A stretch of 64,000 nucleotides of DNA from an uncultured Elusimicrobia bacterium (GTDB taxonomy: Bacteria; Elusimicrobiota; Elusimicrobia; UBA1565; UBA9628). Location: assembly GCA_964623465.1 (NCBI GenBank), contig CAZURZ010000001.1, positions 1,660 through 65,659 on the forward strand, given 5' to 3'. A program made the position numbers and the translations under genes. The notes beneath the pieces were generated by a model. It had not been told where the DNA came from. It saw only the letters and a program-made list of their open reading frames with translations, and ran no database searches. Position 1 is the first letter of the stretch, and each line of letters starts with the position of its first letter. Of this stretch, positions 1 to 64,000 are shown piece by piece.

Positions 1-1
1 C

Positions 2-82
2 TTCAAGCTGCAGGCGCTCTACGGACGCCTGCCGGAGCTCTTCGACAAGGTCAAGGAGCTGGAGAAGAAGAACACGATATGA
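2..82 (+). CDS. 3' end of an upstream gene of unknown function (partial; ...FKLQALYGRLPELFDKVKELEKKNTI*)
   Basis: Open frame entering the window; stop TGA at 80-82 overlaps the lpxC start. Confidence 0.3.
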   Translation, partial: FKLQALYGRLPELFDKVKELEKKNTI

Positions 83-972
83 TGAACGACAACCCGCTGC
101 AGACGACGATCGCCAAGGAAGTCGAACTCGAAGGAGTCGGCCTCCACACCGGAAACAAGTCCAAGATCACGTTCCGGCCGGCGCCGGCCAACACCGGCAT
201 ACGCTTCTTCCGCTCGGACCTCCCGGGCGTGCCCATGATCCCGGCCCGGCTCGAATTCGTGGTCACCACGGTCCGCGGCACCAACCTCGGCCTGGGCGAG
301 GCGCGCGTGCACACCGTGGAGCACGTGCTCTCGGCCTGCACCGGGCTCGGCATCGACAACCTCGACATCCTGGTCACGGCCAACGAGCCGCCCATCATGG
401 ACGGCTCGTCCCTGCCCTTCATCGACGCGCTGATCCGCGCGGGCCTCAAATCGCTCGACGCCCCCAAGCGCTGGCTCCACCTCCCGCACGAGGTGGTCTA
501 TCAGGCCAAGGACGGGGCGCGCTACCGGGCGACGCCCTCCGACAGGTTCGAGGTCGTCGCGACGCTGATCCACGACCATCCGCTGATGCCGAAGATGACG
601 CTCTCCATGACCGTCGAACGCGAGAGCTATCTCGCCGAGGTCGCCCGCGCGCGCACGTTCTGCTTCGAGCACGAGGTCGCCTATCTCAAGTCCCAGGGCC
701 TCGCCCAGGGCGGCTCTCTCGAGAACGCGATCGTCATCGGCAAGGACCGCTTCCACACGAACGAGGAAGGCCTGCGCTTCCCCGACGAGTTCGTGCGCCA
801 CAAGATGCTGGACCTCATCGGCGACCTGACGCTCATCGGCCGCCCGCTCTTCAAGATGCGCATCGAGGCCGAGCGCCTCGGCCACGCCCACAACGTCGAG
901 TTCGCCAAGCTCCTCGACGCCGCGGCCCGGAAGCTGCGCAAGCCCAAGACCCCCGCCCTGGAGGCCAAGTAA
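79..972 (+). CDS. lpxC: UDP-3-O-acyl-N-acetylglucosamine deacetylase
   Basis: 297 aa; the N-terminal and HTVEHVLSA region matches LpxC family signatures as I recall them; sits in the lipid A gene cluster. Confidence 0.9.
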   Translation: MMNDNPLQTTIAKEVELEGVGLHTGNKSKITFRPAPANTGIRFFRSDLPGVPMIPARLEFVVTTVRGTNLGLGEARVHTVEHVLSACTGLGIDNLDILVTANEPPIMDGSSLPFIDALIRAGLKSLDAPKRWLHLPHEVVYQAKDGARYRATPSDRFEVVATLIHDHPLMPKMTLSMTVERESYLAEVARARTFCFEHEVAYLKSQGLAQGGSLENAIVIGKDRFHTNEEGLRFPDEFVRHKMLDLIGDLTLIGRPLFKMRIEAERLGHAHNVEFAKLLDAAARKLRKPKTPALEAK

Positions 973-1458
973 ATGACGACCGAGACGACTCCCGCCGCCA
1001 ACCCGTTCGCCGCCGCGCCGGTCCGCTCCCTGGACATCAACGGCGTCAAGAAGGCCATCCCGCACCGCTACCCCCTGCTGCTCGTCGACCGCATCGACGT
1101 GATCCAGGAGGAGAAGTACTGCGTCGGCACCAAGATGGTCACCGCCAACGAACACTTCTTCGAGGGCCACTTCCCCGGCCAGCCCGTGATGCCCGGCGTG
1201 CTCATCGTCGAGTCGATGGCGCAGACCGCGTGCGCGATGCTGCTCTCCAAGGGCGGCTTCGAGAACAAGATCGCCTTCTTCATGGGCATCGACGAGGCCA
1301 AGTTCCGCGTGCCCGTGCTGCCCGGCTCCGTGCTCAAGCACCACATCGAGATTCTGCGCCTCGGCCGCGCCGGCAAGTTCAAGGGCGAGGCTTACGTCGA
1401 CGGCAAGCTCGCCGCGGAAGCGACGATGACCTTCGCTCTCGTCGACAAGGCGGCCTAA
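973..1458 (+). CDS. fabZ: 3-hydroxyacyl-ACP dehydratase
   Basis: 161 aa; HRYPLLLVDRI...HFPGQPVMPGVLIVE hot-dog fold motif typical of FabZ; immediately follows lpxC. Confidence 0.9.
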   Translation: MTTETTPAANPFAAAPVRSLDINGVKKAIPHRYPLLLVDRIDVIQEEKYCVGTKMVTANEHFFEGHFPGQPVMPGVLIVESMAQTACAMLLSKGGFENKIAFFMGIDEAKFRVPVLPGSVLKHHIEILRLGRAGKFKGEAYVDGKLAAEATMTFALVDKAA

Positions 1459-1462
1459 GGCG

Positions 1463-2275
1463 ATGGCGATCCATCCCAGCGCCGTGGTCGACCCGTCCGC
1501 AAAGATCGATCCGACGGCCGACATCGGCCCCGGGGCGATCATCGGGCCGGAGACCGTGATCGGCCCGCGCACCAAGGTCGGCGCGCACGCCGTCGTCGAG
1601 TTCGCGACGCTCGGCGCCGACAACATCCTCCACCCCGGCTGCTACGTCGGCACGCCTCCTCAGGACTTGAAGTACGCGGGCGAGAAGACGCGCCTGGAGA
1701 TGGGCGACAAGAACGTGGTCCGCGAGTGCGTGACGCTCAACCGCGGCACCGCGCAGGGCGGCGGCCTCACCAAGATCGGCAGCAACTGCCTGTTCATGGC
1801 GTGCTCCCACGTCGCGCACGACTGCGTGGTCGGCAACGGCGTGATCGTCGTCAACGCCGTGCTGCTCGCCGGACACGTCCATGTCGGCGACGGGGCCGTC
1901 CTGGGCGGCGGCTGCGCGATCCACCAGTTCTCGCGCATCGGACGCCTGGCCATGCTCGGCGGCGGCTCGATGAACGGACAGGACGTCCTGCCCTTCGCCA
2001 ACACCCAGGGCGACCGCGCGGTCATGCGCGGCATCAACATGCTCGGCCTCAAGCGGGCGGGGGTGCCCCCGGAATCGCGCTCGGCGCTGAAGGCGGCGTA
2101 CAAGACGCTCTTCCTCTCCGGCCTGACGCAGGCCGACGCGATCGCCCAGCTCAAGGCGGGCGGCAAGCCCGATCCGATCGTCCAGGAGTGGATCGACTTC
2201 ATCGAGTCCTCCGGCAAGCGCGGCTACATCCGTCCCGCCGCCGGCGCGACCGAGCTGGAGGAAGCGGCCGCCTAG
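1463..2275 (+). CDS. lpxA: UDP-N-acetylglucosamine O-acyltransferase
   Basis: 270 aa; left-handed beta-helix hexapeptide repeats; IHPSAVVDPSAKI start typical of LpxA. Confidence 0.9.
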   Translation: MAIHPSAVVDPSAKIDPTADIGPGAIIGPETVIGPRTKVGAHAVVEFATLGADNILHPGCYVGTPPQDLKYAGEKTRLEMGDKNVVRECVTLNRGTAQGGGLTKIGSNCLFMACSHVAHDCVVGNGVIVVNAVLLAGHVHVGDGAVLGGGCAIHQFSRIGRLAMLGGGSMNGQDVLPFANTQGDRAVMRGINMLGLKRAGVPPESRSALKAAYKTLFLSGLTQADAIAQLKAGGKPDPIVQEWIDFIESSGKRGYIRPAAGATELEEAAA

Positions 2276-3111
2276 TGGATCCGCTCGGCCTCGTCGCGGG
2301 CTCCGGACGCTTCCCGCTCCTCGTCGCCGAGGAGGCGCGGCGCCGCGGCGTGCCCGTGGTCGCGCTGGGGATCCCCGGCGTCACGGACCCGGCCCTCGAG
2401 GCCGCGGCCGGGGGGTTGACCTGGTTCAAGCTCGGGCAGATCGACGCGCCGATCAAGGCTCTCAAGGACAAGGGCGTGCGCCGCGTCGTCATGGCGGGCA
2501 AGGTCCAGCATGTCTCGCTGTTCGGCGGCGTGATGCCGGACTGGCGCGCGGCCAAGGTGCTGATGGGCCTCAAGGACAAGCGCACCGACACCATCCTCAA
2601 GGCCGTCGTCGACGAGTTCGCGAAGGACGGGCTGGAGTTCATCTCCTCCGCGCATTATCTCGAGCACCTGCTCGCCCCGAACGGCGCGCTGACGAAGAAG
2701 GCCCTCTCCAAGGAGCAGGCCGCCGACGCCGCTCTCGGCTGGAAGGCGGCCAAGGCCGTCGCAGGCTTCGACATCGGTCAGACCGTGGTCGCGCAGGACA
2801 AGGCGATCGTCGCCGTCGAAGGCATGGAAGGCACCGACGCCTGCGTCGCGCGCGCCGCCGAACTGGCCCGTTCGCAAGGCAAGGAGCCCGCCCTCGTCGT
2901 GGTGAAGGTCGCCAAGCCGCGCCAGGATTTCCGCTTCGACCTGCCCGTCGTCGGACTCGATTCGCTCAAGGCGTTCAAGGCCGCCGGCGTGAGGGCTCTC
3001 GCTCTCGAGGCGGGCTCGACGCTCGTCTTCGATCGCGACGCGTTCGCCCGCGAGGCCGACGCCGCCGGAATCGCCGTCGCCGGTTATCCCCCGGAGGGAC
3101 CCATCTCATGA
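2276..3111 (+). CDS. lpxI: UDP-2,3-diacylglucosamine hydrolase LpxI (DUF1009 family)
   Basis: GTG start immediately after the lpxA stop; LVAGSGRFPLL...VVMAGKV motif of the LpxI family; located between lpxA and lpxB as in Caulobacter. Confidence 0.8.
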
Positions 3112-4148
3112 CGCAGTCCAAGATCCGCGTCGCCGTCGTCGGCGCCGGCAAGATGGGCACGCACCACGCGCGCGCGCTGTCGAAAGCCGAGGGCATCGAG
3201 CTCGTCGGCGTCTGCGACACGAACGTCTGGAAGGCCCAGCTCGCGGCCTGGCAGTCGAACACCGTCGCCGTGCGCGACTACAAGGACGTGCTGTCCCGGG
3301 TGGACGCCGTCGTCGTCGCCGTGCCCACGCCCCTGCATTACGAGGTCGGCAAGGCGGTCCTGGAGGCGGGGGCGCACTGCCTCATCGAGAAGCCCCTCGC
3401 GTCCTCGGTCGACGAGGCCAAGGAACTCCTCGCCCTGTCGGAGGAAAACGGCCTCGTCCTGCAGGTCGGGCACATCGAGCGCTTCAACCCGGCCGTGCTC
3501 GAGGCGGTCCAGCACATCCGCGATCCGCGCTACATCACCGTCGAGCGGCTCGGCCCCTACGATCCGCGCATGAGCCACATCGGCGTGGTCATGGACCTGA
3601 TGATCCACGATCTCGACATCCTCCTGACCCTCGTCGGGTCCGAGGTCGAGTCCATCGAGGCCCTCGGCGCCAACCTCTTCGCCAAGCATGAGGACATCGC
3701 GAACGTGCGGGTGCGCTTCAAGACCGGCTGCGTCGCCGATTTGACCGCCAGCCGCATCTCGCTGACCAAGAGCCGCAAGCTGCGCGCGTTCCAGAAGGAC
3801 AGCTACATCTCCCTCGATTACGGCGGCGCCGCCCTCAAGGTCTACCGCAAGAAATCGGCGACCATCAAGAGCCTCAAGGACGTCGAGATCCTGACGCCGA
3901 AGCTCTCTTCGACCGACCCGCTGCGCAACGAGCACCAGCACTTCCTCGACTGCATCCGGCACAACCGCAAGCCGTGGCCGAGCGGCGAGCGCGGCGTCGA
4001 GGCGCTGAAGCTGGCTCTGCAGATCTCCGAGGAGTTGGAGCGCTACGAGCTGTCCGGCCACGCCGGCTCGCGCTCGCTCATCCCCTCGTGGGCCCAGGAC
4101 CTGGGCAAGATCGCCAAGAACGTCGGCAAGGACATCCTGCGCAGCTGA
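3108..4148 (+). CDS. Gfo/Idh/MocA-family NAD(P)-dependent oxidoreductase (possibly GnnA-like UDP-GlcNAc 3-dehydrogenase)
   Basis: 346 aa; N-terminal Rossmann motif VAVVGAGKMG and EKP motif; ATG overlaps the lpxI stop (ATGA); embedded in the lpx cluster. Confidence 0.8.
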   Translation: MTQSKIRVAVVGAGKMGTHHARALSKAEGIELVGVCDTNVWKAQLAAWQSNTVAVRDYKDVLSRVDAVVVAVPTPLHYEVGKAVLEAGAHCLIEKPLASSVDEAKELLALSEENGLVLQVGHIERFNPAVLEAVQHIRDPRYITVERLGPYDPRMSHIGVVMDLMIHDLDILLTLVGSEVESIEALGANLFAKHEDIANVRVRFKTGCVADLTASRISLTKSRKLRAFQKDSYISLDYGGAALKVYRKKSATIKSLKDVEILTPKLSSTDPLRNEHQHFLDCIRHNRKPWPSGERGVEALKLALQISEELERYELSGHAGSRSLIPSWAQDLGKIAKNVGKDILRS

Positions 4149-5260
4149 TGAAGGGGCCGCTTTTTCTCGTCGTCTGCGGGGATCCTTCCGGCGATCTGCA
4201 CGCGTCGGGCCTGATCCGGGCGCTCAAGGCGCGCGAGCCCGGCGCGCGCGTCGCCGCCGTGGGCGGCCCGCTCTGCCGCGAGGCCGCCGACGAGTTTCTC
4301 GAGGATCTGGCCTCCCGCGGCGTGACGGGCTTCTGGGAACCGGCCCTCAAACTCGGCTTCCTCCTCAAGCTGGCCCGCCGCATCAAGCGCTTCCTGGAGG
4401 AGCGCCGGCCGGCCGCGCTCGTCTGCGTCGACTACTACGGCTTCAACCGCCGCATCCTGCCCTACGCCAAGACCGCCGGGGTTCCCGCTTGGTATTTCGT
4501 CAGTCCCCAGGTCTGGGCCAGCCGTCCGGGACGCGTGAAGGTGCTCAAGCGTCTCGTCGACAAGATGCTCTTGATCTTTCCCTTCGAGGAAAAGATATAC
4601 CGCGACGCCGGCGTGCCCGCCGAGTTCGTGGGCCACCCCCTGCTCGACCTCATCCCCGAGCCGCCGGCGCGCCGCGAGGGCACGAATCTCGTCGGCATCC
4701 TGCCCGGCAGCCGCTCCTCCGAGATCCGCCGCCACCTCCCCGTCCTGCTCGAGGCCTTCCGCCTCCTGCGCCTGAAGAACCCGCACCTCGAGGCCCGCCT
4801 CTTCGCGGCCGCCAACCAGCCCGACTCCGCCTACGGGAAGCTGCCCGCCGGAGTCGAACTCGTGCGCGAGCACGACTACCGCGAGCGCGCGGCGCTCGAC
4901 GTCGCGCTGTGCTCGTCGGGAACCGCGACGCTCGAGAACGCCCTGCTCGGCGTGCCGATGGTCGTGATCTACAAGCTGTCCTGGCCGACCTACGCGATCG
5001 CGCGCGCGATCGTGAAGGTCAAGCACATCGCCATGGCCAACCTCCTGGCCGGCAAGACGGTGGTCCCCGAGCTGATCCAGCGCGAGGCCACACCGGCGCG
5101 CGTCTTCGTCGAGGCCTCCGCCTTCCTCGACGAGCCCGCGAAGGCCGCGGCCGCCCGCGCCGAACTGCTGGCGGTCCGCCGCTCGCTCGGGACGCCCGGC
5201 GCCGCCGGCCGCGCCGCGGACGCGCTGCTCGCCGGAATCCGCCAAGGAGCCGCGGCATGA
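4148..5260 (+). CDS. lpxB: lipid-A-disaccharide synthase
   Basis: MKGPLFLVVCGDPSGDLHASGLIRALK matches the LpxB N-terminus; start overlaps the upstream stop. Confidence 0.85.
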   Translation: MKGPLFLVVCGDPSGDLHASGLIRALKAREPGARVAAVGGPLCREAADEFLEDLASRGVTGFWEPALKLGFLLKLARRIKRFLEERRPAALVCVDYYGFNRRILPYAKTAGVPAWYFVSPQVWASRPGRVKVLKRLVDKMLLIFPFEEKIYRDAGVPAEFVGHPLLDLIPEPPARREGTNLVGILPGSRSSEIRRHLPVLLEAFRLLRLKNPHLEARLFAAANQPDSAYGKLPAGVELVREHDYRERAALDVALCSSGTATLENALLGVPMVVIYKLSWPTYAIARAIVKVKHIAMANLLAGKTVVPELIQREATPARVFVEASAFLDEPAKAAAARAELLAVRRSLGTPGAAGRAADALLAGIRQGAAA

Positions 5261-7008
5261 GCGTCCGGCGCCGCCTTCTGCGCTACCTCAAGCCGTACCT
5301 GGGCCGCTTCGGCTGGGCGTGCGCCGCGATGGCCGCCGTCTCCGCCTTCAACGGCCTGACGGTGCTCCTGCTCAAGCCGATCGTCGACGAGGTCTTCATC
5401 GCCAAGGACCTGCGCATGCTCGCGCTGGCCGTGGCGGGCCTGCCCCTGCTCGTCGCTCTCAAGGCCGTCGCCTCCTACGCGCAGAACTACTTGATGAGCT
5501 GGATCGGCCAGCGCGTCAGCCAGCAGATCCGCGAGGACCTCTTCCGGCACCTGCACCTCCTGCCGCTCGAATTCTACTCGGGCCTGCGCGGCGCCGACGT
5601 GCTCTCCCGCGTGACCGGAGACCTCACCCTGGCCCAGTCGGCCCTGACGACCCTGCCCGTGTACCTCATCCGCGACACGCTCACCGTCGCGTTCCTCGTC
5701 GCCTCGCTGTTCAAGCTCGACTGGCGCTTCGCCCTGCTCACGGTGCTGTGCTCGCCGCTGTCGCTCGCCGCCCTGCTCGTGCTCTCCAAGAAGATGCGCG
5801 CGGCCAGCCGCCAATCTCAGATCGCGGTCGACCGCCTGCACCATCGGTTCCAGGAGAGCGTCCAGGGCATGACGACGGTGAAGGCCTTCAACTACGAGGA
5901 AGGCGCCACCGAGAAGTTCCAGGAGGAGAACGAGTCCTTCTTCCAGCCGATGATGCGCTATCTGCGCGCCACGGCCCTGATGAATCCGCTTCTCGAGGCC
6001 GGCGCCTCGGTGGCGGTCGCCGCGGTGATCTGGTTCGGAGGACGGGAAGTCATCAACGGCCGCATGACTCCCGGCGCTTTCTTCGCCTTCCTCGGCGCCC
6101 TCATCGCCTCGTACGCGCCGATCAAGAATCTCGCCCGCGTCAACGCCGAGGCCCAGCGCGCCTGGGCGTCGGCCGAGCGCCTGTTCCGGCTCCTGGAGGA
6201 GAAGCCCGCCGTCCCCAAGAGCCGCAAGCCCCCGCTCCCGCCGCTCTCCCGCGCGATCACGCTCGAGGGCGCGAGCTTCAAGTATCCCGGCGCGTCCGGC
6301 TGGGCCCTGCGCGGCCTCGACCTGGAGATCCCCAAGGGCGCCCGCGTCGCGATCGCGGGTCCCAGCGGCTGCGGCAAGACCACGGTCGCCAAGCTTCTCC
6401 TGCGCCTGCACGATCCGGCCGAGGGGCGGGTCGCCTTCGACGGCGTCGACGCGCGGGAATTCGACGCGGCCTCGATCCGCGCGCGCGCCGGCTTCGTCCC
6501 CGCCGACGCCCTGCTCTTCAACGACACCGTCCTGCAGAATCTCGCCCTGGGCCGCAAGGTCGTCACCCTCTCGGAGGTCGAGCGCGCGGCGCGCGCCGCC
6601 GGAGCGGACGCCTTCATCTCGGCCCTGCCCGAGGGCTACCGCACGACGATCGGCGACTGGGGCTTCTCGCTGTCGTCGGGCCAGCGGCAGAAGCTGGCCA
6701 TCGCGCGCGTGCTGGTCAAGGACCCCGAGCTCATCGTGCTCGACGAGGCCACCTCGCATCTGGACGCCGCCTCGCGCGGGGAGGTTCTGGCGGCCCTGGA
6801 GACCGCCTTCGCCGGCCGCACCGTGGTGTCGATCACCCACGATCTCGCGTCCGCTCCTCAATCGGATCTCATCTACGTGCTCAATTCCTCCGGCTCCCTC
6901 GCCGAGAAGGGGACGCACGCCGAATTAATGCGCGCCGGCGGCCTGTACCGCCGCCTTTACGATCTCCAGAGCGCGTCGCGCGACGCCGGACCGGAGGCCC
7001 TCGCTTGA
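5257..7008 (+). CDS. msbA: lipid A export ABC transporter, fused permease/ATPase (MsbA-like)
   Basis: 583 aa; six-TM N-terminal domain plus Walker A GPSGCGKTT, ABC signature LSSGQRQ and Walker B LVLDEATS; start overlaps the lpxB stop. Confidence 0.8.
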   Translation: MSVRRRLLRYLKPYLGRFGWACAAMAAVSAFNGLTVLLLKPIVDEVFIAKDLRMLALAVAGLPLLVALKAVASYAQNYLMSWIGQRVSQQIREDLFRHLHLLPLEFYSGLRGADVLSRVTGDLTLAQSALTTLPVYLIRDTLTVAFLVASLFKLDWRFALLTVLCSPLSLAALLVLSKKMRAASRQSQIAVDRLHHRFQESVQGMTTVKAFNYEEGATEKFQEENESFFQPMMRYLRATALMNPLLEAGASVAVAAVIWFGGREVINGRMTPGAFFAFLGALIASYAPIKNLARVNAEAQRAWASAERLFRLLEEKPAVPKSRKPPLPPLSRAITLEGASFKYPGASGWALRGLDLEIPKGARVAIAGPSGCGKTTVAKLLLRLHDPAEGRVAFDGVDAREFDAASIRARAGFVPADALLFNDTVLQNLALGRKVVTLSEVERAARAAGADAFISALPEGYRTTIGDWGFSLSSGQRQKLAIARVLVKDPELIVLDEATSHLDAASRGEVLAALETAFAGRTVVSITHDLASAPQSDLIYVLNSSGSLAEKGTHAELMRAGGLYRRLYDLQSASRDAGPEALA

Positions 7009-8450
7009 TCCAGAAGAACGAGCTCCTGGCGCGCTTCGCCGCATACTCGCCCCACGTCGATCCCATCGCGCTCGAACTGGCGTGGGACTTCGCGGAAAAG
7101 GTCCATCTCAACCAGGCGCGCGCCTCGGGCGATCACTATCTGACGCACTGCGCCGCGGTGGCGGAGTCGCTCGTGGAGTGGCGCATGGACCTGCCGTCGG
7201 TGTGCGCCGGCCTCCTGCACGACACGATCGAGGACACGTCCACGACCGAGACGCAGCTGCGGGCCGAATTCGGGGAGGAGATCGCCATGCTCGTCATGGG
7301 CGTCACCAAGCTCGACGCCCTCAAGTTCGAGTCCCGCGACGAGGCCCAGGCCGAGAACTGGCGCAAGATGCTCCTGGCGACCGCGCAGGACATCCGCGTC
7401 ATCGTCGTGAAGCTCGCCGACCGCCTGCACAACATGAAGACGCTCAACTTCCTCAAGCGCGAGAAGCAGGAGCGCATCGCGGCCGAGACGATGGCGCTCT
7501 ACGCGCCGCTCGCTCACCGGCTGGGGATGTTCAAGCTCAAAGGAGAGCTCGAGGACCTGGCGTTCATGTACCTGCATCCGGAGGAGCACGCCGAGCTCTC
7601 CAAGAAAGTGGAGGCGACCTTGGCCGGCAGCGAGAAGAACCTCGCCGCCACCCGCGCCGCCGTCGAGAAGGTGCTCGAGAACGCCAACATCCCGTGCCGG
7701 ATCCTCGAACGACGCAAGACGCTGTGGTCCATCTACGGCAAGATGGAGCGCCAGGGCAAGCCGTTCGAGGACATTCAAGACGCTCTGGGCGTCCGCCTGA
7801 TCACCGACACCGTGGCCAACTGCTACGCCCTGCTGGGGATCGTCCACACCCATTTCCGCCCGGTCGCCGGCTCCTTCACCGACTACATCTCCACGCCCAA
7901 GCTGAACCTCTACAGGTCGCTGCACACCACGATCGTTTCCCCGACGGGAGAACTCGTCGAGATCCAGATCCGCACCGAGGAGATGCACCGCTCATCCGAG
8001 TACGGCATCGCCGCGCACTGGCGCTACAAGACCGGGGAATCGGCGCGCGACGCGCATCTGGAGGAGAAGCTCAACTGGCTGCGGCAGTGGATGGAGTGGC
8101 TCCAGGACCTGAACTCGCCGCGCGAGTTCCTCGATTCGCTCAAGACCGATCTCGAATTCAACCAGGTCTTCGTCTTCACGCCCGCCGGCGAGGTGAAGGT
8201 CCTGCCCGCGGGCGCCACGCCCCTCGACTTCGCCTTCGCCGTGCACACCCAGGTCGGCATGTCCTGCGTCGGCGCCCAGGTCAACAACAAGATGGTCAAG
8301 CTCGACCACGCGCTGAAATCCGGCGACATCTGCAAGATCATCACGAAGAAGGGCTCCACGCCGAAGAAGGACTGGCTGAATTACGTCAAGACCGCCCGCG
8401 CGCGCTCCAAGATCCGCCACTACCTGCGCGAACAGGGGATCGTCGCGTGA
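7005..8450 (+). CDS. short RelA/SpoT homologue: HD hydrolase + (p)ppGpp synthetase + TGS domain, no C-terminal regulatory domains
   Basis: 481 aa; HD motif HDTIED; synthetase region RLITDT...YRSLHTTI; TGS-like VFVFTPAGEVKVLPAGATPLDFAF; TTG start with GGAGG 9 nt upstream; ends directly after the TGS domain. Confidence 0.8.
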   Translation: MIQKNELLARFAAYSPHVDPIALELAWDFAEKVHLNQARASGDHYLTHCAAVAESLVEWRMDLPSVCAGLLHDTIEDTSTTETQLRAEFGEEIAMLVMGVTKLDALKFESRDEAQAENWRKMLLATAQDIRVIVVKLADRLHNMKTLNFLKREKQERIAAETMALYAPLAHRLGMFKLKGELEDLAFMYLHPEEHAELSKKVEATLAGSEKNLAATRAAVEKVLENANIPCRILERRKTLWSIYGKMERQGKPFEDIQDALGVRLITDTVANCYALLGIVHTHFRPVAGSFTDYISTPKLNLYRSLHTTIVSPTGELVEIQIRTEEMHRSSEYGIAAHWRYKTGESARDAHLEEKLNWLRQWMEWLQDLNSPREFLDSLKTDLEFNQVFVFTPAGEVKVLPAGATPLDFAFAVHTQVGMSCVGAQVNNKMVKLDHALKSGDICKIITKKGSTPKKDWLNYVKTARARSKIRHYLREQGIVA

Positions 8451-8905
8451 GGAGACTCCTCGTCCTCGCCGTCCTCCTGACGGCGGCCTGCTCCCGTCAG
8501 GCCGCGCAGAACTACAAGAAGTGCCTCAAGCTCCGCGTCGGCATGACGCGCGAAGAGATTCTCGCGGCGATGGGCCCGGCCGACGAGACGCTGCCCTACG
8601 TCGAGGGCGAAAGCCTGCCGCACATGAAGGGACGAACCGCCTATGAATGGGCCACGCCCGCGTCGATGCCCGCCCCCGTCCGCGTCTCGGTGGACGAGGC
8701 GAGCGGCAAGGCCGAGAGCATCCGCTGCGCGGACGTCGCCGTGACCGCGGCCGTGTTCGTCGAGCCGCCCGAGCCCGCCGTCTCGTCCGCCGCCGCCGCG
8801 GGCGCGCTCCAGAGCGCGCCCGTCGAAGCGCCCGCTCCGCGGCGCGCGCCGCGCGAACGCTCCTCGTCCAGCGCGATGTCCAGCGGCCGCCCTCTCACCG
8901 AATGA
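8447..8905 (+). CDS. hypothetical lipoprotein
   Basis: GTG start overlapping the rel stop; signal peptide with lipobox LTAAC. Confidence 0.5.
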   Translation: MRRLLVLAVLLTAACSRQAAQNYKKCLKLRVGMTREEILAAMGPADETLPYVEGESLPHMKGRTAYEWATPASMPAPVRVSVDEASGKAESIRCADVAVTAAVFVEPPEPAVSSAAAAGALQSAPVEAPAPRRAPRERSSSSAMSSGRPLTE

Positions 8906-9420
8906 GGCGCGCGGCCCTGCTGGCGGCCCTTCTTCTCTCGGCCTGCGGCGAGAAGGCGCCGCCCCCCGCTCAATCCGGCGCGCACCCTTCGGCCGACGCC
9001 GTCGGAGCCGAACTGGCGAGTTTCGCGCAGATCCTCGTCCCGATCGTCCCGGCGTCGCTCGACGAGTACAAACGCGCCGCCGAATTCCGGGGCGGCGAGG
9101 CCAACGTCGGGGACGGAGACGTGTCGCTGTCCTATTCGCGCGGCGCCAGCGTCGTGGCGGGTTCGACCATCACCGTGTTCGTGGGCTATGCGGGCGCCTG
9201 GCTCATGCCCGTCGAAACGACCGCGCGGCCCATGACGCCCCTTCAGTTCCTGCGCGCCCTGGACTCCGCGGTGGACTGCGCCGGAGCGGTGGTGCTCGCC
9301 CCGCGCGGGAAGCTCTACGTTCCGCGAGAGCAGCTCATGGACGTGACCATCGCGGCCCAGAAGGCCGACGCCCCGGCCAAGGACGCGCCGCTCGTCTTGA
9401 TCCGCGGCTCGGCCCGCTGA
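8902..9420 (+). CDS. hypothetical lipoprotein
   Basis: ATG overlaps the upstream stop; signal peptide with lipobox LSAC. Confidence 0.5.
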   Translation: MRRAALLAALLLSACGEKAPPPAQSGAHPSADAVGAELASFAQILVPIVPASLDEYKRAAEFRGGEANVGDGDVSLSYSRGASVVAGSTITVFVGYAGAWLMPVETTARPMTPLQFLRALDSAVDCAGAVVLAPRGKLYVPREQLMDVTIAAQKADAPAKDAPLVLIRGSAR

Positions 9421-9424
9421 GACG

Positions 9425-9928
9425 TCAGTCCCAGTCGTCGTCCGACTCGCCCAGGACCCTGGCCGCCTTCTCATCGATGAGGCGCTCCCGCGAAGCCTTG
9501 CGCTTGGCCAGCTTCTCCCTCATCTGAGCGGCGCGCTTCTCCATCTGTGAGAGCATGGCCGAATCCACGGCCAATTTCGCGTCGAACAGTTCCGCGACCG
9601 CCTTGCGGACCGCGGCCTTGTCGGCGCTCTTGCCGCCGCGGGCCAGCTCGCGGACCTTCTCCTGCGCCTCGCGGTACGCCTCGTGCTTCTCCTTCATCTC
9701 GGGGTCGAGCGGAGGCCGTCCCCGTCCCTCGCGGCCGAAGCGGCCCTCGCCGTCCGGGCGCCCTTCGCGCCCCGGCCGCCGGCGCGGACCGTCGCCCGGC
9801 TCCCCGGACTCGCCGGCGCGCTCGCTCCTCTCCACGATGACGCGCTCGGTCTCGATCTCCTCCGCGAGCGCCGTCGCGGCTCCGCCGGCGGACAGGATCA
9901 CGGCCAAAGTCAGAATCGGAATGTTCAT
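9425..9928 (-). CDS. hypothetical secreted protein (charged, coiled-coil rich)
   Basis: ATG at 9926-9928 preceded by a GGAGGAG ribosome-binding site; cleavable signal peptide MNIPILTLAVILSAGGAATALA. Confidence 0.55.
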   Translation of the reverse strand: MNIPILTLAVILSAGGAATALAEEIETERVIVERSERAGESGEPGDGPRRRPGREGRPDGEGRFGREGRGRPPLDPEMKEKHEAYREAQEKVRELARGGKSADKAAVRKAVAELFDAKLAVDSAMLSQMEKRAAQMREKLAKRKASRERLIDEKAARVLGESDDDWD

Positions 9929-9980
9929 GCGGGACTCCTCCTGGACGACGCCCCCAGGGTAGCCCGGGAAGGCCCGGGAG

Positions 9981-11543
9981 TCAACGGCGCGGCGATGTCG
10001 CGCCGGCGTGATTTCGGTCACGCCGGAGGACGGCCGCGGCCTCCTCGTCTCCCGGACGGGGGACGAACTCCCGCGCGGCGAGCCAGGCGCCGGGCGCCTT
10101 GTTCCGGTCCACGAAGACCAGCGCCGCGGGATCGGCGTGGACGAGCGCCCAACGCTCGCGCGGCAGATAGACGCAGTGCCACGGACGCGTCACCGGGACG
10201 CGGCGCCCGCCCGGAAGCAGCATCTCGCCGGCGATCCTTCCTTCGTAATTACGGATGAGCAGGGCGTCGAGCCCTCGGCGCGCGATGAAATCAGCCATCC
10301 TGTCCGGAGCGCTCAGGGCCTCGTTGATCTCGGCGACCTGTCCATGGAAGAGATAGCGTCCGTCCCCGAAGACGCGGCCTTCGGGACCGAGCCGCCAACC
10401 CAAGTAGCCGCCCCACTCGTAGGTGTTGAACACGCGCAGCGGCGCGAAGACCTCGCGCTCGGCGACGACGAAATCAACGGCCTCCCGCGCGACGAATACA
10501 TCCGAGTACGCGGCGCCGCGCGGGGTCTTGCCCGTCGTCCAGACGAGCAGCGCCGTCGCCCCGGCCAGAATCGCCGCCGCGGCTCGCGCGCCGGCGCCCA
10601 AAGCGGCGGCCGCGGCCGGAGCGAAGTAGACGCCGAACCGGGAGCTGACGGCCGCCGCCAGCGCCAAACCGGCGGCCGCGCCGGCCAACGCCGGCGCGGT
10701 TCGTCGCGCGCCCCGCGCGGCGAACGCGCCGGCGACGAGCGCCGCGATCAGCGGCCTATGGAAGGTTCGCCCCCAATCCACCGGCCCCCATTCGGCGACG
10801 AGGCGCCCGATCGGATCGCCGCCGTGGGCGGCGAAGACCGAGAGCAACCCGAGCCCGTACGGATTGAGCAGCGCGCCGAGCGCCGCTCCGCAGAACTCGG
10901 CGCCCAGGCGCTCCACGCGCCGCCCCGGGGCGAACGCGTAAACGGCGTAGAGCGCCAGGCCCGCCGGAAAGCCGGCGTGCAGGTTGCTCCACAGCGCGAA
11001 CAGGCCGAAGCCGGACAGAAACGAGGCCCGCCCCCCCTCGAGACGCCGGAGCAGGACGGAGAACAGGAACGCCGACGCCAGATCGGCGCGCAGATCCGCC
11101 GCGGGCAGCATGGCGCACGTCCACAGAGCGAAGGCGGCCGCGCGGGCCGGAGTCCCGGCGCCCTTGTCGCGCAGCAGGCCGTCGACCGGGAAGTACGCGG
11201 CGGCCAACATCGCGCCTTTCAGCAGCCACAGGCCGCGCAGGCCGGCCGCGGAGTGAACGCCGTACCAGAGGAGCTGGATCAGCCACTCGAAGTCGGCCCA
11301 AGGCTCGCCGAAGCGCGTGAACGAAAAGGGATCGCTCGAGGGAACCGCGAGATGCGCCCGGATCCAGCGCCCCGCGCTCAGGTGCCACCACAGGTCGGGG
11401 CTGTGGATGGGCAGGCAGAAAACGAACAGGGCCAGGGCGAAAGCCCAGGCCCCAAGGAAACGGCCTTCCTTGTCAGAGGAGGACAGGTTCGGTATTATCG
11501 AGTCGGCCGCGTCGCGCGCCCGGACTTGATGCAGTCGGTGCAC
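9981..11543 (-). CDS. polytopic integral membrane protein, Trp-rich (possible glycosyltransferase-like)
   Basis: 520-aa hydrophobic ORF with many predicted TM segments; the mirror + strand ORF is an Arg/Glu-rich artefact; exact start uncertain (overlaps the rpmB 3' end if 11543 is used). Confidence 0.5.
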   Translation of the reverse strand: MHRLHQVRARDAADSIIPNLSSSDKEGRFLGAWAFALALFVFCLPIHSPDLWWHLSAGRWIRAHLAVPSSDPFSFTRFGEPWADFEWLIQLLWYGVHSAAGLRGLWLLKGAMLAAAYFPVDGLLRDKGAGTPARAAAFALWTCAMLPAADLRADLASAFLFSVLLRRLEGGRASFLSGFGLFALWSNLHAGFPAGLALYAVYAFAPGRRVERLGAEFCGAALGALLNPYGLGLLSVFAAHGGDPIGRLVAEWGPVDWGRTFHRPLIAALVAGAFAARGARRTAPALAGAAAGLALAAAVSSRFGVYFAPAAAAALGAGARAAAAILAGATALLVWTTGKTPRGAAYSDVFVAREAVDFVVAEREVFAPLRVFNTYEWGGYLGWRLGPEGRVFGDGRYLFHGQVAEINEALSAPDRMADFIARRGLDALLIRNYEGRIAGEMLLPGGRRVPVTRPWHCVYLPRERWALVHADPAALVFVDRNKAPGAWLAAREFVPRPGDEEAAAVLRRDRNHAGATSPRR

Positions 11544-11695
11544 ACGTAGACGGTCTGGGTGCGGCCGTCGATGGCCACTTTCTGGCGCTGGAGGTTCGGG
11601 CGGAACACGCGCCGAGTCGCCTTATGAGAGTGGCTGTAGCTGTTGCCCGACTTAGGACCTTTCCCGCAGCCGGGAATCTGGCACTTGAATGACAT
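11495..11695 (-). CDS. rpmB: 50S ribosomal protein L28
   Basis: 66 aa; MSFKCQIPGCGKGPKSGNSYSHSHKATRRVFRPNLQ matches the L28 family. Confidence 0.85.
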   Translation of the reverse strand: MSFKCQIPGCGKGPKSGNSYSHSHKATRRVFRPNLQRQKVAIDGRTQTVYVCTDCIKSGRATRPTR

Positions 11696-11738
11696 TTCGT
11701 CATCGTAGCAAATCCCCGACGGGGGCCGCAACCACGCC

Positions 11739-13829
11739 GTGAGCGAATCTCTCACCACGCCGGTCCAGTACCTCAAAGGAGTCGGCCCCCGCCGGGCCGT
11801 GCTCTTCGAGCGCCTGGGGGTGAAGACCCTCGGGGACCTGCTCACCCACTACCCCCGCCTGTGGCAGAACCGTCATGAAACGCAGGATCTGCGCCTGCCC
11901 ACGGCCTCGGGCCTGATCGTCCTGCGCGGCCGCGTCCTGCGCGCCTCCTCCCACGGGGCCGGGCCGCGCCTGGGCATCTACAAGGCGACCTTGGCCACCG
12001 CCCACGGCAAGGTCGACTGCCTGTGGTTCAAGCACCTCTCGCGCTCCTACGACGCCTTCGCCGCATTGAAGGCCGAGGCCGCCGAGGGGGCCGATCTATG
12101 GGTGATCGGCCGAGCCGAACCCGACCTCACCGGCGTGCGCGAGATCCGCGTCGACGAGCATTACCCGCTCTCCGACGAGCGCTGGCGCCTGCACGCGGGG
12201 CGCATCACGCCGGTGTACGCCCTCACCGAGGGCCTCTCCCAGCGCTTCGTGCGCGAGGCCGCCCACAAGACGCTCGAGGCCGCCGCCGACTCCGCGCGCG
12301 ACGTGGTCCCGGCCGAGCTCATCGCCAAGCGCAAGCTGCTGGCCGCCCCGCAGGCGCTGCGCGGCATCCATTTTCCGCGCTCGGAGGCCGAGCTCGAGGC
12401 CGCCCGCGCGCGCCTGGCCTACGAAGAGCTCCTGCTGCTCGAGCTGGCCTGGATTCTCAAGCGACGCCAGACCCGCGGCGTGAACAAGCGCTTCTCTTAC
12501 GAAGTGAAGCGCACCTTGCTGACCCCATTCCGTCAGAAGGCCGGCTTCGAGTTCACCGGCGCCCAGAAGCGGGTGATCAACGAGATCTTCGACGATATGA
12601 AGCAGCCGTACCCGATGACTCGTCTGCTCCAGGGCGACGTCGGCTCCGGAAAGACCGTCGTCGCGCTTTCCGCGCTCCTGCTCGCCGTCGAGAACGGCGG
12701 CCAGGCGGCCCTGATGGCGCCGACCGAGATCCTGGCCGACCAGCACCGCGCCACGCTCGACCGCTTCCTCAAGGACCTGCCCGTGCGCGTCGCCACCCTG
12801 ACCTCCCGCGTGCCCAAGAAGGAGCGCGAGAAGATCCTCGCCGCCGCCCGCGAGGGAAAGATCGACATCCTCGTCGGCACGCACGCCCTGATCGAGGCCG
12901 GCGTGGCCTTGCCGAATCTGCGCCTGGCCGTCATCGACGAACAGCACCGCTTCGGCGTGCGCCAGCGCACGACCTTGCGCCAGAAGGGCTCTTTGATCGA
13001 TCTTCTCGTCATGACCGCGACGCCGATCCCGCGCACGCTCGCGCTCTCGCTGTACGGCGACCTCGAGGCCTCCACGATCGACGAGATGCCTCCGGGCCGG
13101 ACGCCGATCAAGACCTTCCTGTCCCCGGAGGCCGAGGCGTTCGAGGCGATCCGCAAAGAGGTGAAGGCGGGACGTCAGGCGTACATCGTCTATCCGATCA
13201 TCGAGGACAGCGCCAACCAGGACCTCCAGTCGGCCAAAGCCGAGTTCGAGCGGATCAAAACGGCCGTCTTCCCGGACATTCCCGTGGAACTCATACACGG
13301 AGCGATGACCGGAAAAGCCAAGAGCGCCGCGATGAAGAACTTCGCCCTCGGGATGGCCAAAATTCTCGTCGCGACCCAGGTCATCGAGGTCGGCATCGAC
13401 GTCCCCAACGCGACGGTCATGGTCATCCAGAACGCCGACCGCTTCGGCCTGGCCTCGCTCCATCAGCTGCGCGGCCGCATCGGCCGGGGGGCGGCCGAGT
13501 CGTACTGCCACCTCGTCGGCGATCCGCGCACCGAGGAAGCCCGCGCGCGCCTCGCCATCATGGCGGAGACCTCCGACGGCTTCAAGATCGGCGAGGAAGA
13601 CCTGAAGCTGCGCGGCCCGGGCGAGCTGCTCGGGACCGCGCAGAGCGGAGAGCTGTCGCTGCTGGTCGCCGATCTGTTTAAAGACGCCGAGCTCCTTTCA
13701 CAGGCCCGCGCCGACGCCGACGAGCTGCTCAAGGCCGACGCCAAGCTGCGCGCTCCGGGCCACGCGCTCCTGCGCGAGCGCCTGATCGCGCTGTACCAGA
13801 GCCGCTGGAACTGGATCGACCTGGCCTAG
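11739..13829 (+). CDS. recG: ATP-dependent DNA helicase RecG
   Basis: 696 aa; N-terminal QYLKGVGPRRAVLFERLGVKTLGDLL wedge region; DEAD-box helicase motifs GDVGSGKT, DEQH; GTG start. Confidence 0.9.
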   Translation: MSESLTTPVQYLKGVGPRRAVLFERLGVKTLGDLLTHYPRLWQNRHETQDLRLPTASGLIVLRGRVLRASSHGAGPRLGIYKATLATAHGKVDCLWFKHLSRSYDAFAALKAEAAEGADLWVIGRAEPDLTGVREIRVDEHYPLSDERWRLHAGRITPVYALTEGLSQRFVREAAHKTLEAAADSARDVVPAELIAKRKLLAAPQALRGIHFPRSEAELEAARARLAYEELLLLELAWILKRRQTRGVNKRFSYEVKRTLLTPFRQKAGFEFTGAQKRVINEIFDDMKQPYPMTRLLQGDVGSGKTVVALSALLLAVENGGQAALMAPTEILADQHRATLDRFLKDLPVRVATLTSRVPKKEREKILAAAREGKIDILVGTHALIEAGVALPNLRLAVIDEQHRFGVRQRTTLRQKGSLIDLLVMTATPIPRTLALSLYGDLEASTIDEMPPGRTPIKTFLSPEAEAFEAIRKEVKAGRQAYIVYPIIEDSANQDLQSAKAEFERIKTAVFPDIPVELIHGAMTGKAKSAAMKNFALGMAKILVATQVIEVGIDVPNATVMVIQNADRFGLASLHQLRGRIGRGAAESYCHLVGDPRTEEARARLAIMAETSDGFKIGEEDLKLRGPGELLGTAQSGELSLLVADLFKDAELLSQARADADELLKADAKLRAPGHALLRERLIALYQSRWNWIDLA

Positions 13830-13857
13830 GCGTGCGGACCCTGTTATACTCATCGCC

Positions 13858-14730
13858 GTGCGGCTCGCGCTCCTCCTGCTGACCCTGGCGTCTCCCTCCG
13901 TCGCGCTCGACATCGCGCGCGAGGAGTTCAACGTGCTCGGCTGGACGAACGCCTGCTCGGTCGCCGTCGAGCGCTACGCCTACCCCTATCTCGGCGAGGC
14001 CATGGTCGCCGAACCGATCACCTCGCGCCTGGGGACCTTGACCATCGAGCTCAAGGCCCCGGTGACGGTCACGCGCTGGGTGTTCGAGGCCGACGGGGCG
14101 AACACCTACGATCCGCACGCGATCGAGCGCATGAAGCGCAAGCTGCGCAAATCCGGCTTCGACCGGCCCGGCTACGCCGAAGTGATCCGCGACTCCGAGA
14201 CCGTGGTCGCGGCGGGCAGCGCGGAGGTCATCCTCTCCACGGCGATCCTGGACGCGCGGCCGGATTTCTGGCCCGATACCACGCAATGGCGCTGGGCGCG
14301 CGCGCACTACAACCCCCTGGGCACCTGCGCCCTTCTCATCTACGAGGACCGCGAGCTGCCCGAACGCTACAAGTTCCTTCTCACCCGCATCTACAACCCG
14401 AGCGCGCGCTCCGACCGGGGCCGCGCGCACGCCGTCAACGGACGCCTGCTGTTCAACAAGGGCGATCTCGAAGGCGCGCTCTTCGAGACCGAGACCGGCG
14501 CCCGCCTGGCCCCCGAGGTCGGCGGGGTCCGCTACCAGTACGCCGCCATGCTCGCCATGAACGGGCGCCCGGACGCCGCCATGAAGGAGCTGACCGCCGC
14601 GATCAAGCGCGGCGAGTCCTACCGCCGCCAAGCCGCGGAGGACCTCGACTTCGAGACCCTGCGCCATCGCCAGGACTTCCAGGAGATCGTGCTCAAGCAG
14701 CCGCGGCCCGGCCCGCCCGTGCCCCCCTGA
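13858..14730 (+). CDS. hypothetical secreted protein
   Basis: Signal peptide; GTG start lies 7 nt after a TATACT -10 element (possibly leaderless). Confidence 0.5.
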   Translation: MRLALLLLTLASPSVALDIAREEFNVLGWTNACSVAVERYAYPYLGEAMVAEPITSRLGTLTIELKAPVTVTRWVFEADGANTYDPHAIERMKRKLRKSGFDRPGYAEVIRDSETVVAAGSAEVILSTAILDARPDFWPDTTQWRWARAHYNPLGTCALLIYEDRELPERYKFLLTRIYNPSARSDRGRAHAVNGRLLFNKGDLEGALFETETGARLAPEVGGVRYQYAAMLAMNGRPDAAMKELTAAIKRGESYRRQAAEDLDFETLRHRQDFQEIVLKQPRPGPPVPP

Positions 14731-14752
14731 CGCGCGTCGCTGTGTTCAGCCC

Positions 14753-14781
14753 TTGAACACGCTCGTCCAAACGGCTATACT
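14753..14781 (+). promoter_or_regulatory. sigma70-type promoter of the metH leader (TTGAAC -17 bp- TATACT)
   Basis: Near-consensus -35 and -10 hexamers with 17-bp spacing about 100 nt upstream of metH. Confidence 0.55.
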
Positions 14782-14789
14782 GAATGAGT

Positions 14790-14842
14790 CGCAGGCGAGG
14801 ATTTGAGCCCGATTGCCCCACGCCGAATGGGAGCTAAAAAGG
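14790..14842 (+). ncRNA. SAM-II-like riboswitch candidate
   Basis: P1 stem GGCGAGG/CCACGCC encloses a 17-nt loop GAUUUGAGCCCGAUUGCC; the 3' tail AGCUAAAAAGG closely matches the SAM-II (metX) riboswitch as I recall it (GAUUUAACCGUAUUGCA loop, AGCUAAAAAGG tail); sits in the 5' leader of metH. Confidence 0.55.
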
Positions 14843-14850
14843 CAGACGAG

Positions 14851-14876
14851 ACCACGCTACGGCGTGGTTTTTTATT
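14851..14876 (+). terminator. intrinsic terminator / expression platform of the metH leader
   Basis: Hairpin ACCACGC-uac-GGCGTGGT followed by TTTTTTATTT, 3 nt before the metH ATG. Confidence 0.6.
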
Positions 14877-14878
14877 TG

Positions 14879-18405
<3,527 letters not shown>

Positions 18406-18409
<4 letters not shown>

Positions 18410-19470
18410 GCCGGCTGCTCGCCGCGCTCCTCGTCCTGCCCGCCGCCGCCCAGACGCTCCACTCCCCCGCGCTCGTCGACCGCGTCCTCGCGCGCGCCGA
18501 AAAGCTCATTCTCTCCCAGGCCGGCAAGGACGCGCGCGACGTCGCCGCCCTCGACCGCGAGGCCGAGCGTCTTTTCCGCGATCTCACGCCTCTCGGCTGG
18601 CGCGCGGCGGAGCCGCTCGGACGCGCGGCCCGCGACGGGAAACGTCCGCCCAAGGTCCGCCTGCTCGCCGCCTCCTGGCTCGGACTGCTCGGCGACCCCG
18701 CCGCTTTCGGACCCCTCGAGGACGTCCTGCTCGACGACGCGCAGCCCGGCTTCGTCCGCACGATCGCGGCTCAAAGCCTGCCCGGCACCGGCGCGCCGGA
18801 CTCCGCGGTCTCCCGCGCGCTGTGCGAGGCCCTGGCGCGCGAGTCCCTTCCGCGCGAGACCGCCGAGATCGCCCTGCTGCCGCTGGCGCGGCTGGGCTGC
18901 CGCGAGCCGGAGCCGCTGCTCCGTCTGGCGCGAGCCGGCGGCCCCCGCCCGGCCGGTCGAGACCTCGCGCTCGCGGGGGCCGCGACGGCGGCTCTCGGCG
19001 CGTCCCGCGGCCCTCTTTCCGCCCGCGCCCTGCTCGGGCTGCTCGCCTATTTCCCGCCCGAGAGCCCGGCGCGCGAACGCGTCGTCGCCGCCCTGGAGCG
19101 CCGCAGCGCAGAGCTGGCGACTTGGCTGGCTCCGGAGGCGCTTCCCGCGGCGCTCGAGGCCCTGCGCACGGAAACCGGGCGCTGGGACACGATGCTCCCG
19201 CTCATCCGCATCGCCGCCGCCTTCGGCCCCGACGCCGCGCCCTCGCTCGAGCGCCTCTGCGGCCACGGCGACGCCGAGGTGCTCGTCGCCGCCGCCGAGG
19301 CCCTGGCTTCTCTGGGCCCGGCGTCGCCCAAGGCCCTGGCCGCGTTCGAGCAAGCCGCCGCGGGCGCGATGACGGATCCTCGCTTCTCCCCCAAGGACGG
19401 CCGCCCGGATCCCGCCGCCCTCCTCGCCCGCCTCGAGAAGGCGGTCGCCGTCCTTCGCCGCGCCCGCTGA
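18406..19470 (+). CDS. hypothetical secreted Ala/Leu-rich helical-repeat protein
   Basis: ATG overlaps the metH stop; signal peptide; HEAT/ARM-like composition. Confidence 0.5.
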
Positions 19471-19508
19471 GGCGGAACATTCCGCGAACCGCCGGAGTCT
19501 CATCCGGC

Positions 19509-20132
19509 ATGAAGACCGATTACTTCCCCTTGATTCCCGGCGCGTCCTTGCGTTATTCGCTCGAACGCGCCGGAGCTCGCGGTTCGCTGCGCCTGGAGAT
19601 CCTCTTCGCCCGCCGCCGCGGCCGCGCGACCCTCGCCACCGGGCGGCGCGTGACGATCTGGGAGGGCTCCGCTCCCCGCATCGACGCGGTCGAGCTCGTC
19701 TCCGGCCCGGGCGGAGCCCGCGCCGGCGGAGCGATCGAGTTCAAGGGACCGATCGCGCTCGGCACGCGCTGGTACGACGGCGCCGACGAGTGCTGGATCG
19801 ACGGCTTCGACGGCGTGGCCGAGACGCCGGCCGGACGCTTCGCGGGCTGCCTGCGCGTCTGCTACCTGATCGCCGGCGGCGACGGCGGCTCGGGAGAGCG
19901 GCTCTACGCCCCGGGCATCGGCCTCGCGCGGGTCGAGCACCGCGACGAAAGCGATCCTTATATATGGACCCTGACCGAAAGAACCGGTCCGGGACGCGCG
20001 TTGACAAGGCCTCGCGGCGCCGTTATACTGCGCGCATGTCCCGAATCGCGGTCTATCCCGGCAGTTTCGATCCCCTCACGCGCGGCCACCTGGACATCAT
20101 CCAGCGCGCGGCCAAGCTCTTCGACCACGTGA
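19509..20132 (+). CDS. hypothetical protein (3' end doubtful, overlaps coaD)
   Basis: ORF MKTDYFPLIPG...; its 3' portion runs about 97 nt into coaD, so the true end may lie earlier. Confidence 0.3.
   Translation: MKTDYFPLIPGASLRYSLERAGARGSLRLEILFARRRGRATLATGRRVTIWEGSAPRIDAVELVSGPGGARAGGAIEFKGPIALGTRWYDGADECWIDGFDGVAETPAGRFAGCLRVCYLIAGGDGGSGERLYAPGIGLARVEHRDESDPYIWTLTERTGPGRALTRPRGAVILRACPESRSIPAVSIPSRAATWTSSSARPSSSTT
20001..20029 (+). promoter_or_regulatory. consensus sigma70 promoter (TTGACA -17 bp- TATACT) of coaD; leaderless configuration
   Basis: Perfect -35 hexamer, 17-bp spacer, TATACT -10 ending 6 nt before the coaD ATG. Confidence 0.6.
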
Positions 20133-20527
20133 TCGTCGCCGTGTCCAACAACGCGTCGAAGAAGAACGTGTTCTCCGTCTCGGAGCGAATCGAGATGGTG
20201 GAGGAGTCGATCCGCTCGCTGCCGAACGTCGACTGCGACACGGTCGGCGGACTTCTCGTCGACTACATGCGCAAGAAGAAGGCCCGCGTGCTCATCCGCG
20301 GCCTGCGCGTCGTCTCCGACATGGACTACGAATTCCAGCTCGCCTCGTTCAACCGGCGGCTGAACAAGGACGTGGAGACCGTCTTCCTCATGCCCGACGA
20401 CCAGTACACCTACCTGTCCGCCTCCATGGTGCGCGAGGTCGCCCGGCTGGGAGCCGGAACCGATCAATTCGTCCCGTCCTTCGTGGCCCGCCGCCTGAAG
20501 CTGAAATTTGGAAGTCCGAAGCTCTAG
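20036..20527 (+). CDS. coaD: phosphopantetheine adenylyltransferase
   Basis: 163 aa; IAVYPGSFDPLTRGHLDII nucleotidyltransferase HxGH motif typical of CoaD. Confidence 0.85.
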   Translation: MSRIAVYPGSFDPLTRGHLDIIQRAAKLFDHVIVAVSNNASKKNVFSVSERIEMVEESIRSLPNVDCDTVGGLLVDYMRKKKARVLIRGLRVVSDMDYEFQLASFNRRLNKDVETVFLMPDDQYTYLSASMVREVARLGAGTDQFVPSFVARRLKLKFGSPKL

Positions 20528-21359
20528 GCTCCTCGCGCTTTCCGCGGCTCTCGCCCTGGCCGCCTGCGAGCGCGCGCCCGAGACGGCCGCTCCAGCCCCG
20601 ACCCCCGAGTTGGCGCCGCCGGAGCCGTCGGCGACGCTGGTCGCCTCTCCTCTCGACTCGGCCGCGACGGGCTACACCAACGAGATGCAGGCCGCCGCGA
20701 TGCTGGAGGAGTCCGCGGACATGGGCATCGAGCAGATCTCGCGGCGCGGCGATCCCGCGCGACCGCTCCCGCCCGAGCCCGCCCTGATCCTCACCGCGGA
20801 AGAGAAGCGGCTGCGCGACGCCCGCCGCAAGGAACGCCTCGAGCGCGCCCGGCAAATGCGGCTCGATTACACGGTTCTGCGCCGCAACGCCGAGGCGGAG
20901 GATAAGAGCGTCGCCTTGTCCGGTTCCACGGTGGCCGTGATCGCCGGCCGGGAATCCGGCGGCCTGGTCGGCGTCGCGGAGGACGCGCCCGGCGTCTGGA
21001 GCGGCGCCTACGGGGGGGCCGTGGACGGGGGCGACCGCGTGATCGAAGACGCCCCGGCTTGGGCCGAGCTGTGGGGCCGGCTTTCGCGCGAGACTCCGCC
21101 CGCCGTGAACTTCTCCACGCACCGCGTCGCGGCTGTCTTCGCCGGCCATCGTCCCAGCGGCGGCTACCGCGCGCGCCTGGTCGCCATCACGCGCGAAGGG
21201 GAGCGGTGGCTGGTGCGCTGGATCGAAGAGGGCCCCGGCGCCGGCGAGACTCCTCCCGAGGGCGAGACCGCCCCCTTCCTGCTGGCCGTTCTGCCCAAGG
21301 ACGAGCGGGCCGTGCGTTGCGAGAAGATCCGCCGGCCCATAGGGCCCAAAAGAAAATAG
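20508..21359 (+). CDS. hypothetical lipoprotein
   Basis: TTG start; signal peptide with lipobox LAAC. Confidence 0.45.
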   Translation: MEVRSSRLLALSAALALAACERAPETAAPAPTPELAPPEPSATLVASPLDSAATGYTNEMQAAAMLEESADMGIEQISRRGDPARPLPPEPALILTAEEKRLRDARRKERLERARQMRLDYTVLRRNAEAEDKSVALSGSTVAVIAGRESGGLVGVAEDAPGVWSGAYGGAVDGGDRVIEDAPAWAELWGRLSRETPPAVNFSTHRVAAVFAGHRPSGGYRARLVAITREGERWLVRWIEEGPGAGETPPEGETAPFLLAVLPKDERAVRCEKIRRPIGPKRK

Positions 21360-21376
21360 GACTTTAGTCCTTTTTT
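21358..21376 (+). terminator. intrinsic terminator
   Basis: Hairpin AGGACT-tt-AGTCCT followed by TTTTT immediately after the stop codon. Confidence 0.6.
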
Positions 21377-21379
21377 CGA

Positions 21380-21409
21380 TTGACTCGGCTTTCCGCCCGC
21401 GCTTATAAT
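21380..21409 (+). promoter_or_regulatory. consensus sigma70 promoter (TTGACT -18 bp- TATAAT)
   Basis: Near-perfect hexamers about 30 nt upstream of the carboxypeptidase gene; a GGAGG ribosome-binding site follows. Confidence 0.6.
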
Positions 21410-21438
21410 GGGTCCTTGCCCGCACGGAGGATCTCCCG

Positions 21439-22764
21439 ATGAAAGCCCTCGTCCTCACGGCGCTGTGCGCCGTCTCCGCGCGCGCGCTGCCCGACGCGCG
21501 CTTCGACGACCCCGGCTCGAATCCCGCCCCCGTCGCCTCGCCCAAACCGCCTTCCTCCGCCATCACCGAGAAGGACGGGCGCGTCTGGGCCGAATTCGAC
21601 GCGGCGGGCAAGGCCGAGCGCAACGCGCTCGTCGCCGCCGGGATCAGCCTCGAGGAGATCACGCCCGGGCGCGCGGCCGGCTTCGCGACGGCGAAGGCCC
21701 TGGAACGCGCCGCCGCGAAGGGACTCAAGCCGGCCGCCAAGGTCTCGATAAGGGCCCGCTTCGGGAAGATGGATTTCCCGGACAAGGACTCCATCTACCA
21801 CAACTACAAGGAGCTCGAGTCGGCGCTGCGCGGGATCGCCGCGCGCGCCCCGGAGTCCGCGTCCGTGTTCTCCATCGGCAAATCCACGCTCGGACGCGAC
21901 ATCCTCGCCCTGCGCTTCAACAAGACCGCGCGCGGGACTCACGCGAGCGGAAAGCCCGGCATCGTCTTCCTGGGTACCCACCATGCCCGCGAGCATCTCT
22001 CCACCGAGGTGCCTCTTCTCGTCGCCAGGCACATCGCCGAGAATCGCGCCGACCCCGAGATCGCCCGTCTCCTCGAGACGCGCGACGTCTACTTCATTCC
22101 GATGGTCAACCCCGACGGCGTCGAGTACGACATCGAAGGCGGCCGCTACCACATGCACCGCAAGAACATGGCCAAGAATCACGACGGCACGACCGGCGTG
22201 GATCTGAACCGCAATTACGCCTGGGGCTGGGGCGGGGCCGGGGCGTCCTCCGACCCCGACGACGACACCTACCGCGGACCCGCGGCGTTCTCCGAGCCGG
22301 AGAGCCGCGCGGTGCGGGACTTCGTCGAGGCGCGACCGAACCTGCGGGTCCTCCTGTCCTATCACACGTTCTCCGAGCTGATCCTGTACCCCTGGGGAGG
22401 CTCGGATGATCCCATCCCGGACGCCAAGGCCCGCGCGGCGTTCCAGGCCATGGCCGGCGAGATGGCCAAGATGACCGGCTACCGCCCCCAGCAGTCCAGC
22501 GATCTCTACGTCGCCACCGGCGACACCTGCGACTGGGCGTGGGGCGCGAAAGGCATCTACGCCTTCACCTTCGAGCTGACGCCCAAGTCGATGTGGGACG
22601 GCGGGTTCTACCCCGGCGCGGACGTCGTGTCGCGCGTCGCGCGGGCGAACGTCGCTCCCGCGCTCTACTTGATCGATTTGGCCGACGATCCGCAACGCTC
22701 CCTGAAGGGCCCGAGCGCCCTCGCGGCGGCGTCCATCCCGGCGCACGGAGAAACCCACCGATGA
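21439..22764 (+). CDS. M14-family zinc carboxypeptidase, secreted
   Basis: 441 aa; signal peptide; Zn ligands in HAREH and the HTFSELILYPWG region typical of M14. Confidence 0.8.
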   Translation: MKALVLTALCAVSARALPDARFDDPGSNPAPVASPKPPSSAITEKDGRVWAEFDAAGKAERNALVAAGISLEEITPGRAAGFATAKALERAAAKGLKPAAKVSIRARFGKMDFPDKDSIYHNYKELESALRGIAARAPESASVFSIGKSTLGRDILALRFNKTARGTHASGKPGIVFLGTHHAREHLSTEVPLLVARHIAENRADPEIARLLETRDVYFIPMVNPDGVEYDIEGGRYHMHRKNMAKNHDGTTGVDLNRNYAWGWGGAGASSDPDDDTYRGPAAFSEPESRAVRDFVEARPNLRVLLSYHTFSELILYPWGGSDDPIPDAKARAAFQAMAGEMAKMTGYRPQQSSDLYVATGDTCDWAWGAKGIYAFTFELTPKSMWDGGFYPGADVVSRVARANVAPALYLIDLADDPQRSLKGPSALAAASIPAHGETHR

Positions 22765-23582
22765 CGAGAATACTCGCGGCGTCCCTGGCCGTCCTGGCGT
22801 GCGTCCCGGCGTCCGCCCAGTCCTTCGAGGCGCTGCGCGCCGCGGGAGACGCGGCCCTGCTGCAGGCGCTTCCCCTGGCCGTCCATCCCGACCTTCGCAA
22901 TCCCGGCCGCGAACCCGTTCTCCAGCCGCCCCTCGTTCCCCTGCCGATGAGGCCGGCCGCCCGGCAAGGAGCCGTCCTCGCCCGCGTCGCCCTGGCCTCG
23001 ATCGAGGAGAACTCCAAGCACGTGCTGACCCGCGTCTTCGGCGCGCGCTCCCTCGATCTCGGCGTCGCCTCCGACGCGGCGTTCAAGTCCTACTACCTGT
23101 CCTTCACGGACGCGAAGAACGCGACGACGCTCGCCCCCCTGGGAGATCTCAACCGCCTGCGCGGCAACGGAGTCGACGTCCGCATCGACGCCTCCACCGT
23201 CTACAACTTCAAGGTGTCGGTCAACGTGTTCAGCCCCGTGCGCGGCTCCACGCTGAAGATGACTCCCGTTCAGGGGACGCGCGGCCCGCAGAACGACGTG
23301 AAGACCGGCTCGGTCTTGGACGCGATCAAGGCCAAATCCGTGGTCTTCAAGGCCCGCGGACAGGAGCTGTGGCTGTTCTACGGCCGCGACGCCAAGCCGG
23401 ACGCCTCCGGGTACGCCGGCACGCGCAGCTTCTTGTTCATCAAGGAGGACGGCCTGTCGTCGAAGGCCTGGCCGCTGGCCGAGGCCGCCCTTCCCGCCGA
23501 CGCCTCCGCCGCCGTGGACCTGGGCGGCATCAAGCTCAATCTGACGCGCACCGCCGCCGGCGAGCTGATCATCCGCGAGTAG
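22761..23582 (+). CDS. hypothetical secreted protein
   Basis: ATG overlaps the upstream stop; signal peptide. Confidence 0.5.
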   Translation: MTRILAASLAVLACVPASAQSFEALRAAGDAALLQALPLAVHPDLRNPGREPVLQPPLVPLPMRPAARQGAVLARVALASIEENSKHVLTRVFGARSLDLGVASDAAFKSYYLSFTDAKNATTLAPLGDLNRLRGNGVDVRIDASTVYNFKVSVNVFSPVRGSTLKMTPVQGTRGPQNDVKTGSVLDAIKAKSVVFKARGQELWLFYGRDAKPDASGYAGTRSFLFIKEDGLSSKAWPLAEAALPADASAAVDLGGIKLNLTRTAAGELIIRE

Positions 23583-23615
23583 CCGTCCGGCGGCGCCGTT
23601 TCGTATCATCCCCCT

Positions 23616-25646
23616 ATGAAACAGCTCTTCCTGCTCGCCCTTCTTCCGCTCTGCTCGGCCGCCGCCCCGTTCGCGCCGGCTCCGTCCCTGCGCTACGAAC
23701 CCGCCCCGGGCGAGCTGATCGCGAACTGCCGCGCCGCCAAGAAAAGGGCCGAGTCCGCGCTCGAGGCGATCGTCCGCCTGCCCGCCTCCGCGCGCACGTT
23801 CGACAACACGCCCTGGGCGCTCGACCGGGCCGGCGCCGATCTCTCCGACGACACGGCCGCGGACACGTTCCTCAAGTACGTCTCCGTCTCGTCGGCCACG
23901 CGCCAGGAGGGCAACGAGTGCGAGACGCTGCTCGGACAGTTCTCCGTCGAGACCTACGCCCGCGAGGATCTCTACCGCGCCCTCAAGGAATACGCGGCCA
24001 AGGGCGAGGCGTTGAGCGGCGAATCCCGGCGCCTGCTCGACAAGGAGCTCCTCGATTTCAAGCGCTCCGGCCTGGAGCTCCCCAAGGAGAAGCGCGACCA
24101 GGTCACCGCCCTGCGCAAGAAGCTCGTCGAGCTCGAGGCGTCCTTCGGCAAGAACATCAACGAGCACAAGGACTACGCCCTGTTCGCCGCCGACGAGCTG
24201 ACGGGATTGCCCGACGATTTCGTCTCCCGGCTCGACAAGGTCGGCGACAAATGGAAGGTCGGACTGGATTATCCGGACTATTTCCCCTTCATGGAGAATT
24301 CCCTCAATCCGGCCGGCCGCCGCGTGCTGGAGGGGAAGTTCAACAACCGCGCCTCGGTGCAGAACCAGGCGATCCTGCGGGAGGTCCTGGATCTGCGCCT
24401 GAAGGCCGCGCGCCTGCTCGGCTACCCCACGCACGCCGCCTACGTGCTCGAGGACCGCATGGCGAAGGATCCTGCGACCGTCGCCGCGTTCATCTCGCGC
24501 CTGCGCGCCAAGCTCAAGCCCCTCGCGCTGGCCGAGCTCGCGACCCTGCGCGACCTCAAACGCGTGTTCGAGGGCCCCGACGCCGACCCGACGCTGCGCG
24601 CCTGGGACTGGCGCTTCTACGACAATCAGCTGAAGAAGGCCAAGTACTCGATCGACAGCCAGAAGATAAAGGAGTACTTCCCGGCCGACCTCGTCGCCGA
24701 CCAGATGCTCGCCGTTTATCAGAAGCTCCTCGGATTGAAGTTCCGGCGGATCGAAGACGCCGCCCTGTGGCACCCCGACGTGAAGCTCTACGAGATTTCC
24801 GACGCCTCGGGCGGAGAGCCGATCTCCTACTTCTACATGGACCTGTTCCCGCGCGAAGGGAAGTACAAGCACGCCGCGGCGTTCTCGCTGATCAGCGGCC
24901 GCGCCCTGCCCGACGGACGCTACAAGAAGCCGGTCTCGGCGATGGTCGCCAATTTCAACAAACCGGCCAAGAACACCCCCTCGCTCCTCACGCACGACGA
25001 GGTCGAGACCTTCTTCCACGAGTTCGGCCACATCATGCATCAGACTTTGACCAAGGCCCGCTACGGGCGCTTCTCGGGTTCGGCCACCGCCCGCGACTTC
25101 GTCGAGGCGCCGTCCCAGATGCTGGAGAACTGGGTGTGGGACGCCGAGGTCCTGAAGTCGCTCTCGGGCCACTACCAGGACCGCTCGAAGAAGCTTCCCA
25201 AGGAGCTGCTCGATCGGATGCTCGCGGCGAAGAACGTGAATTCCGGGCTCGTTCACCTGCGCCAGCTGCTCTTCGGCTCGGTCGACCAGTCCTATCACGG
25301 CAAACCGCCGTCCGACACGACCGCCGAGTACGCCCGCCTGGCCAAGCAGATATCCTTGATCCCGACCTCGGAGGGCACCCACCCGGAAGCCAGCTTCGGG
25401 CACCTCATGGGCTACGACGCCGGCTACTACGGCTACATGTGGTCGAAAGTGTACGCCGAGGACATGTTCTCCAAGTTCAAGTCCGAAGGCGTGCTGAATC
25501 CGGCGACCGGACGCCGCTACCGGACCGAGATCCTGGAGAAGGGCTCGTCGCGCGACGAAATGGAGTCCCTCAAGGCCTTCCTCGGACGCGAGCCGGGCGA
25601 GGACGCCTTCCTCGAGTCCATCGGCCTCAAACCGGGAAAAGGCTGA
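23616..25646 (+). CDS. M3-family oligopeptidase (thimet oligopeptidase / Dcp-like), secreted
   Basis: 676 aa; HEFGH zinc-binding motif in an M3A context; signal peptide. Confidence 0.85.
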   Translation: MKQLFLLALLPLCSAAAPFAPAPSLRYEPAPGELIANCRAAKKRAESALEAIVRLPASARTFDNTPWALDRAGADLSDDTAADTFLKYVSVSSATRQEGNECETLLGQFSVETYAREDLYRALKEYAAKGEALSGESRRLLDKELLDFKRSGLELPKEKRDQVTALRKKLVELEASFGKNINEHKDYALFAADELTGLPDDFVSRLDKVGDKWKVGLDYPDYFPFMENSLNPAGRRVLEGKFNNRASVQNQAILREVLDLRLKAARLLGYPTHAAYVLEDRMAKDPATVAAFISRLRAKLKPLALAELATLRDLKRVFEGPDADPTLRAWDWRFYDNQLKKAKYSIDSQKIKEYFPADLVADQMLAVYQKLLGLKFRRIEDAALWHPDVKLYEISDASGGEPISYFYMDLFPREGKYKHAAAFSLISGRALPDGRYKKPVSAMVANFNKPAKNTPSLLTHDEVETFFHEFGHIMHQTLTKARYGRFSGSATARDFVEAPSQMLENWVWDAEVLKSLSGHYQDRSKKLPKELLDRMLAAKNVNSGLVHLRQLLFGSVDQSYHGKPPSDTTAEYARLAKQISLIPTSEGTHPEASFGHLMGYDAGYYGYMWSKVYAEDMFSKFKSEGVLNPATGRRYRTEILEKGSSRDEMESLKAFLGREPGEDAFLESIGLKPGKG

Positions 25647-25707
25647 CTTAACCGAGGTTAAGCCGCGGGGCTTGACGCGGCCCCGTTCCGGGTCCATACT
25701 GCTCTCC

Positions 25708-26796
25708 GTGAACCCGAACAACCTCCTCCGCGTCGCTCTCGCCGCGCTCATCGCCGTCCCCGCCGGCCCGCTCTGGGCTCAGGACTACGGCGAGAAGGAC
25801 AAGAAGAAGGCGGAGGAGCTCGCCTCCGCCGACAAGGACTTCAAGTCCCTCCCCGAGGACGAGAAGGAGGCCGTGATCATCTTCATCGCGCGGGAGATCC
25901 ACGGACGCCGCCGCAAGGCGATCGGGGCCGCCATCACGAACATGAAGGGCGCCGACGTCGAAACGCTCAAGAAGAAGGCGAACAAGAGCCACATCGTCGT
26001 CGCCGAGCAGGACAAGGAGGCGGTGAACGTCCCTCCCGGGCCGAGCGTGATCGAGGTCAAGAGCATCGATACGCCCTCTTTCGGCCGCCTCTTCAAGGAC
26101 AACGAGTGGACCGTCGACGAGGGCTCGGCCGAGGCCGCCCAGCTCAAGCAGACCGTCGACAACATCGTCGACACCCTCAAGAAGACGAACGGCCGTCTCG
26201 TCGCCATGCACGTCGAGTCGTCCGCGAGCACGCTGCGTAACACCGGCAAGGCGGCGAAGATGACGCACCTCGAGCTGTCCAAGGCCCGCGCCGAGGCGGC
26301 CGCGCGCTTCGCGCTCGATTACCTGAAGAGCAAGGGTTACGTTCTCGACGAAGAAGAGCAGGTCACGCTCGACTTCGAGGGCTCGAACAAGAACGGCACC
26401 TCCGGCCCGTCCAGCCCCTACGCGGTCCCGGACGGCGACGATCCGAAGTACAACCCCAAGGGCTGCTGCGAACCCCCCAAGGAAGCCAAGGACGTCGTCG
26501 AGAAGATCGTAAAGGGGACAGCGACGTCCGAGGAGAAGGCCAAGCTCGCCGCCTTCTACGACGATCACAAGTACGTCCAGCTGACCTTCGACGCGCTGTT
26601 CGAAACCAAGAGTTCCAATCCCGGCGTGAACACGCCTGGCGAGGCGCACGTCGTCCAAGCTTGGGTCAACTACAAGGAAAAACCGAAGTTCCCGCGGATC
26701 CGCATCCGCATCCCGAGAATCCACATCGGCTGGCCGTTCGGAAACAAAGAGAAGCGCCGGGCCCGGCGTCAGACCCGCTGCCCGAAGTGGAAATAG
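25708..26796 (+). CDS. hypothetical Lys/Glu-rich secreted protein
   Basis: GTG start 7 nt after TTGACG-17-CATACT (leaderless candidate); signal peptide; locally lower GC. Confidence 0.45.
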   Translation: MNPNNLLRVALAALIAVPAGPLWAQDYGEKDKKKAEELASADKDFKSLPEDEKEAVIIFIAREIHGRRRKAIGAAITNMKGADVETLKKKANKSHIVVAEQDKEAVNVPPGPSVIEVKSIDTPSFGRLFKDNEWTVDEGSAEAAQLKQTVDNIVDTLKKTNGRLVAMHVESSASTLRNTGKAAKMTHLELSKARAEAAARFALDYLKSKGYVLDEEEQVTLDFEGSNKNGTSGPSSPYAVPDGDDPKYNPKGCCEPPKEAKDVVEKIVKGTATSEEKAKLAAFYDDHKYVQLTFDALFETKSSNPGVNTPGEAHVVQAWVNYKEKPKFPRIRIRIPRIHIGWPFGNKEKRRARRQTRCPKWK

Positions 26797-26809
26797 GCGA
26801 GGCGCCTGA

Positions 26810-28087
26810 TTGCTGACTTTGCTGGCGGCCCTGCTGTTCTCCGGGCCGCCGGCCGCGCGGGCGGAGGACGCCCCCCCGCCCGCCGCGGCGGAGGATTCCC
26901 GCGACGCCAACCACGACGGCACGGTGAGCGGCAAGGAACGCCGGCGCGCCAGGCGCTCCGAGCGCCGGGCCCGCCGCGGAGAGAAAAACGCCTCGGGCGA
27001 AACCGCCGTCGACGAGGAGCAGGACGCCGCCGACGCCGAAGAGTCGGCGGAACGCGGACGCAGCGCCTCCGGCGCGGCGGCCGGCGCGGCGGCCGCGCTC
27101 AAAAGCTCCATGCCCTCGCTGGATGCCGCCGCGATGCCGCCGGGAGCGGGTGGAACGGGCGGCCCGCCCGCGTCTCCCGGCGCTCCGCAACCGGGCGACC
27201 CCGCCGCCAAGGCCGCCGGGGGTTCCGCGGCCCTCGGAAGCGGCGGCGCGGCAGCCGGGGGCTTCAAGCCCTCGGCCCACAGCGCCGGAGCCAGCGGCGA
27301 CCCCGGCAAACCCAGGGCGCCTTCCGACTTCGTGCTGGCGGCCCGTTCCGGCTACGCGCCCGCTTTCGCGTCCGCGGGCCTGAAGCTCTCCGCAGACGGA
27401 CGCTCGATCGTGCGCCTCGACGGCTCCCCCGCCTCCGCCGACGACTACACGCGTCTGCAGCGCGAGATATCCGCGATGCCCGCCGCCTTGGGCCGCCGGC
27501 CCGACTTCTTCAACGCGATCAGCCCGGAGCGTTACGCCGATCTCAAGGGCGAGTACAAGACGAACAAGGACGATCCGAACTTCAAGGACGTGGGAACCAC
27601 CGAGGGGGACCGCGACTTCGTCCATACCGCGAGTTGCGACAGACTCTCCGGGGACTGCAACAAGAACGTCGAGAAGGGCGGCTACAAGAAGGGCGAGTAC
27701 GTGGCGCCCGAGGACCTGGACGCGATGTGGAACGCCCTGCAGAAGCAGATCGACGGCTCCTCCGCCGCCGAGGACGGGATGAGCCTCTCCGCCAAGGGCG
27801 AGACCCTCGCGCGCGAGACGGCCGTCGAGGCCGCCGAGGCGATCTCCGGGGAAAAAAACCGTCCGGCCGCGGCGCGGGCCGCGGCTGCCGGGACCGCGGA
27901 GGCGTCGCCGGCGGCCGCGGCCGTCGCGCAGGCGGTCGCGGCCGCGCGGAACGTCTTTCGCGGCGCCATGACGATCGCCCGGCCCGGGAGAGGCGCCGAG
28001 GGCGGAGCGGACCGGAGCGCGCTCGCCGTCGCCGCCGCCGTCCTGGGGGCGCTCGCCGCCGGCGTCCTGTTGCTGCGCCGCCGATAG
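26810..28087 (+). CDS. hypothetical Ala/Gly-rich secreted protein with a C-terminal hydrophobic anchor followed by RRR
   Basis: TTG start with signal peptide; low-complexity N-terminal half; C-terminus ...EGGADRSALAVAAAVLGALAAGVLLLRRR. Confidence 0.5.
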   Translation: MLTLLAALLFSGPPAARAEDAPPPAAAEDSRDANHDGTVSGKERRRARRSERRARRGEKNASGETAVDEEQDAADAEESAERGRSASGAAAGAAAALKSSMPSLDAAAMPPGAGGTGGPPASPGAPQPGDPAAKAAGGSAALGSGGAAAGGFKPSAHSAGASGDPGKPRAPSDFVLAARSGYAPAFASAGLKLSADGRSIVRLDGSPASADDYTRLQREISAMPAALGRRPDFFNAISPERYADLKGEYKTNKDDPNFKDVGTTEGDRDFVHTASCDRLSGDCNKNVEKGGYKKGEYVAPEDLDAMWNALQKQIDGSSAAEDGMSLSAKGETLARETAVEAAEAISGEKNRPAAARAAAAGTAEASPAAAAVAQAVAAARNVFRGAMTIARPGRGAEGGADRSALAVAAAVLGALAAGVLLLRRR

Positions 28088-28099
28088 CCCCTATACGCA

Positions 28100-28115
28100 C
28101 ATGACGGCCGTCATG
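28100..28115 (+). promoter_or_regulatory. perfect 16-bp palindrome CATGACGGCCGTCATG (candidate operator)
   Basis: Exact dyad symmetry 36 nt upstream of the first gene of the folE operon, overlapping the expected -35 region. Confidence 0.4.
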
Positions 28116-28151
28116 GCGCGAACGCGCCTCCTTGCTCTACAATGGGATAGG

Positions 28152-29564
28152 ATGCTCGATCTTCTCTTGATAAACGGCCGCGTAATCGCCTCGGACCGGG
28201 TCATCGAGGACGCCGCGGTCGGCGTGCGCGACGGCAAGATCGTCGCGGTCGGTCCGGAGCGCGAACTTGGGACCGCCCGGCGCGTCATCGACCTGGACGG
28301 CAAGGCCTTGTTTCCCGGCATGTTCGACCCCCATTGCCACCTGGGCAGCGGCGACGAGCGCACGTACGAGTACATGGCCTCCAGCTTCGAGAAGGACACG
28401 CGGGACTTCCTCATCGGCGGCGTGACGTCGATGGCCACGACGACGGTGCTCACTCGCGACCCGCTCGTCGAGAACCTGCGCCGCTCCCGCGAAGCCGCGA
28501 AGGGGCGCTCGCGCGTCGACTTCCGCTTGACGAGCGTCATCCTCACCGACGAGCACGTGGATCAGATTCCCGCGGCCGTCGCGGACGGCGTCCTGTCCTT
28601 CAAGTTCTACTGCGGCTACTGCGGCGACCAGGCCGAGCGCATGGGCATGAACCGCGACGGGGTGCCGCCCGACATGTTCTACCGCGCCTGCGAAAACTCC
28701 GTGAAGGCCGATCCCCGCGCGCTGATGATGATCCACGCCGAGGAGCCGCACGTCCGGCGCATGCTGGGCCAGCGGCTCAAAGCGTCGGGACGCGAGGACC
28801 TCGTGGCGTGGGCCGAGCACAGCCCGCAATGGTCGGAGTCCGTTCAGGTGGCGCTGTACGGCGAGATCGCTCACGAGACGAAGGCGAAGCTCTACGTCGT
28901 GCACATCTCCCGCGCGCCGACCGTGGACATGATCGAGTATCTGCGCTCGCGCGGCCACGTCATCATCGGGGAGACGCTCTCGGTCTTCCTCTCGACCACG
29001 GCGCAGGACCGCCACGCCGCCGGCGCCGGGCTGAAAGCGAAGATCCAGCCGCCGATCCGCTTCCAGGAGGATCAGGACCGCCTGTGGCGCGGACTCAAGG
29101 AAGGCTCGCTCACCGCGATCGGCACGGACACGATCCCCTACACCTCCAAGTACAAGAGCAAGGCGCCCTTCTGGGAGGCGCGCCCCGGCCTCAACATCCA
29201 GACCATCGACACTTTGCCGCTTCTGCTCACCGAGGGGTACCGCAAGGGCCGCGCCGACCTGCCCACGCTCGCGCGCGCCCTCGCCGAGAACCCGGCGCGC
29301 TACTTCGGCGCCGGAGACCGCAAGGGCCGGATCGCGCCGGGATTCGACGCCGATTTCGCGGTGATCGATCTCGACAAGCGCGCCGTGCTCGGGCACGCCC
29401 GCATGCGCGGCGGCTCCGACTATTCGATCTGGGAAGGCAAGGAGGTCACGGGCATGCCGGTGATGACGATCCTGCGCGGACGGGTGGTCTGCGAGAACGG
29501 GGAAATCGTGGGCGAGGCGGACGGCGCCTATCTCCCTCCCGAGCGCGCCGGAGTCGCGCGATGA
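28152..29564 (+). CDS. cyclic amidohydrolase (dihydropyrimidinase/hydantoinase-like, amidohydrolase superfamily)
   Basis: 471 aa; N-terminal LLINGRV...DLDGKALFPGMFDPHCHLG metal-binding motif typical of the DHPase/hydantoinase family. Confidence 0.8.
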   Translation: MLDLLLINGRVIASDRVIEDAAVGVRDGKIVAVGPERELGTARRVIDLDGKALFPGMFDPHCHLGSGDERTYEYMASSFEKDTRDFLIGGVTSMATTTVLTRDPLVENLRRSREAAKGRSRVDFRLTSVILTDEHVDQIPAAVADGVLSFKFYCGYCGDQAERMGMNRDGVPPDMFYRACENSVKADPRALMMIHAEEPHVRRMLGQRLKASGREDLVAWAEHSPQWSESVQVALYGEIAHETKAKLYVVHISRAPTVDMIEYLRSRGHVIIGETLSVFLSTTAQDRHAAGAGLKAKIQPPIRFQEDQDRLWRGLKEGSLTAIGTDTIPYTSKYKSKAPFWEARPGLNIQTIDTLPLLLTEGYRKGRADLPTLARALAENPARYFGAGDRKGRIAPGFDADFAVIDLDKRAVLGHARMRGGSDYSIWEGKEVTGMPVMTILRGRVVCENGEIVGEADGAYLPPERAGVAR

Positions 29565-30076
29565 GCGCCCCGCTGCGCTTCGGAAGCCGCAAGCTCGTGC
29601 TGGCCGTCACCGGCCGTCGGGGCGACAGCCCGAAGTGGAACGCGGAACAGGCCGCCGCCGCGAAGGCCGCGGGACGCGTCGCGGCCGGCCTCGGGCTGAC
29701 CGTGCTCACCGGAGGGCTCTCCGGCGTCATGGAGCACGCCGCGGCCGGAGCCAAGGCCGCGGGCGGCGAAACGCTCGGCATCCTGCCCGGCGGCAAGCAC
29801 GACGACGGCAACCCCTACCTCGATCTGGTCCTGCCGTCCGGCCTCGGCATCGCGCGCAACGTCCTGGTGGCCAGCGCCTGCGACTTCATGCTGGCCCTGC
29901 CCGGCGGCACCGGCACGCTCGAGGAACTCTGCTTCGCCGCCGATTTCGGACGCCCGTCGCTGTCGTGGGGAAGCTGGGACCTCGAAGGCGTGAGGAAGGT
30001 CCCTTTCCCGGACGAAGCCGCTCTCGAGAAGGCCCTGCGCGAGCTCGTCGACGCGAAGCTGAACGCCAAGCCCTGA
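29561..30076 (+). CDS. LOG-family / TIGR00725-like Rossmann-fold nucleotide-binding protein
   Basis: 171 aa; VTGRRG...LTGGLSGVMEHAAAGA...PGGTGTLEE motifs of the LOG superfamily (a family that includes the pterin-binding MoCo carrier protein); ATGA overlap with the upstream gene. Confidence 0.65.
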   Translation: MSAPLRFGSRKLVLAVTGRRGDSPKWNAEQAAAAKAAGRVAAGLGLTVLTGGLSGVMEHAAAGAKAAGGETLGILPGGKHDDGNPYLDLVLPSGLGIARNVLVASACDFMLALPGGTGTLEELCFAADFGRPSLSWGSWDLEGVRKVPFPDEAALEKALRELVDAKLNAKP

Positions 30077-30087
30077 GGAGAACGCCC

Positions 30088-30714
30088 ATGGAGATGCCCG
30101 TCGGCAAGCCGCTGTCGCCCAAGTCCGTCTCGATCGGAGAGATCGAGGACGGCATCCGTCGCGTCCTGCTCGGCCTGGGCCAAGGCGAGAAGGCCGAGGT
30201 CATGGCCAACACGCCGCGCCGCGTCGCGGAGATGTACCAGGACATCATCAACGCCCCGTGGTGCGACATCGAGATCCCGTGGAAGTGCTTCCCGAACAAG
30301 GACGCCGACGGCAAGAAGCTGATGGACGACCTGGTCATCGTCACCGACTGCCATTACGTCAGCCTGTGCGAGCACCACCTCGCCCCGGCTCTGGGCATCG
30401 CGCACTTCGCGTATTACCCCGACGAGAAGATCACGGGCTACTCGAAGATCAAGAAGGGCCTGAACTACCTCGCGCGCCAGCCCCAGCTCAACGAGCGCCT
30501 GCTCAAGCAGACGCTCGACGTCGTCGAGAGCGTGCTCGAGCCCAAGGGCTGCGCCCTCGTTCTCCAGTCGACCCACACCTGCCTGACCTGCAAGTCGAAC
30601 TCGCCGGCGCAGGAGGTCGTGACGGTCCAAGGCTTCCGCGGAATCCTGAAGGACGATCCCTACCGGCGCGAGTTCCTCGCGACCGCGTACGGCAAGCGGC
30701 CGGTGTTCGGATGA
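30088..30714 (+). CDS. folE: GTP cyclohydrolase I (type 1)
   Basis: 208 aa; NTPRRVAEMYQDI, CEHHLAP and QSTHTC motifs typical of FolE; GAGGAG ribosome-binding site. Confidence 0.85.
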   Translation: MEMPVGKPLSPKSVSIGEIEDGIRRVLLGLGQGEKAEVMANTPRRVAEMYQDIINAPWCDIEIPWKCFPNKDADGKKLMDDLVIVTDCHYVSLCEHHLAPALGIAHFAYYPDEKITGYSKIKKGLNYLARQPQLNERLLKQTLDVVESVLEPKGCALVLQSTHTCLTCKSNSPAQEVVTVQGFRGILKDDPYRREFLATAYGKRPVFG

Positions 30715-30974
30715 GCGAGAGCGAGGCGCTGGCCGCTCGCCTGCGCCAGTCCATCCAAGGCTGCACCTTGCACCTGCATGGGCCGGTGCAGGCGTGGGCT
30801 TCCATCGAGGAGGCCCGCGCCCGCGGCGTGCGCGCCGAGGACGTCGCGCGCCACGCCGTCGAGGCCTGCACGAAGCGCATCGCCGAACTGAAGGCCGAGG
30901 GGGTCTCCGGCGACGACCCGCGCGTGCGCAAGGAAGAGCTCACGCGCGCCTTCATCGAGAGGATCCTGCGGTGA
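30711..30974 (+). CDS. small hypothetical protein (87 aa)
   Basis: Translationally coupled (ATGA) between folE and the bicupin gene. Confidence 0.45.
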   Translation: MSESEALAARLRQSIQGCTLHLHGPVQAWASIEEARARGVRAEDVARHAVEACTKRIAELKAEGVSGDDPRVRKEELTRAFIERILR

Positions 30975-32011
30975 GCGACCAGGCCCGGCGCGACGCCTTC
31001 CACGCCAAGCTCCGCGCGCTCGAGCTGCGGGAGGGTTACGACTACGACGACGGCAAGGGCTTCGTCACCCGTCCGTACTGGCCGCTCCAGCCCGGCAACA
31101 AGATGAAGCCGCACCTCTGGCGCTGGCGCGACGTGCGCGAGGTCGTCGTCGAATGCGGCGAGATGGTCGGGCTCGGACACGGGACGAAGAAATACGACCG
31201 CCGCGTGCTCGCGCTGACCAATCCCGGCGCCGACGGCGACTTCACGATGACCGGCCCCCTCTTCGGCGACATCCAGCTCATCCGCCCCGGAGAGCGCGCC
31301 CCCTGCCACCGCCACACGCCGTGCGCCACGCGCTTCATCCTCGAGGGCTCCGGCGGCTGGACGAGCGTCGCCGGCGAGCGCGTGCGCGTGAAGCCGGGCG
31401 ACGTCCTCTACACCGGCCAGTTCCCGTGGCACGACCACGGCAACGACGGGACCGACGACTTCATCTTCCTCGACGTGCTCGACATCCCCCTGCTGTTCTT
31501 CACGGGCACCTCCGCCTGGGAATTCGACTACGAGCGCGTCACGGGCAGCAAGGACGTCGTGAACCAGCCGGCGAAGGACGCCGACCCGCGCCGCGCGCCC
31601 ACCGCCGACCTCGCCCATCTGTCCTGGGCCGAGGCGCGGCGGACTCTGGAGAAGACCGCGGAGCTCGAGCTCGCGGGTCCCGGAGGCGGCTCCTCCGGTC
31701 CGACCGTCTCGATCCGCGCCCGCCGGATCGCTCCCGGCGAGAAGACCCTTTCCGTCCGCCGCACGGGCTCCTTCGCCTACGTCTGCGCCGAGGGTTCCGG
31801 CACGGTCCGAGCCGGCGACGAGACGTTCGAGGTCGGTCCGCGCGACATCTTCGTGATCCCGAGCTGGGCCTGGCACTCCTTCGAAAGCGAGAAAGGGATG
31901 TGCCTCCAGTCGATCAGCGACCTCCCTCTCATCCGGAAGATGCGCCTGTTCCGCGAGCAGCGCCGGGCCGCCGACGGGACGATCTCCGACACGGGGTGGA
32001 GCGGCGAATGA
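30971..32011 (+). CDS. bicupin dioxygenase of the gentisate 1,2-dioxygenase family
   Basis: 346 aa; PGERAPCHRHTPCATRFILEG and FPWHDHGNDG motifs match the GDO cupin signatures; second cupin domain at the C-terminus. Confidence 0.75.
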   Translation: MSDQARRDAFHAKLRALELREGYDYDDGKGFVTRPYWPLQPGNKMKPHLWRWRDVREVVVECGEMVGLGHGTKKYDRRVLALTNPGADGDFTMTGPLFGDIQLIRPGERAPCHRHTPCATRFILEGSGGWTSVAGERVRVKPGDVLYTGQFPWHDHGNDGTDDFIFLDVLDIPLLFFTGTSAWEFDYERVTGSKDVVNQPAKDADPRRAPTADLAHLSWAEARRTLEKTAELELAGPGGGSSGPTVSIRARRIAPGEKTLSVRRTGSFAYVCAEGSGTVRAGDETFEVGPRDIFVIPSWAWHSFESEKGMCLQSISDLPLIRKMRLFREQRRAADGTISDTGWSGE

Positions 32012-32625
32012 GCGCGATCAAGTTCAAGCCGTCGGAGTGCGCCCTGCTCGTCGTCGACATGCAGAACGGATTCGTGCATCCCGACAGCGCGATGGGCCGC
32101 TCCCGCTCGGGCACGAAAGCCCAGCGCAAGATCGTGCCCGCGATCGTCTCGCTGGCCGCCGCCTGCCGCGAGGCCGGAGTCCCCGTGCTCTGGACGAAGC
32201 AGGAGCACTTCCCCGGAGACGTCACGCGCGCGCGCAAGAGGATCCGGCCGCACTCGGCTCGCCAAGGCTTCCTGCCCTGCCTGCGCGGGACCTGGGAGAC
32301 GGAGTTCTATCCCGAGATCGGAAGCGCGGTCTCCCCCGAGGATCACGTCGTTCCCAAGCACCGCGCCTCCGCGTTCTACGACACGAACCTCGAGACGAAG
32401 CTGCGCATGCTCGGCACGCGCTGCCTCGCGATCGCCGGCTGCAACACCGAGTTCTGCGTCGAGAGCACGGTGCGCGACGCCTACGCGCGCGATTTCGAGC
32501 TCGTGATCCTGCGCGACTGCGTCGCGGGAATCGACCCGAGGTTCCACGCGCACTCGCTCGCGGTCTTCCAGGCGTACTTCGGCGAGGTCGTCGTCTCCGC
32601 GGCGTTCCGGAGGATGTTGAAGTGA
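32008..32625 (+). CDS. isochorismatase-family cysteine hydrolase (amidase-type)
   Basis: 205 aa; LLVVDMQNGF...AGCNTEFCVESTVRDA motif with the catalytic Cys; ATGA coupling. Confidence 0.75.
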   Translation: MSAIKFKPSECALLVVDMQNGFVHPDSAMGRSRSGTKAQRKIVPAIVSLAAACREAGVPVLWTKQEHFPGDVTRARKRIRPHSARQGFLPCLRGTWETEFYPEIGSAVSPEDHVVPKHRASAFYDTNLETKLRMLGTRCLAIAGCNTEFCVESTVRDAYARDFELVILRDCVAGIDPRFHAHSLAVFQAYFGEVVVSAAFRRMLK

Positions 32626-34256
32626 GCACGCGGCCTCGCAACGCCGGCGAGGCCTTGATCCTGCGCTTGAAGTCTCTCGGCGTGGACCGTTTCTATGCCA
32701 ACCCCGGGACCGAGTTCGTCTCCATCATCAGGGGTTTTCGAGACCTGCCGCCCGCGGAGCTGCCGGAACCCGTCCTCGTCGCGCACGAGCTCCAGGCCGT
32801 GAGCATGGCGCACGGCGATTATCTCGCCACGGGCCGCCCCCAGGCCGTCATGACCCATGCGACGGTCGGCGCGGCCAACGCCGTCATCGGCCTGATCGCC
32901 GCCTCGCGCATGAACGTGCCGCTGATCTTCGTCTCCGGGATGACTCCGGCGAACGAGAGCGGCGCGGGCCGCCGCGACCGGCTCCATCACTGGGCGCAGG
33001 ATTCGAAGGATCCCGGCGCCATGTACCGCGAGTACGTGAAGCGGGAGTTCGACGTCCGCGAGCCGGGAGCCCTTCCCGGCGTCCTCGATCAGGCGTACGC
33101 GATCGCCATGACCGAGCCGCGCGGGCCGGTCGCCGTGCGCGTCTCCCGCGACGTCCTCGTCGCCGAGTCGCCGGCCTTGCCCGCTCTCGCGGCCGCCCCG
33201 GCCCCCGCGCCGGCGCCCTCCTTCGACGCCCTCTTCGCCCTGCTCGAAACGGCCCGCCGGCCCCTCGTCGTGACCAACCGCCTCGGCGTCGACCCCTCCG
33301 CGGTGCCGCTCCTGATCGCGGCGGCGCAGCGCCATGGGCTCGGCGTCTCGACGCCCGATGATTTCTACGCGAGCTTCCCGTCGGAGCACCGCCTCCATCT
33401 CGGGTATAAGCAGGGAGCGGCGCTCGCGGAGGCAGACGTCGTCCTCGTCCTGGACGTCGACGTCCCGTGGTATCCGCTCGACAACGGGCCCGCCGCCGCG
33501 GCGAAGGTCGCGCACATCGGCCCGGACCCCCGCGCCGAGAGCATCCCGCTGCGCGGCCATCGAGGCAATCTCTTCCTGAAAGCGAATCCGGCGGAGTTCC
33601 TGCGCGCGCTCGCCGCCCGGGAACCGGCCTCGGCGCTCCTGCCGGAACGCGAGGCCTGGTGCGCGACGATGCGCGCGCTGCGCCCGGCGCCCCCCGCGGC
33701 CGCGGACGGGGCTCCGCTCACGGCCGCGATCGTCTCCGTGATCCTCGCCGCGGAAGCGGGAGACGCCGTGCTCGTCAACGAGCTCGGCCTCGTCCCGGAG
33801 TTCCTGCGCCCCCGGCCCGGCGCCTATTTCCGCTCGACGAGCTCCTCGTCGCTCGGATGGGGCGTCGGCTGCGGGCTCGGGCTCGTGATCGCCCGGCCGG
33901 GCAGGACGGCGATCGTCGCCGTCGGCGACGGGGTCTTCTTCCTCTCCCCCGCGCACGGGGCGCTCCTGCTCGCCGCCCGCCGGAAAATCCCCTATGTCCT
34001 CCTGATCCTGAACAACGGGGGCATGCGCTCCGTGGCCGCGGCGACGCGTGAGGCTTATCCCGAATCCGCGGGGGACCTGCCGCTCACGGTCCAGGCCCTG
34101 GAGGGACTCGACGTGTCGAAGACGGCGGACGTCGTGGGCGGCCGGGGCGCCCGCGCATCGACGGCCGGCGAGCTCCGCCTCGCCCTGGCCGACGCCCTGG
34201 CCTTCACCCGCAAGACCGGCCGGCCCGCGGTGGTGGAGGCCCGGATCGCCGCCTAA
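32622..34256 (+). CDS. thiamine diphosphate-dependent enzyme (acetolactate synthase / benzoylformate decarboxylase superfamily)
   Basis: 544 aa; N-terminal Pyr domain and C-terminal GDGVFF...NNGGM ThDP-binding motif; GTGA coupling. Confidence 0.75.
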   Translation: MSTRPRNAGEALILRLKSLGVDRFYANPGTEFVSIIRGFRDLPPAELPEPVLVAHELQAVSMAHGDYLATGRPQAVMTHATVGAANAVIGLIAASRMNVPLIFVSGMTPANESGAGRRDRLHHWAQDSKDPGAMYREYVKREFDVREPGALPGVLDQAYAIAMTEPRGPVAVRVSRDVLVAESPALPALAAAPAPAPAPSFDALFALLETARRPLVVTNRLGVDPSAVPLLIAAAQRHGLGVSTPDDFYASFPSEHRLHLGYKQGAALAEADVVLVLDVDVPWYPLDNGPAAAAKVAHIGPDPRAESIPLRGHRGNLFLKANPAEFLRALAAREPASALLPEREAWCATMRALRPAPPAAADGAPLTAAIVSVILAAEAGDAVLVNELGLVPEFLRPRPGAYFRSTSSSSLGWGVGCGLGLVIARPGRTAIVAVGDGVFFLSPAHGALLLAARRKIPYVLLILNNGGMRSVAAATREAYPESAGDLPLTVQALEGLDVSKTADVVGGRGARASTAGELRLALADALAFTRKTGRPAVVEARIAA

Positions 34257-34273
34257 ATCAGTAAAATGAGCGC

Positions 34274-34318
34274 GCACGCCCCCGTAGCTCAGTTGGTTAG
34301 AGCAGCCTGCTCATAACG
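34274..34318 (+). repeat. tRNA-Met 5'-half fragment (attachment-site direct repeat, left copy)
   Basis: 45 nt identical to 39943-39987 (acceptor stem through anticodon loop of tRNA-Met) and no T-arm follows. Confidence 0.8.
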
Positions 34319-34529
34319 CAATCCCGCGGTCGATGCGTGTGGTTTTTCTCCCTCGGGTAAAGCCGTTCTTCGACGAGGATGCGTGTAAGCCGAGTTCCCG
34401 ACCTTACCCGGTCTTTCCCGCCTTTTCGCTCGGTTTCCAGGGTGTCTTGGCCACAGGGATGCGTGTATGCTCGTCGTCCTCCAAAACCGCGCGCCCTTGC
34501 AGAGACCGCCTGCTTCTGCTACATAAGGT

Positions 34530-34904
34530 TTGATGAAGGCCGTTCGCAGGATATTGTCGGCGCTCTTATTCGGCGGGGTGTTCGCCCCGCTGGGACCCCA
34601 CGCCCTGGTCCACGCGTGGAGCGATGCCCACTTACACCATCATGCCGACGGGGTCGCGCACTCTCATCAGCACGACGCCGATCATCATGAGCATGAGGTG
34701 TCCTCCGGCCTTTCTTGCGATCTGCGGCTCCTGCCGTCTCGCGCGTCCATTCAAGATACCGCGACGACGTTCACGTTCCTCCCCTCCGCGGCTCAGATCC
34801 AGGAAGGCCCTCGGCGCTCCACTCTTCTGTCGTCGTCCTATCGCCCCGGTGCTCCTCCCGGACACCGTGCGTCTCCCCACCTCGGCCGCGCTCCTCCCGC
34901 CTGA
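34530..34904 (+). CDS. putative His-rich periplasmic metal-binding protein (boundaries uncertain)
   Basis: Signal peptide followed by HALVHAWSDAHLHHHADGVAHSHQHDADHHEHE; the C-terminal half is low complexity and may be out of frame or not coding. Confidence 0.35.
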   Translation: MMKAVRRILSALLFGGVFAPLGPHALVHAWSDAHLHHHADGVAHSHQHDADHHEHEVSSGLSCDLRLLPSRASIQDTATTFTFLPSAAQIQEGPRRSTLLSSSYRPGAPPGHRASPHLGRAPPA

Positions 34905-34968
34905 CGGGCTTTCTTCCGTCGCGTCGTAGTCCGTTCCCGATGAACTGACCCCGTCTGTCTGGAGTGCC

Positions 34969-37900
34969 ATGCTTAACGCCATCATTCGCTTTTCTTTGAA
35001 CCGCCGCCTGCTCGTGCTCGTCGCCGCGGCAGCCCTGTCCGCTTATGGTCTGTGGGTCGCCCGGCATCTTCCCGTCGACGTCTTTCCGGACTTGAACCGA
35101 CCGACCGTCGCCATCCTCACCGAGGCTCATGGGCTCGCCCCCGAGGAGGTCGAGACGCTCGTCACCCATCCCATCGAGTCAGCCCTCAACGGCACCCCCG
35201 GCGTCGTGCGCGTGCGTTCCTCGAGCGGCATAGGCATCTCCATCGTCCACGTCGAGTTCGACTGGGGGACGGAGGTGTTCCGGAACCGCCAGCTCGTGTC
35301 GGAGCGGCTCCAGATGCTCAAGGATACCCTGCCCACCGGCATGGTTCCCATCATGGGGCCGGTCAGTTCCATCATGGGTGAAATCCAGTTCGTGGGATTG
35401 ACTAGCCCGGATGGCGCCGTCTCGCCGATGGAGCTGCGTACGCTCGCCGATTGGATCGTGCGGCCGCGCCTCATGACGCTGTCGGGAATCAGCCAAGTCA
35501 TAGTGATGGGCGGCCAGGTCAAGCAGTACCAGATCATGGTCTCAGCCGACCGGCTTCAGCGCAAGGGCATCTCCCTGGAGGAGCTCAAGCACGCCCTTTC
35601 GGAGATCAGCGAGAACACCACCGGGGGCTTCGTCGACCTCGATGATAAGGAGTTCCTCGTGCGCCCTCTGGCTCGCGTCGAATCCGCCGAGGAAATCGAG
35701 AACTCTCCCATTGGCATGCACCTGGGACGGCCGGTCCTCGTAAAGGACGTGGCTGAGGTGCGGGTCGGTCCCAAGACCAAGCGCGGGGAAGCCCGCGTCA
35801 ACGGCAAGCACTCGGTCGTGATGACCATACAGAAGCAGCCTGGGGCGAACACGATCGAACTGACGCGCAAGATCGACGCCATGATCGCCGACCTTCAGAA
35901 GAGCCTGCCGCCGGGCACGCGCCTCGAAGGAGACCTATTCAAGCAGTCGCGCTTTATCGAGGCGTCCATCTCCAACGTAGAGGACGCGTTGAGGGATGGA
36001 GCCATCATGGTCGCGATCATCCTCTTCCTGTTCCTCGTCAATGTGCGCACGACAGCGATCACTTTGGTCGCGATCCCCTTGTCCCTGCTCGTCACCGCCA
36101 TCGTCTTCAAGCTGCTGGGCATGGGCATCAACACGATGACCCTCGGCGGCCTCGCCGTCGCCATAGGCGAACTCGTCGATGACGCCATCGTCGACGTGGA
36201 AAACGTCTTCCGTCGTCTTCGCGAGAACCGCGCGGCAGGGAACCCCAAGAGCTCCTTGCGGGTGGTCTACGACGCCTCCTCCGAGGTGCGCAACTCCATC
36301 GTCTTCTCGACCATCATCGTGGTGCTCGTCTTCCTGCCGCTGTTCGCCCTCGGCGGCATCGAGGGGCGCCTGTTCGCGCCGCTCGGGGTGGCGTACATCG
36401 TCTCGTTGCTGGCCTCACTAGCCGTCTCACTGACCGTGACGCCCGCGCTCTGCTCGTACCTGCTTCCCAACGCGAAGGCGGTCGCCCACCACGACGACGG
36501 CGCGTTCGTCCGCCGCTTGAAAGCCCTGGATCGCGACATGCTCGCCAGGACCATCCATCATCCGAAGGCGTTGCTCGGTGCCTGCGCGGTCCTCCTCGCG
36601 GGCTCCTTGGCGCTTTTGCCTTTCATGGGCCACAACTTCCTCCCGGCGTTCAATGAAGGGACCGCCACCATCGGAGTCGCCGCGGCTCCCGGCATCTCAC
36701 TGGCGGCGTCGGATGAACTCGGCACGCGCATCGAGGAAGCCATGCTCTCGGTCCCGGAAGTGAAATCCACCATACGGCGCACGGGCCGAGCCGAGCTCGA
36801 CGAGCACGCCGAGGGCGTGCACTGGAGCGAGATCGACGTCGACTTCAAGGAAGGCGGACGACCGCGGCAACAGGTGCTTCAGGAGATCCGGGAGAAGGTC
36901 GAGAAGACGGGCGACGTCGCCGTCAACATCGGCCAACCCATCAGCCACCGCCTCGATCATCTGCTGTCAGGCGTCCGCGCGCAGATCGCCATCAAGATCT
37001 CGGGAGTCGAGCTGAGCGAGTTGCGCCGGCTCGGAGCGCAGGTCGAGGCCGTGCTGAAGGACATCCCGGGCGTCGTCGACCTTTCCCTGGAGCCGCTGGT
37101 CCTCATCCCACAGCTCAAGATCGCGGTCGACCGCGAAGCGGCCGCCGGACTCGGGGTGCGCCCCGGCATGCTCGCCCAAGACCTCGAGACCGCCCTGAGC
37201 GGCGAGTCGGTTGGTGAAGTGCTGGAACGGCAGCGGCGCTTCGACATCTTCATGCGGCTCGATGATAAGTCCCGGCAAGATCCGGCGTCCATTCAGGCGG
37301 TCCTCGTGAAGACCATGCCGACCGGACGGCTCGTTACGGTCGGGGATTTGGCCGAGGTCTACAAGGGAACCGGCCCCAACATGATCAACCGCGAGGGGAT
37401 GCAGCGCCGCATCGTCGTCTCGGCCAACTCGCAGGGCCGCGACCTCGGCAGCCTCATCCAGGAAATCCAAGACCGGGTCGCCGATAAGGTCCGGCTGCCG
37501 GAAGGTTACTTCATCACCTACGGCGGCCAGTTCGAAAGCCAGCAGAAGGCCGCTCGCCTGCTGATCCTGCTGGGAGCGGCGTCCTTGATCGGCATCTTCT
37601 TGGTGCTGTACGCCCATTTCCGCTCGACGGTGCTCGCCCTTCAAATCATGCTCAACGTACCGCTGGCCCTTATCGGCAGCCTTTGGGCGATCTGGCTGAC
37701 GGAGAGGACGCTGTCGGTGGCTACGATGATCGCCTTCATCACGCTCTGCGGAATCGCCAGCCGCAACGGCATCATGATGATCAGCCATTACATCCATCTC
37801 ATGAAGGAGGAGGGCGAGGCCTTCAGCGAGAAGATGGTGATCCGCGGCTCGCTGGAGAGGCTCGTGCCGGTCTTGATGACGGCCCTGACCGCCGCTCTGG

Positions 37901-38115
37901 CTCTGGTTCCCCTGCTTCTATCCCGCGGGCAGCCCGGCAAGGAGATCCTGTACCCCGTCGCCGTCGTCATCGTCGGGGGGCTGCTCTCATCGACCTTGCT
38001 CGACATCATCGTCACCCCCGCCGTCTTCCTGCGCTTCGGAAGACGACCCGCCGAAAAGCTTATCGCTCTGGAGAAGGAAGAAGCCGAGAAAGCCGCTAAA
38101 GGAGAGGTGCTATGA
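34969..38115 (+). CDS. heavy-metal efflux RND transporter, CusA/CzcA (HME) family
   Basis: 1048 aa; 12-TM RND architecture with conserved N-terminal LNAIIRFSL...GLW region typical of CzcA/CusA. Confidence 0.9.
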   Translation: MLNAIIRFSLNRRLLVLVAAAALSAYGLWVARHLPVDVFPDLNRPTVAILTEAHGLAPEEVETLVTHPIESALNGTPGVVRVRSSSGIGISIVHVEFDWGTEVFRNRQLVSERLQMLKDTLPTGMVPIMGPVSSIMGEIQFVGLTSPDGAVSPMELRTLADWIVRPRLMTLSGISQVIVMGGQVKQYQIMVSADRLQRKGISLEELKHALSEISENTTGGFVDLDDKEFLVRPLARVESAEEIENSPIGMHLGRPVLVKDVAEVRVGPKTKRGEARVNGKHSVVMTIQKQPGANTIELTRKIDAMIADLQKSLPPGTRLEGDLFKQSRFIEASISNVEDALRDGAIMVAIILFLFLVNVRTTAITLVAIPLSLLVTAIVFKLLGMGINTMTLGGLAVAIGELVDDAIVDVENVFRRLRENRAAGNPKSSLRVVYDASSEVRNSIVFSTIIVVLVFLPLFALGGIEGRLFAPLGVAYIVSLLASLAVSLTVTPALCSYLLPNAKAVAHHDDGAFVRRLKALDRDMLARTIHHPKALLGACAVLLAGSLALLPFMGHNFLPAFNEGTATIGVAAAPGISLAASDELGTRIEEAMLSVPEVKSTIRRTGRAELDEHAEGVHWSEIDVDFKEGGRPRQQVLQEIREKVEKTGDVAVNIGQPISHRLDHLLSGVRAQIAIKISGVELSELRRLGAQVEAVLKDIPGVVDLSLEPLVLIPQLKIAVDREAAAGLGVRPGMLAQDLETALSGESVGEVLERQRRFDIFMRLDDKSRQDPASIQAVLVKTMPTGRLVTVGDLAEVYKGTGPNMINREGMQRRIVVSANSQGRDLGSLIQEIQDRVADKVRLPEGYFITYGGQFESQQKAARLLILLGAASLIGIFLVLYAHFRSTVLALQIMLNVPLALIGSLWAIWLTERTLSVATMIAFITLCGIASRNGIMMISHYIHLMKEEGEAFSEKMVIRGSLERLVPVLMTALTAALALVPLLLSRGQPGKEILYPVAVVIVGGLLSSTLLDIIVTPAVFLRFGRRPAEKLIALEKEEAEKAAKGEVL

Positions 38116-38558
38116 AATACCTGAGTGTCTTGCTTGCCGCATCGCTGTCGCTTCCCGCGTTCGCGCATGATGAAGGCCACGGCCCGAAAGTCGTAGACGC
38201 GGGGAAGATGGGCGGGGTCCTGACGGCCGTCGTCCTCGCCAAGGACGCCAAGTTCGGTCCCAAGGCCGCCCTGGTCTATAAGGCCGAACTGACGCGCACC
38301 GATGACGGCACCGTTCGCATCTACTTTTACGACAAGGACATGAAGCCCCTAGACATCGCGAGCCTCCCAAAGACGGCCAAAGCGGCGCTCCAAGCCAAGA
38401 AGAATAAGAAGTGGACGAGCACGCCCTTCATCCTCGCGAAGACGGCTGATGGCTATGAAGGCAAGGCTCCGAAGCCCGCGAGCAAGCCGTTCAACATCGA
38501 CGTGACGCTGACGGAGGGCAAGCGTGAGCTTCTTGCGGCATTCGATGGCTTGGACTAG
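38112..38558 (+). CDS. small periplasmic protein (148 aa) occupying the position of an efflux adaptor
   Basis: ATGA-coupled to czcA; signal peptide then AHDEGHGP; far too small for a canonical membrane fusion protein. Confidence 0.55.
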   Translation: MKYLSVLLAASLSLPAFAHDEGHGPKVVDAGKMGGVLTAVVLAKDAKFGPKAALVYKAELTRTDDGTVRIYFYDKDMKPLDIASLPKTAKAALQAKKNKKWTSTPFILAKTADGYEGKAPKPASKPFNIDVTLTEGKRELLAAFDGLD

Positions 38559-39801
38559 GCTTCTCGCGTCATTCGCCGTCTTGGCCTTCGCCTCATGGGC
38601 GAGAGCCGAGACGACTCGCGTCGAGTTCAACGACATCCCTCGCCTGGTGCAGCAGCGCAATCGGGCGGTCTCCGGAGCGGCGCTTCAGGCGACGGCGGCA
38701 GAAGCGCGAGAGGGCGCTTTTTCCCGCTCCTTCTTGCCGACGGCGAGCCTCGACGCGGGTCTTGAGCGCTTCCAGACTGGGCGCTACCCCCACGATACCC
38801 AACCGTACGGCTCGGCCGAGGCTCGGATAAACCTGTTCCGCGGCTGGCGCGATGCCTGGAATGAGCGTCATTTGGAGAGCCTTTCTTCCGCCGCCGCGGC
38901 TAAGTCGGCGGACGAGTTGGCCTTTCAGTTGGCCGAGGCGCGGCGAGCATTCCTCAGACTCGTGCACGCACGGGAGATGGGGGCAGTCGTGCGCGAGGCG
39001 CAGACCGAGAATCAGCGTCTTCTTGAACGAGCGGATCGACGCATCAAGCGCGGCTTGGCCACGGAGACGGATCGCCTCGAGTTCGAGATCGGGGCGTCCC
39101 AGCTCAAGGAGGACGGCGAGAGCTACGCTCATTCCGAACTACAGCTGAAGTTGCGCCTGGCCGCGTTGTTAGGACTACCAGAAGATACCGAGCTCGAGAC
39201 GCCTCTAAAGCTCGATCACGTTCACGACGAAGCTCTCCTGAGCACGCCGTTCGAGCCCGGGAGCCATCGTGAAGCCAGGCTGCTAGCCGCGCAGGGCGCG
39301 GCGGCTCATGCCGAGTCAAAAGCGGCGTCCTTATGGTGGGCGCCGTCGTTGGACGCTTACGCGGGGAAATACCTGTACACGCTGCGCGAACGCGACTACC
39401 TCGCGTCGAGCCTTCGCGACGACTTCGCCGTCGGCGGCAAGCTGAGCCTGCGCCTTTTCGACGGCGGTGCAGAACGCGCCGAGGCCAAAGCCAAGCGCCT
39501 TGAAGCCGGCGGTATGGAGCAGAAACTGGCCCAGCGGCGGACCGACCTTCGGGCGCGCGTGCGCGTCGTTGAAGAGGACCTCAAGCACGACCATGAGCTG
39601 GTCCACTTTGCCGAGGATCGCATTGTGATGGCCAGCCGCTATCTCAACTCGACTTTGGACGAGTACGACCGCGGGGTCAAGAACTCGCTGGACGTCTTCT
39701 CGGCTGCGCAGCGCCTGCTCGGCTATCGCCGCGCGCTCGCCGAGCGCCGGCGCGACTACCTGCTCACAAAGGTCAACCTTTTGCAGGAACATGGCTTATG
39801 A
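38545..39801 (+). CDS. outer membrane efflux protein (TolC/CzcC-like OMF)
   Basis: About 418 aa; signal peptide; two-repeat coiled-coil/beta-barrel OMF pattern; alternative GTG start at 38524. Confidence 0.7.
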   Translation: MAWTRLLASFAVLAFASWARAETTRVEFNDIPRLVQQRNRAVSGAALQATAAEAREGAFSRSFLPTASLDAGLERFQTGRYPHDTQPYGSAEARINLFRGWRDAWNERHLESLSSAAAAKSADELAFQLAEARRAFLRLVHAREMGAVVREAQTENQRLLERADRRIKRGLATETDRLEFEIGASQLKEDGESYAHSELQLKLRLAALLGLPEDTELETPLKLDHVHDEALLSTPFEPGSHREARLLAAQGAAAHAESKAASLWWAPSLDAYAGKYLYTLRERDYLASSLRDDFAVGGKLSLRLFDGGAERAEAKAKRLEAGGMEQKLAQRRTDLRARVRVVEEDLKHDHELVHFAEDRIVMASRYLNSTLDEYDRGVKNSLDVFSAAQRLLGYRRALAERRRDYLLTKVNLLQEHGL

Positions 39802-39946
39802 CGTGGCTCAGAGCACTCCGCTCTTGCGGGTCGGGTGGGGTCAGACCTATTCGCTTCAAGCCATGGCCACACGCATGCGTGTTTTGGCCACAACGCGGCC
39901 CCAAACGACCTGTGTGGCCCTCAAAAAAGACTTAAAATATAAGCAC

Positions 39947-40020
39947 GCCCCCGTAGCTCAGTTGGTTAGAGCAGCCTGCTCATAACGGGTTGGTCCCTGG
40001 TTCGAGTCCAGGCGGGGGCA
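39947..40020 (+). tRNA. tRNA-Met (anticodon CAT), elongator-type (tRNA-Ile2 with lysidine not excluded)
   Basis: Cloverleaf: acceptor GCCCCCG/CGGGGGC, D-arm GCTC..GAGC, anticodon loop CTCATAA, T-arm CCTGG-TTCGAGT-CCAGG, discriminator A; G1-C72 and no triple GC in the anticodon stem, so not an initiator. Confidence 0.85.
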
Positions 40021-40040
40021 TCCTTTCAGGAATAAACGAC

Positions 40041-40922
40041 ATGGCCGACAAGATCAAGGGCATCATCCTGGCCGGCGGCTCGGGCACGCGCCTGTACCCG
40101 GTCACCCGCGCCGTCAGCAAGCAGCTCGTCCCGGTCCACGACAAGCCGATGATCTATTACCCGCTTTCCACTTTGATGCTGGCGGGCATACGCGAGGTCC
40201 TGATCATCACGACGCCCGAGGACCGGGCCTCCTTCGTGCGCCTCCTCGGAGACGGCTCGTGGTGCGGCATGAACATTTCGTACGCGGTCCAACCCAAGCC
40301 CGAGGGGCTCGCGCAGGCCTTCATCATCGGCGCGGACTTCGTCGGCGACGACCGCGCGGCTTTGGTGCTCGGCGACAACATCTTCTACGGCCACGGGCTG
40401 CCCGAGCACCTGCGCGCCGCCGCCAAGCAGAAGTCCGGCGCCACGGTGTTCGCCTACCACGTGAAGGACCCCGAGCGCTACGGCGTCGTCGAATTCGACG
40501 CGAAAGGCCGCGCCGTGAGCCTCGCCGAGAAGCCCGCCCAGCCCAAGTCCAACTACGCGGTGACGGGGCTCTACTTCTACGACAACTCCGTGCTCGACAT
40601 CGCCGCCAAGCTCAAGCCCTCCCCGCGCGGCGAACTCGAGATCACCGACGTGAACAAGGCCTATCTGGCCAAGGGGCGCCTCCACGTGCAGAAGATGGGC
40701 CGCGGCATCGCCTGGCTCGACACCGGCACCCACGAGGCGCTTCTGCAGGCCTCGACCTTCATCCAGGTCATCGAAGAGCGCCAGGCCCTGAAGGTGGCCT
40801 GCCCCGAGGAGATCGCCTTCAACATGGGCTGGATCACCGCCAAGCAGCTGCGCGCGCTGGCCGAGCCGATGAAGAAGAACGAATACGGACGCTACCTGCT
40901 GGGCGTCGCCGAAGGCCGCTGA
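40041..40922 (+). CDS. rmlA: glucose-1-phosphate thymidylyltransferase
   Basis: 293 aa; [16 protein letters not shown] nucleotidyltransferase motif and full-length similarity to RmlA/RfbA. Confidence 0.9.
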
Positions 40923-41686
40923 TGCTTCGTCCCGACGTCGTCGAATACCTGCGCGAGCATCTCAAGTCCTATCCCGTCGACGTCTTGCGCAAGCAGCTCG
41001 CCGAGGAAGGGGTGCCCGACGTCGACTTCAACGACTCCCTGGCGCAGGCCCTGCGCGCCCCCGCCACGGCCTCCAAAACGGCGCCCGCGGGCCGCGCCAA
41101 GGCCAGCACCGCGGCGATCGCGTTCCTCTGCGCCGGCGTGGCCGTCATCGTCTCGGTCGGCCTGTACGCCCTGGGCGGCGGCAAGCCGGGCGCTCCCGCC
41201 GAGGGGAACACCCAGAATCCCTCCGGCGAGTCCGGCTTCATCGGACACGCGGGCTGGATCGTGCGCCTTCCCAAGGACTACGTCGGCGTCTCCGATTTCC
41301 GGGACGCGGCCAAACAGCATCAAGTCGTCTATTTCTGCAAGAAGGGCACGGACCCGACCAACTTCCTCAACGAGGGCCTGTTCGGTCAGCTCGGGATCGT
41401 GAAGCTCGAGGTTCTGCCCACCCAGTTCCCGAACAACCCGACCGGAGTCGCCAATCTCTCGCGCATGGCCGCGGGCAAATACAAGAATGCGGGCGAAAAA
41501 GTGACCATGAAGAACATGCAGGTGGCCACCTTGCCCGGCGTCTCGGTGACCGTCCTCTCCCCCTTCCCGCGCGCCGAGGCCTTCGTGCTCGGACAGGATC
41601 ACATGTACTTCTTCATGGCGGGCCAGGAGGACGACGTCTGGCGCGACATAGTCCTCAGCCTGCGCGACGCCAACACCGAGAATTAG
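40922..41686 (+). CDS. hypothetical membrane-anchored protein
   Basis: ATG overlaps the rmlA stop; one predicted TM segment. Confidence 0.5.
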   Translation: MLRPDVVEYLREHLKSYPVDVLRKQLAEEGVPDVDFNDSLAQALRAPATASKTAPAGRAKASTAAIAFLCAGVAVIVSVGLYALGGGKPGAPAEGNTQNPSGESGFIGHAGWIVRLPKDYVGVSDFRDAAKQHQVVYFCKKGTDPTNFLNEGLFGQLGIVKLEVLPTQFPNNPTGVANLSRMAAGKYKNAGEKVTMKNMQVATLPGVSVTVLSPFPRAEAFVLGQDHMYFFMAGQEDDVWRDIVLSLRDANTEN

Positions 41687-41706
41687 GGCCTGGCCCTGCC
41701 GTTAGA

Positions 41707-42099
41707 TCAGTAGTCGGTCGGCGGCGGGGCGGGAACGAGCTCGGGGCAGCGGGACATCATGTAAGACCCGGGATCCGCGCTCTCCACGGCCCGGGCCTGG
41801 GCGAGCAAGGCCTCGTTGAGGGAGCGCACGACGGCCTCGCCGGAACTCGTTCCGTCGGCGGCCTGGAAGGAACAGGTCCGGGCGTCGAAGACGAAGCGCC
41901 CTTGCGCGCCGCTCACGCCGCCCGCCAGCACGGCCCGTCCCTTCTCGAACCGGCCGCCCATGGAGCGATGGCAGGAGACCTGGGCCTCATACGGCCCCGC
42001 GGGCTCGGCGGCGCGGCCCTGGGCTTTCTTCGCGACCTGGGCCGGAGCCGACGGCGACAGGATCGAGACGAGTACGGCGGCGGCGATGAACCGGATCAT
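41707..42099 (-). CDS. hypothetical small secreted protein
   Basis: ATG preceded by a GGAGGAG ribosome-binding site; signal peptide. Confidence 0.5.
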   Translation of the reverse strand: MIRFIAAAVLVSILSPSAPAQVAKKAQGRAAEPAGPYEAQVSCHRSMGGRFEKGRAVLAGGVSGAQGRFVFDARTCSFQAADGTSSGEAVVRSLNEALLAQARAVESADPGSYMMSRCPELVPAPPPTDY

Positions 42100-42250
42100 G
42101 GACTCCTCCTCGCGTCGAGCGGCGATCACAGTATGCGCGGGACGCGCGGGCGCGTCATGAGGCGAGGGACCCAGCCGGCCCTGGGTCCAAGGTCCGAACA
42201 GAAGCGGGCCGCCGCGTTCCGCGCGGCGGCCCGCTCGTCCGATCCGTCCG

Positions 42251-44890
42251 TCAGGCGCCCTTCGAGACCTTCTCGAGGGTGAGCCAGCGGTTGGTGCCCG
42301 CGAACTTCTGATGCATGCGGGTGCGCGGCTCGGCCGGCTGGGCGACTTCGGTGAGCTGCAGGTCCGCCAGCGCGTCGATGCCCCGCTCGCGGAAGCCCTT
42401 CAGCGAGTTCTCCAGCGCCATGCCCATCGTGCGGAAGGCGAGCAGGGTCGAGAACTGCAGGGTGAAGCCGAGCTTGCCGAGGGTCTCGTTGGTGATCAGC
42501 GTGTTGTTCTGCTTGGCCTTGCCCCAGTGCAGGGAGGGCGAGAGATTGAAGCCGAGCATCTGATTCGGGTAGTGCTTGTGCACGCCCTCGGCGAACCGCT
42601 GCGGGCCCTCGAGATCGGTGTTGTTGAACTCCGGCCAGATCACGTCGACGCCGAGCGAGGCCGCCTCGAGCGCGCGGTCGATCGCGTGCTGGACCGAGCC
42701 GCCGCGGCCGCCCGGCACCGCGCCGTCGACGGCGTCCGTGCGCGCGATGATGACGAGGTTGGTCTCCGAGGCCTGCGCGGCCGCCTTCACCGCGATCAGC
42801 TTCTCGATCCACTTGTTGGTGGGCACGAGGACCTTCTCGCGCTTCACGCCGTGGTGCGCGACGATGTGGCCGCAGGTGCGCTCCGCCGGGTCCTGGTCCT
42901 CGAGGTGCACGCCGGCGACGCCGGCGCGGATCAGCTCCCGGGTCAACGTGAAGGTCTGAGTCGGGCCGCCGAAGCCGGCCTCGATGTCGGCGAAGATCGG
43001 CGGGGTGTTGAGAACCTTTCCGCCGTCGTCGTAGAAGTGACGGTCGCGCGTCCCCTCGATCCCGCGCACCAGCTCGCGGACGAGGTCGACCATCATGTGC
43101 GAGGGATAGATCCCGATGTCGGGATACATGTTGTGCGCGACGGCGAGCTGCCAGCCGGACGCGTAGATCGCCTCGAAGCCGAGATCGGTCAGGAGCGAAG
43201 CCGTCATCGCGTCGTAGGAGCCCGCGGTGTGGAGGAAGGAATTTTTCGGATCGCTCAAGCGGTTCGCGAACTTCGCCTTGAGCAGGGAGCGCAGCTTGTC
43301 CGACGGATGGGTCTTCTCGTGGGGCGCGTACATCTTCGCGAACTCGGCGGCGGGGTACTTCCAGGCCTTGATGCCCTCGGGGAGAGGGGCGGCGGCTTCC
43401 TTGATCATCTGCTGGCTCCATGCGCTCGCGCGTCTGTATTTATCCGCCGTGGCGGACTCCGGACCGTTTGCGGCCAAGATTTTTCCGGTCTCTTCCTCGA
43501 ACCAGCGCGCCACGTCGGCGGCGGCGTGCACGCCGTGGCGGACGCGCTGGGCGATCATCAGGCGGTAGATGCGGTCGGTCGCCAGGTCCTCCATGAAGTT
43601 GCCGATCAGGGCGCCGTCGGCGTCGTAGCCCTTGATCATGCGCGCGCCGAGGCCGGAGAGCACCCCGAAACGGTACTCGACGCAGGTCCGGATCGCGTCG
43701 CGCGTCCCCGCCTCGGTGACGGCGCCCAGCCCCATCGGGGACGGCGTCAAGTCCGGCTTGAGGAAGCCGGGGTGGCGGACGCCGAGCTGATTGGGAGCGG
43801 GAAACTGCGAGATCGCGCCCGCGTGCTGGTCGGGATGGCCGGTCCAGGCGCCGTCGAAGCCCAGCGCGGCCTCGTTCTTCTTGTCGGCCGCGAGCTTCTC
43901 CATCGCGCGCGCGTTCACGGCCGCGTCGGTTCTGTCCGGAAAAAGCGCCGTCATGCCGCCGATCGCCAGAGCGCCGCGCTTGTGGCAGCACTCGACGAGG
44001 CGGCGGCGCAGGTTCTGAAAGAAGGGCACGTCGTGAGGGATCGTGTTCCGGTCGGGCAGTATCCAGCCCGGATCGGCGAGCTTGAAATGAAGCAGGCTCG
44101 CCATGTAGTCCCAGCGTCCGAGATTGAGGCCGATCACGTGCCGCCGCGCGGCGAACAGGATCTCCTCGATCTGATAGGCCGCCGGCAGGGACTCGATCAG
44201 AAACATGACCTTGGTCGTGCCGGGAGGGATGCCGATCGACTCCTCCATCGAGGTCAAAACCTCCGACCACCAGGCGGCCTCCTCGTGGGACTCGGTCTTC
44301 GGGATGTAAAAACAGAGCTTGGCGCGGAGCGCCTCGTCCTTCACGGAAGCGCGGCGCAGGTCGGCGGCGCCGTGGAAGACGGCGGCCAGGTCGAACAGGG
44401 CGCCGGAGACCGTCTCGCCGGGAATCGCGTTCGTCTCGTCGAGGTGCAGGCCTCGCGGGCGATAGAGCATGACCTGCTTCGAGGGCTTGATCTTCGCGGT
44501 CTTTCGCGCGGCGTCGGTGAACGAGAGCTCGCCCTTGATCGCCGCGATCACGTTGCGGTGCCCGGCGCCGACGTTCGTCCAATCGGTCGTGATCGAGTCC
44601 TCGCCGTCGGGCATGCAGCCCGGATCGGCCGTGTTCGTCATCGCGACGAGGAGCTTGGCGTTGTCGGCCGGGCCGGTGATCTGATTGCGCTGATCCGCGG
44701 CCCAGGCGGGCACGGAGACCGACCAGCTTCCCTCGGTCGCCTCGGAGGGCGGAAGATAGCCGGGCGGGCGTCCCTCGTGAGCGGCGGCCAGGGCCCGACG
44801 GCGGGCTTCGACGAGGACGCGGCGGCGGGGCTCGAACGCGCGATGCAGCGGGAGGAAGAACTCGAGCAGCTCTTTCGTGGGCGCGTCCAC
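42251..44890 (-). CDS. bifunctional glyoxylate-cycle enzyme: malate synthase A (N-terminal) fused to isocitrate lyase (C-terminal)
   Basis: Single 879-aa ORF; N-terminal half carries MS-A motifs (LNLGRWDYMAS, GFDGAWTGHPD); C-terminal half carries ICL/PEP-mutase motifs (FEAIYASGWQ, GVHLEDQ, RTCGH, IIARTDA). Confidence 0.8.
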   Translation of the reverse strand: MDAPTKELLEFFLPLHRAFEPRRRVLVEARRRALAAAHEGRPPGYLPPSEATEGSWSVSVPAWAADQRNQITGPADNAKLLVAMTNTADPGCMPDGEDSITTDWTNVGAGHRNVIAAIKGELSFTDAARKTAKIKPSKQVMLYRPRGLHLDETNAIPGETVSGALFDLAAVFHGAADLRRASVKDEALRAKLCFYIPKTESHEEAAWWSEVLTSMEESIGIPPGTTKVMFLIESLPAAYQIEEILFAARRHVIGLNLGRWDYMASLLHFKLADPGWILPDRNTIPHDVPFFQNLRRRLVECCHKRGALAIGGMTALFPDRTDAAVNARAMEKLAADKKNEAALGFDGAWTGHPDQHAGAISQFPAPNQLGVRHPGFLKPDLTPSPMGLGAVTEAGTRDAIRTCVEYRFGVLSGLGARMIKGYDADGALIGNFMEDLATDRIYRLMIAQRVRHGVHAAADVARWFEEETGKILAANGPESATADKYRRASAWSQQMIKEAAAPLPEGIKAWKYPAAEFAKMYAPHEKTHPSDKLRSLLKAKFANRLSDPKNSFLHTAGSYDAMTASLLTDLGFEAIYASGWQLAVAHNMYPDIGIYPSHMMVDLVRELVRGIEGTRDRHFYDDGGKVLNTPPIFADIEAGFGGPTQTFTLTRELIRAGVAGVHLEDQDPAERTCGHIVAHHGVKREKVLVPTNKWIEKLIAVKAAAQASETNLVIIARTDAVDGAVPGGRGGSVQHAIDRALEAASLGVDVIWPEFNNTDLEGPQRFAEGVHKHYPNQMLGFNLSPSLHWGKAKQNNTLITNETLGKLGFTLQFSTLLAFRTMGMALENSLKGFRERGIDALADLQLTEVAQPAEPRTRMHQKFAGTNRWLTLEKVSKGA

Positions 44891-45029
44891 GCGCCTACCT
44901 TAAGAAACATCGCGGCGGGCGTCAATGACCAATGAACGCGAATCGCGGACGATTTTTTCGCCCCCCCCCTTGCGATTCCCGAAAAGTCCGGTTACACTCC
45001 TAACCCACTCTCGAACGGAGGTTTACCGC

Positions 45030-45308
45030 ATGAGAAAGAAGACCGCCCGCGCGGCCGCCAAGGCCGCCCCCGCTCCCCGCAAGAAGGCCCCCGTCCGCCG
45101 CTCGCTCGTGCTCAAGCCCGAGTCGATCTCGGCCGACGAGGTCGTGCAGATCGAATCCGTCGTGAAGCGCTTCGAGGAGAGCGAGAAAGCCTGGCAGCGG
45201 ATGACCGCCGCGCCGGACGAGGACGACAAGTGGTCCTCGGTCGAGGAGCATCTTCTCGCGCGCCGCGACGGGGACGCCGAAAGACGCTGGAAATTCTTTT
45301 CGAAATAG
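45030..45308 (+). CDS. small hypothetical basic protein
   Basis: GGAGG ribosome-binding site 8 nt upstream of the ATG; divergent from the MS-ICL gene. Confidence 0.4.
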   Translation: MRKKTARAAAKAAPAPRKKAPVRRSLVLKPESISADEVVQIESVVKRFEESEKAWQRMTAAPDEDDKWSSVEEHLLARRDGDAERRWKFFSK

Positions 45309-45327
45309 GCCGCCTCGCCCCGAGAAC

Positions 45328-45365
45328 CCGCCCCCCGGCTTCCGCCGGGGGGCGGACCCTTTTTA
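45328..45365 (+). terminator. intrinsic terminator
   Basis: 11-bp GC stem CCGCCCCCCGG/CCGGGGGGCGG followed by CCCTTTTTAT. Confidence 0.6.
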
Positions 45366-45378
45366 TCTATAATCGTCG

Positions 45379-46818
45379 ATGATGAAAGAGTCGAAGCGCA
45401 CGAACGCCCTGATCGCCGTCGCCCTGGCGATGATCGCGGCGGCGTTCGGAATCTACTCGTTGATCATGATGAGCTGGCTGCGCGCCCCGTCGCGCGGCTC
45501 CGCCGCCGGATCGGCCTCGTCCCGCCTCGAGGCGGAGCAGAACCTCGCGGCCGCGCGCCGGGAGTACCGCGAACGCCTGCTCGACCCCCGCTCGCACATG
45601 CGGCTGTCCAACGCCTTGTGGAAGGCGGGACGGCCCGTGGACTCGTTCTACGTCCTCTACGCCGCCCGCCAACTCTTCGCCGAGGACGCGTTTCAACGCG
45701 CCCACGCCGAGGTCGTCCTGGGAGCAGGCGGCCCGCCGGCCGAGGCGCGCAAGCGTCTCGATTCCCTGCGCGACGCGACGGCGGCCGTTCCGCTCCACGC
45801 CGAAATCGCCCGAGAGCACCCGGACTCCCCGGAAGGCCGCATGTCGCTCGACGCGCTGTCGCGGCTCGCGGCCGGAGACGAGAACGCCGCCGGGGGCGAG
45901 TCCGCGCGGCTGGCGCGGACGGCGCTCGACGAGCTTCACCAGGACGATCCGAAGCATCCGGGCAAGCTCGGCGCGCTCGGCATGGCCCTGTTCGCGCGCG
46001 GAGACTACGCGCTCGCGCACGCCGTCGCCTCCGAAGCGCTCGCGAAGAATCCCGAGCATCCGGGCGCCGCCCAGATCATGGGCGCGCTGGCCCTCCAGCA
46101 AAAGGACATGGACGGAGCCATGCGCTGGCTGTCGGCGTCCTGGGACCGCAACCCCGACGATCTCTACAGCGCCTCCAAGCTCGCGCAGATCTACGACAAG
46201 CGCCGCTCCGATCCGGAAAGCGCTCTTCCCTTTTATCTCGCCCTCTACCGTCAGAATCCCGGGTTCGCCGACGCCGGCGAGCCCGTGGAGCGGCGCATCC
46301 GGGAGACGCTCGACGCGCGGCGCGAATCCCTCCTCAAGCACGCTCCGGTCGAGGGGCTCGGAACCCGCTTCGCGCTCGACGACGCGTCCTTGCGCGCCGA
46401 AGCCTGTCTGCGCGCCGCCGCCTTCAAGGATCCTCGCTGGGTGGAGCGCCTGGGCGAGCTCCTCGACGACGACGCGGAGATCGTGCGCCGCAACGCCGAC
46501 TACGCGCTCTTCGAGATCGGCAAAGCCGACCGCGAGGCCCTGCGCGCGCGGCGCGACGCCTGGCTGGCCAGCGAGAAGCCTCTCGTGCGCATCCGCGCGT
46601 TGAACCTCTTCGCCGACCTCGACGGCAAGACCGTGCTCCCCGCCTTGGCCGCCTCCCTGCGCGATCCGAACCCCGCCGTGCGCGCGTTCGCCAAGATCAT
46701 GGTCCTCGACCACTATTTTTCGGGAGTTCCCGAGGCGACCAAGCTGCGCGCCCGCTACCTCGCCGAGGAAAAGGATCCCGCGGCCCTGTCTCTGCTCGCC
46801 CGTTTTCCGGCGAAATGA
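45379..46818 (+). CDS. TPR/HEAT-repeat protein with an N-terminal membrane anchor
   Basis: 479 aa; TM helix then TPR-like and HEAT-like repeats; a TATAAT element 5 nt upstream of the ATG. Confidence 0.55.
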   Translation: MMKESKRTNALIAVALAMIAAAFGIYSLIMMSWLRAPSRGSAAGSASSRLEAEQNLAAARREYRERLLDPRSHMRLSNALWKAGRPVDSFYVLYAARQLFAEDAFQRAHAEVVLGAGGPPAEARKRLDSLRDATAAVPLHAEIAREHPDSPEGRMSLDALSRLAAGDENAAGGESARLARTALDELHQDDPKHPGKLGALGMALFARGDYALAHAVASEALAKNPEHPGAAQIMGALALQQKDMDGAMRWLSASWDRNPDDLYSASKLAQIYDKRRSDPESALPFYLALYRQNPGFADAGEPVERRIRETLDARRESLLKHAPVEGLGTRFALDDASLRAEACLRAAAFKDPRWVERLGELLDDDAEIVRRNADYALFEIGKADREALRARRDAWLASEKPLVRIRALNLFADLDGKTVLPALAASLRDPNPAVRAFAKIMVLDHYFSGVPEATKLRARYLAEEKDPAALSLLARFPAK

Positions 46819-47606
46819 ACTTCGTCGACACGCACGCCCATCTGGGCGACCCTCAGTTCGACGCCGACCGCGACGCCGTCTTCGCGCGCGCCGAGGCCGC
46901 CGGGATCCGCCGCGTCGTCGAGATCGCCGACCACCCGGACGAGTGGGACCGCGCGATCGCGATCGCCCGCGCGCGGCCGAAGACGGTCCGCTGCACGCTC
47001 GGCCTGCACCCGTACTACGCCGATCTCTACGACGGGAAGTTCCTGCCGAAACTCCGCGCGGCTCTCGACGCCGCTCCGGAGGCGGTCGGAATCGGCGAGA
47101 TCGGGCTCGACTACGCGAAGGCGGAAGTTCCCCGCGACGTCCAAAGACAAGCGTTCGCCGCCGTCGCCGCCGCGGGACGCGACTGGGGCGTTCCCCTCGT
47201 GATCCACTGCCGCGACGCCTACTCCGACCTCGTGCCGATGCTGCGCGAGCTGTTCCCCGCCGCTCCGCCGGCCGGCAAGCCGTGGGGCGTGATCCACTGC
47301 TTCACCGGAACGCCGGAGGAGGCGCAAGCCTGCGCCGGTCTGGGCTTCCTGCTCGGCGCCGACGGGCCGGTCACTTATAAGAAGAACGACGCCCTGCGCG
47401 AGGCCTTCCGCCGGACCGGTCCCGAGGCGGCCGTTCTCGAGACCGACGCGCCCTACCTTCCGCCCCAGTCCTCGCGCGGCAAGCGCAACGAACCCGTCGC
47501 GATCGTCGAAATCGCCGCGAAGCTGGCCGAGATCTGGGGCGTCTCCCTCGACGAGGCCGCGCGCCGGACCAGCGCCAACGCCGCCGCCCTGTACCGCTGG
47601 CCGTGA
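46815..47606 (+). CDS. tatD: TatD-family metal-dependent hydrolase
   Basis: 263 aa; FVDTHAHL...GEIGLDY...IHCRDA motifs typical of TatD. Confidence 0.85.
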   Translation: MNFVDTHAHLGDPQFDADRDAVFARAEAAGIRRVVEIADHPDEWDRAIAIARARPKTVRCTLGLHPYYADLYDGKFLPKLRAALDAAPEAVGIGEIGLDYAKAEVPRDVQRQAFAAVAAAGRDWGVPLVIHCRDAYSDLVPMLRELFPAAPPAGKPWGVIHCFTGTPEEAQACAGLGFLLGADGPVTYKKNDALREAFRRTGPEAAVLETDAPYLPPQSSRGKRNEPVAIVEIAAKLAEIWGVSLDEAARRTSANAAALYRWP

Positions 47607-48184
47607 TCCGGGACCTCGCCGACGGCGAATTCGCCGAGGCCGGCGCTCTGGCCGCCGCCGCGTTCCGCGAGGATCCCGGTTTCTCCTATATATTGCCGGA
47701 CGACGCCGTCCGGCGCTGGCGCCTTCCGTCGTTGCTCGAGGCTTTGCTGCGCGTCGACGCCGCCGCCGGCGGCTCGGTGCGCGGCGCGTTCGAAGGAGGC
47801 GCTCTCGTGGGCGTCGCCGCGTCCCTGCGTCCCGGACTGCGGAGTCCCGACCTCGTCGCCTGGATACGCCACGTTCCCGCCCTCGGCTGGCTCCTGCTCG
47901 AACCCGCCGCCCTGCTGCGCGCCCTGGCTTTGCTGCGGGCGATCGAAGGCCTGCGCCCGGCCGAGGCGGGCTACCTGCACGTGCTCGCCGTGCACCCCGC
48001 GACGCAAGGCCGCGGAATCGGGGCCGCGCTGCTGCGCGACGCGCTCGAGGGAGCGGGCGGCGAGCTCTGCCTGGAAACCTTCACCCGCGACAACGTGGCG
48101 TGGTATGAGAAGAAGGGCTTCAAGAACCGCGGCGAGGTCGTCCACGCCTCGCGGCCGCCGTTCTGGACGCTGCGGCGCGGCTAG
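47603..48184 (+). CDS. GNAT-family N-acetyltransferase
   Basis: 193 aa; acetyl-CoA binding motif QGRGIGAALL. Confidence 0.6.
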   Translation: MIRDLADGEFAEAGALAAAAFREDPGFSYILPDDAVRRWRLPSLLEALLRVDAAAGGSVRGAFEGGALVGVAASLRPGLRSPDLVAWIRHVPALGWLLLEPAALLRALALLRAIEGLRPAEAGYLHVLAVHPATQGRGIGAALLRDALEGAGGELCLETFTRDNVAWYEKKGFKNRGEVVHASRPPFWTLRRG

Positions 48185-49617
48185 ACGTTCGAGATGAAGA
48201 CGTTCTTGGTCTCGGAATACAGGTCCAACGCCTTCATGCCGAGCTCGCGCCCGAGGCCCGACGACTTGAAGCCGCCGAAAGGCCCCTCCAGGTGCACGCT
48301 CGAGCTCGAGTTCACCGATATCACGCCGCTCTGCACGGCGCGCGTCACGCGCACGACGCGCCCCACGTCGCGGGTCCACAGGGAGGCGGACAAGCCGTAG
48401 GCCGAGTCGTTGGCCAGCGCGATCGCCTCGGCCTCGTCCTTGAAGGGGATCACGGCCGTCACCGGCCCGAAGATCTCCTCCCTCACGATGCGCATCTCGG
48501 CGTCGGCGTGGGCGAAGACGGCCGGAGTCAGGTAGTGCCCCTTGGGCGGAACGCCCTTGGGCCTGACGCCGCCGCACATCAGCTTCGCGCCTTCCGCCTT
48601 GCCGGCGGCGACGTAGGAGGAAATCCGATCGCACTGCCGCCGGGAAATAATAGGACCGATCTGGGTGCCTTTCTTTTCCGGATGGCCGACGACGAATTTC
48701 TTGGCCCTTGCGACAAAACGGTCCAGGAACTTATCGTGAACCTTGGCATGGACCAGTATTCTCGAGCGGGCGCAGCAGTCCTGCCCCGCGTTGTAGAAGA
48801 CCGACCAGGCGGACTTTTCCACGCACGCATCGAGATCCGCGTCTTCGAAGATGATGTTCGGAGACTTTCCGCCGAGTTCGAGCGAGACGCGCTTGATGCC
48901 GCGGGCCGCGGCGCTCATGATCCCGGTTCCCGTCGCCGTAGAGCCGGTGAAGGCGATCTTGCGCACGAGCGGGTGCTCGACGAGAGCCGAGCCGCAGCCC
49001 GGTCCGGGGCCGGGGACCACGTTGAGGACGCCCTCGGGCAGGCCCGCTTCGGCGGCCAGGGCGGCCAAGGCGAGAGCGGTGAGCGGCGTCTCGGGGGAAG
49101 GCTTGAGCACGACGGTATTGCCGCAGGCCAGCGAGGGGCCGAGCTTCCAGGCGGCGATGACGAGAGGGAAATTCCAGGGGATGATCAGGGCGCAGATGCC
49201 GACGGGCTCACGCGTGGTGAAGTCGAGGCCGGCGGCGGCGACGGGGATGGTCTCGCCGAAGTGCTTGTTGGCCGCTCCGCCGTAGTACTCGAACACGTCG
49301 GCGGCCAGGCCGATCTCGTCCTTGGCGTCCCCGAGCGGCTTGCCCGCGGTGCGGCACTCGAGCAGGGCTAGGGAGTCCAGGTCGCGGCGGATGAGAGCGG
49401 CGATTCTGAGGAGGACCTTTCCCCTCTCCCGGGCCGGCATGGCGGGCCATGGCCCGCGCCCGGCGCGCTCCGCGGCCGCGACCGCGCGATCGATGTCGGC
49501 TGAGCCGCCTTCCGACACGCGGGCAACGCGGGAACCGTCCGCGGGATTATGGACGTCGTAAACTTGGCCGGACTTGGACGGAACGAATTTCCCGTCGATG
49601 AACAGCTGTGTCCTCAT
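48181..49617 (-). CDS. NAD(P)-dependent aldehyde dehydrogenase
   Basis: 478 aa; ALDH motifs ELGGKSP and FYNAGQDCCA (catalytic Cys). Confidence 0.9.
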   Translation of the reverse strand: MRTQLFIDGKFVPSKSGQVYDVHNPADGSRVARVSEGGSADIDRAVAAAERAGRGPWPAMPARERGKVLLRIAALIRRDLDSLALLECRTAGKPLGDAKDEIGLAADVFEYYGGAANKHFGETIPVAAAGLDFTTREPVGICALIIPWNFPLVIAAWKLGPSLACGNTVVLKPSPETPLTALALAALAAEAGLPEGVLNVVPGPGPGCGSALVEHPLVRKIAFTGSTATGTGIMSAAARGIKRVSLELGGKSPNIIFEDADLDACVEKSAWSVFYNAGQDCCARSRILVHAKVHDKFLDRFVARAKKFVVGHPEKKGTQIGPIISRRQCDRISSYVAAGKAEGAKLMCGGVRPKGVPPKGHYLTPAVFAHADAEMRIVREEIFGPVTAVIPFKDEAEAIALANDSAYGLSASLWTRDVGRVVRVTRAVQSGVISVNSSSSVHLEGPFGGFKSSGLGRELGMKALDLYSETKNVFISNV

Positions 49618-49620
49618 GGA

Positions 49621-50394
49621 CTAGAAGTAATTTGACGTGATGCCGCCGTCGACGACCATCGCGAGGCCGTTCGTCCAGCGCGACTCGTCGGAAGCGAGGT
49701 ACAGCGCCGCGTTGACGATGTCCTCGGAGCGGCCGAAGCGGCCCATCGGGATGCGGTTGAGGCGCTTGGCCTTCTCCGCCGGCTCCTTGAGCAGCCAGGC
49801 GGTGAGCAGCGGCGTCTCGATCGGGCCCGGGCAGATCGCGTTCGAGCGGATTCCTTTCGGGCCGTACTGGACCGCGAGCGACTTGGTCAGCGCGATGACC
49901 GCGCCCTTGGAGGCGGTGTAGGCGTCCTGCGGCACCGTGCAGCCGACGAGGGCCACGAAGGACGCCACGTTGATCACCGAGCCGCCGCCCGCGGCGAGCA
50001 GTTCCGGGATGCCGTACTTGCAGACGAAGGCGATCCCCTTCACGTTGACCGCGTACACCAGATCCCAGACCTTCTCCTCGGTGTCGATCACCGAGTGGTC
50101 GTCGTTGGGGAAGATGCCCGCGTTGTTGTAGATCACGTCGAGCTTGCCGAAAGCCTTCACGGCGGTCTGCACGCCCGCCTTGACCTCGGCTTCCTTCGCG
50201 ACGTTCATCGCGATCGCGACGGCCTTGCCGCCGGCGGCGGCCGCCAGATCGACGGCCTTCTGCGCCGCGGCGAGGTTCACGTCGCAGGCGACGACCTTGG
50301 CGCCTTCCTTGGCGAAGCGGATTGTCGCCTCCAGGCCCATGCCCGAGCCGGCGCCGGTGATGAGGCAGGCCTTCCCGTCGAGGCGGCCGCTCAA
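49621..50394 (-). CDS. SDR-family short-chain dehydrogenase/reductase
   Basis: 257 aa; TGAGSGMG cofactor motif and the YxxxK catalytic region. Confidence 0.85.
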   Translation of the reverse strand: MSGRLDGKACLITGAGSGMGLEATIRFAKEGAKVVACDVNLAAAQKAVDLAAAAGGKAVAIAMNVAKEAEVKAGVQTAVKAFGKLDVIYNNAGIFPNDDHSVIDTEEKVWDLVYAVNVKGIAFVCKYGIPELLAAGGGSVINVASFVALVGCTVPQDAYTASKGAVIALTKSLAVQYGPKGIRSNAICPGPIETPLLTAWLLKEPAEKAKRLNRIPMGRFGRSEDIVNAALYLASDESRWTNGLAMVVDGGITSNYF

Positions 50395-50693
50395 GAGACG
50401 ATGAGGAAGCCGGCCTTCTTCACGGCCTCGGCCAGGCGCGTCTTGCCGAGGTCGGTGTCGAGACCGCGGTCGGTGGTGACCGTCAGGTTGCGCACGACGC
50501 GGCCGCGGCCGCGCAGCTTGCCGACGAGAGTCTGGATGTCCTTCGCGGCCAGCCGGACGTTCGTGACGCCTTCCTTGTCGAACCAGCGGATGGCGAGCGA
50601 ACCGGACTTGCGGCTGGGCAGCAGCTTGAGCGTCAGCGAGGTCTCGGTGACGAAAAGATCACCGACCTCTTCCTGCGAGTTCTTATCGGACAT
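50391..50693 (-). CDS. small hypothetical protein (SUI1/YciH-like?)
   Basis: 100 aa; ATGA-coupled to the SDR gene; weak resemblance to the SUI1 fold pattern only. Confidence 0.4.
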   Translation of the reverse strand: MSDKNSQEEVGDLFVTETSLTLKLLPSRKSGSLAIRWFDKEGVTNVRLAAKDIQTLVGKLRGRGRVVRNLTVTTDRGLDTDLGKTRLAEAVKKAGFLIVS

Positions 50694-50746
50694 GGGCTTC
50701 TCCTGCTCGGCGAGGCAGTGAATCTACGATTCTTATCCGGCGCGCG

Positions 50747-51838
50747 TCAACGGGCCAGGACCGGCTGGACCGGCCAGCCGTACTCCAGCGCGCGGGCCTC
50801 GAGGGCCTTGTCCCCGGACAGCGCGATCCGCGTCCCGGAGCCGTACATCATCAAATCGACGTCGGCGGCGTCCCGCGCGATCACGAGATCCGGCGGACGT
50901 CCGACCGAGGCTTTGACGATCTCGGCCTTGCCGCCGCGCGTGGGCACGGGCTTGAGAACCGCCCCGGAGTAGCGCGTCCCGTCGAGCGAGGAGCGGATCC
51001 CCTGGACGCGGGTGCCGTCGATCCCGTAATCGACGACCGCCGCCGCCAGCACCGGCTGCGGCACGTCGTCGACGACCCAGACGTCGACGCCGGAGGCGCG
51101 CAGCTTCTGCACGAGGTCGCGCATCTCGGGGATCAGGCGCAGGCCGCGGCGGACCTTGAGCGGGGCCGCGTCGCCCTCCTCCTCCGTCACGATTTCGAGC
51201 CCGGCGGGGCGGGATTTCTCGAGCGCGAGGGCCTCGCGCGCGTAGTCCTCGGCCTCGGCCTCCTTCCAGCCGGCCCACAGGCGCATCAGATACTGGCGGC
51301 ATTCGCGCCGCCCCACCTCCCGGCACAAGCCGGCGTAGCTCGAGAGGACGCTCTTGCGGTAGCGGTGATAGCCGGGCTGCAGGCGCCACGTCGAGCTCGC
51401 GATCGCGATGAACGAGTTGTACGCGGAGCGGGCCGGCTGGCGCCCGCGGCCGACCGGGATGAGCTCCCACCACTCGTCCTCGTGCTTGAAGTCGACGTCC
51501 GTCGCCAGCTTGAGGAAGACGAGTTCGGCGGGATCGCCGCTCACGAGAGCGTCGCTCCACGGCAGGACGGCCACCGGAGGCCGGGACGCGTCGTAGCCGG
51601 GGGCCGACGAGCCGCGCTCGGCGATGAAGCGGTCGAGCGCGCCGCGGACCTCGGGCGTCCAGCGTCCGCCCATCAGCCGCGCCGGACCCTTGGCGGCGGC
51701 GGTCGACTCTTCGACCGCGGCGGGAGCGGGCTTGGGCTTCAGCCGGAAGTTCTTCGGCTTGCGCGCGGCGGCGGGCAGCGCCAGCGCGAAGATCGCGGCG
51801 CCGAAAAAAATAATTTTTCCGAGAGAATTCATCGTCAT
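50747..51838 (-). CDS. hypothetical secreted protein (HAD-like C-terminal region?)
   Basis: Signal peptide; DVWVVDD motif suggests a HAD-like fold; function uncertain. Confidence 0.45.
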   Translation of the reverse strand: MTMNSLGKIIFFGAAIFALALPAAARKPKNFRLKPKPAPAAVEESTAAAKGPARLMGGRWTPEVRGALDRFIAERGSSAPGYDASRPPVAVLPWSDALVSGDPAELVFLKLATDVDFKHEDEWWELIPVGRGRQPARSAYNSFIAIASSTWRLQPGYHRYRKSVLSSYAGLCREVGRRECRQYLMRLWAGWKEAEAEDYAREALALEKSRPAGLEIVTEEEGDAAPLKVRRGLRLIPEMRDLVQKLRASGVDVWVVDDVPQPVLAAAVVDYGIDGTRVQGIRSSLDGTRYSGAVLKPVPTRGGKAEIVKASVGRPPDLVIARDAADVDLMMYGSGTRIALSGDKALEARALEYGWPVQPVLAR

Positions 51839-51908
51839 CCTCGTCGGGCAATGTTATAAAATATCGGCACGACGAAATCTCCCGAACGGGACAATGATCA
51901 AGGGTAAA

Positions 51909-52967
51909 ATGGCCAACATCAAGAAGAGCGAGCTGCTGAAGGAGCAGATCGAGCATTTCGACATCACCAAGCACGACATGCGCCCCGTCGTCGAAGCCTA
52001 CTCGAAGATGGCTTTCTCCGCCCGCGACCTCGCGCGCGCGAGCGAGATCTACGAGAAGATGCTCGCCGACAAGGAGTGCGGCATCATCCTCTGCCTCGCC
52101 GGCTCGCTGTTCTCCGCGGGGCTCAAGAAGATCGTCTGGCAGATGGTCGAGAGCAACATGGTGGACGCGATCGTCTCCACCGGCGCCAACATCGTCGACC
52201 AGGACTTCTTCGAGGCCCTGGGCTTCAAGCACTACAAGGGTTCGAAGTGGCTCGACGACATGGCGCTGCGCGGCGCCCGCGTCGACCGCATCTACGACAC
52301 GCTCATCGACGAGGACGAGCTGGGCGAGTGCGACAACACGATCTCCGACATCATCGGCAACCTCAAGCCGAAGCCGTACTCGTCGCGCGAGATCATCGAG
52401 GAGATGGGCAAGTACCTCGTGAAGAAGTCCAAGGTCAAGGACTCGATCGTGCTTTCCGCCTACAAGAAAGGCGTGCCGATCTTCGTCCCGGCGATGTCCG
52501 ACTGCTCCGCCGGCTTCGGCTTCCTGCACCACCAGTGGCACAACCCCGAGAGCCACGCGTCGATCGACTCGGCGAAGGACTTCCGGGAGCTCGTGCGCGT
52601 CAAGCTGGCCTGCGGCGACACCGGCCTGCTGATGATCGGCGGCGGCGTGCCGAAGAACTTCGCGCAGGACGTCACCGTCGGCGCGGAGATGATCGGCCTC
52701 GAGCCCATCATGCACAAGTACGCGGTGCAGATCACCGTGGCCGACGAGCGCGACGGCGCGCTCTCCGGCTCGACCCTGCGCGAGGCGTGCTCGTGGGGCA
52801 AGGTCGCGGTCACCGACGAGCAGATGGTCTTCTCCGAAGCCACCATCGCGCTCCCGACTCTCGCCTCCTACGGCTATCACAAGGGCAGCTGGAAGAAGCG
52901 CCGCGAGCGCCGCTTCAACGCCCTGCTCAACGACGTCAACGCGAAGATCCCGGCGGCCCTCCGCTAA
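51909..52967 (+). CDS. deoxyhypusine synthase-like protein (possible DHS-type homospermidine synthase)
   Basis: About 352 aa; full-length similarity to the DHS family (GAN(I/M)VD, spermidine/NAD-binding regions); alternative ATG at 51894. Confidence 0.8.
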   Translation: MANIKKSELLKEQIEHFDITKHDMRPVVEAYSKMAFSARDLARASEIYEKMLADKECGIILCLAGSLFSAGLKKIVWQMVESNMVDAIVSTGANIVDQDFFEALGFKHYKGSKWLDDMALRGARVDRIYDTLIDEDELGECDNTISDIIGNLKPKPYSSREIIEEMGKYLVKKSKVKDSIVLSAYKKGVPIFVPAMSDCSAGFGFLHHQWHNPESHASIDSAKDFRELVRVKLACGDTGLLMIGGGVPKNFAQDVTVGAEMIGLEPIMHKYAVQITVADERDGALSGSTLREACSWGKVAVTDEQMVFSEATIALPTLASYGYHKGSWKKRRERRFNALLNDVNAKIPAALR

Positions 52968-52973
52968 GATCCC

Positions 52974-53828
52974 ATGGGTCGGGTCTTCTCCGACCTTCGC
53001 ACCGCCGAATACGGCGCCTCGGGACACCCCGAGGCGCCGTTTCGCGTCTTGCGGACCTTCGAGCGCCTGAAGGCGGCCGGGCACGCCCCCGAGAAGCCCG
53101 CGGTCTCCGCGGGATCAGACGACGTCGCCTTGGCGCACGGTCCCTCGCACCTCGACTCCATAAAGACCGGAACGTTCTCCGATCCGGACACTCCGCGGTT
53201 CAAGGCCATGGACGAGATCGCCCTCATCTCGCTCTCCGGCGCCCTCTCCGCCGCCGACGCCGCCCTGGCCGGCGAGCCCGCGTTCTCCCTGATGCGCCCT
53301 CCCGGCCACCACGCCGGAATGGACAGGGTCGCCGGCTTCTGCTATCTCAACAACATCGCCCTCTCCGCGGCGCGCATCCAGAAGAAGAAGCCCGGCACCA
53401 AGATCCTCATCGTGGACTTCGACGTGCACCACGGCGACGGCACGCAGTCGCTGGTGCTCGGGCGGGCGGACACGCAGTTCCTCTCCCTGCACCAGTTCCC
53501 CCTCTATCCGGGCACCGGCCTCGACACGCGCGCCAACTGCGCCAACATCCCGCTGGAGGCCGGAACCGACGGCGACGCCTGGCTGTCCGCCTTCGAGCCG
53601 GCCTTCGACGTCCTCCTGCGCGACAAGCCCGACGTGCTCGCCGTCTCCGCCGGCTTCGACGCGTATAAAGGAGATCCCATCGCCGGCCTCAAGCTCGACA
53701 AGGGCACGTTCAAGCGCATCGGGTCGCTTCTCGCCCAGACCAAGCTCCCGCGCTTCGCCGCGCTCGAAGGCGGCTACTCCGAGGATCTGCCGATCCTCGT
53801 CGAGAGCTTCCTCGATGGCTTCTTTTAG
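52974..53828 (+). CDS. histone deacetylase-superfamily enzyme (acetylpolyamine amidohydrolase/AcuC-like)
   Basis: 284 aa; DFDVHHGDGTQ and PPGHHA motifs of the arginase/deacetylase fold. Confidence 0.8.
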   Translation: MGRVFSDLRTAEYGASGHPEAPFRVLRTFERLKAAGHAPEKPAVSAGSDDVALAHGPSHLDSIKTGTFSDPDTPRFKAMDEIALISLSGALSAADAALAGEPAFSLMRPPGHHAGMDRVAGFCYLNNIALSAARIQKKKPGTKILIVDFDVHHGDGTQSLVLGRADTQFLSLHQFPLYPGTGLDTRANCANIPLEAGTDGDAWLSAFEPAFDVLLRDKPDVLAVSAGFDAYKGDPIAGLKLDKGTFKRIGSLLAQTKLPRFAALEGGYSEDLPILVESFLDGFF

Positions 53829-53915
53829 GTGTCAGACCTCCCACTTTCCCGCTTTTCACCGCAGAATTGCCCTTGTTAAAAAGCGGGAAAGTGGGAGGTC
53901 TGACACCAATCGTCT
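53829..53915 (+). repeat. perfect 29-bp inverted repeat (stem-loop, 22-nt loop)
   Basis: GGTGTCAGACCTCCCACTTTCCCGCTTTT ... AAAAGCGGGAAAGTGGGAGGTCTGACACC are exact reverse complements. Confidence 0.8.
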
Positions 53916-53933
53916 TTTAGCTAGAATCATCGC

Positions 53934-54977
53934 ATGCTCGACTTCGACCCCAACTCGGCCCCCGACGAGGACAGCGGCGTCTTCGGTCTCCCTCACCAGG
54001 AGAAGGACGCGGCCCTAGTGCTCGTGCCGGTGCCGTGGGAGGCGACCACGTCCTACGGCGGCGGGACCTCGAACGGCCCCCGGGCCATCCTCGAAGCGAG
54101 CGGCCAGATCGATCTTTTCGACGGCGAGGTGCACAAGCCTTACGAGCCCGGGATCTTCATGAGGCCGGAATCGAAGGATGTGCGCGCCTGGAACAAGAAG
54201 GCCAAGGCCGAAGCGCAAAAAATCATAGCCAAGGGCGGGCGGGTAGACGGGAACCGGAAGCTGCAGGCCTCGTTGAAGACGGTCAACGAGCTCAGCGAGA
54301 CGTTGAACGACTGGGTGTACGCGCAGACCAAGGAGCTCCAGGCCGCCGGCAAGATCGTCGGCCTGGTGGGCGGCGATCACAGCGTTCCATTGGGAGCGTT
54401 TAAGGCCGCGGCTGAACGTCATGGGGCCTTTGGCCTTTTGCATTTCGACGCGCACTCCGACACCCGCGACGCCTACGAAGGCTTCGTCTACTCGCACGCC
54501 TCGATCATGCGCAACGCGCTGGACCGGATCCCGAAGATCGAGAAGATCGTCCAGGTCGGCATCCGCGACTACTGCGAGCAGGAGCAGGCGTATATCGACC
54601 GTCTCGGCCCGCGCGCGAAGGTCTTCTTCGACCGCGACCTGGCCCGCGCCCGCTTCGAGGGGCGTCCCTGGAGCGAGACGGTGGACGAGATCGTGAACGC
54701 CCTGCCCGAAAAGGTCTGGATCACCTTCGACATCGACGGCCTCGACCCGCAGTTGTGCCCGAGCACGGGAACGCCCGTTCCCGGGGGTCTCCAGTTCAAC
54801 GAAGCCGTGTACCTCCTCGGCCGCGTCGCCCGCTCCGGACGGACCATCCTCGGTTTCGACCTCGTCGAGGTCGCGCCCGGCCCCACCGAGTGGGACGCCA
54901 ACGTCGCCATGCGCCTGCTCTACAAGCTGTGCGCCTGGACGATGGTCAGCCGCGGCCTGCGCTCGACCCGCGAATGA
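53934..54977 (+). CDS. speB: agmatinase / ureohydrolase (arginase family)
   Basis: 347 aa; GGDHSV, DAHSD and DIDGLDP manganese-binding motifs. Confidence 0.8.
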   Translation: MLDFDPNSAPDEDSGVFGLPHQEKDAALVLVPVPWEATTSYGGGTSNGPRAILEASGQIDLFDGEVHKPYEPGIFMRPESKDVRAWNKKAKAEAQKIIAKGGRVDGNRKLQASLKTVNELSETLNDWVYAQTKELQAAGKIVGLVGGDHSVPLGAFKAAAERHGAFGLLHFDAHSDTRDAYEGFVYSHASIMRNALDRIPKIEKIVQVGIRDYCEQEQAYIDRLGPRAKVFFDRDLARARFEGRPWSETVDEIVNALPEKVWITFDIDGLDPQLCPSTGTPVPGGLQFNEAVYLLGRVARSGRTILGFDLVEVAPGPTEWDANVAMRLLYKLCAWTMVSRGLRSTRE

Positions 54978-56065
54978 CGATCCTCGTGGTCATGGGCACG
55001 CGGCCCGAGGCCATCAAGCTCGCCCCCGTCGTCGCCGCGCTGCGCCGCCGCCGCCTGAAGACCGCCGTCTGCGCCACCGGCCAGCACCGCGAGCTGCTCG
55101 CGGGGGCTCTGCGTCCGTTCCGTCTCGAACCCGACGTGGATCTGCGCCTCATGCGCCGCGGACAGACGCCGGACCAGGTCGCGCGGCGCACGCTCGCCGC
55201 CATGAAGCCCGTCCTGAAGCGCATCAAGCCCGCTCTCGTCGTCGTCCAGGGCGACACCACGACGGCGGCGGCCGCCGCCGTCGCGGCGAGCGAGGCGGGA
55301 GTCCCTGTCGCCCACGTCGAGGCGGGGCTGCGCACCTTCGACCGGAACGATCCTTTCCCCGAGGAGCGCAATCGTGTGCTCATCGACTCGATCGCCTCGG
55401 TTCTCTTCCCCCCCACCCGAGTCGCGAGCGCGAACCTGCGCCGCGAGCGCCTAAGCGGACGCGCCGTCCATGTGACCGGCAACACGGTCGTCGACGCCCT
55501 GCGCGCCCTGAAGCCGCCGCGAGGCTCCTCCAACGAAGTCCTGGTCACCCTTCATAGACGAGAGCTGCACGGCCGCCCGCTCGCGGGCCTGTGCGCGGCG
55601 CTCGCGCGCCTGGCCGGCCGTCACCCGGAGACGGCCTTCGTGTATCCGGTGCATCCCAACCCCGCCGTGGACCGGGTCGCGCGGCGCCTGCGCCGTTCGC
55701 GGGTCCGCCTGGTCCCTCCGCTTCCCTACCCCGAGCTGCTGGCCCTGCTCGCACGCTGCCGCTTCGTCGTCACCGACTCGGGCGGCGTCCAGGAGGAGGC
55801 CGCGACTCTCGGGAAACCCGTGCTCATCGTCCGCCGGCGCACCGAGCGCCCCGAGATCATCGCCGCCGGAGCCGGCCGGCTCGTCGGCCTGGACCCCCGC
55901 CGTCTCGAGCGCGAAGCCGGCCGCCTGCTCGCCGACCCGCGCCTGCTGAGGCGGATGTCCCGGGGACGCGGCCTCTACGGCGACGGCCGCGCGGCGGAGC
56001 GCGTCGCCGCCGGGATCGCCCACTGGCTCGGACGGGGCCCCGCCCCGAAGGACTGGAGACCATGA
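54974..56065 (+). CDS. wecB: UDP-N-acetylglucosamine 2-epimerase (non-hydrolysing)
   Basis: 363 aa; ILVVMGTRPEAIKLAPV and HVEAGLRT motifs. Confidence 0.85.
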   Translation: MTILVVMGTRPEAIKLAPVVAALRRRRLKTAVCATGQHRELLAGALRPFRLEPDVDLRLMRRGQTPDQVARRTLAAMKPVLKRIKPALVVVQGDTTTAAAAAVAASEAGVPVAHVEAGLRTFDRNDPFPEERNRVLIDSIASVLFPPTRVASANLRRERLSGRAVHVTGNTVVDALRALKPPRGSSNEVLVTLHRRELHGRPLAGLCAALARLAGRHPETAFVYPVHPNPAVDRVARRLRRSRVRLVPPLPYPELLALLARCRFVVTDSGGVQEEAATLGKPVLIVRRRTERPEIIAAGAGRLVGLDPRRLEREAGRLLADPRLLRRMSRGRGLYGDGRAAERVAAGIAHWLGRGPAPKDWRP

Positions 56066-57156
56066 CCCATATCCTGCACGTCGTCGGCGCCCGCCCCAAT
56101 TTCGTGAAGGCCGCGCCCGTGATCCGCGCGCTCGCCGCCCGCAAAGGCGTGCGGCAGACCTTGGTGCACACGGGCCAGCACTACGACGCCAATATGTCCG
56201 ACGTGTTCTTCGTCCAGCTCGGCGTGCCCGCGCCCGACGTCTCGCTCGGCGTCGGCTCCGGCACGCACGCGGCCCAGACCGCACAGGTCCTGGCCGGCTT
56301 GGAGCCCGTCCTACTCGACAAGAAGCCCGACGCCGTCGTCGTCTACGGAGACGTGAACTCGACCGTCGCCGCCGCCCTGGCCGCGGCCAAGCTCAGGATC
56401 CCCCTCGCCCACGTCGAGGCCGGCCTGCGTTCCGGGGATCGGGACATGCCCGAGGAGCTCAACCGCCTGGTGACCGACCAGCTCGCCGACCTTCTGCTCA
56501 CGCCCTCGAAGGACGCGGACCGCAATCTCGCGCGGGAGGGGATTCCCGCGTCCCGCGTCCGCTTCGTCGGCAACGCGATGATCGACACCTTGATCCGCCT
56601 CCTGCCCGCGGCGAAGCGCCCGGCGTCTCCCCGCCTCGACGGCCCGTACGTGCTCGCCACGATCCACCGCCCCGCGAACACCGACCAGCCCGCGGCCCTT
56701 CTGAAGCTGATGCGTTCTCTCGCCCGAATCGCCCGGACGGCGACGGTGGTTCTTCCCCTCCACCCGCGCACGCGCAAGCGCCTCGACGACGCAGGCTGGA
56801 AGGCCCCCGCGGGACTGGTCCTGACGGAGCCGCTCGGCTACCTCGAGTTCCTCGCTCTCCAGCGGGACGCCGCGCTGGTGATCACCGACTCCGGAGGCAT
56901 CCAGGAGGAGACCACCTACCTGGGAGTTCCGTGCCTGACCGTGCGCACGACCACCGAGCGGCCGGTGACCGTCACGCACGGAACCAACCGCCTGATCAAG
57001 GATCCGGCGTCTTTGGCCGAGGCCGCCGCCGCCGCTTTGAAGAAGAAGCGCGGCAAGAGCGTTCCGCCGAAGCTCTGGGACGGAAAGGCCGGCGAGCGGA
57101 TCGCCTCGGCCGTGCTGGCCCTGGCTCAGCGGCGCGCGGCCAAGACCGCGTCGTAA
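56062..57156 (+). CDS. UDP-N-acetylglucosamine 2-epimerase paralog
   Basis: 364 aa; ILHVVGARPNFVKAAPV and HVEAGLRS motifs; tandem with the first copy and ATGA-coupled. Confidence 0.85.
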   Translation: MTHILHVVGARPNFVKAAPVIRALAARKGVRQTLVHTGQHYDANMSDVFFVQLGVPAPDVSLGVGSGTHAAQTAQVLAGLEPVLLDKKPDAVVVYGDVNSTVAAALAAAKLRIPLAHVEAGLRSGDRDMPEELNRLVTDQLADLLLTPSKDADRNLAREGIPASRVRFVGNAMIDTLIRLLPAAKRPASPRLDGPYVLATIHRPANTDQPAALLKLMRSLARIARTATVVLPLHPRTRKRLDDAGWKAPAGLVLTEPLGYLEFLALQRDAALVITDSGGIQEETTYLGVPCLTVRTTTERPVTVTHGTNRLIKDPASLAEAAAAALKKKRGKSVPPKLWDGKAGERIASAVLALAQRRAAKTAS

Positions 57157-58243
57157 GCCGCGACGACCTGGCCGGCGGCGCGCTCCCAGGAGAAATCCTT
57201 GCAGCGCGCGAATCCCCTCTCGCGGCAGCGCGCGCGCAGCGCCTCGTCGAAGGCGATCGCCTCCATCCCGCGCGCGAGATCCTCGGCCGTCGCGTCGACG
57301 TGCACGCCCGCGTCCGCCACGATCTCGGTCTGGGCGCCGCCGCGCGCGGCCACGGTCGGAATTCCGCAGGCCATGGCCTCGATCAAGGGCAGGTGAAAGC
57401 CCTCGAGAGACGAGGCGGACACGTAGGCCGCGGCCTTCTGATAGTACGTGTGGACGTCCTTCTGGGCGACGTTGCCGGCGAAGGTCACCGCCTCCGAGAG
57501 GCCCGCGTCGCAGAGCAGCCTCTCCAGGATCTCCTGCTCGTCTCCGGGCGCGCCGCAGATCACGAAGCGGTGCGGGGCCTCAGGGCGCTTCTTCTTGAAG
57601 CGGATGAAGCCCTCCATGAGGATCTTCGTGTTCTTCGTCGAGCGCGTGACTCCCACGAACAGGAAGTACGGAGCGGCCTTCGGGTCGCGCGGCGAGTCGT
57701 CGGGCTTGAAGCCGTCGAGCGGGGCGCCGTAGTAGACCACGTCGATCTTGTCCGGTGAAACGCCGAAGTCGCGCACGGCCGCGTCCTTGGCCGTGCCGGA
57801 AATGGAAAGAATCTTGTCGGCCTGGCGCACGGAACGGGGCAGGAGGCGGTTGAAGTAAAACTCGTCCCAGGCCGAAAAGGCGGTGTGCTCGGCGTAGGCC
57901 AGGGTCATGACCGACGCAAGCCTGTCCAGGCGCGGGATCCAATTGGAGAACCCGTGAACGAGGTCGACGCCCATATCGAGCAGCTTCTTCTCCTGCCAGC
58001 GCAGGCCGAGGAACTCCTCCGCCGGAAGCAGGAGCTTCTGCGGCGCCTTCAAATGAAGCGCGGTGAAGTTCTTCTGCTTCGGCAGGTCGAGTTCGGCGAG
58101 GCGCTCGGGCCGGCTCCAGAAGGCGCCGTAGAGGATATATTCGTTCCTGGCGTCCTCTTTCGCCAGCGCGCGGACGATCATTTCCGTATACCGCCGGAAC
58201 CCCCCTCCCGCGAGGGCCCCGGAGATCTCGAGGGCGATCCTCA
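57126..58243 (-). CDS. glycosyltransferase family 4 (GT-B fold)
   Basis: 372 aa; C-terminal EGFHLPLIEAMACGIPTV GT1/GT4 motif; start ATG at 58241-58243. Confidence 0.8.
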
Positions 58244-59167
58244 TTTCGCGACGCGCGCGCGGTACCAGGCCACGGTGCGCCACAGGCCGCGCTCGAGGTC
58301 GACCTTCGGACGCCAGCCGGCATGCAGGCGCGCCAAAGTCCCGTCGGCTCGCCGGCGCGACGTCTTGTCCCAGCCGCGGCGCGGGGTGAAGACGACCTTC
58401 ACCCGCTTGCCGCAGGCCTCCTGGACCAGCTCGGCCAGGCGCTTGATCGACGTCTCCTTGCCGGTGCCGAGCTGGTAGACGCGCGGCCCCAAGGTCTTCT
58501 TCGAGCGGGCGACGGCGATCGTTCCGGCGACGATGTCGTCGACGTAGGTGAAGTCGCGAGTCTCCTTCCCGTCGCCGGTGATGGTCAACGGCTCGCCCGC
58601 GAGCACCTTCTCGATCCAATTCACGATCACGTTGCGGTAGCGTCCCGGCCACTCCCCGGGCCCGTAGCAGTTGTAGTAGCGCACGGTGCGGACCGGAACG
58701 GCCCCGATCCTGCGGTAGTAGCGGGCATACAGCTCGCCGGTGAACTTCGAGGCCATGTACGGGGTGCTGAAGCCCTCGACGAGGCCGGCGTCCAGGTCCC
58801 CGGTCAGGGACGAGGTCGAGGCGAACAGGAAGGACTTGAGGCCGCGGATCTTTGCCGCGCCCTCGAGCATCAGCACGGTGCCGAGCGCGTTGGCGCGGAA
58901 ATCGTCCACGGGATGGTCGCAGGAATTCTGGTTGGCGAAGAAAGCCGCCAGATGATAGATCTCGTCGTAGCCGCGCCTGAGGACCCTGGCGACGGTCTCC
59001 GCGTCCCCGACGCTCCCCTTCACGAACTCGACGCCGCGCGGAAGATTCTCGCGGCGGCCGGAGGTCAGGTTGTCGAGGACGACGACGCGGCTCCCTTCGC
59101 GGACGAGCGCGGAGACGAGGTTTCCCCCGATCGCTCCCGCGCCGCCCGTGACGAGAATCCGCTTCAT
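58241..59167 (-). CDS. NAD-dependent nucleotide-sugar epimerase/dehydratase
   Basis: 308 aa; ILVTGGAGAIG Rossmann motif and the YxxxK region. Confidence 0.85.
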   Translation of the reverse strand: MKRILVTGGAGAIGGNLVSALVREGSRVVVLDNLTSGRRENLPRGVEFVKGSVGDAETVARVLRRGYDEIYHLAAFFANQNSCDHPVDDFRANALGTVLMLEGAAKIRGLKSFLFASTSSLTGDLDAGLVEGFSTPYMASKFTGELYARYYRRIGAVPVRTVRYYNCYGPGEWPGRYRNVIVNWIEKVLAGEPLTITGDGKETRDFTYVDDIVAGTIAVARSKKTLGPRVYQLGTGKETSIKRLAELVQEACGKRVKVVFTPRRGWDKTSRRRADGTLARLHAGWRPKVDLERGLWRTVAWYRARVAK

Positions 59168-59616
59168 TTAACGCCGGCCGCGCCTCTGCATGCGCTCGCC
59201 GCGGTTCTCGCGGCGCTCGCCCCGGCGCTCGGCCCGCTCGCCGCGGCGCTCGCGGCGCTCGCCCTGGCGCTCCATGCGCTCGCCGCGCTTCTCGCGCCGC
59301 TCCCCGCGCGACTCCATCTTGTCGGCCGCGGCGCCGACCCGCTCGGCGGCGCGCTCGTTCCCCTTCTCCTCGAGCCGCTCCGCCTTGCCCTCGAGCTTGT
59401 CGGCTCGCTCCTGCATGTTCTCGCCCTGCTCCTGCAGCTTCTCTCCGCGCTCCTGGCGCCGCTCGCCCTGGCGCTGCCTGCGCTCGCCGCGGTTCTGCAT
59501 CTTCTCGCCCTGGTTCTCGACGCGCTCTCCGCGCGTCGGGGCCGGGGCCTCGCCCTCGGCGCGCGCGCCGGGCGCGGACAGCAGAAGAACCGCCGCCAGC
59601 ATGGAATTCTTGATCA
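59168..59616 (-). CDS. secreted tandem-repeat protein (RGERRE-type repeats)
   Basis: ATG with an AAGGAGAG ribosome-binding site; signal peptide; body made of about 15 degenerate RGER(R/M)E(R/K)(R/Q)GE repeats mirrored by short nucleotide tandem repeats. Confidence 0.5.
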
Positions 59617-59637
59617 TGGCACTCTCCTTAATACGGG

Positions 59638-60987
59638 TCATATCCGCTCGAAGTAACGGCCGCGCTCCCAATCCGTGACCGCGCGGTCGTAGGCCGCCTG
59701 CTCGGCCTTGGCGGCGTGCAGGTAGTGGGCGTGGACTTCAGGTCCGAAGGCCGTCTTGGCCGCGTCCGACTTCTCGAACAGGGCGATCGCCTCATGCAGG
59801 GTCTTGGGCACCGGGGAGACCTTGGACTTGTACGCGTCGCCCACGAACTCGGCCGGCGGTTCGATCCTCTTCTCGATCCCGTGCAGGCCGGCGGCGATCA
59901 CCGCGGCGAAAGCGAGATAGGGATTCGCATCGGCTCCGGGGATGCGGTTCTCGATGCGCAGGGAGTTCCCCTCCCCCACCACGCGGAAGCCGCACGTGCG
60001 GTTGTCCCGCGCCCAGGCGATGCGCGTCGGCGCGAAGGTCGCGGATTGATACCTTTTATAGGAGTTCACGGTCGGCGCGAATAGCACGGAAAATTCGCGA
60101 GCGAGCGTCATCATCCCGCCAAGGAACCATTTAAATTCTTTTGTGGGTTTTCCCCCCGCCGAGAATACCGAGCGCTTTCCGCTCCTGTCCCACAAGCTCG
60201 CGTGAATGTGGCACGAGGAGCCGGCGAGCTTGTCGCTGTACTTGGCCATGAAGGTCAGCGACGCGCCCTTCTGCATCGCGATCTCTTTGGCGCCGTGCTT
60301 GTAGAGGGTGTGCAGGTCGGCCATGCGCACGGGATCGGCGTACTCGAGATTGATCTCGTGCTGGCCGGGGCCCCACTCTCCCTTGGAGTTCTCGACCGGC
60401 ACGCCCGAGTCCTCCATCAGGTCGCGGATCGCGCCGACGACCGGCTCTTCGCGCGTGCCCTGGAGGATGTGATAGTCCTCGATGTAGGTTCCGTAATGCT
60501 CGAGACCGGTCCAGTTCTTCTTCTGCGCGCTCTCGTACGTTTCACGCAGCAGGTAGAACTCGAGCTCGGAGGCCATCTTGAGCGACCACCCCTTGGCGGC
60601 GGCGCGCGCGACCTGGTCCTTGAGCATCTGGCGCGGCGCGACCTTCACGGTCTTCTCGTGCGCCGCGTCCATCACGTCGGCCACGACGAGCGCCGTGCCC
60701 GGCAGCCAGGCCGTCTTCCACCAGGCGCCCAGGTCGGGCACGAGCGCGAAATCCTGATAGCCCTTGTCCCAGCTCGTCAGCGCGAAACCGGGCACGGGAT
60801 CCATCTCCATGTCGACGGTGAGCAGGTATGCGCAGGCGTGGGTGCCGTGGTCGGCCACCGCCTTGGCGAAGTGCCGCCCGGTGAAGCGTTTTCCGATCCA
60901 GCGGCCCTGCATGTCGGGCATCGCCAGGATGACGGTGCGGATTTCCCCCTTCTTGATGAGGGAAAGAAGCGAAGACGCGTTGGCCAT
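59638..60987 (-). CDS. glutamine synthetase-family enzyme (GlnA / gamma-glutamyl-amine ligase type)
   Basis: 449 aa; beta-grasp N-domain plus a catalytic domain carrying GS motifs. Confidence 0.8.
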   Translation of the reverse strand: MANASSLLSLIKKGEIRTVILAMPDMQGRWIGKRFTGRHFAKAVADHGTHACAYLLTVDMEMDPVPGFALTSWDKGYQDFALVPDLGAWWKTAWLPGTALVVADVMDAAHEKTVKVAPRQMLKDQVARAAAKGWSLKMASELEFYLLRETYESAQKKNWTGLEHYGTYIEDYHILQGTREEPVVGAIRDLMEDSGVPVENSKGEWGPGQHEINLEYADPVRMADLHTLYKHGAKEIAMQKGASLTFMAKYSDKLAGSSCHIHASLWDRSGKRSVFSAGGKPTKEFKWFLGGMMTLAREFSVLFAPTVNSYKRYQSATFAPTRIAWARDNRTCGFRVVGEGNSLRIENRIPGADANPYLAFAAVIAAGLHGIEKRIEPPAEFVGDAYKSKVSPVPKTLHEAIALFEKSDAAKTAFGPEVHAHYLHAAKAEQAAYDRAVTDWERGRYFERI

Positions 60988-61116
60988 GGGTCGAAGTGTA
61001 AGATAAAAGCGCAATCGTGTCCAGGCCGGGGACGGGCAAAAACGGCTAATATACTTAACAACGCTTAACAACACTGAACAATCTAATATGATATAATATA
61101 ACAATAATGACGAGAC

Positions 61117-61145
61117 TTGACAACTTTTCGGTACTTTGGTAGTAT
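61117..61145 (+). promoter_or_regulatory. sigma70-type promoter of parAB (TTGACA -17 bp- TAGTAT)
   Basis: Consensus -35 hexamer, 17-bp spacer and a good -10 inside the AT-rich intergenic region. Confidence 0.5.
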
Positions 61146-61155
61146 CAATTCGTCG

Positions 61156-61208
61156 AGTTTTCACGTGTAAATTCGACCAATGACTTGACTTGTTTTCACG
61201 TGTAAACA
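61156..61208 (+). promoter_or_regulatory. two parS-like near-palindromic sites (GTTTTCACGTGTAAA / TGTTTTCACGTGTAAACA)
   Basis: CACGTG core with TGTTT/AAACA flanks resembling the canonical parS TGTTTCACGTGAAACA but carrying one extra base pair per half-site; located in the parA leader. Confidence 0.5.
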
Positions 61209-61211
61209 CCA

Positions 61212-62027
61212 ATGGCCGAAATTATTGCGATCGCGAACCAAAAAGGGGGTGTGGGAAAGACCACCACCGCCGTCAATCTGGCCTCTGCTTTGGCTGTTTT
61301 GGGGCATGACACCCTCCTGATCGACATGGACCCCCAGGGCAACGCCACCTCCGGGGTGGGGTTCAATAAGCTGGAATTCGATCCGAACCTATACGATGTC
61401 CTGGTCGATCTCCTGCCCCTGGAAAAGACCATCAAACAAAGCCCGCTGCCGAAACTCTCCGCTGCGGGGTCCAATAATGATCTGGCCGGGGCCGAAATCG
61501 AGCTGGTTTCGGCTTTGGCCCGCGAGAGCCGGCTGAAAGGGGCCCTTTCGGCGGTCAAAAACAAATATGAATACGTCGTCATCGACTGCCCTCCTTCTTT
61601 AGGGCTCCTGACGGTCAATGCCCTGAACGCCTCCGACCGCATCATTATCCCGATTCAGGGGGAGTATTACTCCATGGAAGGCCTGGCCGCCTTCTTGGCC
61701 GCGGTGGACCGGATCAAGGGCGCCCTCAATCCCAAGCTCGAGGTCGAGGGGGGGGTCCTCACCATGTTCGACTCCCGCATGACCCTGTCCAACCAGGTCA
61801 AGGACGAGGTGTTCAAGTACTTCGGCCCCAAGATGTTCGGCGCCATCATCCCGCGCAACATCCGCCTGGCCGAGGCTCCCGGCTTCGGGCAGAGCATTTT
61901 CCAGTACGACCCCAAGTCCAAGGGCGCCGAGTCCTACATGGCCTTCGCCCACGAGTTCCTTTCGCGCCGCGGGAAGTCCCAACCGCCGGCCCCCGTCACC
62001 CCCGAAACCACGGAGAACCCTGCATGA
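61212..62027 (+). CDS. parA: chromosome partitioning ATPase ParA/Soj
   Basis: 271 aa; deviant Walker A KGGVGKTT. Confidence 0.9.
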   Translation: MAEIIAIANQKGGVGKTTTAVNLASALAVLGHDTLLIDMDPQGNATSGVGFNKLEFDPNLYDVLVDLLPLEKTIKQSPLPKLSAAGSNNDLAGAEIELVSALARESRLKGALSAVKNKYEYVVIDCPPSLGLLTVNALNASDRIIIPIQGEYYSMEGLAAFLAAVDRIKGALNPKLEVEGGVLTMFDSRMTLSNQVKDEVFKYFGPKMFGAIIPRNIRLAEAPGFGQSIFQYDPKSKGAESYMAFAHEFLSRRGKSQPPAPVTPETTENPA

Positions 62028-62923
62028 CCCGCAAAGCCCTCGGCCGCGGCCTGTCCGCGCTCATTCCCGCCGCTCCCAGCACGCCGACGTCCGAGACCGG
62101 CGGGAACGTCTCCGTCATAGGGGGCATCACGCGTGTGCCCGTCGACAAGATCCGCCCGAACCATCTCCAGCCCCGCCGGCACTTCGAGCCGGAGGCCCTC
62201 TCCGAGCTGGCCGCCTCCATCAAGCAGCACGGTCTGGCCCAGCCCATCGTGGTCTCCTACGACTCCGCCTCCCGCTCCTACGAGTTGATCGCCGGCGAGC
62301 GCCGCTGGCGCGCCACCCAGCTCGCCGGCCTCAAGGAGATCGACGTGGTCGTGCGCGAGCCGCGCGACGAGAAGCACCGCATGGCGCTGACCCTCATCGA
62401 GAACCTCCAGCGCGCCGACTTGAACCCCATCGAGGTCGCGCTCGGCTACCTGCGCCTCATGAAGGAGTTCGCGATCAACCAGACCGCGCTCGCCGAAGAG
62501 ATGGGGAAATCCAAGGCCGCGATTTCGAACACGTTAAGATTATTGGAACTGAGTGACGAGATTCAGAAGGCCCTGCAGTTCGCCCAGATCACCGAAGGCC
62601 ACGGCCGCGCTCTCCTCGGCATCGATGATCCCAACCTCCGCCATGCCGTGTTCCAAAAGGTTCTCGCGGACAAATTGTCCGTCCGCGAGACCGAGTCTCT
62701 TGCCCGCGAGATGGAGCTCGGTCCCGCTCCCGTCGAAGTCAAAGAGGGGAAGAAACCCGCGACCAAAGCCGCCGACCTGCGGGCTCTTGAAGAATCCCTG
62801 CAGCAGAGCCTCGGCACCAAGGTCGTGATCCGCTCCAAGAAGAATGGCGCGAAAGGCACGATCGCGATCTCGTATTTCTCCTTCGAGGACTTCGATCGCA
62901 TCATGAATATCCTTAAAAAATAA
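62024..62923 (+). CDS. parB: chromosome partitioning protein ParB/Spo0J
   Basis: 299 aa; ParB box GERRWRA and HTH region; ATGA-coupled to parA. Confidence 0.9.
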   Translation: MTRKALGRGLSALIPAAPSTPTSETGGNVSVIGGITRVPVDKIRPNHLQPRRHFEPEALSELAASIKQHGLAQPIVVSYDSASRSYELIAGERRWRATQLAGLKEIDVVVREPRDEKHRMALTLIENLQRADLNPIEVALGYLRLMKEFAINQTALAEEMGKSKAAISNTLRLLELSDEIQKALQFAQITEGHGRALLGIDDPNLRHAVFQKVLADKLSVRETESLAREMELGPAPVEVKEGKKPATKAADLRALEESLQQSLGTKVVIRSKKNGAKGTIAISYFSFEDFDRIMNILKK

Positions 62924-63918
62924 TGATAATTTCATATTTTATTCTGGCCGCGGCTCTCGCCGCGAGCGCCGCCGACGGCCTGCCGCCCGCGCTCTCCACG
63001 AGCTCGATCGTGCCGACCATCGTCACCTTGGCGCCGAACGTCCACGAGTACGAGCGCTTCGCCGACGGCGGCCCCGACGCGAACTGGTACGCGGGCTTCA
63101 ACAACGCGTGGATCGTGAAACTGCCGCCGGCGCCCGCGGGTGATTTCGCGCGCGCCTTCATCGGCGCGAAACTCGGCCGCGCGAAGACGCGCCCCGTCGC
63201 GGGCAAGCCGTGGCTGCGCGAGGTGATCCCGGGCAAGGTGTACGCCGGCATCTCGGGCTCGCCGGCGTGGTCCTCCGAGCAGAGCTTCTTCCTCGCCGAG
63301 ACGCGCGACATCCCTCTCGAAGCGGACCCGCAGGCGCGCGTCGACGGCATCGGCGGCGGCGAGTGGTTCTGGGCCGAGGTGCCGATGTCGCAGGTCAGCT
63401 TCACCCAGCCGAACTACCTCATCGTCTGGTCGCCGACGAACTACTTCACCAAGGCCTCGAGCGCGCCGATCCTGGCCGCGGCCGACATCGAGAATTCGGG
63501 AGAAACGCGCGCCTGGCTGAACCGCTCGATCCTCGGCGTGCCGCCGCGCGCCAAGGGCGCCTCCCTCGAGACGCCGCTCAACACCTTGGCGCCCGCCATC
63601 GCCATCAAGCTCGTGCCGCCCGGCCCCGACGAGCCGGCCGTCTCCGTGGCCGACTTCACCGCCGCGCGCGTGGGCAAGAGCGTGGTCGTTCGCTTCTCCG
63701 CCGCGGGCGAGGACGTCGTCGACGCCTGGGTCGAGGCCTCGCGCGACCAGCTCGAGTGGCAGCGCGTGTCGCGCCTCGGGCGGCGCCCGCCGTATACCTT
63801 CTCCCTGCCCGCCGACAAGGCCCCGCTTCCCGGCGCCTTCCTGCGCGGCGCCGCCCGCGCCGCCTCCGGCGTGGTCGGCTACTCCGAAGGCTACATGATC
63901 CCTTATGCGCCGCGGTAA
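62923..63918 (+). CDS. hypothetical secreted protein
   Basis: ATG directly after the parB stop; signal peptide. Confidence 0.5.
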   Translation: MIISYFILAAALAASAADGLPPALSTSSIVPTIVTLAPNVHEYERFADGGPDANWYAGFNNAWIVKLPPAPAGDFARAFIGAKLGRAKTRPVAGKPWLREVIPGKVYAGISGSPAWSSEQSFFLAETRDIPLEADPQARVDGIGGGEWFWAEVPMSQVSFTQPNYLIVWSPTNYFTKASSAPILAAADIENSGETRAWLNRSILGVPPRAKGASLETPLNTLAPAIAIKLVPPGPDEPAVSVADFTAARVGKSVVVRFSAAGEDVVDAWVEASRDQLEWQRVSRLGRRPPYTFSLPADKAPLPGAFLRGAARAASGVVGYSEGYMIPYAPR

Positions 63919-64000
63919 CGGGCTCGTCGTCGGCGTCGTCGGCGCCACCGGCATGGTCGGGAGAGAGCTGGTCTCGCTCCTCGACAAGAGAGGCTTCCCG
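63919..64000 (+). CDS. N-terminus of an NAD(P)-binding semialdehyde-dehydrogenase-like protein (Asd/ArgC-like), partial
   Basis: VVGVVGATGMVGRELVSLLDKRGFP Rossmann N-terminus; truncated by the window end; start codon unclear. Confidence 0.3.

What the first reader, a model, noticed from the sequence alone, without database searches (positions are those of the whole stretch)
42251..44890. Malate synthase and isocitrate lyase fused in one 879-aa polypeptide (MS N-terminal, ICL C-terminal)
One uninterrupted ORF encodes clear malate synthase A motifs in its first approximately 470 residues and clear isocitrate lyase/PEP-mutase-family motifs (including the RTCGH catalytic loop) in the remainder. 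Both glyoxylate-shunt enzymes would therefore sit on a single chain. In bacteria aceA and aceB are normally separate genes; to my recollection, fusions have been reported in nematodes (ICL-MS order) and Euglena (MS-ICL order). A bacterial MS-ICL fusion would imply substrate channelling of glyoxylate.
Basis: seen in the sequence. Interest (0 to 1): 0.6.

Follow-up and report, generated by a model that had tools for sequence, protein, structure and literature searches.

The report
Fused malate synthase–isocitrate lyase gene
One real 879-residue gene of an uncultured Elusimicrobiota bacterium joins both glyoxylate-shunt enzymes (malate synthase first, isocitrate lyase second) on one chain; the fusion is real and conserved, but same-order fusions already exist in other bacteria, so it is a new independent example, not a first.

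Summary
Window 42251..44890 (minus strand) is one uninterrupted 879-aa ORF with GC3 0.92 throughout. Residues 1-497 are a malate synthase A-type module and residues 510-879 an isocitrate lyase module, joined by a ~12-residue linker (EAAAPLPEGIKA). It is not an assembly artefact: about 47 full-length homologues (72-95% identity) come from independent assemblies, and about 20 GTDB species genomes, all Elusimicrobia, carry the single ORF. All key catalytic residues of both halves are invariant. The C-terminal half is ICL-type, not methylisocitrate lyase.

Both halves belong to a divergent, uncharacterised MS + "short ICL" pair. Its marks are an RTCGH loop instead of KKCGH, a 7-residue loop insertion, a ~24-residue deletion and no C-terminal lid. 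In sister lineages the two are adjacent separate genes in the same order; in one MAG they are in frame with only a stop between. Fused forms are monophyletic, which fits one fusion by loss of the stop and intergenic region.

The novelty is overstated. MS->ICL fusions are on record in Anaeromyxobacter (noted 2006) and Bdellovibrio bacteriovorus, and are abundant in metagenomes; these are only 32% identical and arose independently. Glyoxylate channelling is untested.

The parts
42251..44890 (-). Complete fused gene: 879 codons plus a TGA stop (42251-42253), GTG start at 44890
   Evidence: ORF; GC3 0.92, uniform along the gene; domain hits; about 47 full-length homologues
43400..44890 (-). Malate synthase A-type module, residues 1-497 (MS_N 5-48, TIM barrel 141-363, C-terminal domain 391-496). 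Compared with canonical MSA it has an insertion (KGYDADGALIGN, ~420-431) before the catalytic Asp and a shortened C-terminal domain
   Evidence: Foldseek on the AF2 model matches E. coli MSA 3cv2_B (TM 0.83 on the target, rmsd 2.5 A, 35% identity)
44459..44461 (-). Arg144, equivalent to E. coli MSA Arg166 (stabilises the enolate)
   Evidence: Alignment; invariant in 80/80 family members. Role and numbering are from memory of Lohman et al. 2008; the numbering fits the alignment with a +1 offset
44192..44194 (-). Glu233, equivalent to MSA Glu250 (Mg2+ ligand), in LIESLPA
   Evidence: 80/80
44108..44110 (-). Asp261, equivalent to MSA Asp278 (Mg2+ ligand), in GRWDY
   Evidence: 80/80
43586..43588 (-). 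Asp435, equivalent to MSA Asp447 (catalytic base), in FMEDLATDR
   Evidence: 80/80
43364..43399 (-). Inter-domain linker, residues 498-509 (EAAAPLPEGIKA). It replaces the MS tail 'RG[ED]F-stop', the intergenic spacer and the variable 20-30 N-terminal residues of the separate ICL gene
   Evidence: junction compared with the unfused loci L002, L023, L030, L031; variable among fused homologues; pLDDT below 50 at 503-511
42254..43363 (-). Short isocitrate lyase module, residues 510-879. It lacks ~24 residues after ARTDA and the last ~17-20 residues (C-terminal lid) of canonical ICL
   Evidence: Foldseek matches to ICL structures (6lrp, TM 0.65 on the target)
42827..42880 (-). ICL catalytic loop RTCGHIVAHHGVKREKVL (residues 671-688). 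Cys673 is the presumed catalytic general acid/base. The signature is RTCGH instead of KKCGH, with 7 extra residues after GH
   Evidence: 7-residue gap in canonical ICLs; conserved across fused and unfused family members; low pLDDT at 676-680, as expected of a mobile loop
43151..43159 (-). S578-G579-W580 (YASGWQ), the glyoxylate-binding motif of ICL
   Evidence: at least 93/97 conserved
42980..42988 (-). D635-I-E637 (ADIEAGFGG), metal-binding acidic residues
42533..42547 (-). N782-L-S784-P-S786, equivalent to the ICL NCSPS motif that binds the succinate part of isocitrate and is absent from methylisocitrate lyases
   Evidence: at least 94/97. The role of the motif is from established ICL structural work, cited from memory

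Best explanation
The gene encodes a bifunctional glyoxylate-shunt enzyme of an uncultured, high-GC Elusimicrobiota bacterium.

The C-terminal isocitrate lyase module cleaves isocitrate into succinate and glyoxylate, using Mg2+ and Cys673 on a mobile loop. The N-terminal malate synthase A module condenses that glyoxylate with acetyl-CoA into malate, using Mg2+ bound by Glu233 and Asp261, Asp435 as base and Arg144. Together they bypass the two CO2-releasing TCA steps, so acetate and other C2 units can be assimilated.

The fusion arose once, inside one Elusimicrobiota clade, from an adjacent aceB-like -> aceA-like gene pair. That pair belongs to a divergent subfamily: a trimmed MS-A plus a 'short', lidless ICL with an RTCGH loop. 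The fusion removed the MS stop codon, the spacer and the variable ICL N-terminus, leaving a ~12-residue flexible linker.

Shown here: the single ORF, its recurrence in independent assemblies, the domain identities, intact catalytic residues, the unfused relatives and monophyly of the fused forms.

Inferred: both activities. The likely benefit is fixed 1:1 production and co-localisation that keeps free glyoxylate low. True channelling is not shown.
For: - The ORF and its coding signal are continuous.
- Domain hits cover both halves.
- The AF2 model is confident for both modules (mean pLDDT 88.7), with a disordered linker at 503-511. The modules match E. coli MSA and ICL crystal structures.
- About 47 full-length homologues at 72-95% identity. 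A single uninterrupted ORF in about 20 GTDB species genomes labelled Elusimicrobia/Elusimicrobiota.
- MS residues R144, E233, D261 and D435 are invariant in 80/80 sequences. ICL residues SGW, D591, D635/E637, H662/E664, C673-G-H, R717, W752, E754, N782/S784/S786 and F813/T815 are conserved in at least 91/97.
- ICL models score twice as high as prpB models.
- Unfused MS->ICL pairs in the same order occur at 60-74% identity in L002, L030 and L031. L023 has the two in frame with only a stop between.
- Fused forms are monophyletic for both halves.
- Other bacterial fusions are only 32% identical and have canonical ICL and long linkers, so this fusion is independent.
Against: - Both halves score well below NCBIfam equivalog cut-offs: MS-A 316 against 594.5; ICL 183 against 275.9 and 201 against 562. 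Neither has a characterised close relative, so the substrates are inferred from conserved residues only.
- The ICL loop reads RTCGH rather than KKCGH, carries a 7-residue insertion, and the C-terminal lid is missing. These changes could alter kinetics or specificity.
- Bootstrap support for fused monophyly is only about 50% on simple NJ trees.
- No TCA or acetate-activation genes lie nearby, and no promoter or terminator was recognised.
- Nothing here bears on expression or activity.
Confidence: 0.85

Rival explanations
1. Assembly or sequencing artefact: two adjacent genes (aceB-like and aceA-like) were wrongly joined by an indel that removed a stop or shifted the frame.
For: Unfused adjacent pairs exist in relatives. 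In L023 only one stop codon separates in-frame genes. In the syntenic complete genome CP096137.1 the gene runs through three frames.
Against: The same uninterrupted ORF, with the same short linker, appears in about 20 independent species-level assemblies and about 47 protein clusters from NCBI, ENA, JGI and Logan. The fused junction lacks the MS tail 'RGEF' and the whole ICL N-terminus, which a 1-nt error cannot produce. GC3 is continuous across the junction. The CP096137.1 shifts are 1-nt deletions in C-runs, and the L024 'shift' is a run of Ns.
Confidence: 0.02
2. The C-terminal half is not an isocitrate lyase but another ICL/PEP-mutase-superfamily lyase (2-methylisocitrate lyase, oxaloacetate acetylhydrolase, 2,3-dimethylmalate lyase or similar). 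The protein would then serve a pathway other than the glyoxylate shunt.
For: It scores below every ICL equivalog cut-off. NCBI names relatives only 'isocitrate lyase/PEP mutase family protein'. The catalytic loop is atypical (RTCGH plus insertion) and there is no C-terminal lid, as in the shorter MICL-like enzymes.
Against: ICL models score about twice as high as prpB models (201/183 against 91/82 bits). The best PDB matches are all ICLs at 1e-38 to 1e-49, while MICL, OAH and DMML matches are 1e-10 to 1e-15. The NxSPS and F-x-T motifs and both Trp residues are conserved. Fusion or tight adjacency to a malate synthase, which consumes glyoxylate, is what an ICL predicts.
Confidence: 0.08
3. One module is catalytically silent or regulatory: a pseudo-enzyme domain kept for oligomerisation or allosteric control, as the extra domain of M. 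tuberculosis ICL2 binds acetyl-CoA.
For: Both halves are divergent. A separate stand-alone ICL paralogue at 78% identity exists in at least one genome that also has the fused gene (CP096137.1). A few unfused family members have lost the Cys loop.
Against: Every catalytic and ligand-binding residue checked is invariant or nearly so in all 48 fused sequences. That is not expected for a decaying active site.
Confidence: 0.05

Closest known systems
Bacterial MS->ICL fusion proteins of Anaeromyxobacter (P0415, Anaeromyxobacter sp. K, 1111 aa; P0426, A. oryzae) and Bdellovibrio bacteriovorus (P0482, 969 aa). The Anaeromyxobacter fusion is named in Kondrashov et al. 2006 (PMC1630690) and listed in Henry et al. 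2016 (PMC4921024)
   Same: They are bacterial, have the same domain order (MS N-terminal, ICL C-terminal) and presumably the same two reactions.
   Different: They are only 32% identical over the full length. They are built from canonical MS-A and canonical ICL (KKCGH, full C-terminal lid, no deletion after ARTDA). Their inter-domain region is much longer, and Anaeromyxobacter adds a C-terminal hemerythrin domain. The window protein's nearest relatives are unfused genes at 60-81% identity, so the fusion events are independent.
Euglena gracilis bifunctional glyoxylate cycle enzyme (MS/ICL; Nakazawa et al. 2005, cited in PMC8219788 and PMC1630690), with related fusions in Acanthamoeba, chrysophytes and a kinetoplastid
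   Same: MS-then-ICL order on one chain. According to the cited work, the Euglena enzyme has been shown experimentally to carry both activities.
   Different: It is a eukaryotic, mitochondrial, longer protein. No specific relationship to the window protein was seen: it is not among the close hits.
Nematode ICL-MS bifunctional enzyme (C. elegans ICL-1; Strongyloides P0245, 967 aa)
   Same: Both shunt enzymes sit on one chain.
   Different: The order is opposite, with ICL first (MS matched at residues 459-899 of P0245). It is eukaryotic and 36% identical.
Unfused divergent MS + short-ICL gene pairs of Elusimicrobiota, Polarisedimenticolia/Acidobacteriota and Gemmatimonadota MAGs (L002, L023, L030, L031)
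   Same: They belong to the same two subfamilies (MS 60-69% and ICL 61-81% identical), have the same gene order and the same RTCGH-plus-insertion loop.
   Different: They are two separate genes, with a stop, a 35-110 nt spacer and a variable ICL N-terminus.
Canonical aceB/aceA of E. coli and ICL1 of M. tuberculosis (structures 3cuz, 1igw, 1f61)
   Same: Same folds and the same catalytic residues.
   Different: They are separate polypeptides, about 35% (MS) and about 28-30% (ICL) identical. The window protein's ICL module is ~50 residues shorter and its loop signature differs.

Membership tests
Malate synthase A (TIGR01344 / PF01274) | MS N-terminal, TIM-barrel and C-terminal domains all present, in that order | tested here: met
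   Pfam MS_N 5-48, MS_TIM-barrel 141-363 (206 bits), MS_C 391-496. The AF2 model superposes on E. coli MSA with TM 0.83 and rmsd 2.5 A
Malate synthase A (TIGR01344 / PF01274) | Catalytic base Asp, enolate-stabilising Arg, and Mg2+ ligands Glu and Asp (E. coli D447, R166, E250, D278) | tested here: met
   D435, R144, E233 and D261 align and are invariant in 80/80 family members
Malate synthase A (TIGR01344 / PF01274) | Score above the NCBIfam equivalog cut-off (594.5 bits) | tested here: not met
   316.3 bits. This is a divergent subfamily, so functional equivalence is inferred and not curated
Malate synthase A (TIGR01344 / PF01274) | Glyoxylate + acetyl-CoA -> malate activity | not testable with these tools
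   Needs an enzyme assay
Isocitrate lyase (PF00463 / TIGR01346) | ICL/PEP-mutase TIM barrel with the metal-binding acidic residues and the Cys-Gly-His catalytic loop | tested here: met
   PF00463 at 145 bits. D591, D635, E637, H662, E664 and C673-G674-H675 are conserved
Isocitrate lyase (PF00463 / TIGR01346) | Canonical KKCGH signature | tested here: not met
   The loop reads RTCGH followed by a 7-residue insertion; this holds across the family
Isocitrate lyase (PF00463 / TIGR01346) | ICL-specific substrate-binding residues that set it apart from methylisocitrate lyase (SGW, NxSPS, F-x-T, second Trp) | tested here: met
   S578-G-W580, N782-x-S784-P-S786, F813-x-T815 and W752 are conserved in at least 91/97. 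prpB models score half as high as ICL models
Isocitrate lyase (PF00463 / TIGR01346) | Score above the equivalog cut-offs (275.9 for TIGR01346, 562 for PRK15063) | tested here: not met
   183 and 200.9 bits
Isocitrate lyase (PF00463 / TIGR01346) | C-terminal lid segment that closes over the neighbouring subunit's active site | tested here: not met
   The protein ends at ...HQKFAGTNRWLTLEKVSKGA, about 17-20 residues before the canonical C-terminus (alignment to P0415; to 6lrp)
Bifunctional MS/ICL glyoxylate-cycle enzymes (Euglena / Anaeromyxobacter / Bdellovibrio type) | MS and ICL modules on one polypeptide, MS first | tested here: met
Bifunctional MS/ICL glyoxylate-cycle enzymes (Euglena / Anaeromyxobacter / Bdellovibrio type) | Common descent with those fusions (a shared fusion event) | tested here: not met
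   32% identity to P0415 and P0482 against 60-81% to unfused relatives. The junctions differ: a ~12-residue linker against much longer inter-domain regions
Bifunctional MS/ICL glyoxylate-cycle enzymes (Euglena / Anaeromyxobacter / Bdellovibrio type) | Both activities shown on one protein | not testable with these tools
   Needs expression and assays

The most novel reading that the evidence does not exclude
The divergent 'short ICL' (RTCGH loop with a 7-residue insertion, no C-terminal lid) and its trimmed MS-A partner form a functionally distinct, uncharacterised version of the glyoxylate shunt, spread over Elusimicrobiota, Acidobacteriota and Gemmatimonadota. In the fused Elusimicrobiota form, the MS module attached through a ~12-residue linker takes over the role of the missing lid or sits next to the ICL active site. 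Glyoxylate would then be handed directly from one site to the other, which would be true channelling in the most compact natural MS-ICL enzyme seen here's searches (879 aa).
Probability: 0.12. Interest if true: 0.6.

Novelty: new variant of a known kind. Interest (0 to 1): 0.3.

Why it matters
Glyoxylate is reactive and toxic. Fusing its producer to its consumer has evolved repeatedly: in nematodes, euglenids and amoebae, in Myxococcota and Bdellovibrio, and now in Elusimicrobiota. This case adds an independent event with unusually clear intermediates: separate adjacent genes, then in-frame genes split by one stop, then the fused gene. It also shows a very short linker.

It flags an uncharacterised MS/short-ICL subfamily that standard equivalog models do not name. 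Genome-based metabolic reconstructions of Elusimicrobiota, Acidobacteriota and Gemmatimonadota that rely on those models may therefore miss a glyoxylate shunt.

In practice, the 879-aa protein is a compact candidate for a structure of a bifunctional shunt enzyme, since no PDB chain found here covers both domains. It could also serve for engineering acetate assimilation.

It does not change the understanding of the pathway.

Tried and rejected
1. Frameshift or mis-assembly at the junction: rejected.
2. Methylisocitrate lyase or another PEP-mutase-superfamily identity for the C-terminal half: rejected on HMM scores and diagnostic residues.
3. 'First bacterial MS-ICL fusion': rejected. Anaeromyxobacter is named in PMC1630690 and PMC4921024. 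Anaeromyxobacter and Bdellovibrio proteins and hundreds of metagenomic ones were found.
4. Shared origin with those fusions: rejected (32% identity, different junctions, unfused nearest relatives).
5. Operon partners or regulators: none found. Flanking genes are unrelated (TPR/HEAT protein, TatD, GNAT, aldehyde dehydrogenase, SDR, NTP-transferase, AcrB). The rest of the window is housekeeping. The sigma-70 and terminator scan found nothing for this gene. The sigma-54 activator upstream of the unfused pair in L002 has no counterpart here.
6. Literature on an Elusimicrobia glyoxylate shunt, on the RTCGH signature and on a Bdellovibrio fusion: nothing relevant.
7. General co-occurrence of a stand-alone ICL paralogue with the fused gene: shown only for CP096137.1. 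The other paralogue loci could not be tied to assemblies that carry the fusion.
8. The first NJ/bootstrap attempt timed out and was redone with numpy.
Full report
**1. Observation**

One search lists an ORF at 42251..44890 on the minus strand: 879 aa, GTG start, TGA stop. In this 68% GC window long ORFs appear by chance. An 874-aa shadow ORF lies on the opposite strand at 42311..44935. The minus-strand frame is the real one: it has the coding signature (GC1/2/3 = 0.65/0.46/0.92), and GC3 stays at 0.82-1.00 in every 60-codon window, including across the junction.

Pfam finds MS_N (5-48), MS_TIM-barrel (141-363, 6e-61) and MS_C (391-496). It then finds ICL (two stretches, 4e-42) and PEP_mutase (554-759). 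The best solved relatives are E. coli malate synthase A 3cuz (1e-74) for residues 5-440 and bacterial isocitrate lyases (6lrp, 3e5b; about 1e-47) for residues ~508-870.

**2. Not an artefact**

A search of 5.8 billion proteins gave about 47 full-length (875-922 aa) homologues at 72-95% identity from NCBI, ENA, JGI and Logan assemblies. Where named, they are Elusimicrobia MAG proteins, which NCBI calls only 'isocitrate lyase/phosphoenolpyruvate mutase family protein'.

A scan of GTDB species representatives returned 29 loci. In about 20 of them (L007-L022, L026-L028), all labelled Elusimicrobia or Elusimicrobiota, the whole match lies in one stop-free ORF. One MAG is implausibly labelled Ca. 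Endomicrobium trichonymphae.

The window is syntenic with the complete MAG chromosome CP096137.1 (TPR/HEAT protein, TatD, GNAT, SDR, NTP-transferase). There the gene runs through three frames. The two shifts are single-base deletions in C-runs, at the equivalents of residues 498 and 629, with 93-94% amino-acid identity continuing in the shifted frames. This points to homopolymer errors or very recent decay. The apparent shift in L024 is a run of Ns.

**3. Are both halves functional?**

The four residues that define malate synthase catalysis are present and invariant in all 80 fused and unfused family members. They are Arg144, Glu233 and Asp261 (Mg2+ ligands) and Asp435 (base), equivalent to E. 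coli R166, E250, D278 and D447. Roles and numbering are from memory of Lohman et al. 2008; the numbering agrees with the alignment with a +1 offset.

In the ICL half the following are conserved in at least 91 of 97 sequences:
- the glyoxylate-binding Y-x-S-G-W;
- the metal-binding D591, D635, E637, H662 and E664;
- Cys673-Gly-His on the catalytic loop;
- R717, W752 and E754;
- N782-x-S784-P-S786 and F813-x-T815, which bind the succinate part of isocitrate.

ICL profiles score 183-201 bits against 82-91 for methylisocitrate lyase.

An AlphaFold2 model built on a 129-sequence alignment is confident for both modules (mean pLDDT 88.7). It has low confidence only at the linker (503-511) and at loops 590-592 and 676-680; the last lies in the ICL catalytic loop, which is mobile in known ICLs (established knowledge, from memory). 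The relative domain orientation is uncertain (pTM 0.60). Foldseek matches E. coli MSA (TM 0.83 on the target, rmsd 2.5 A) and ICL structures. None of the listed PDB matches covers both modules.

**4. A divergent subfamily**

Both halves fall far below the NCBIfam equivalog cut-offs: 316 against 594.5, 183 against 275.9 and 201 against 562.

The ICL module is 'short'. The signature is RTCGH instead of KKCGH. Seven extra residues follow it (IVAHHGVKREKV against xGGKV). About 24 residues after ARTDA are missing. The chain ends about 17-20 residues before the canonical C-terminus, so it lacks the lid that closes over the neighbouring subunit's active site in M. tuberculosis ICL1 (the lid's role is from memory of Sharma et al. 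2000).

These features are shared by a large family of stand-alone 375-400-aa proteins (61-81% identical) in Elusimicrobiota, Polarisedimenticolia and Gemmatimonadota MAGs. The MS module has stand-alone relatives of 500-540 aa at 52-69% identity in Elusimicrobia, Polarisedimenticolia, Eremiobacterota and Pyrinomonadaceae MAGs. I found no paper on this subfamily or on the RTCGH loop.

**5. Origin of the fusion**

In L002 (JGI metagenome contig), L030 (Polarisedimenticolia) and L031 (Elusimicrobiota) the two genes are adjacent on the same strand, MS first, 35-110 nt apart. In L023 (Acidobacteriota MAG) they are in the same frame with only a stop codon and a short spacer between.

Unfused MS ends '...MI[RH]RG[ED]F-stop'. 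Unfused ICL begins with 20-30 variable residues before '[KR]TW.YP.E..K[LM][YF]AP'. In the fused protein the sequence reads '...WSQQMIK-EAAAPLPEGIKA-WKYPAAEFAKMYAP'. The MS tail, the stop, the spacer and the variable ICL N-terminus have been replaced by about 12 residues.

Fused sequences form one clade for each half in NJ trees, with bootstrap 98/200 and 94/200, which is modest. In the 1.84-billion-protein representative library the whole fused clade collapses into a single 50%-identity cluster (P0022). The simplest reading is one fusion event within Elusimicrobiota.

**6. Comparison with known fusions**

Both are confirmed by PMC1630690 and PMC8219788.

Bacterial fusions are also on record. 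Kondrashov et al. 2006 name Anaeromyxobacter dehalogenans. Henry et al. 2016 list an ICL/MS fusion of Anaeromyxobacter sp. Fw109-5. The representative search turned up several other long MS->ICL proteins (P0240, P0251, P0271, P0331 and others), and two of them lie in clearly prokaryotic gene contexts.

A search seeded with P0251 listed over a hundred such proteins. They include Anaeromyxobacter sp. K and A. oryzae (about 1110 aa; MS, then ICL, then a C-terminal hemerythrin domain), Myxococcaceae MAGs and Bdellovibrio bacteriovorus (969 aa). These are collinear with the window protein but only 32% identical. They carry canonical KKCGH ICLs with the full lid and much longer inter-domain regions. 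The Elusimicrobiota fusion is therefore an independent, more compact instance of a recurring design.

**7. Mechanism and limits**

The most likely function is a bifunctional glyoxylate-shunt enzyme: isocitrate is cleaved to succinate and glyoxylate, and glyoxylate plus acetyl-CoA gives malate. The fusion fixes the two activities at 1:1 and keeps them together, which should limit free glyoxylate.

Direct channelling is not implied by fusion alone. The linker is short and flexible, the inter-domain geometry is not predicted with confidence, and ICLs work as tetramers, so the real architecture is unknown.

The gene appears monocistronic and has no metabolic partners nearby. No promoter or terminator was recognised.

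At least one genome with the fused gene also has a stand-alone short ICL paralogue (78% identical). It lies in a conserved locus next to a large TPR/polysaccharide-deacetylase protein, two-component regulators and, in some loci, rubrerythrin. The ICL:MS ratio in the cell therefore need not be 1:1.

**8. Verdict**

The finding is real and its core interpretation is right. It is a new, independently evolved variant of an already known kind of fusion enzyme, built from an uncharacterised MS/short-ICL subfamily. Interest is modest, 0.3.

Noticed in passing
window 42311-44935 (+): An 874-aa ORF lies antisense to the fused gene. It is a high-GC shadow ORF: low-complexity, Arg/Gly/Ala-rich translation and the wrong codon-position GC. 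It is not a gene, but an ORF caller could mis-call it.
   Followed up: partly
P0415, P0426 (Anaeromyxobacter sp. K, A. oryzae) and many metagenomic relatives: The Anaeromyxobacter-type MS->ICL fusion carries a third, C-terminal hemerythrin (PF01814) domain at residues ~986-1103. That puts a possible O2-, NO- or iron-sensing module on a glyoxylate-shunt enzyme. The papers I read do not mention it.
   Followed up: partly
L004 1-5950 (GCA_040960375.1, contig JBFOMN010001197.1): Just upstream of another bacterial MS->ICL fusion (P0251) lie a 2767-aa protein combining MaoC dehydratase, AMP-binding and acyl-CoA dehydrogenase domains and a 1340-aa methylmalonyl-CoA mutase/B12-binding fusion. This is a locus of unusually large fused acyl-CoA metabolism enzymes, with PEP carboxykinase nearby.
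   Followed up: no
L003 8001-9167 (CP096137.1), L036, L037, L038: A stand-alone short-ICL paralogue (385-396 aa, 77-78% identical to the ICL half) sits in a conserved locus directly downstream of a gene whose product is 1050-1198 aa where complete (TPR + polysaccharide deacetylase; truncated in L037), next to two-component regulators and, in L003 and L038, rubrerythrin/ferritin, with no malate synthase beside it. In CP096137.1 it co-exists with the fused gene.
   Followed up: partly
Proteins P0200, P0202, P0205, P0208, P0209, P0211: Some unfused members of the short-ICL family have deleted or mutated the catalytic Cys-Gly-His loop while keeping the rest of the active site. They may be inactive paralogues or have a different chemistry.
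   Followed up: no
L001/L025 (CP096137.1), equivalents of window residues 498 and 629: The complete-chromosome Elusimicrobiota MAG has two 1-nt deletions in C-runs that split the fused gene into called products of 556 and 245 aa. NCBI therefore annotates an 'aldolase/citrate lyase family protein'. This is probably a homopolymer error in the assembly and may affect other genes of that genome.
   Followed up: partly
L029 (JAUYSH010000099.1): One MAG contig shows the fused gene with residues ~120-459 (the MS catalytic core) missing in frame. This is either a deletion variant or a mis-assembly.
   Followed up: no
window 41707-42129 (-): A 140-aa ORF with coding-like GC3 (0.89) and a signal-peptide-like N-terminus lies directly downstream of the fused gene. 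It has no Pfam hit and no counterpart at the same position in the syntenic genome CP096137.1, where that gap is only 120 nt.
   Followed up: partly
window 44925-45308 (+) and 45328-45355: A small divergent ORF with no Pfam hit starts only 34 nt from the fused gene's GTG if the first ATG is used; a later ATG at about 45030 is more plausible. A strong 12-bp GC hairpin plus T-run terminator follows it at 45328-45355. The promoter of the fused gene must lie within or next to this ORF.
   Followed up: partly
L002 6086-7615: In the unfused Polarisedimenticolia-like locus, a sigma-54-dependent activator (GAF + Sigma54_activat + HTH_8) sits directly upstream of the MS->ICL pair, suggesting sigma-54 control there. 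The window has no equivalent.
   Followed up: no
L009 (CALRXP010000125.1); L034 (JACQSM010000094.1): Taxonomic labels look doubtful. A MAG named 'Candidatus Endomicrobium trichonymphae' carries the same fused gene (84% amino-acid identity to this 68% GC window's protein). A MAG labelled 'Candidatus Uhrbacteria' (CPR) carries an ICL->MS gene pair, which is unexpected for a reduced CPR genome. These may be binning or labelling errors.
   Followed up: no
window 79-5260: A lipid A biosynthesis cluster (LpxC, FabZ-like, LpxA, a GFO/IDH/MocA oxidoreductase, LpxB) is consistent with a diderm Elusimicrobiota genome. A full-length cobalamin-dependent methionine synthase (MetH, 1198 aa) lies at 14813-18409.
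   Followed up: partly
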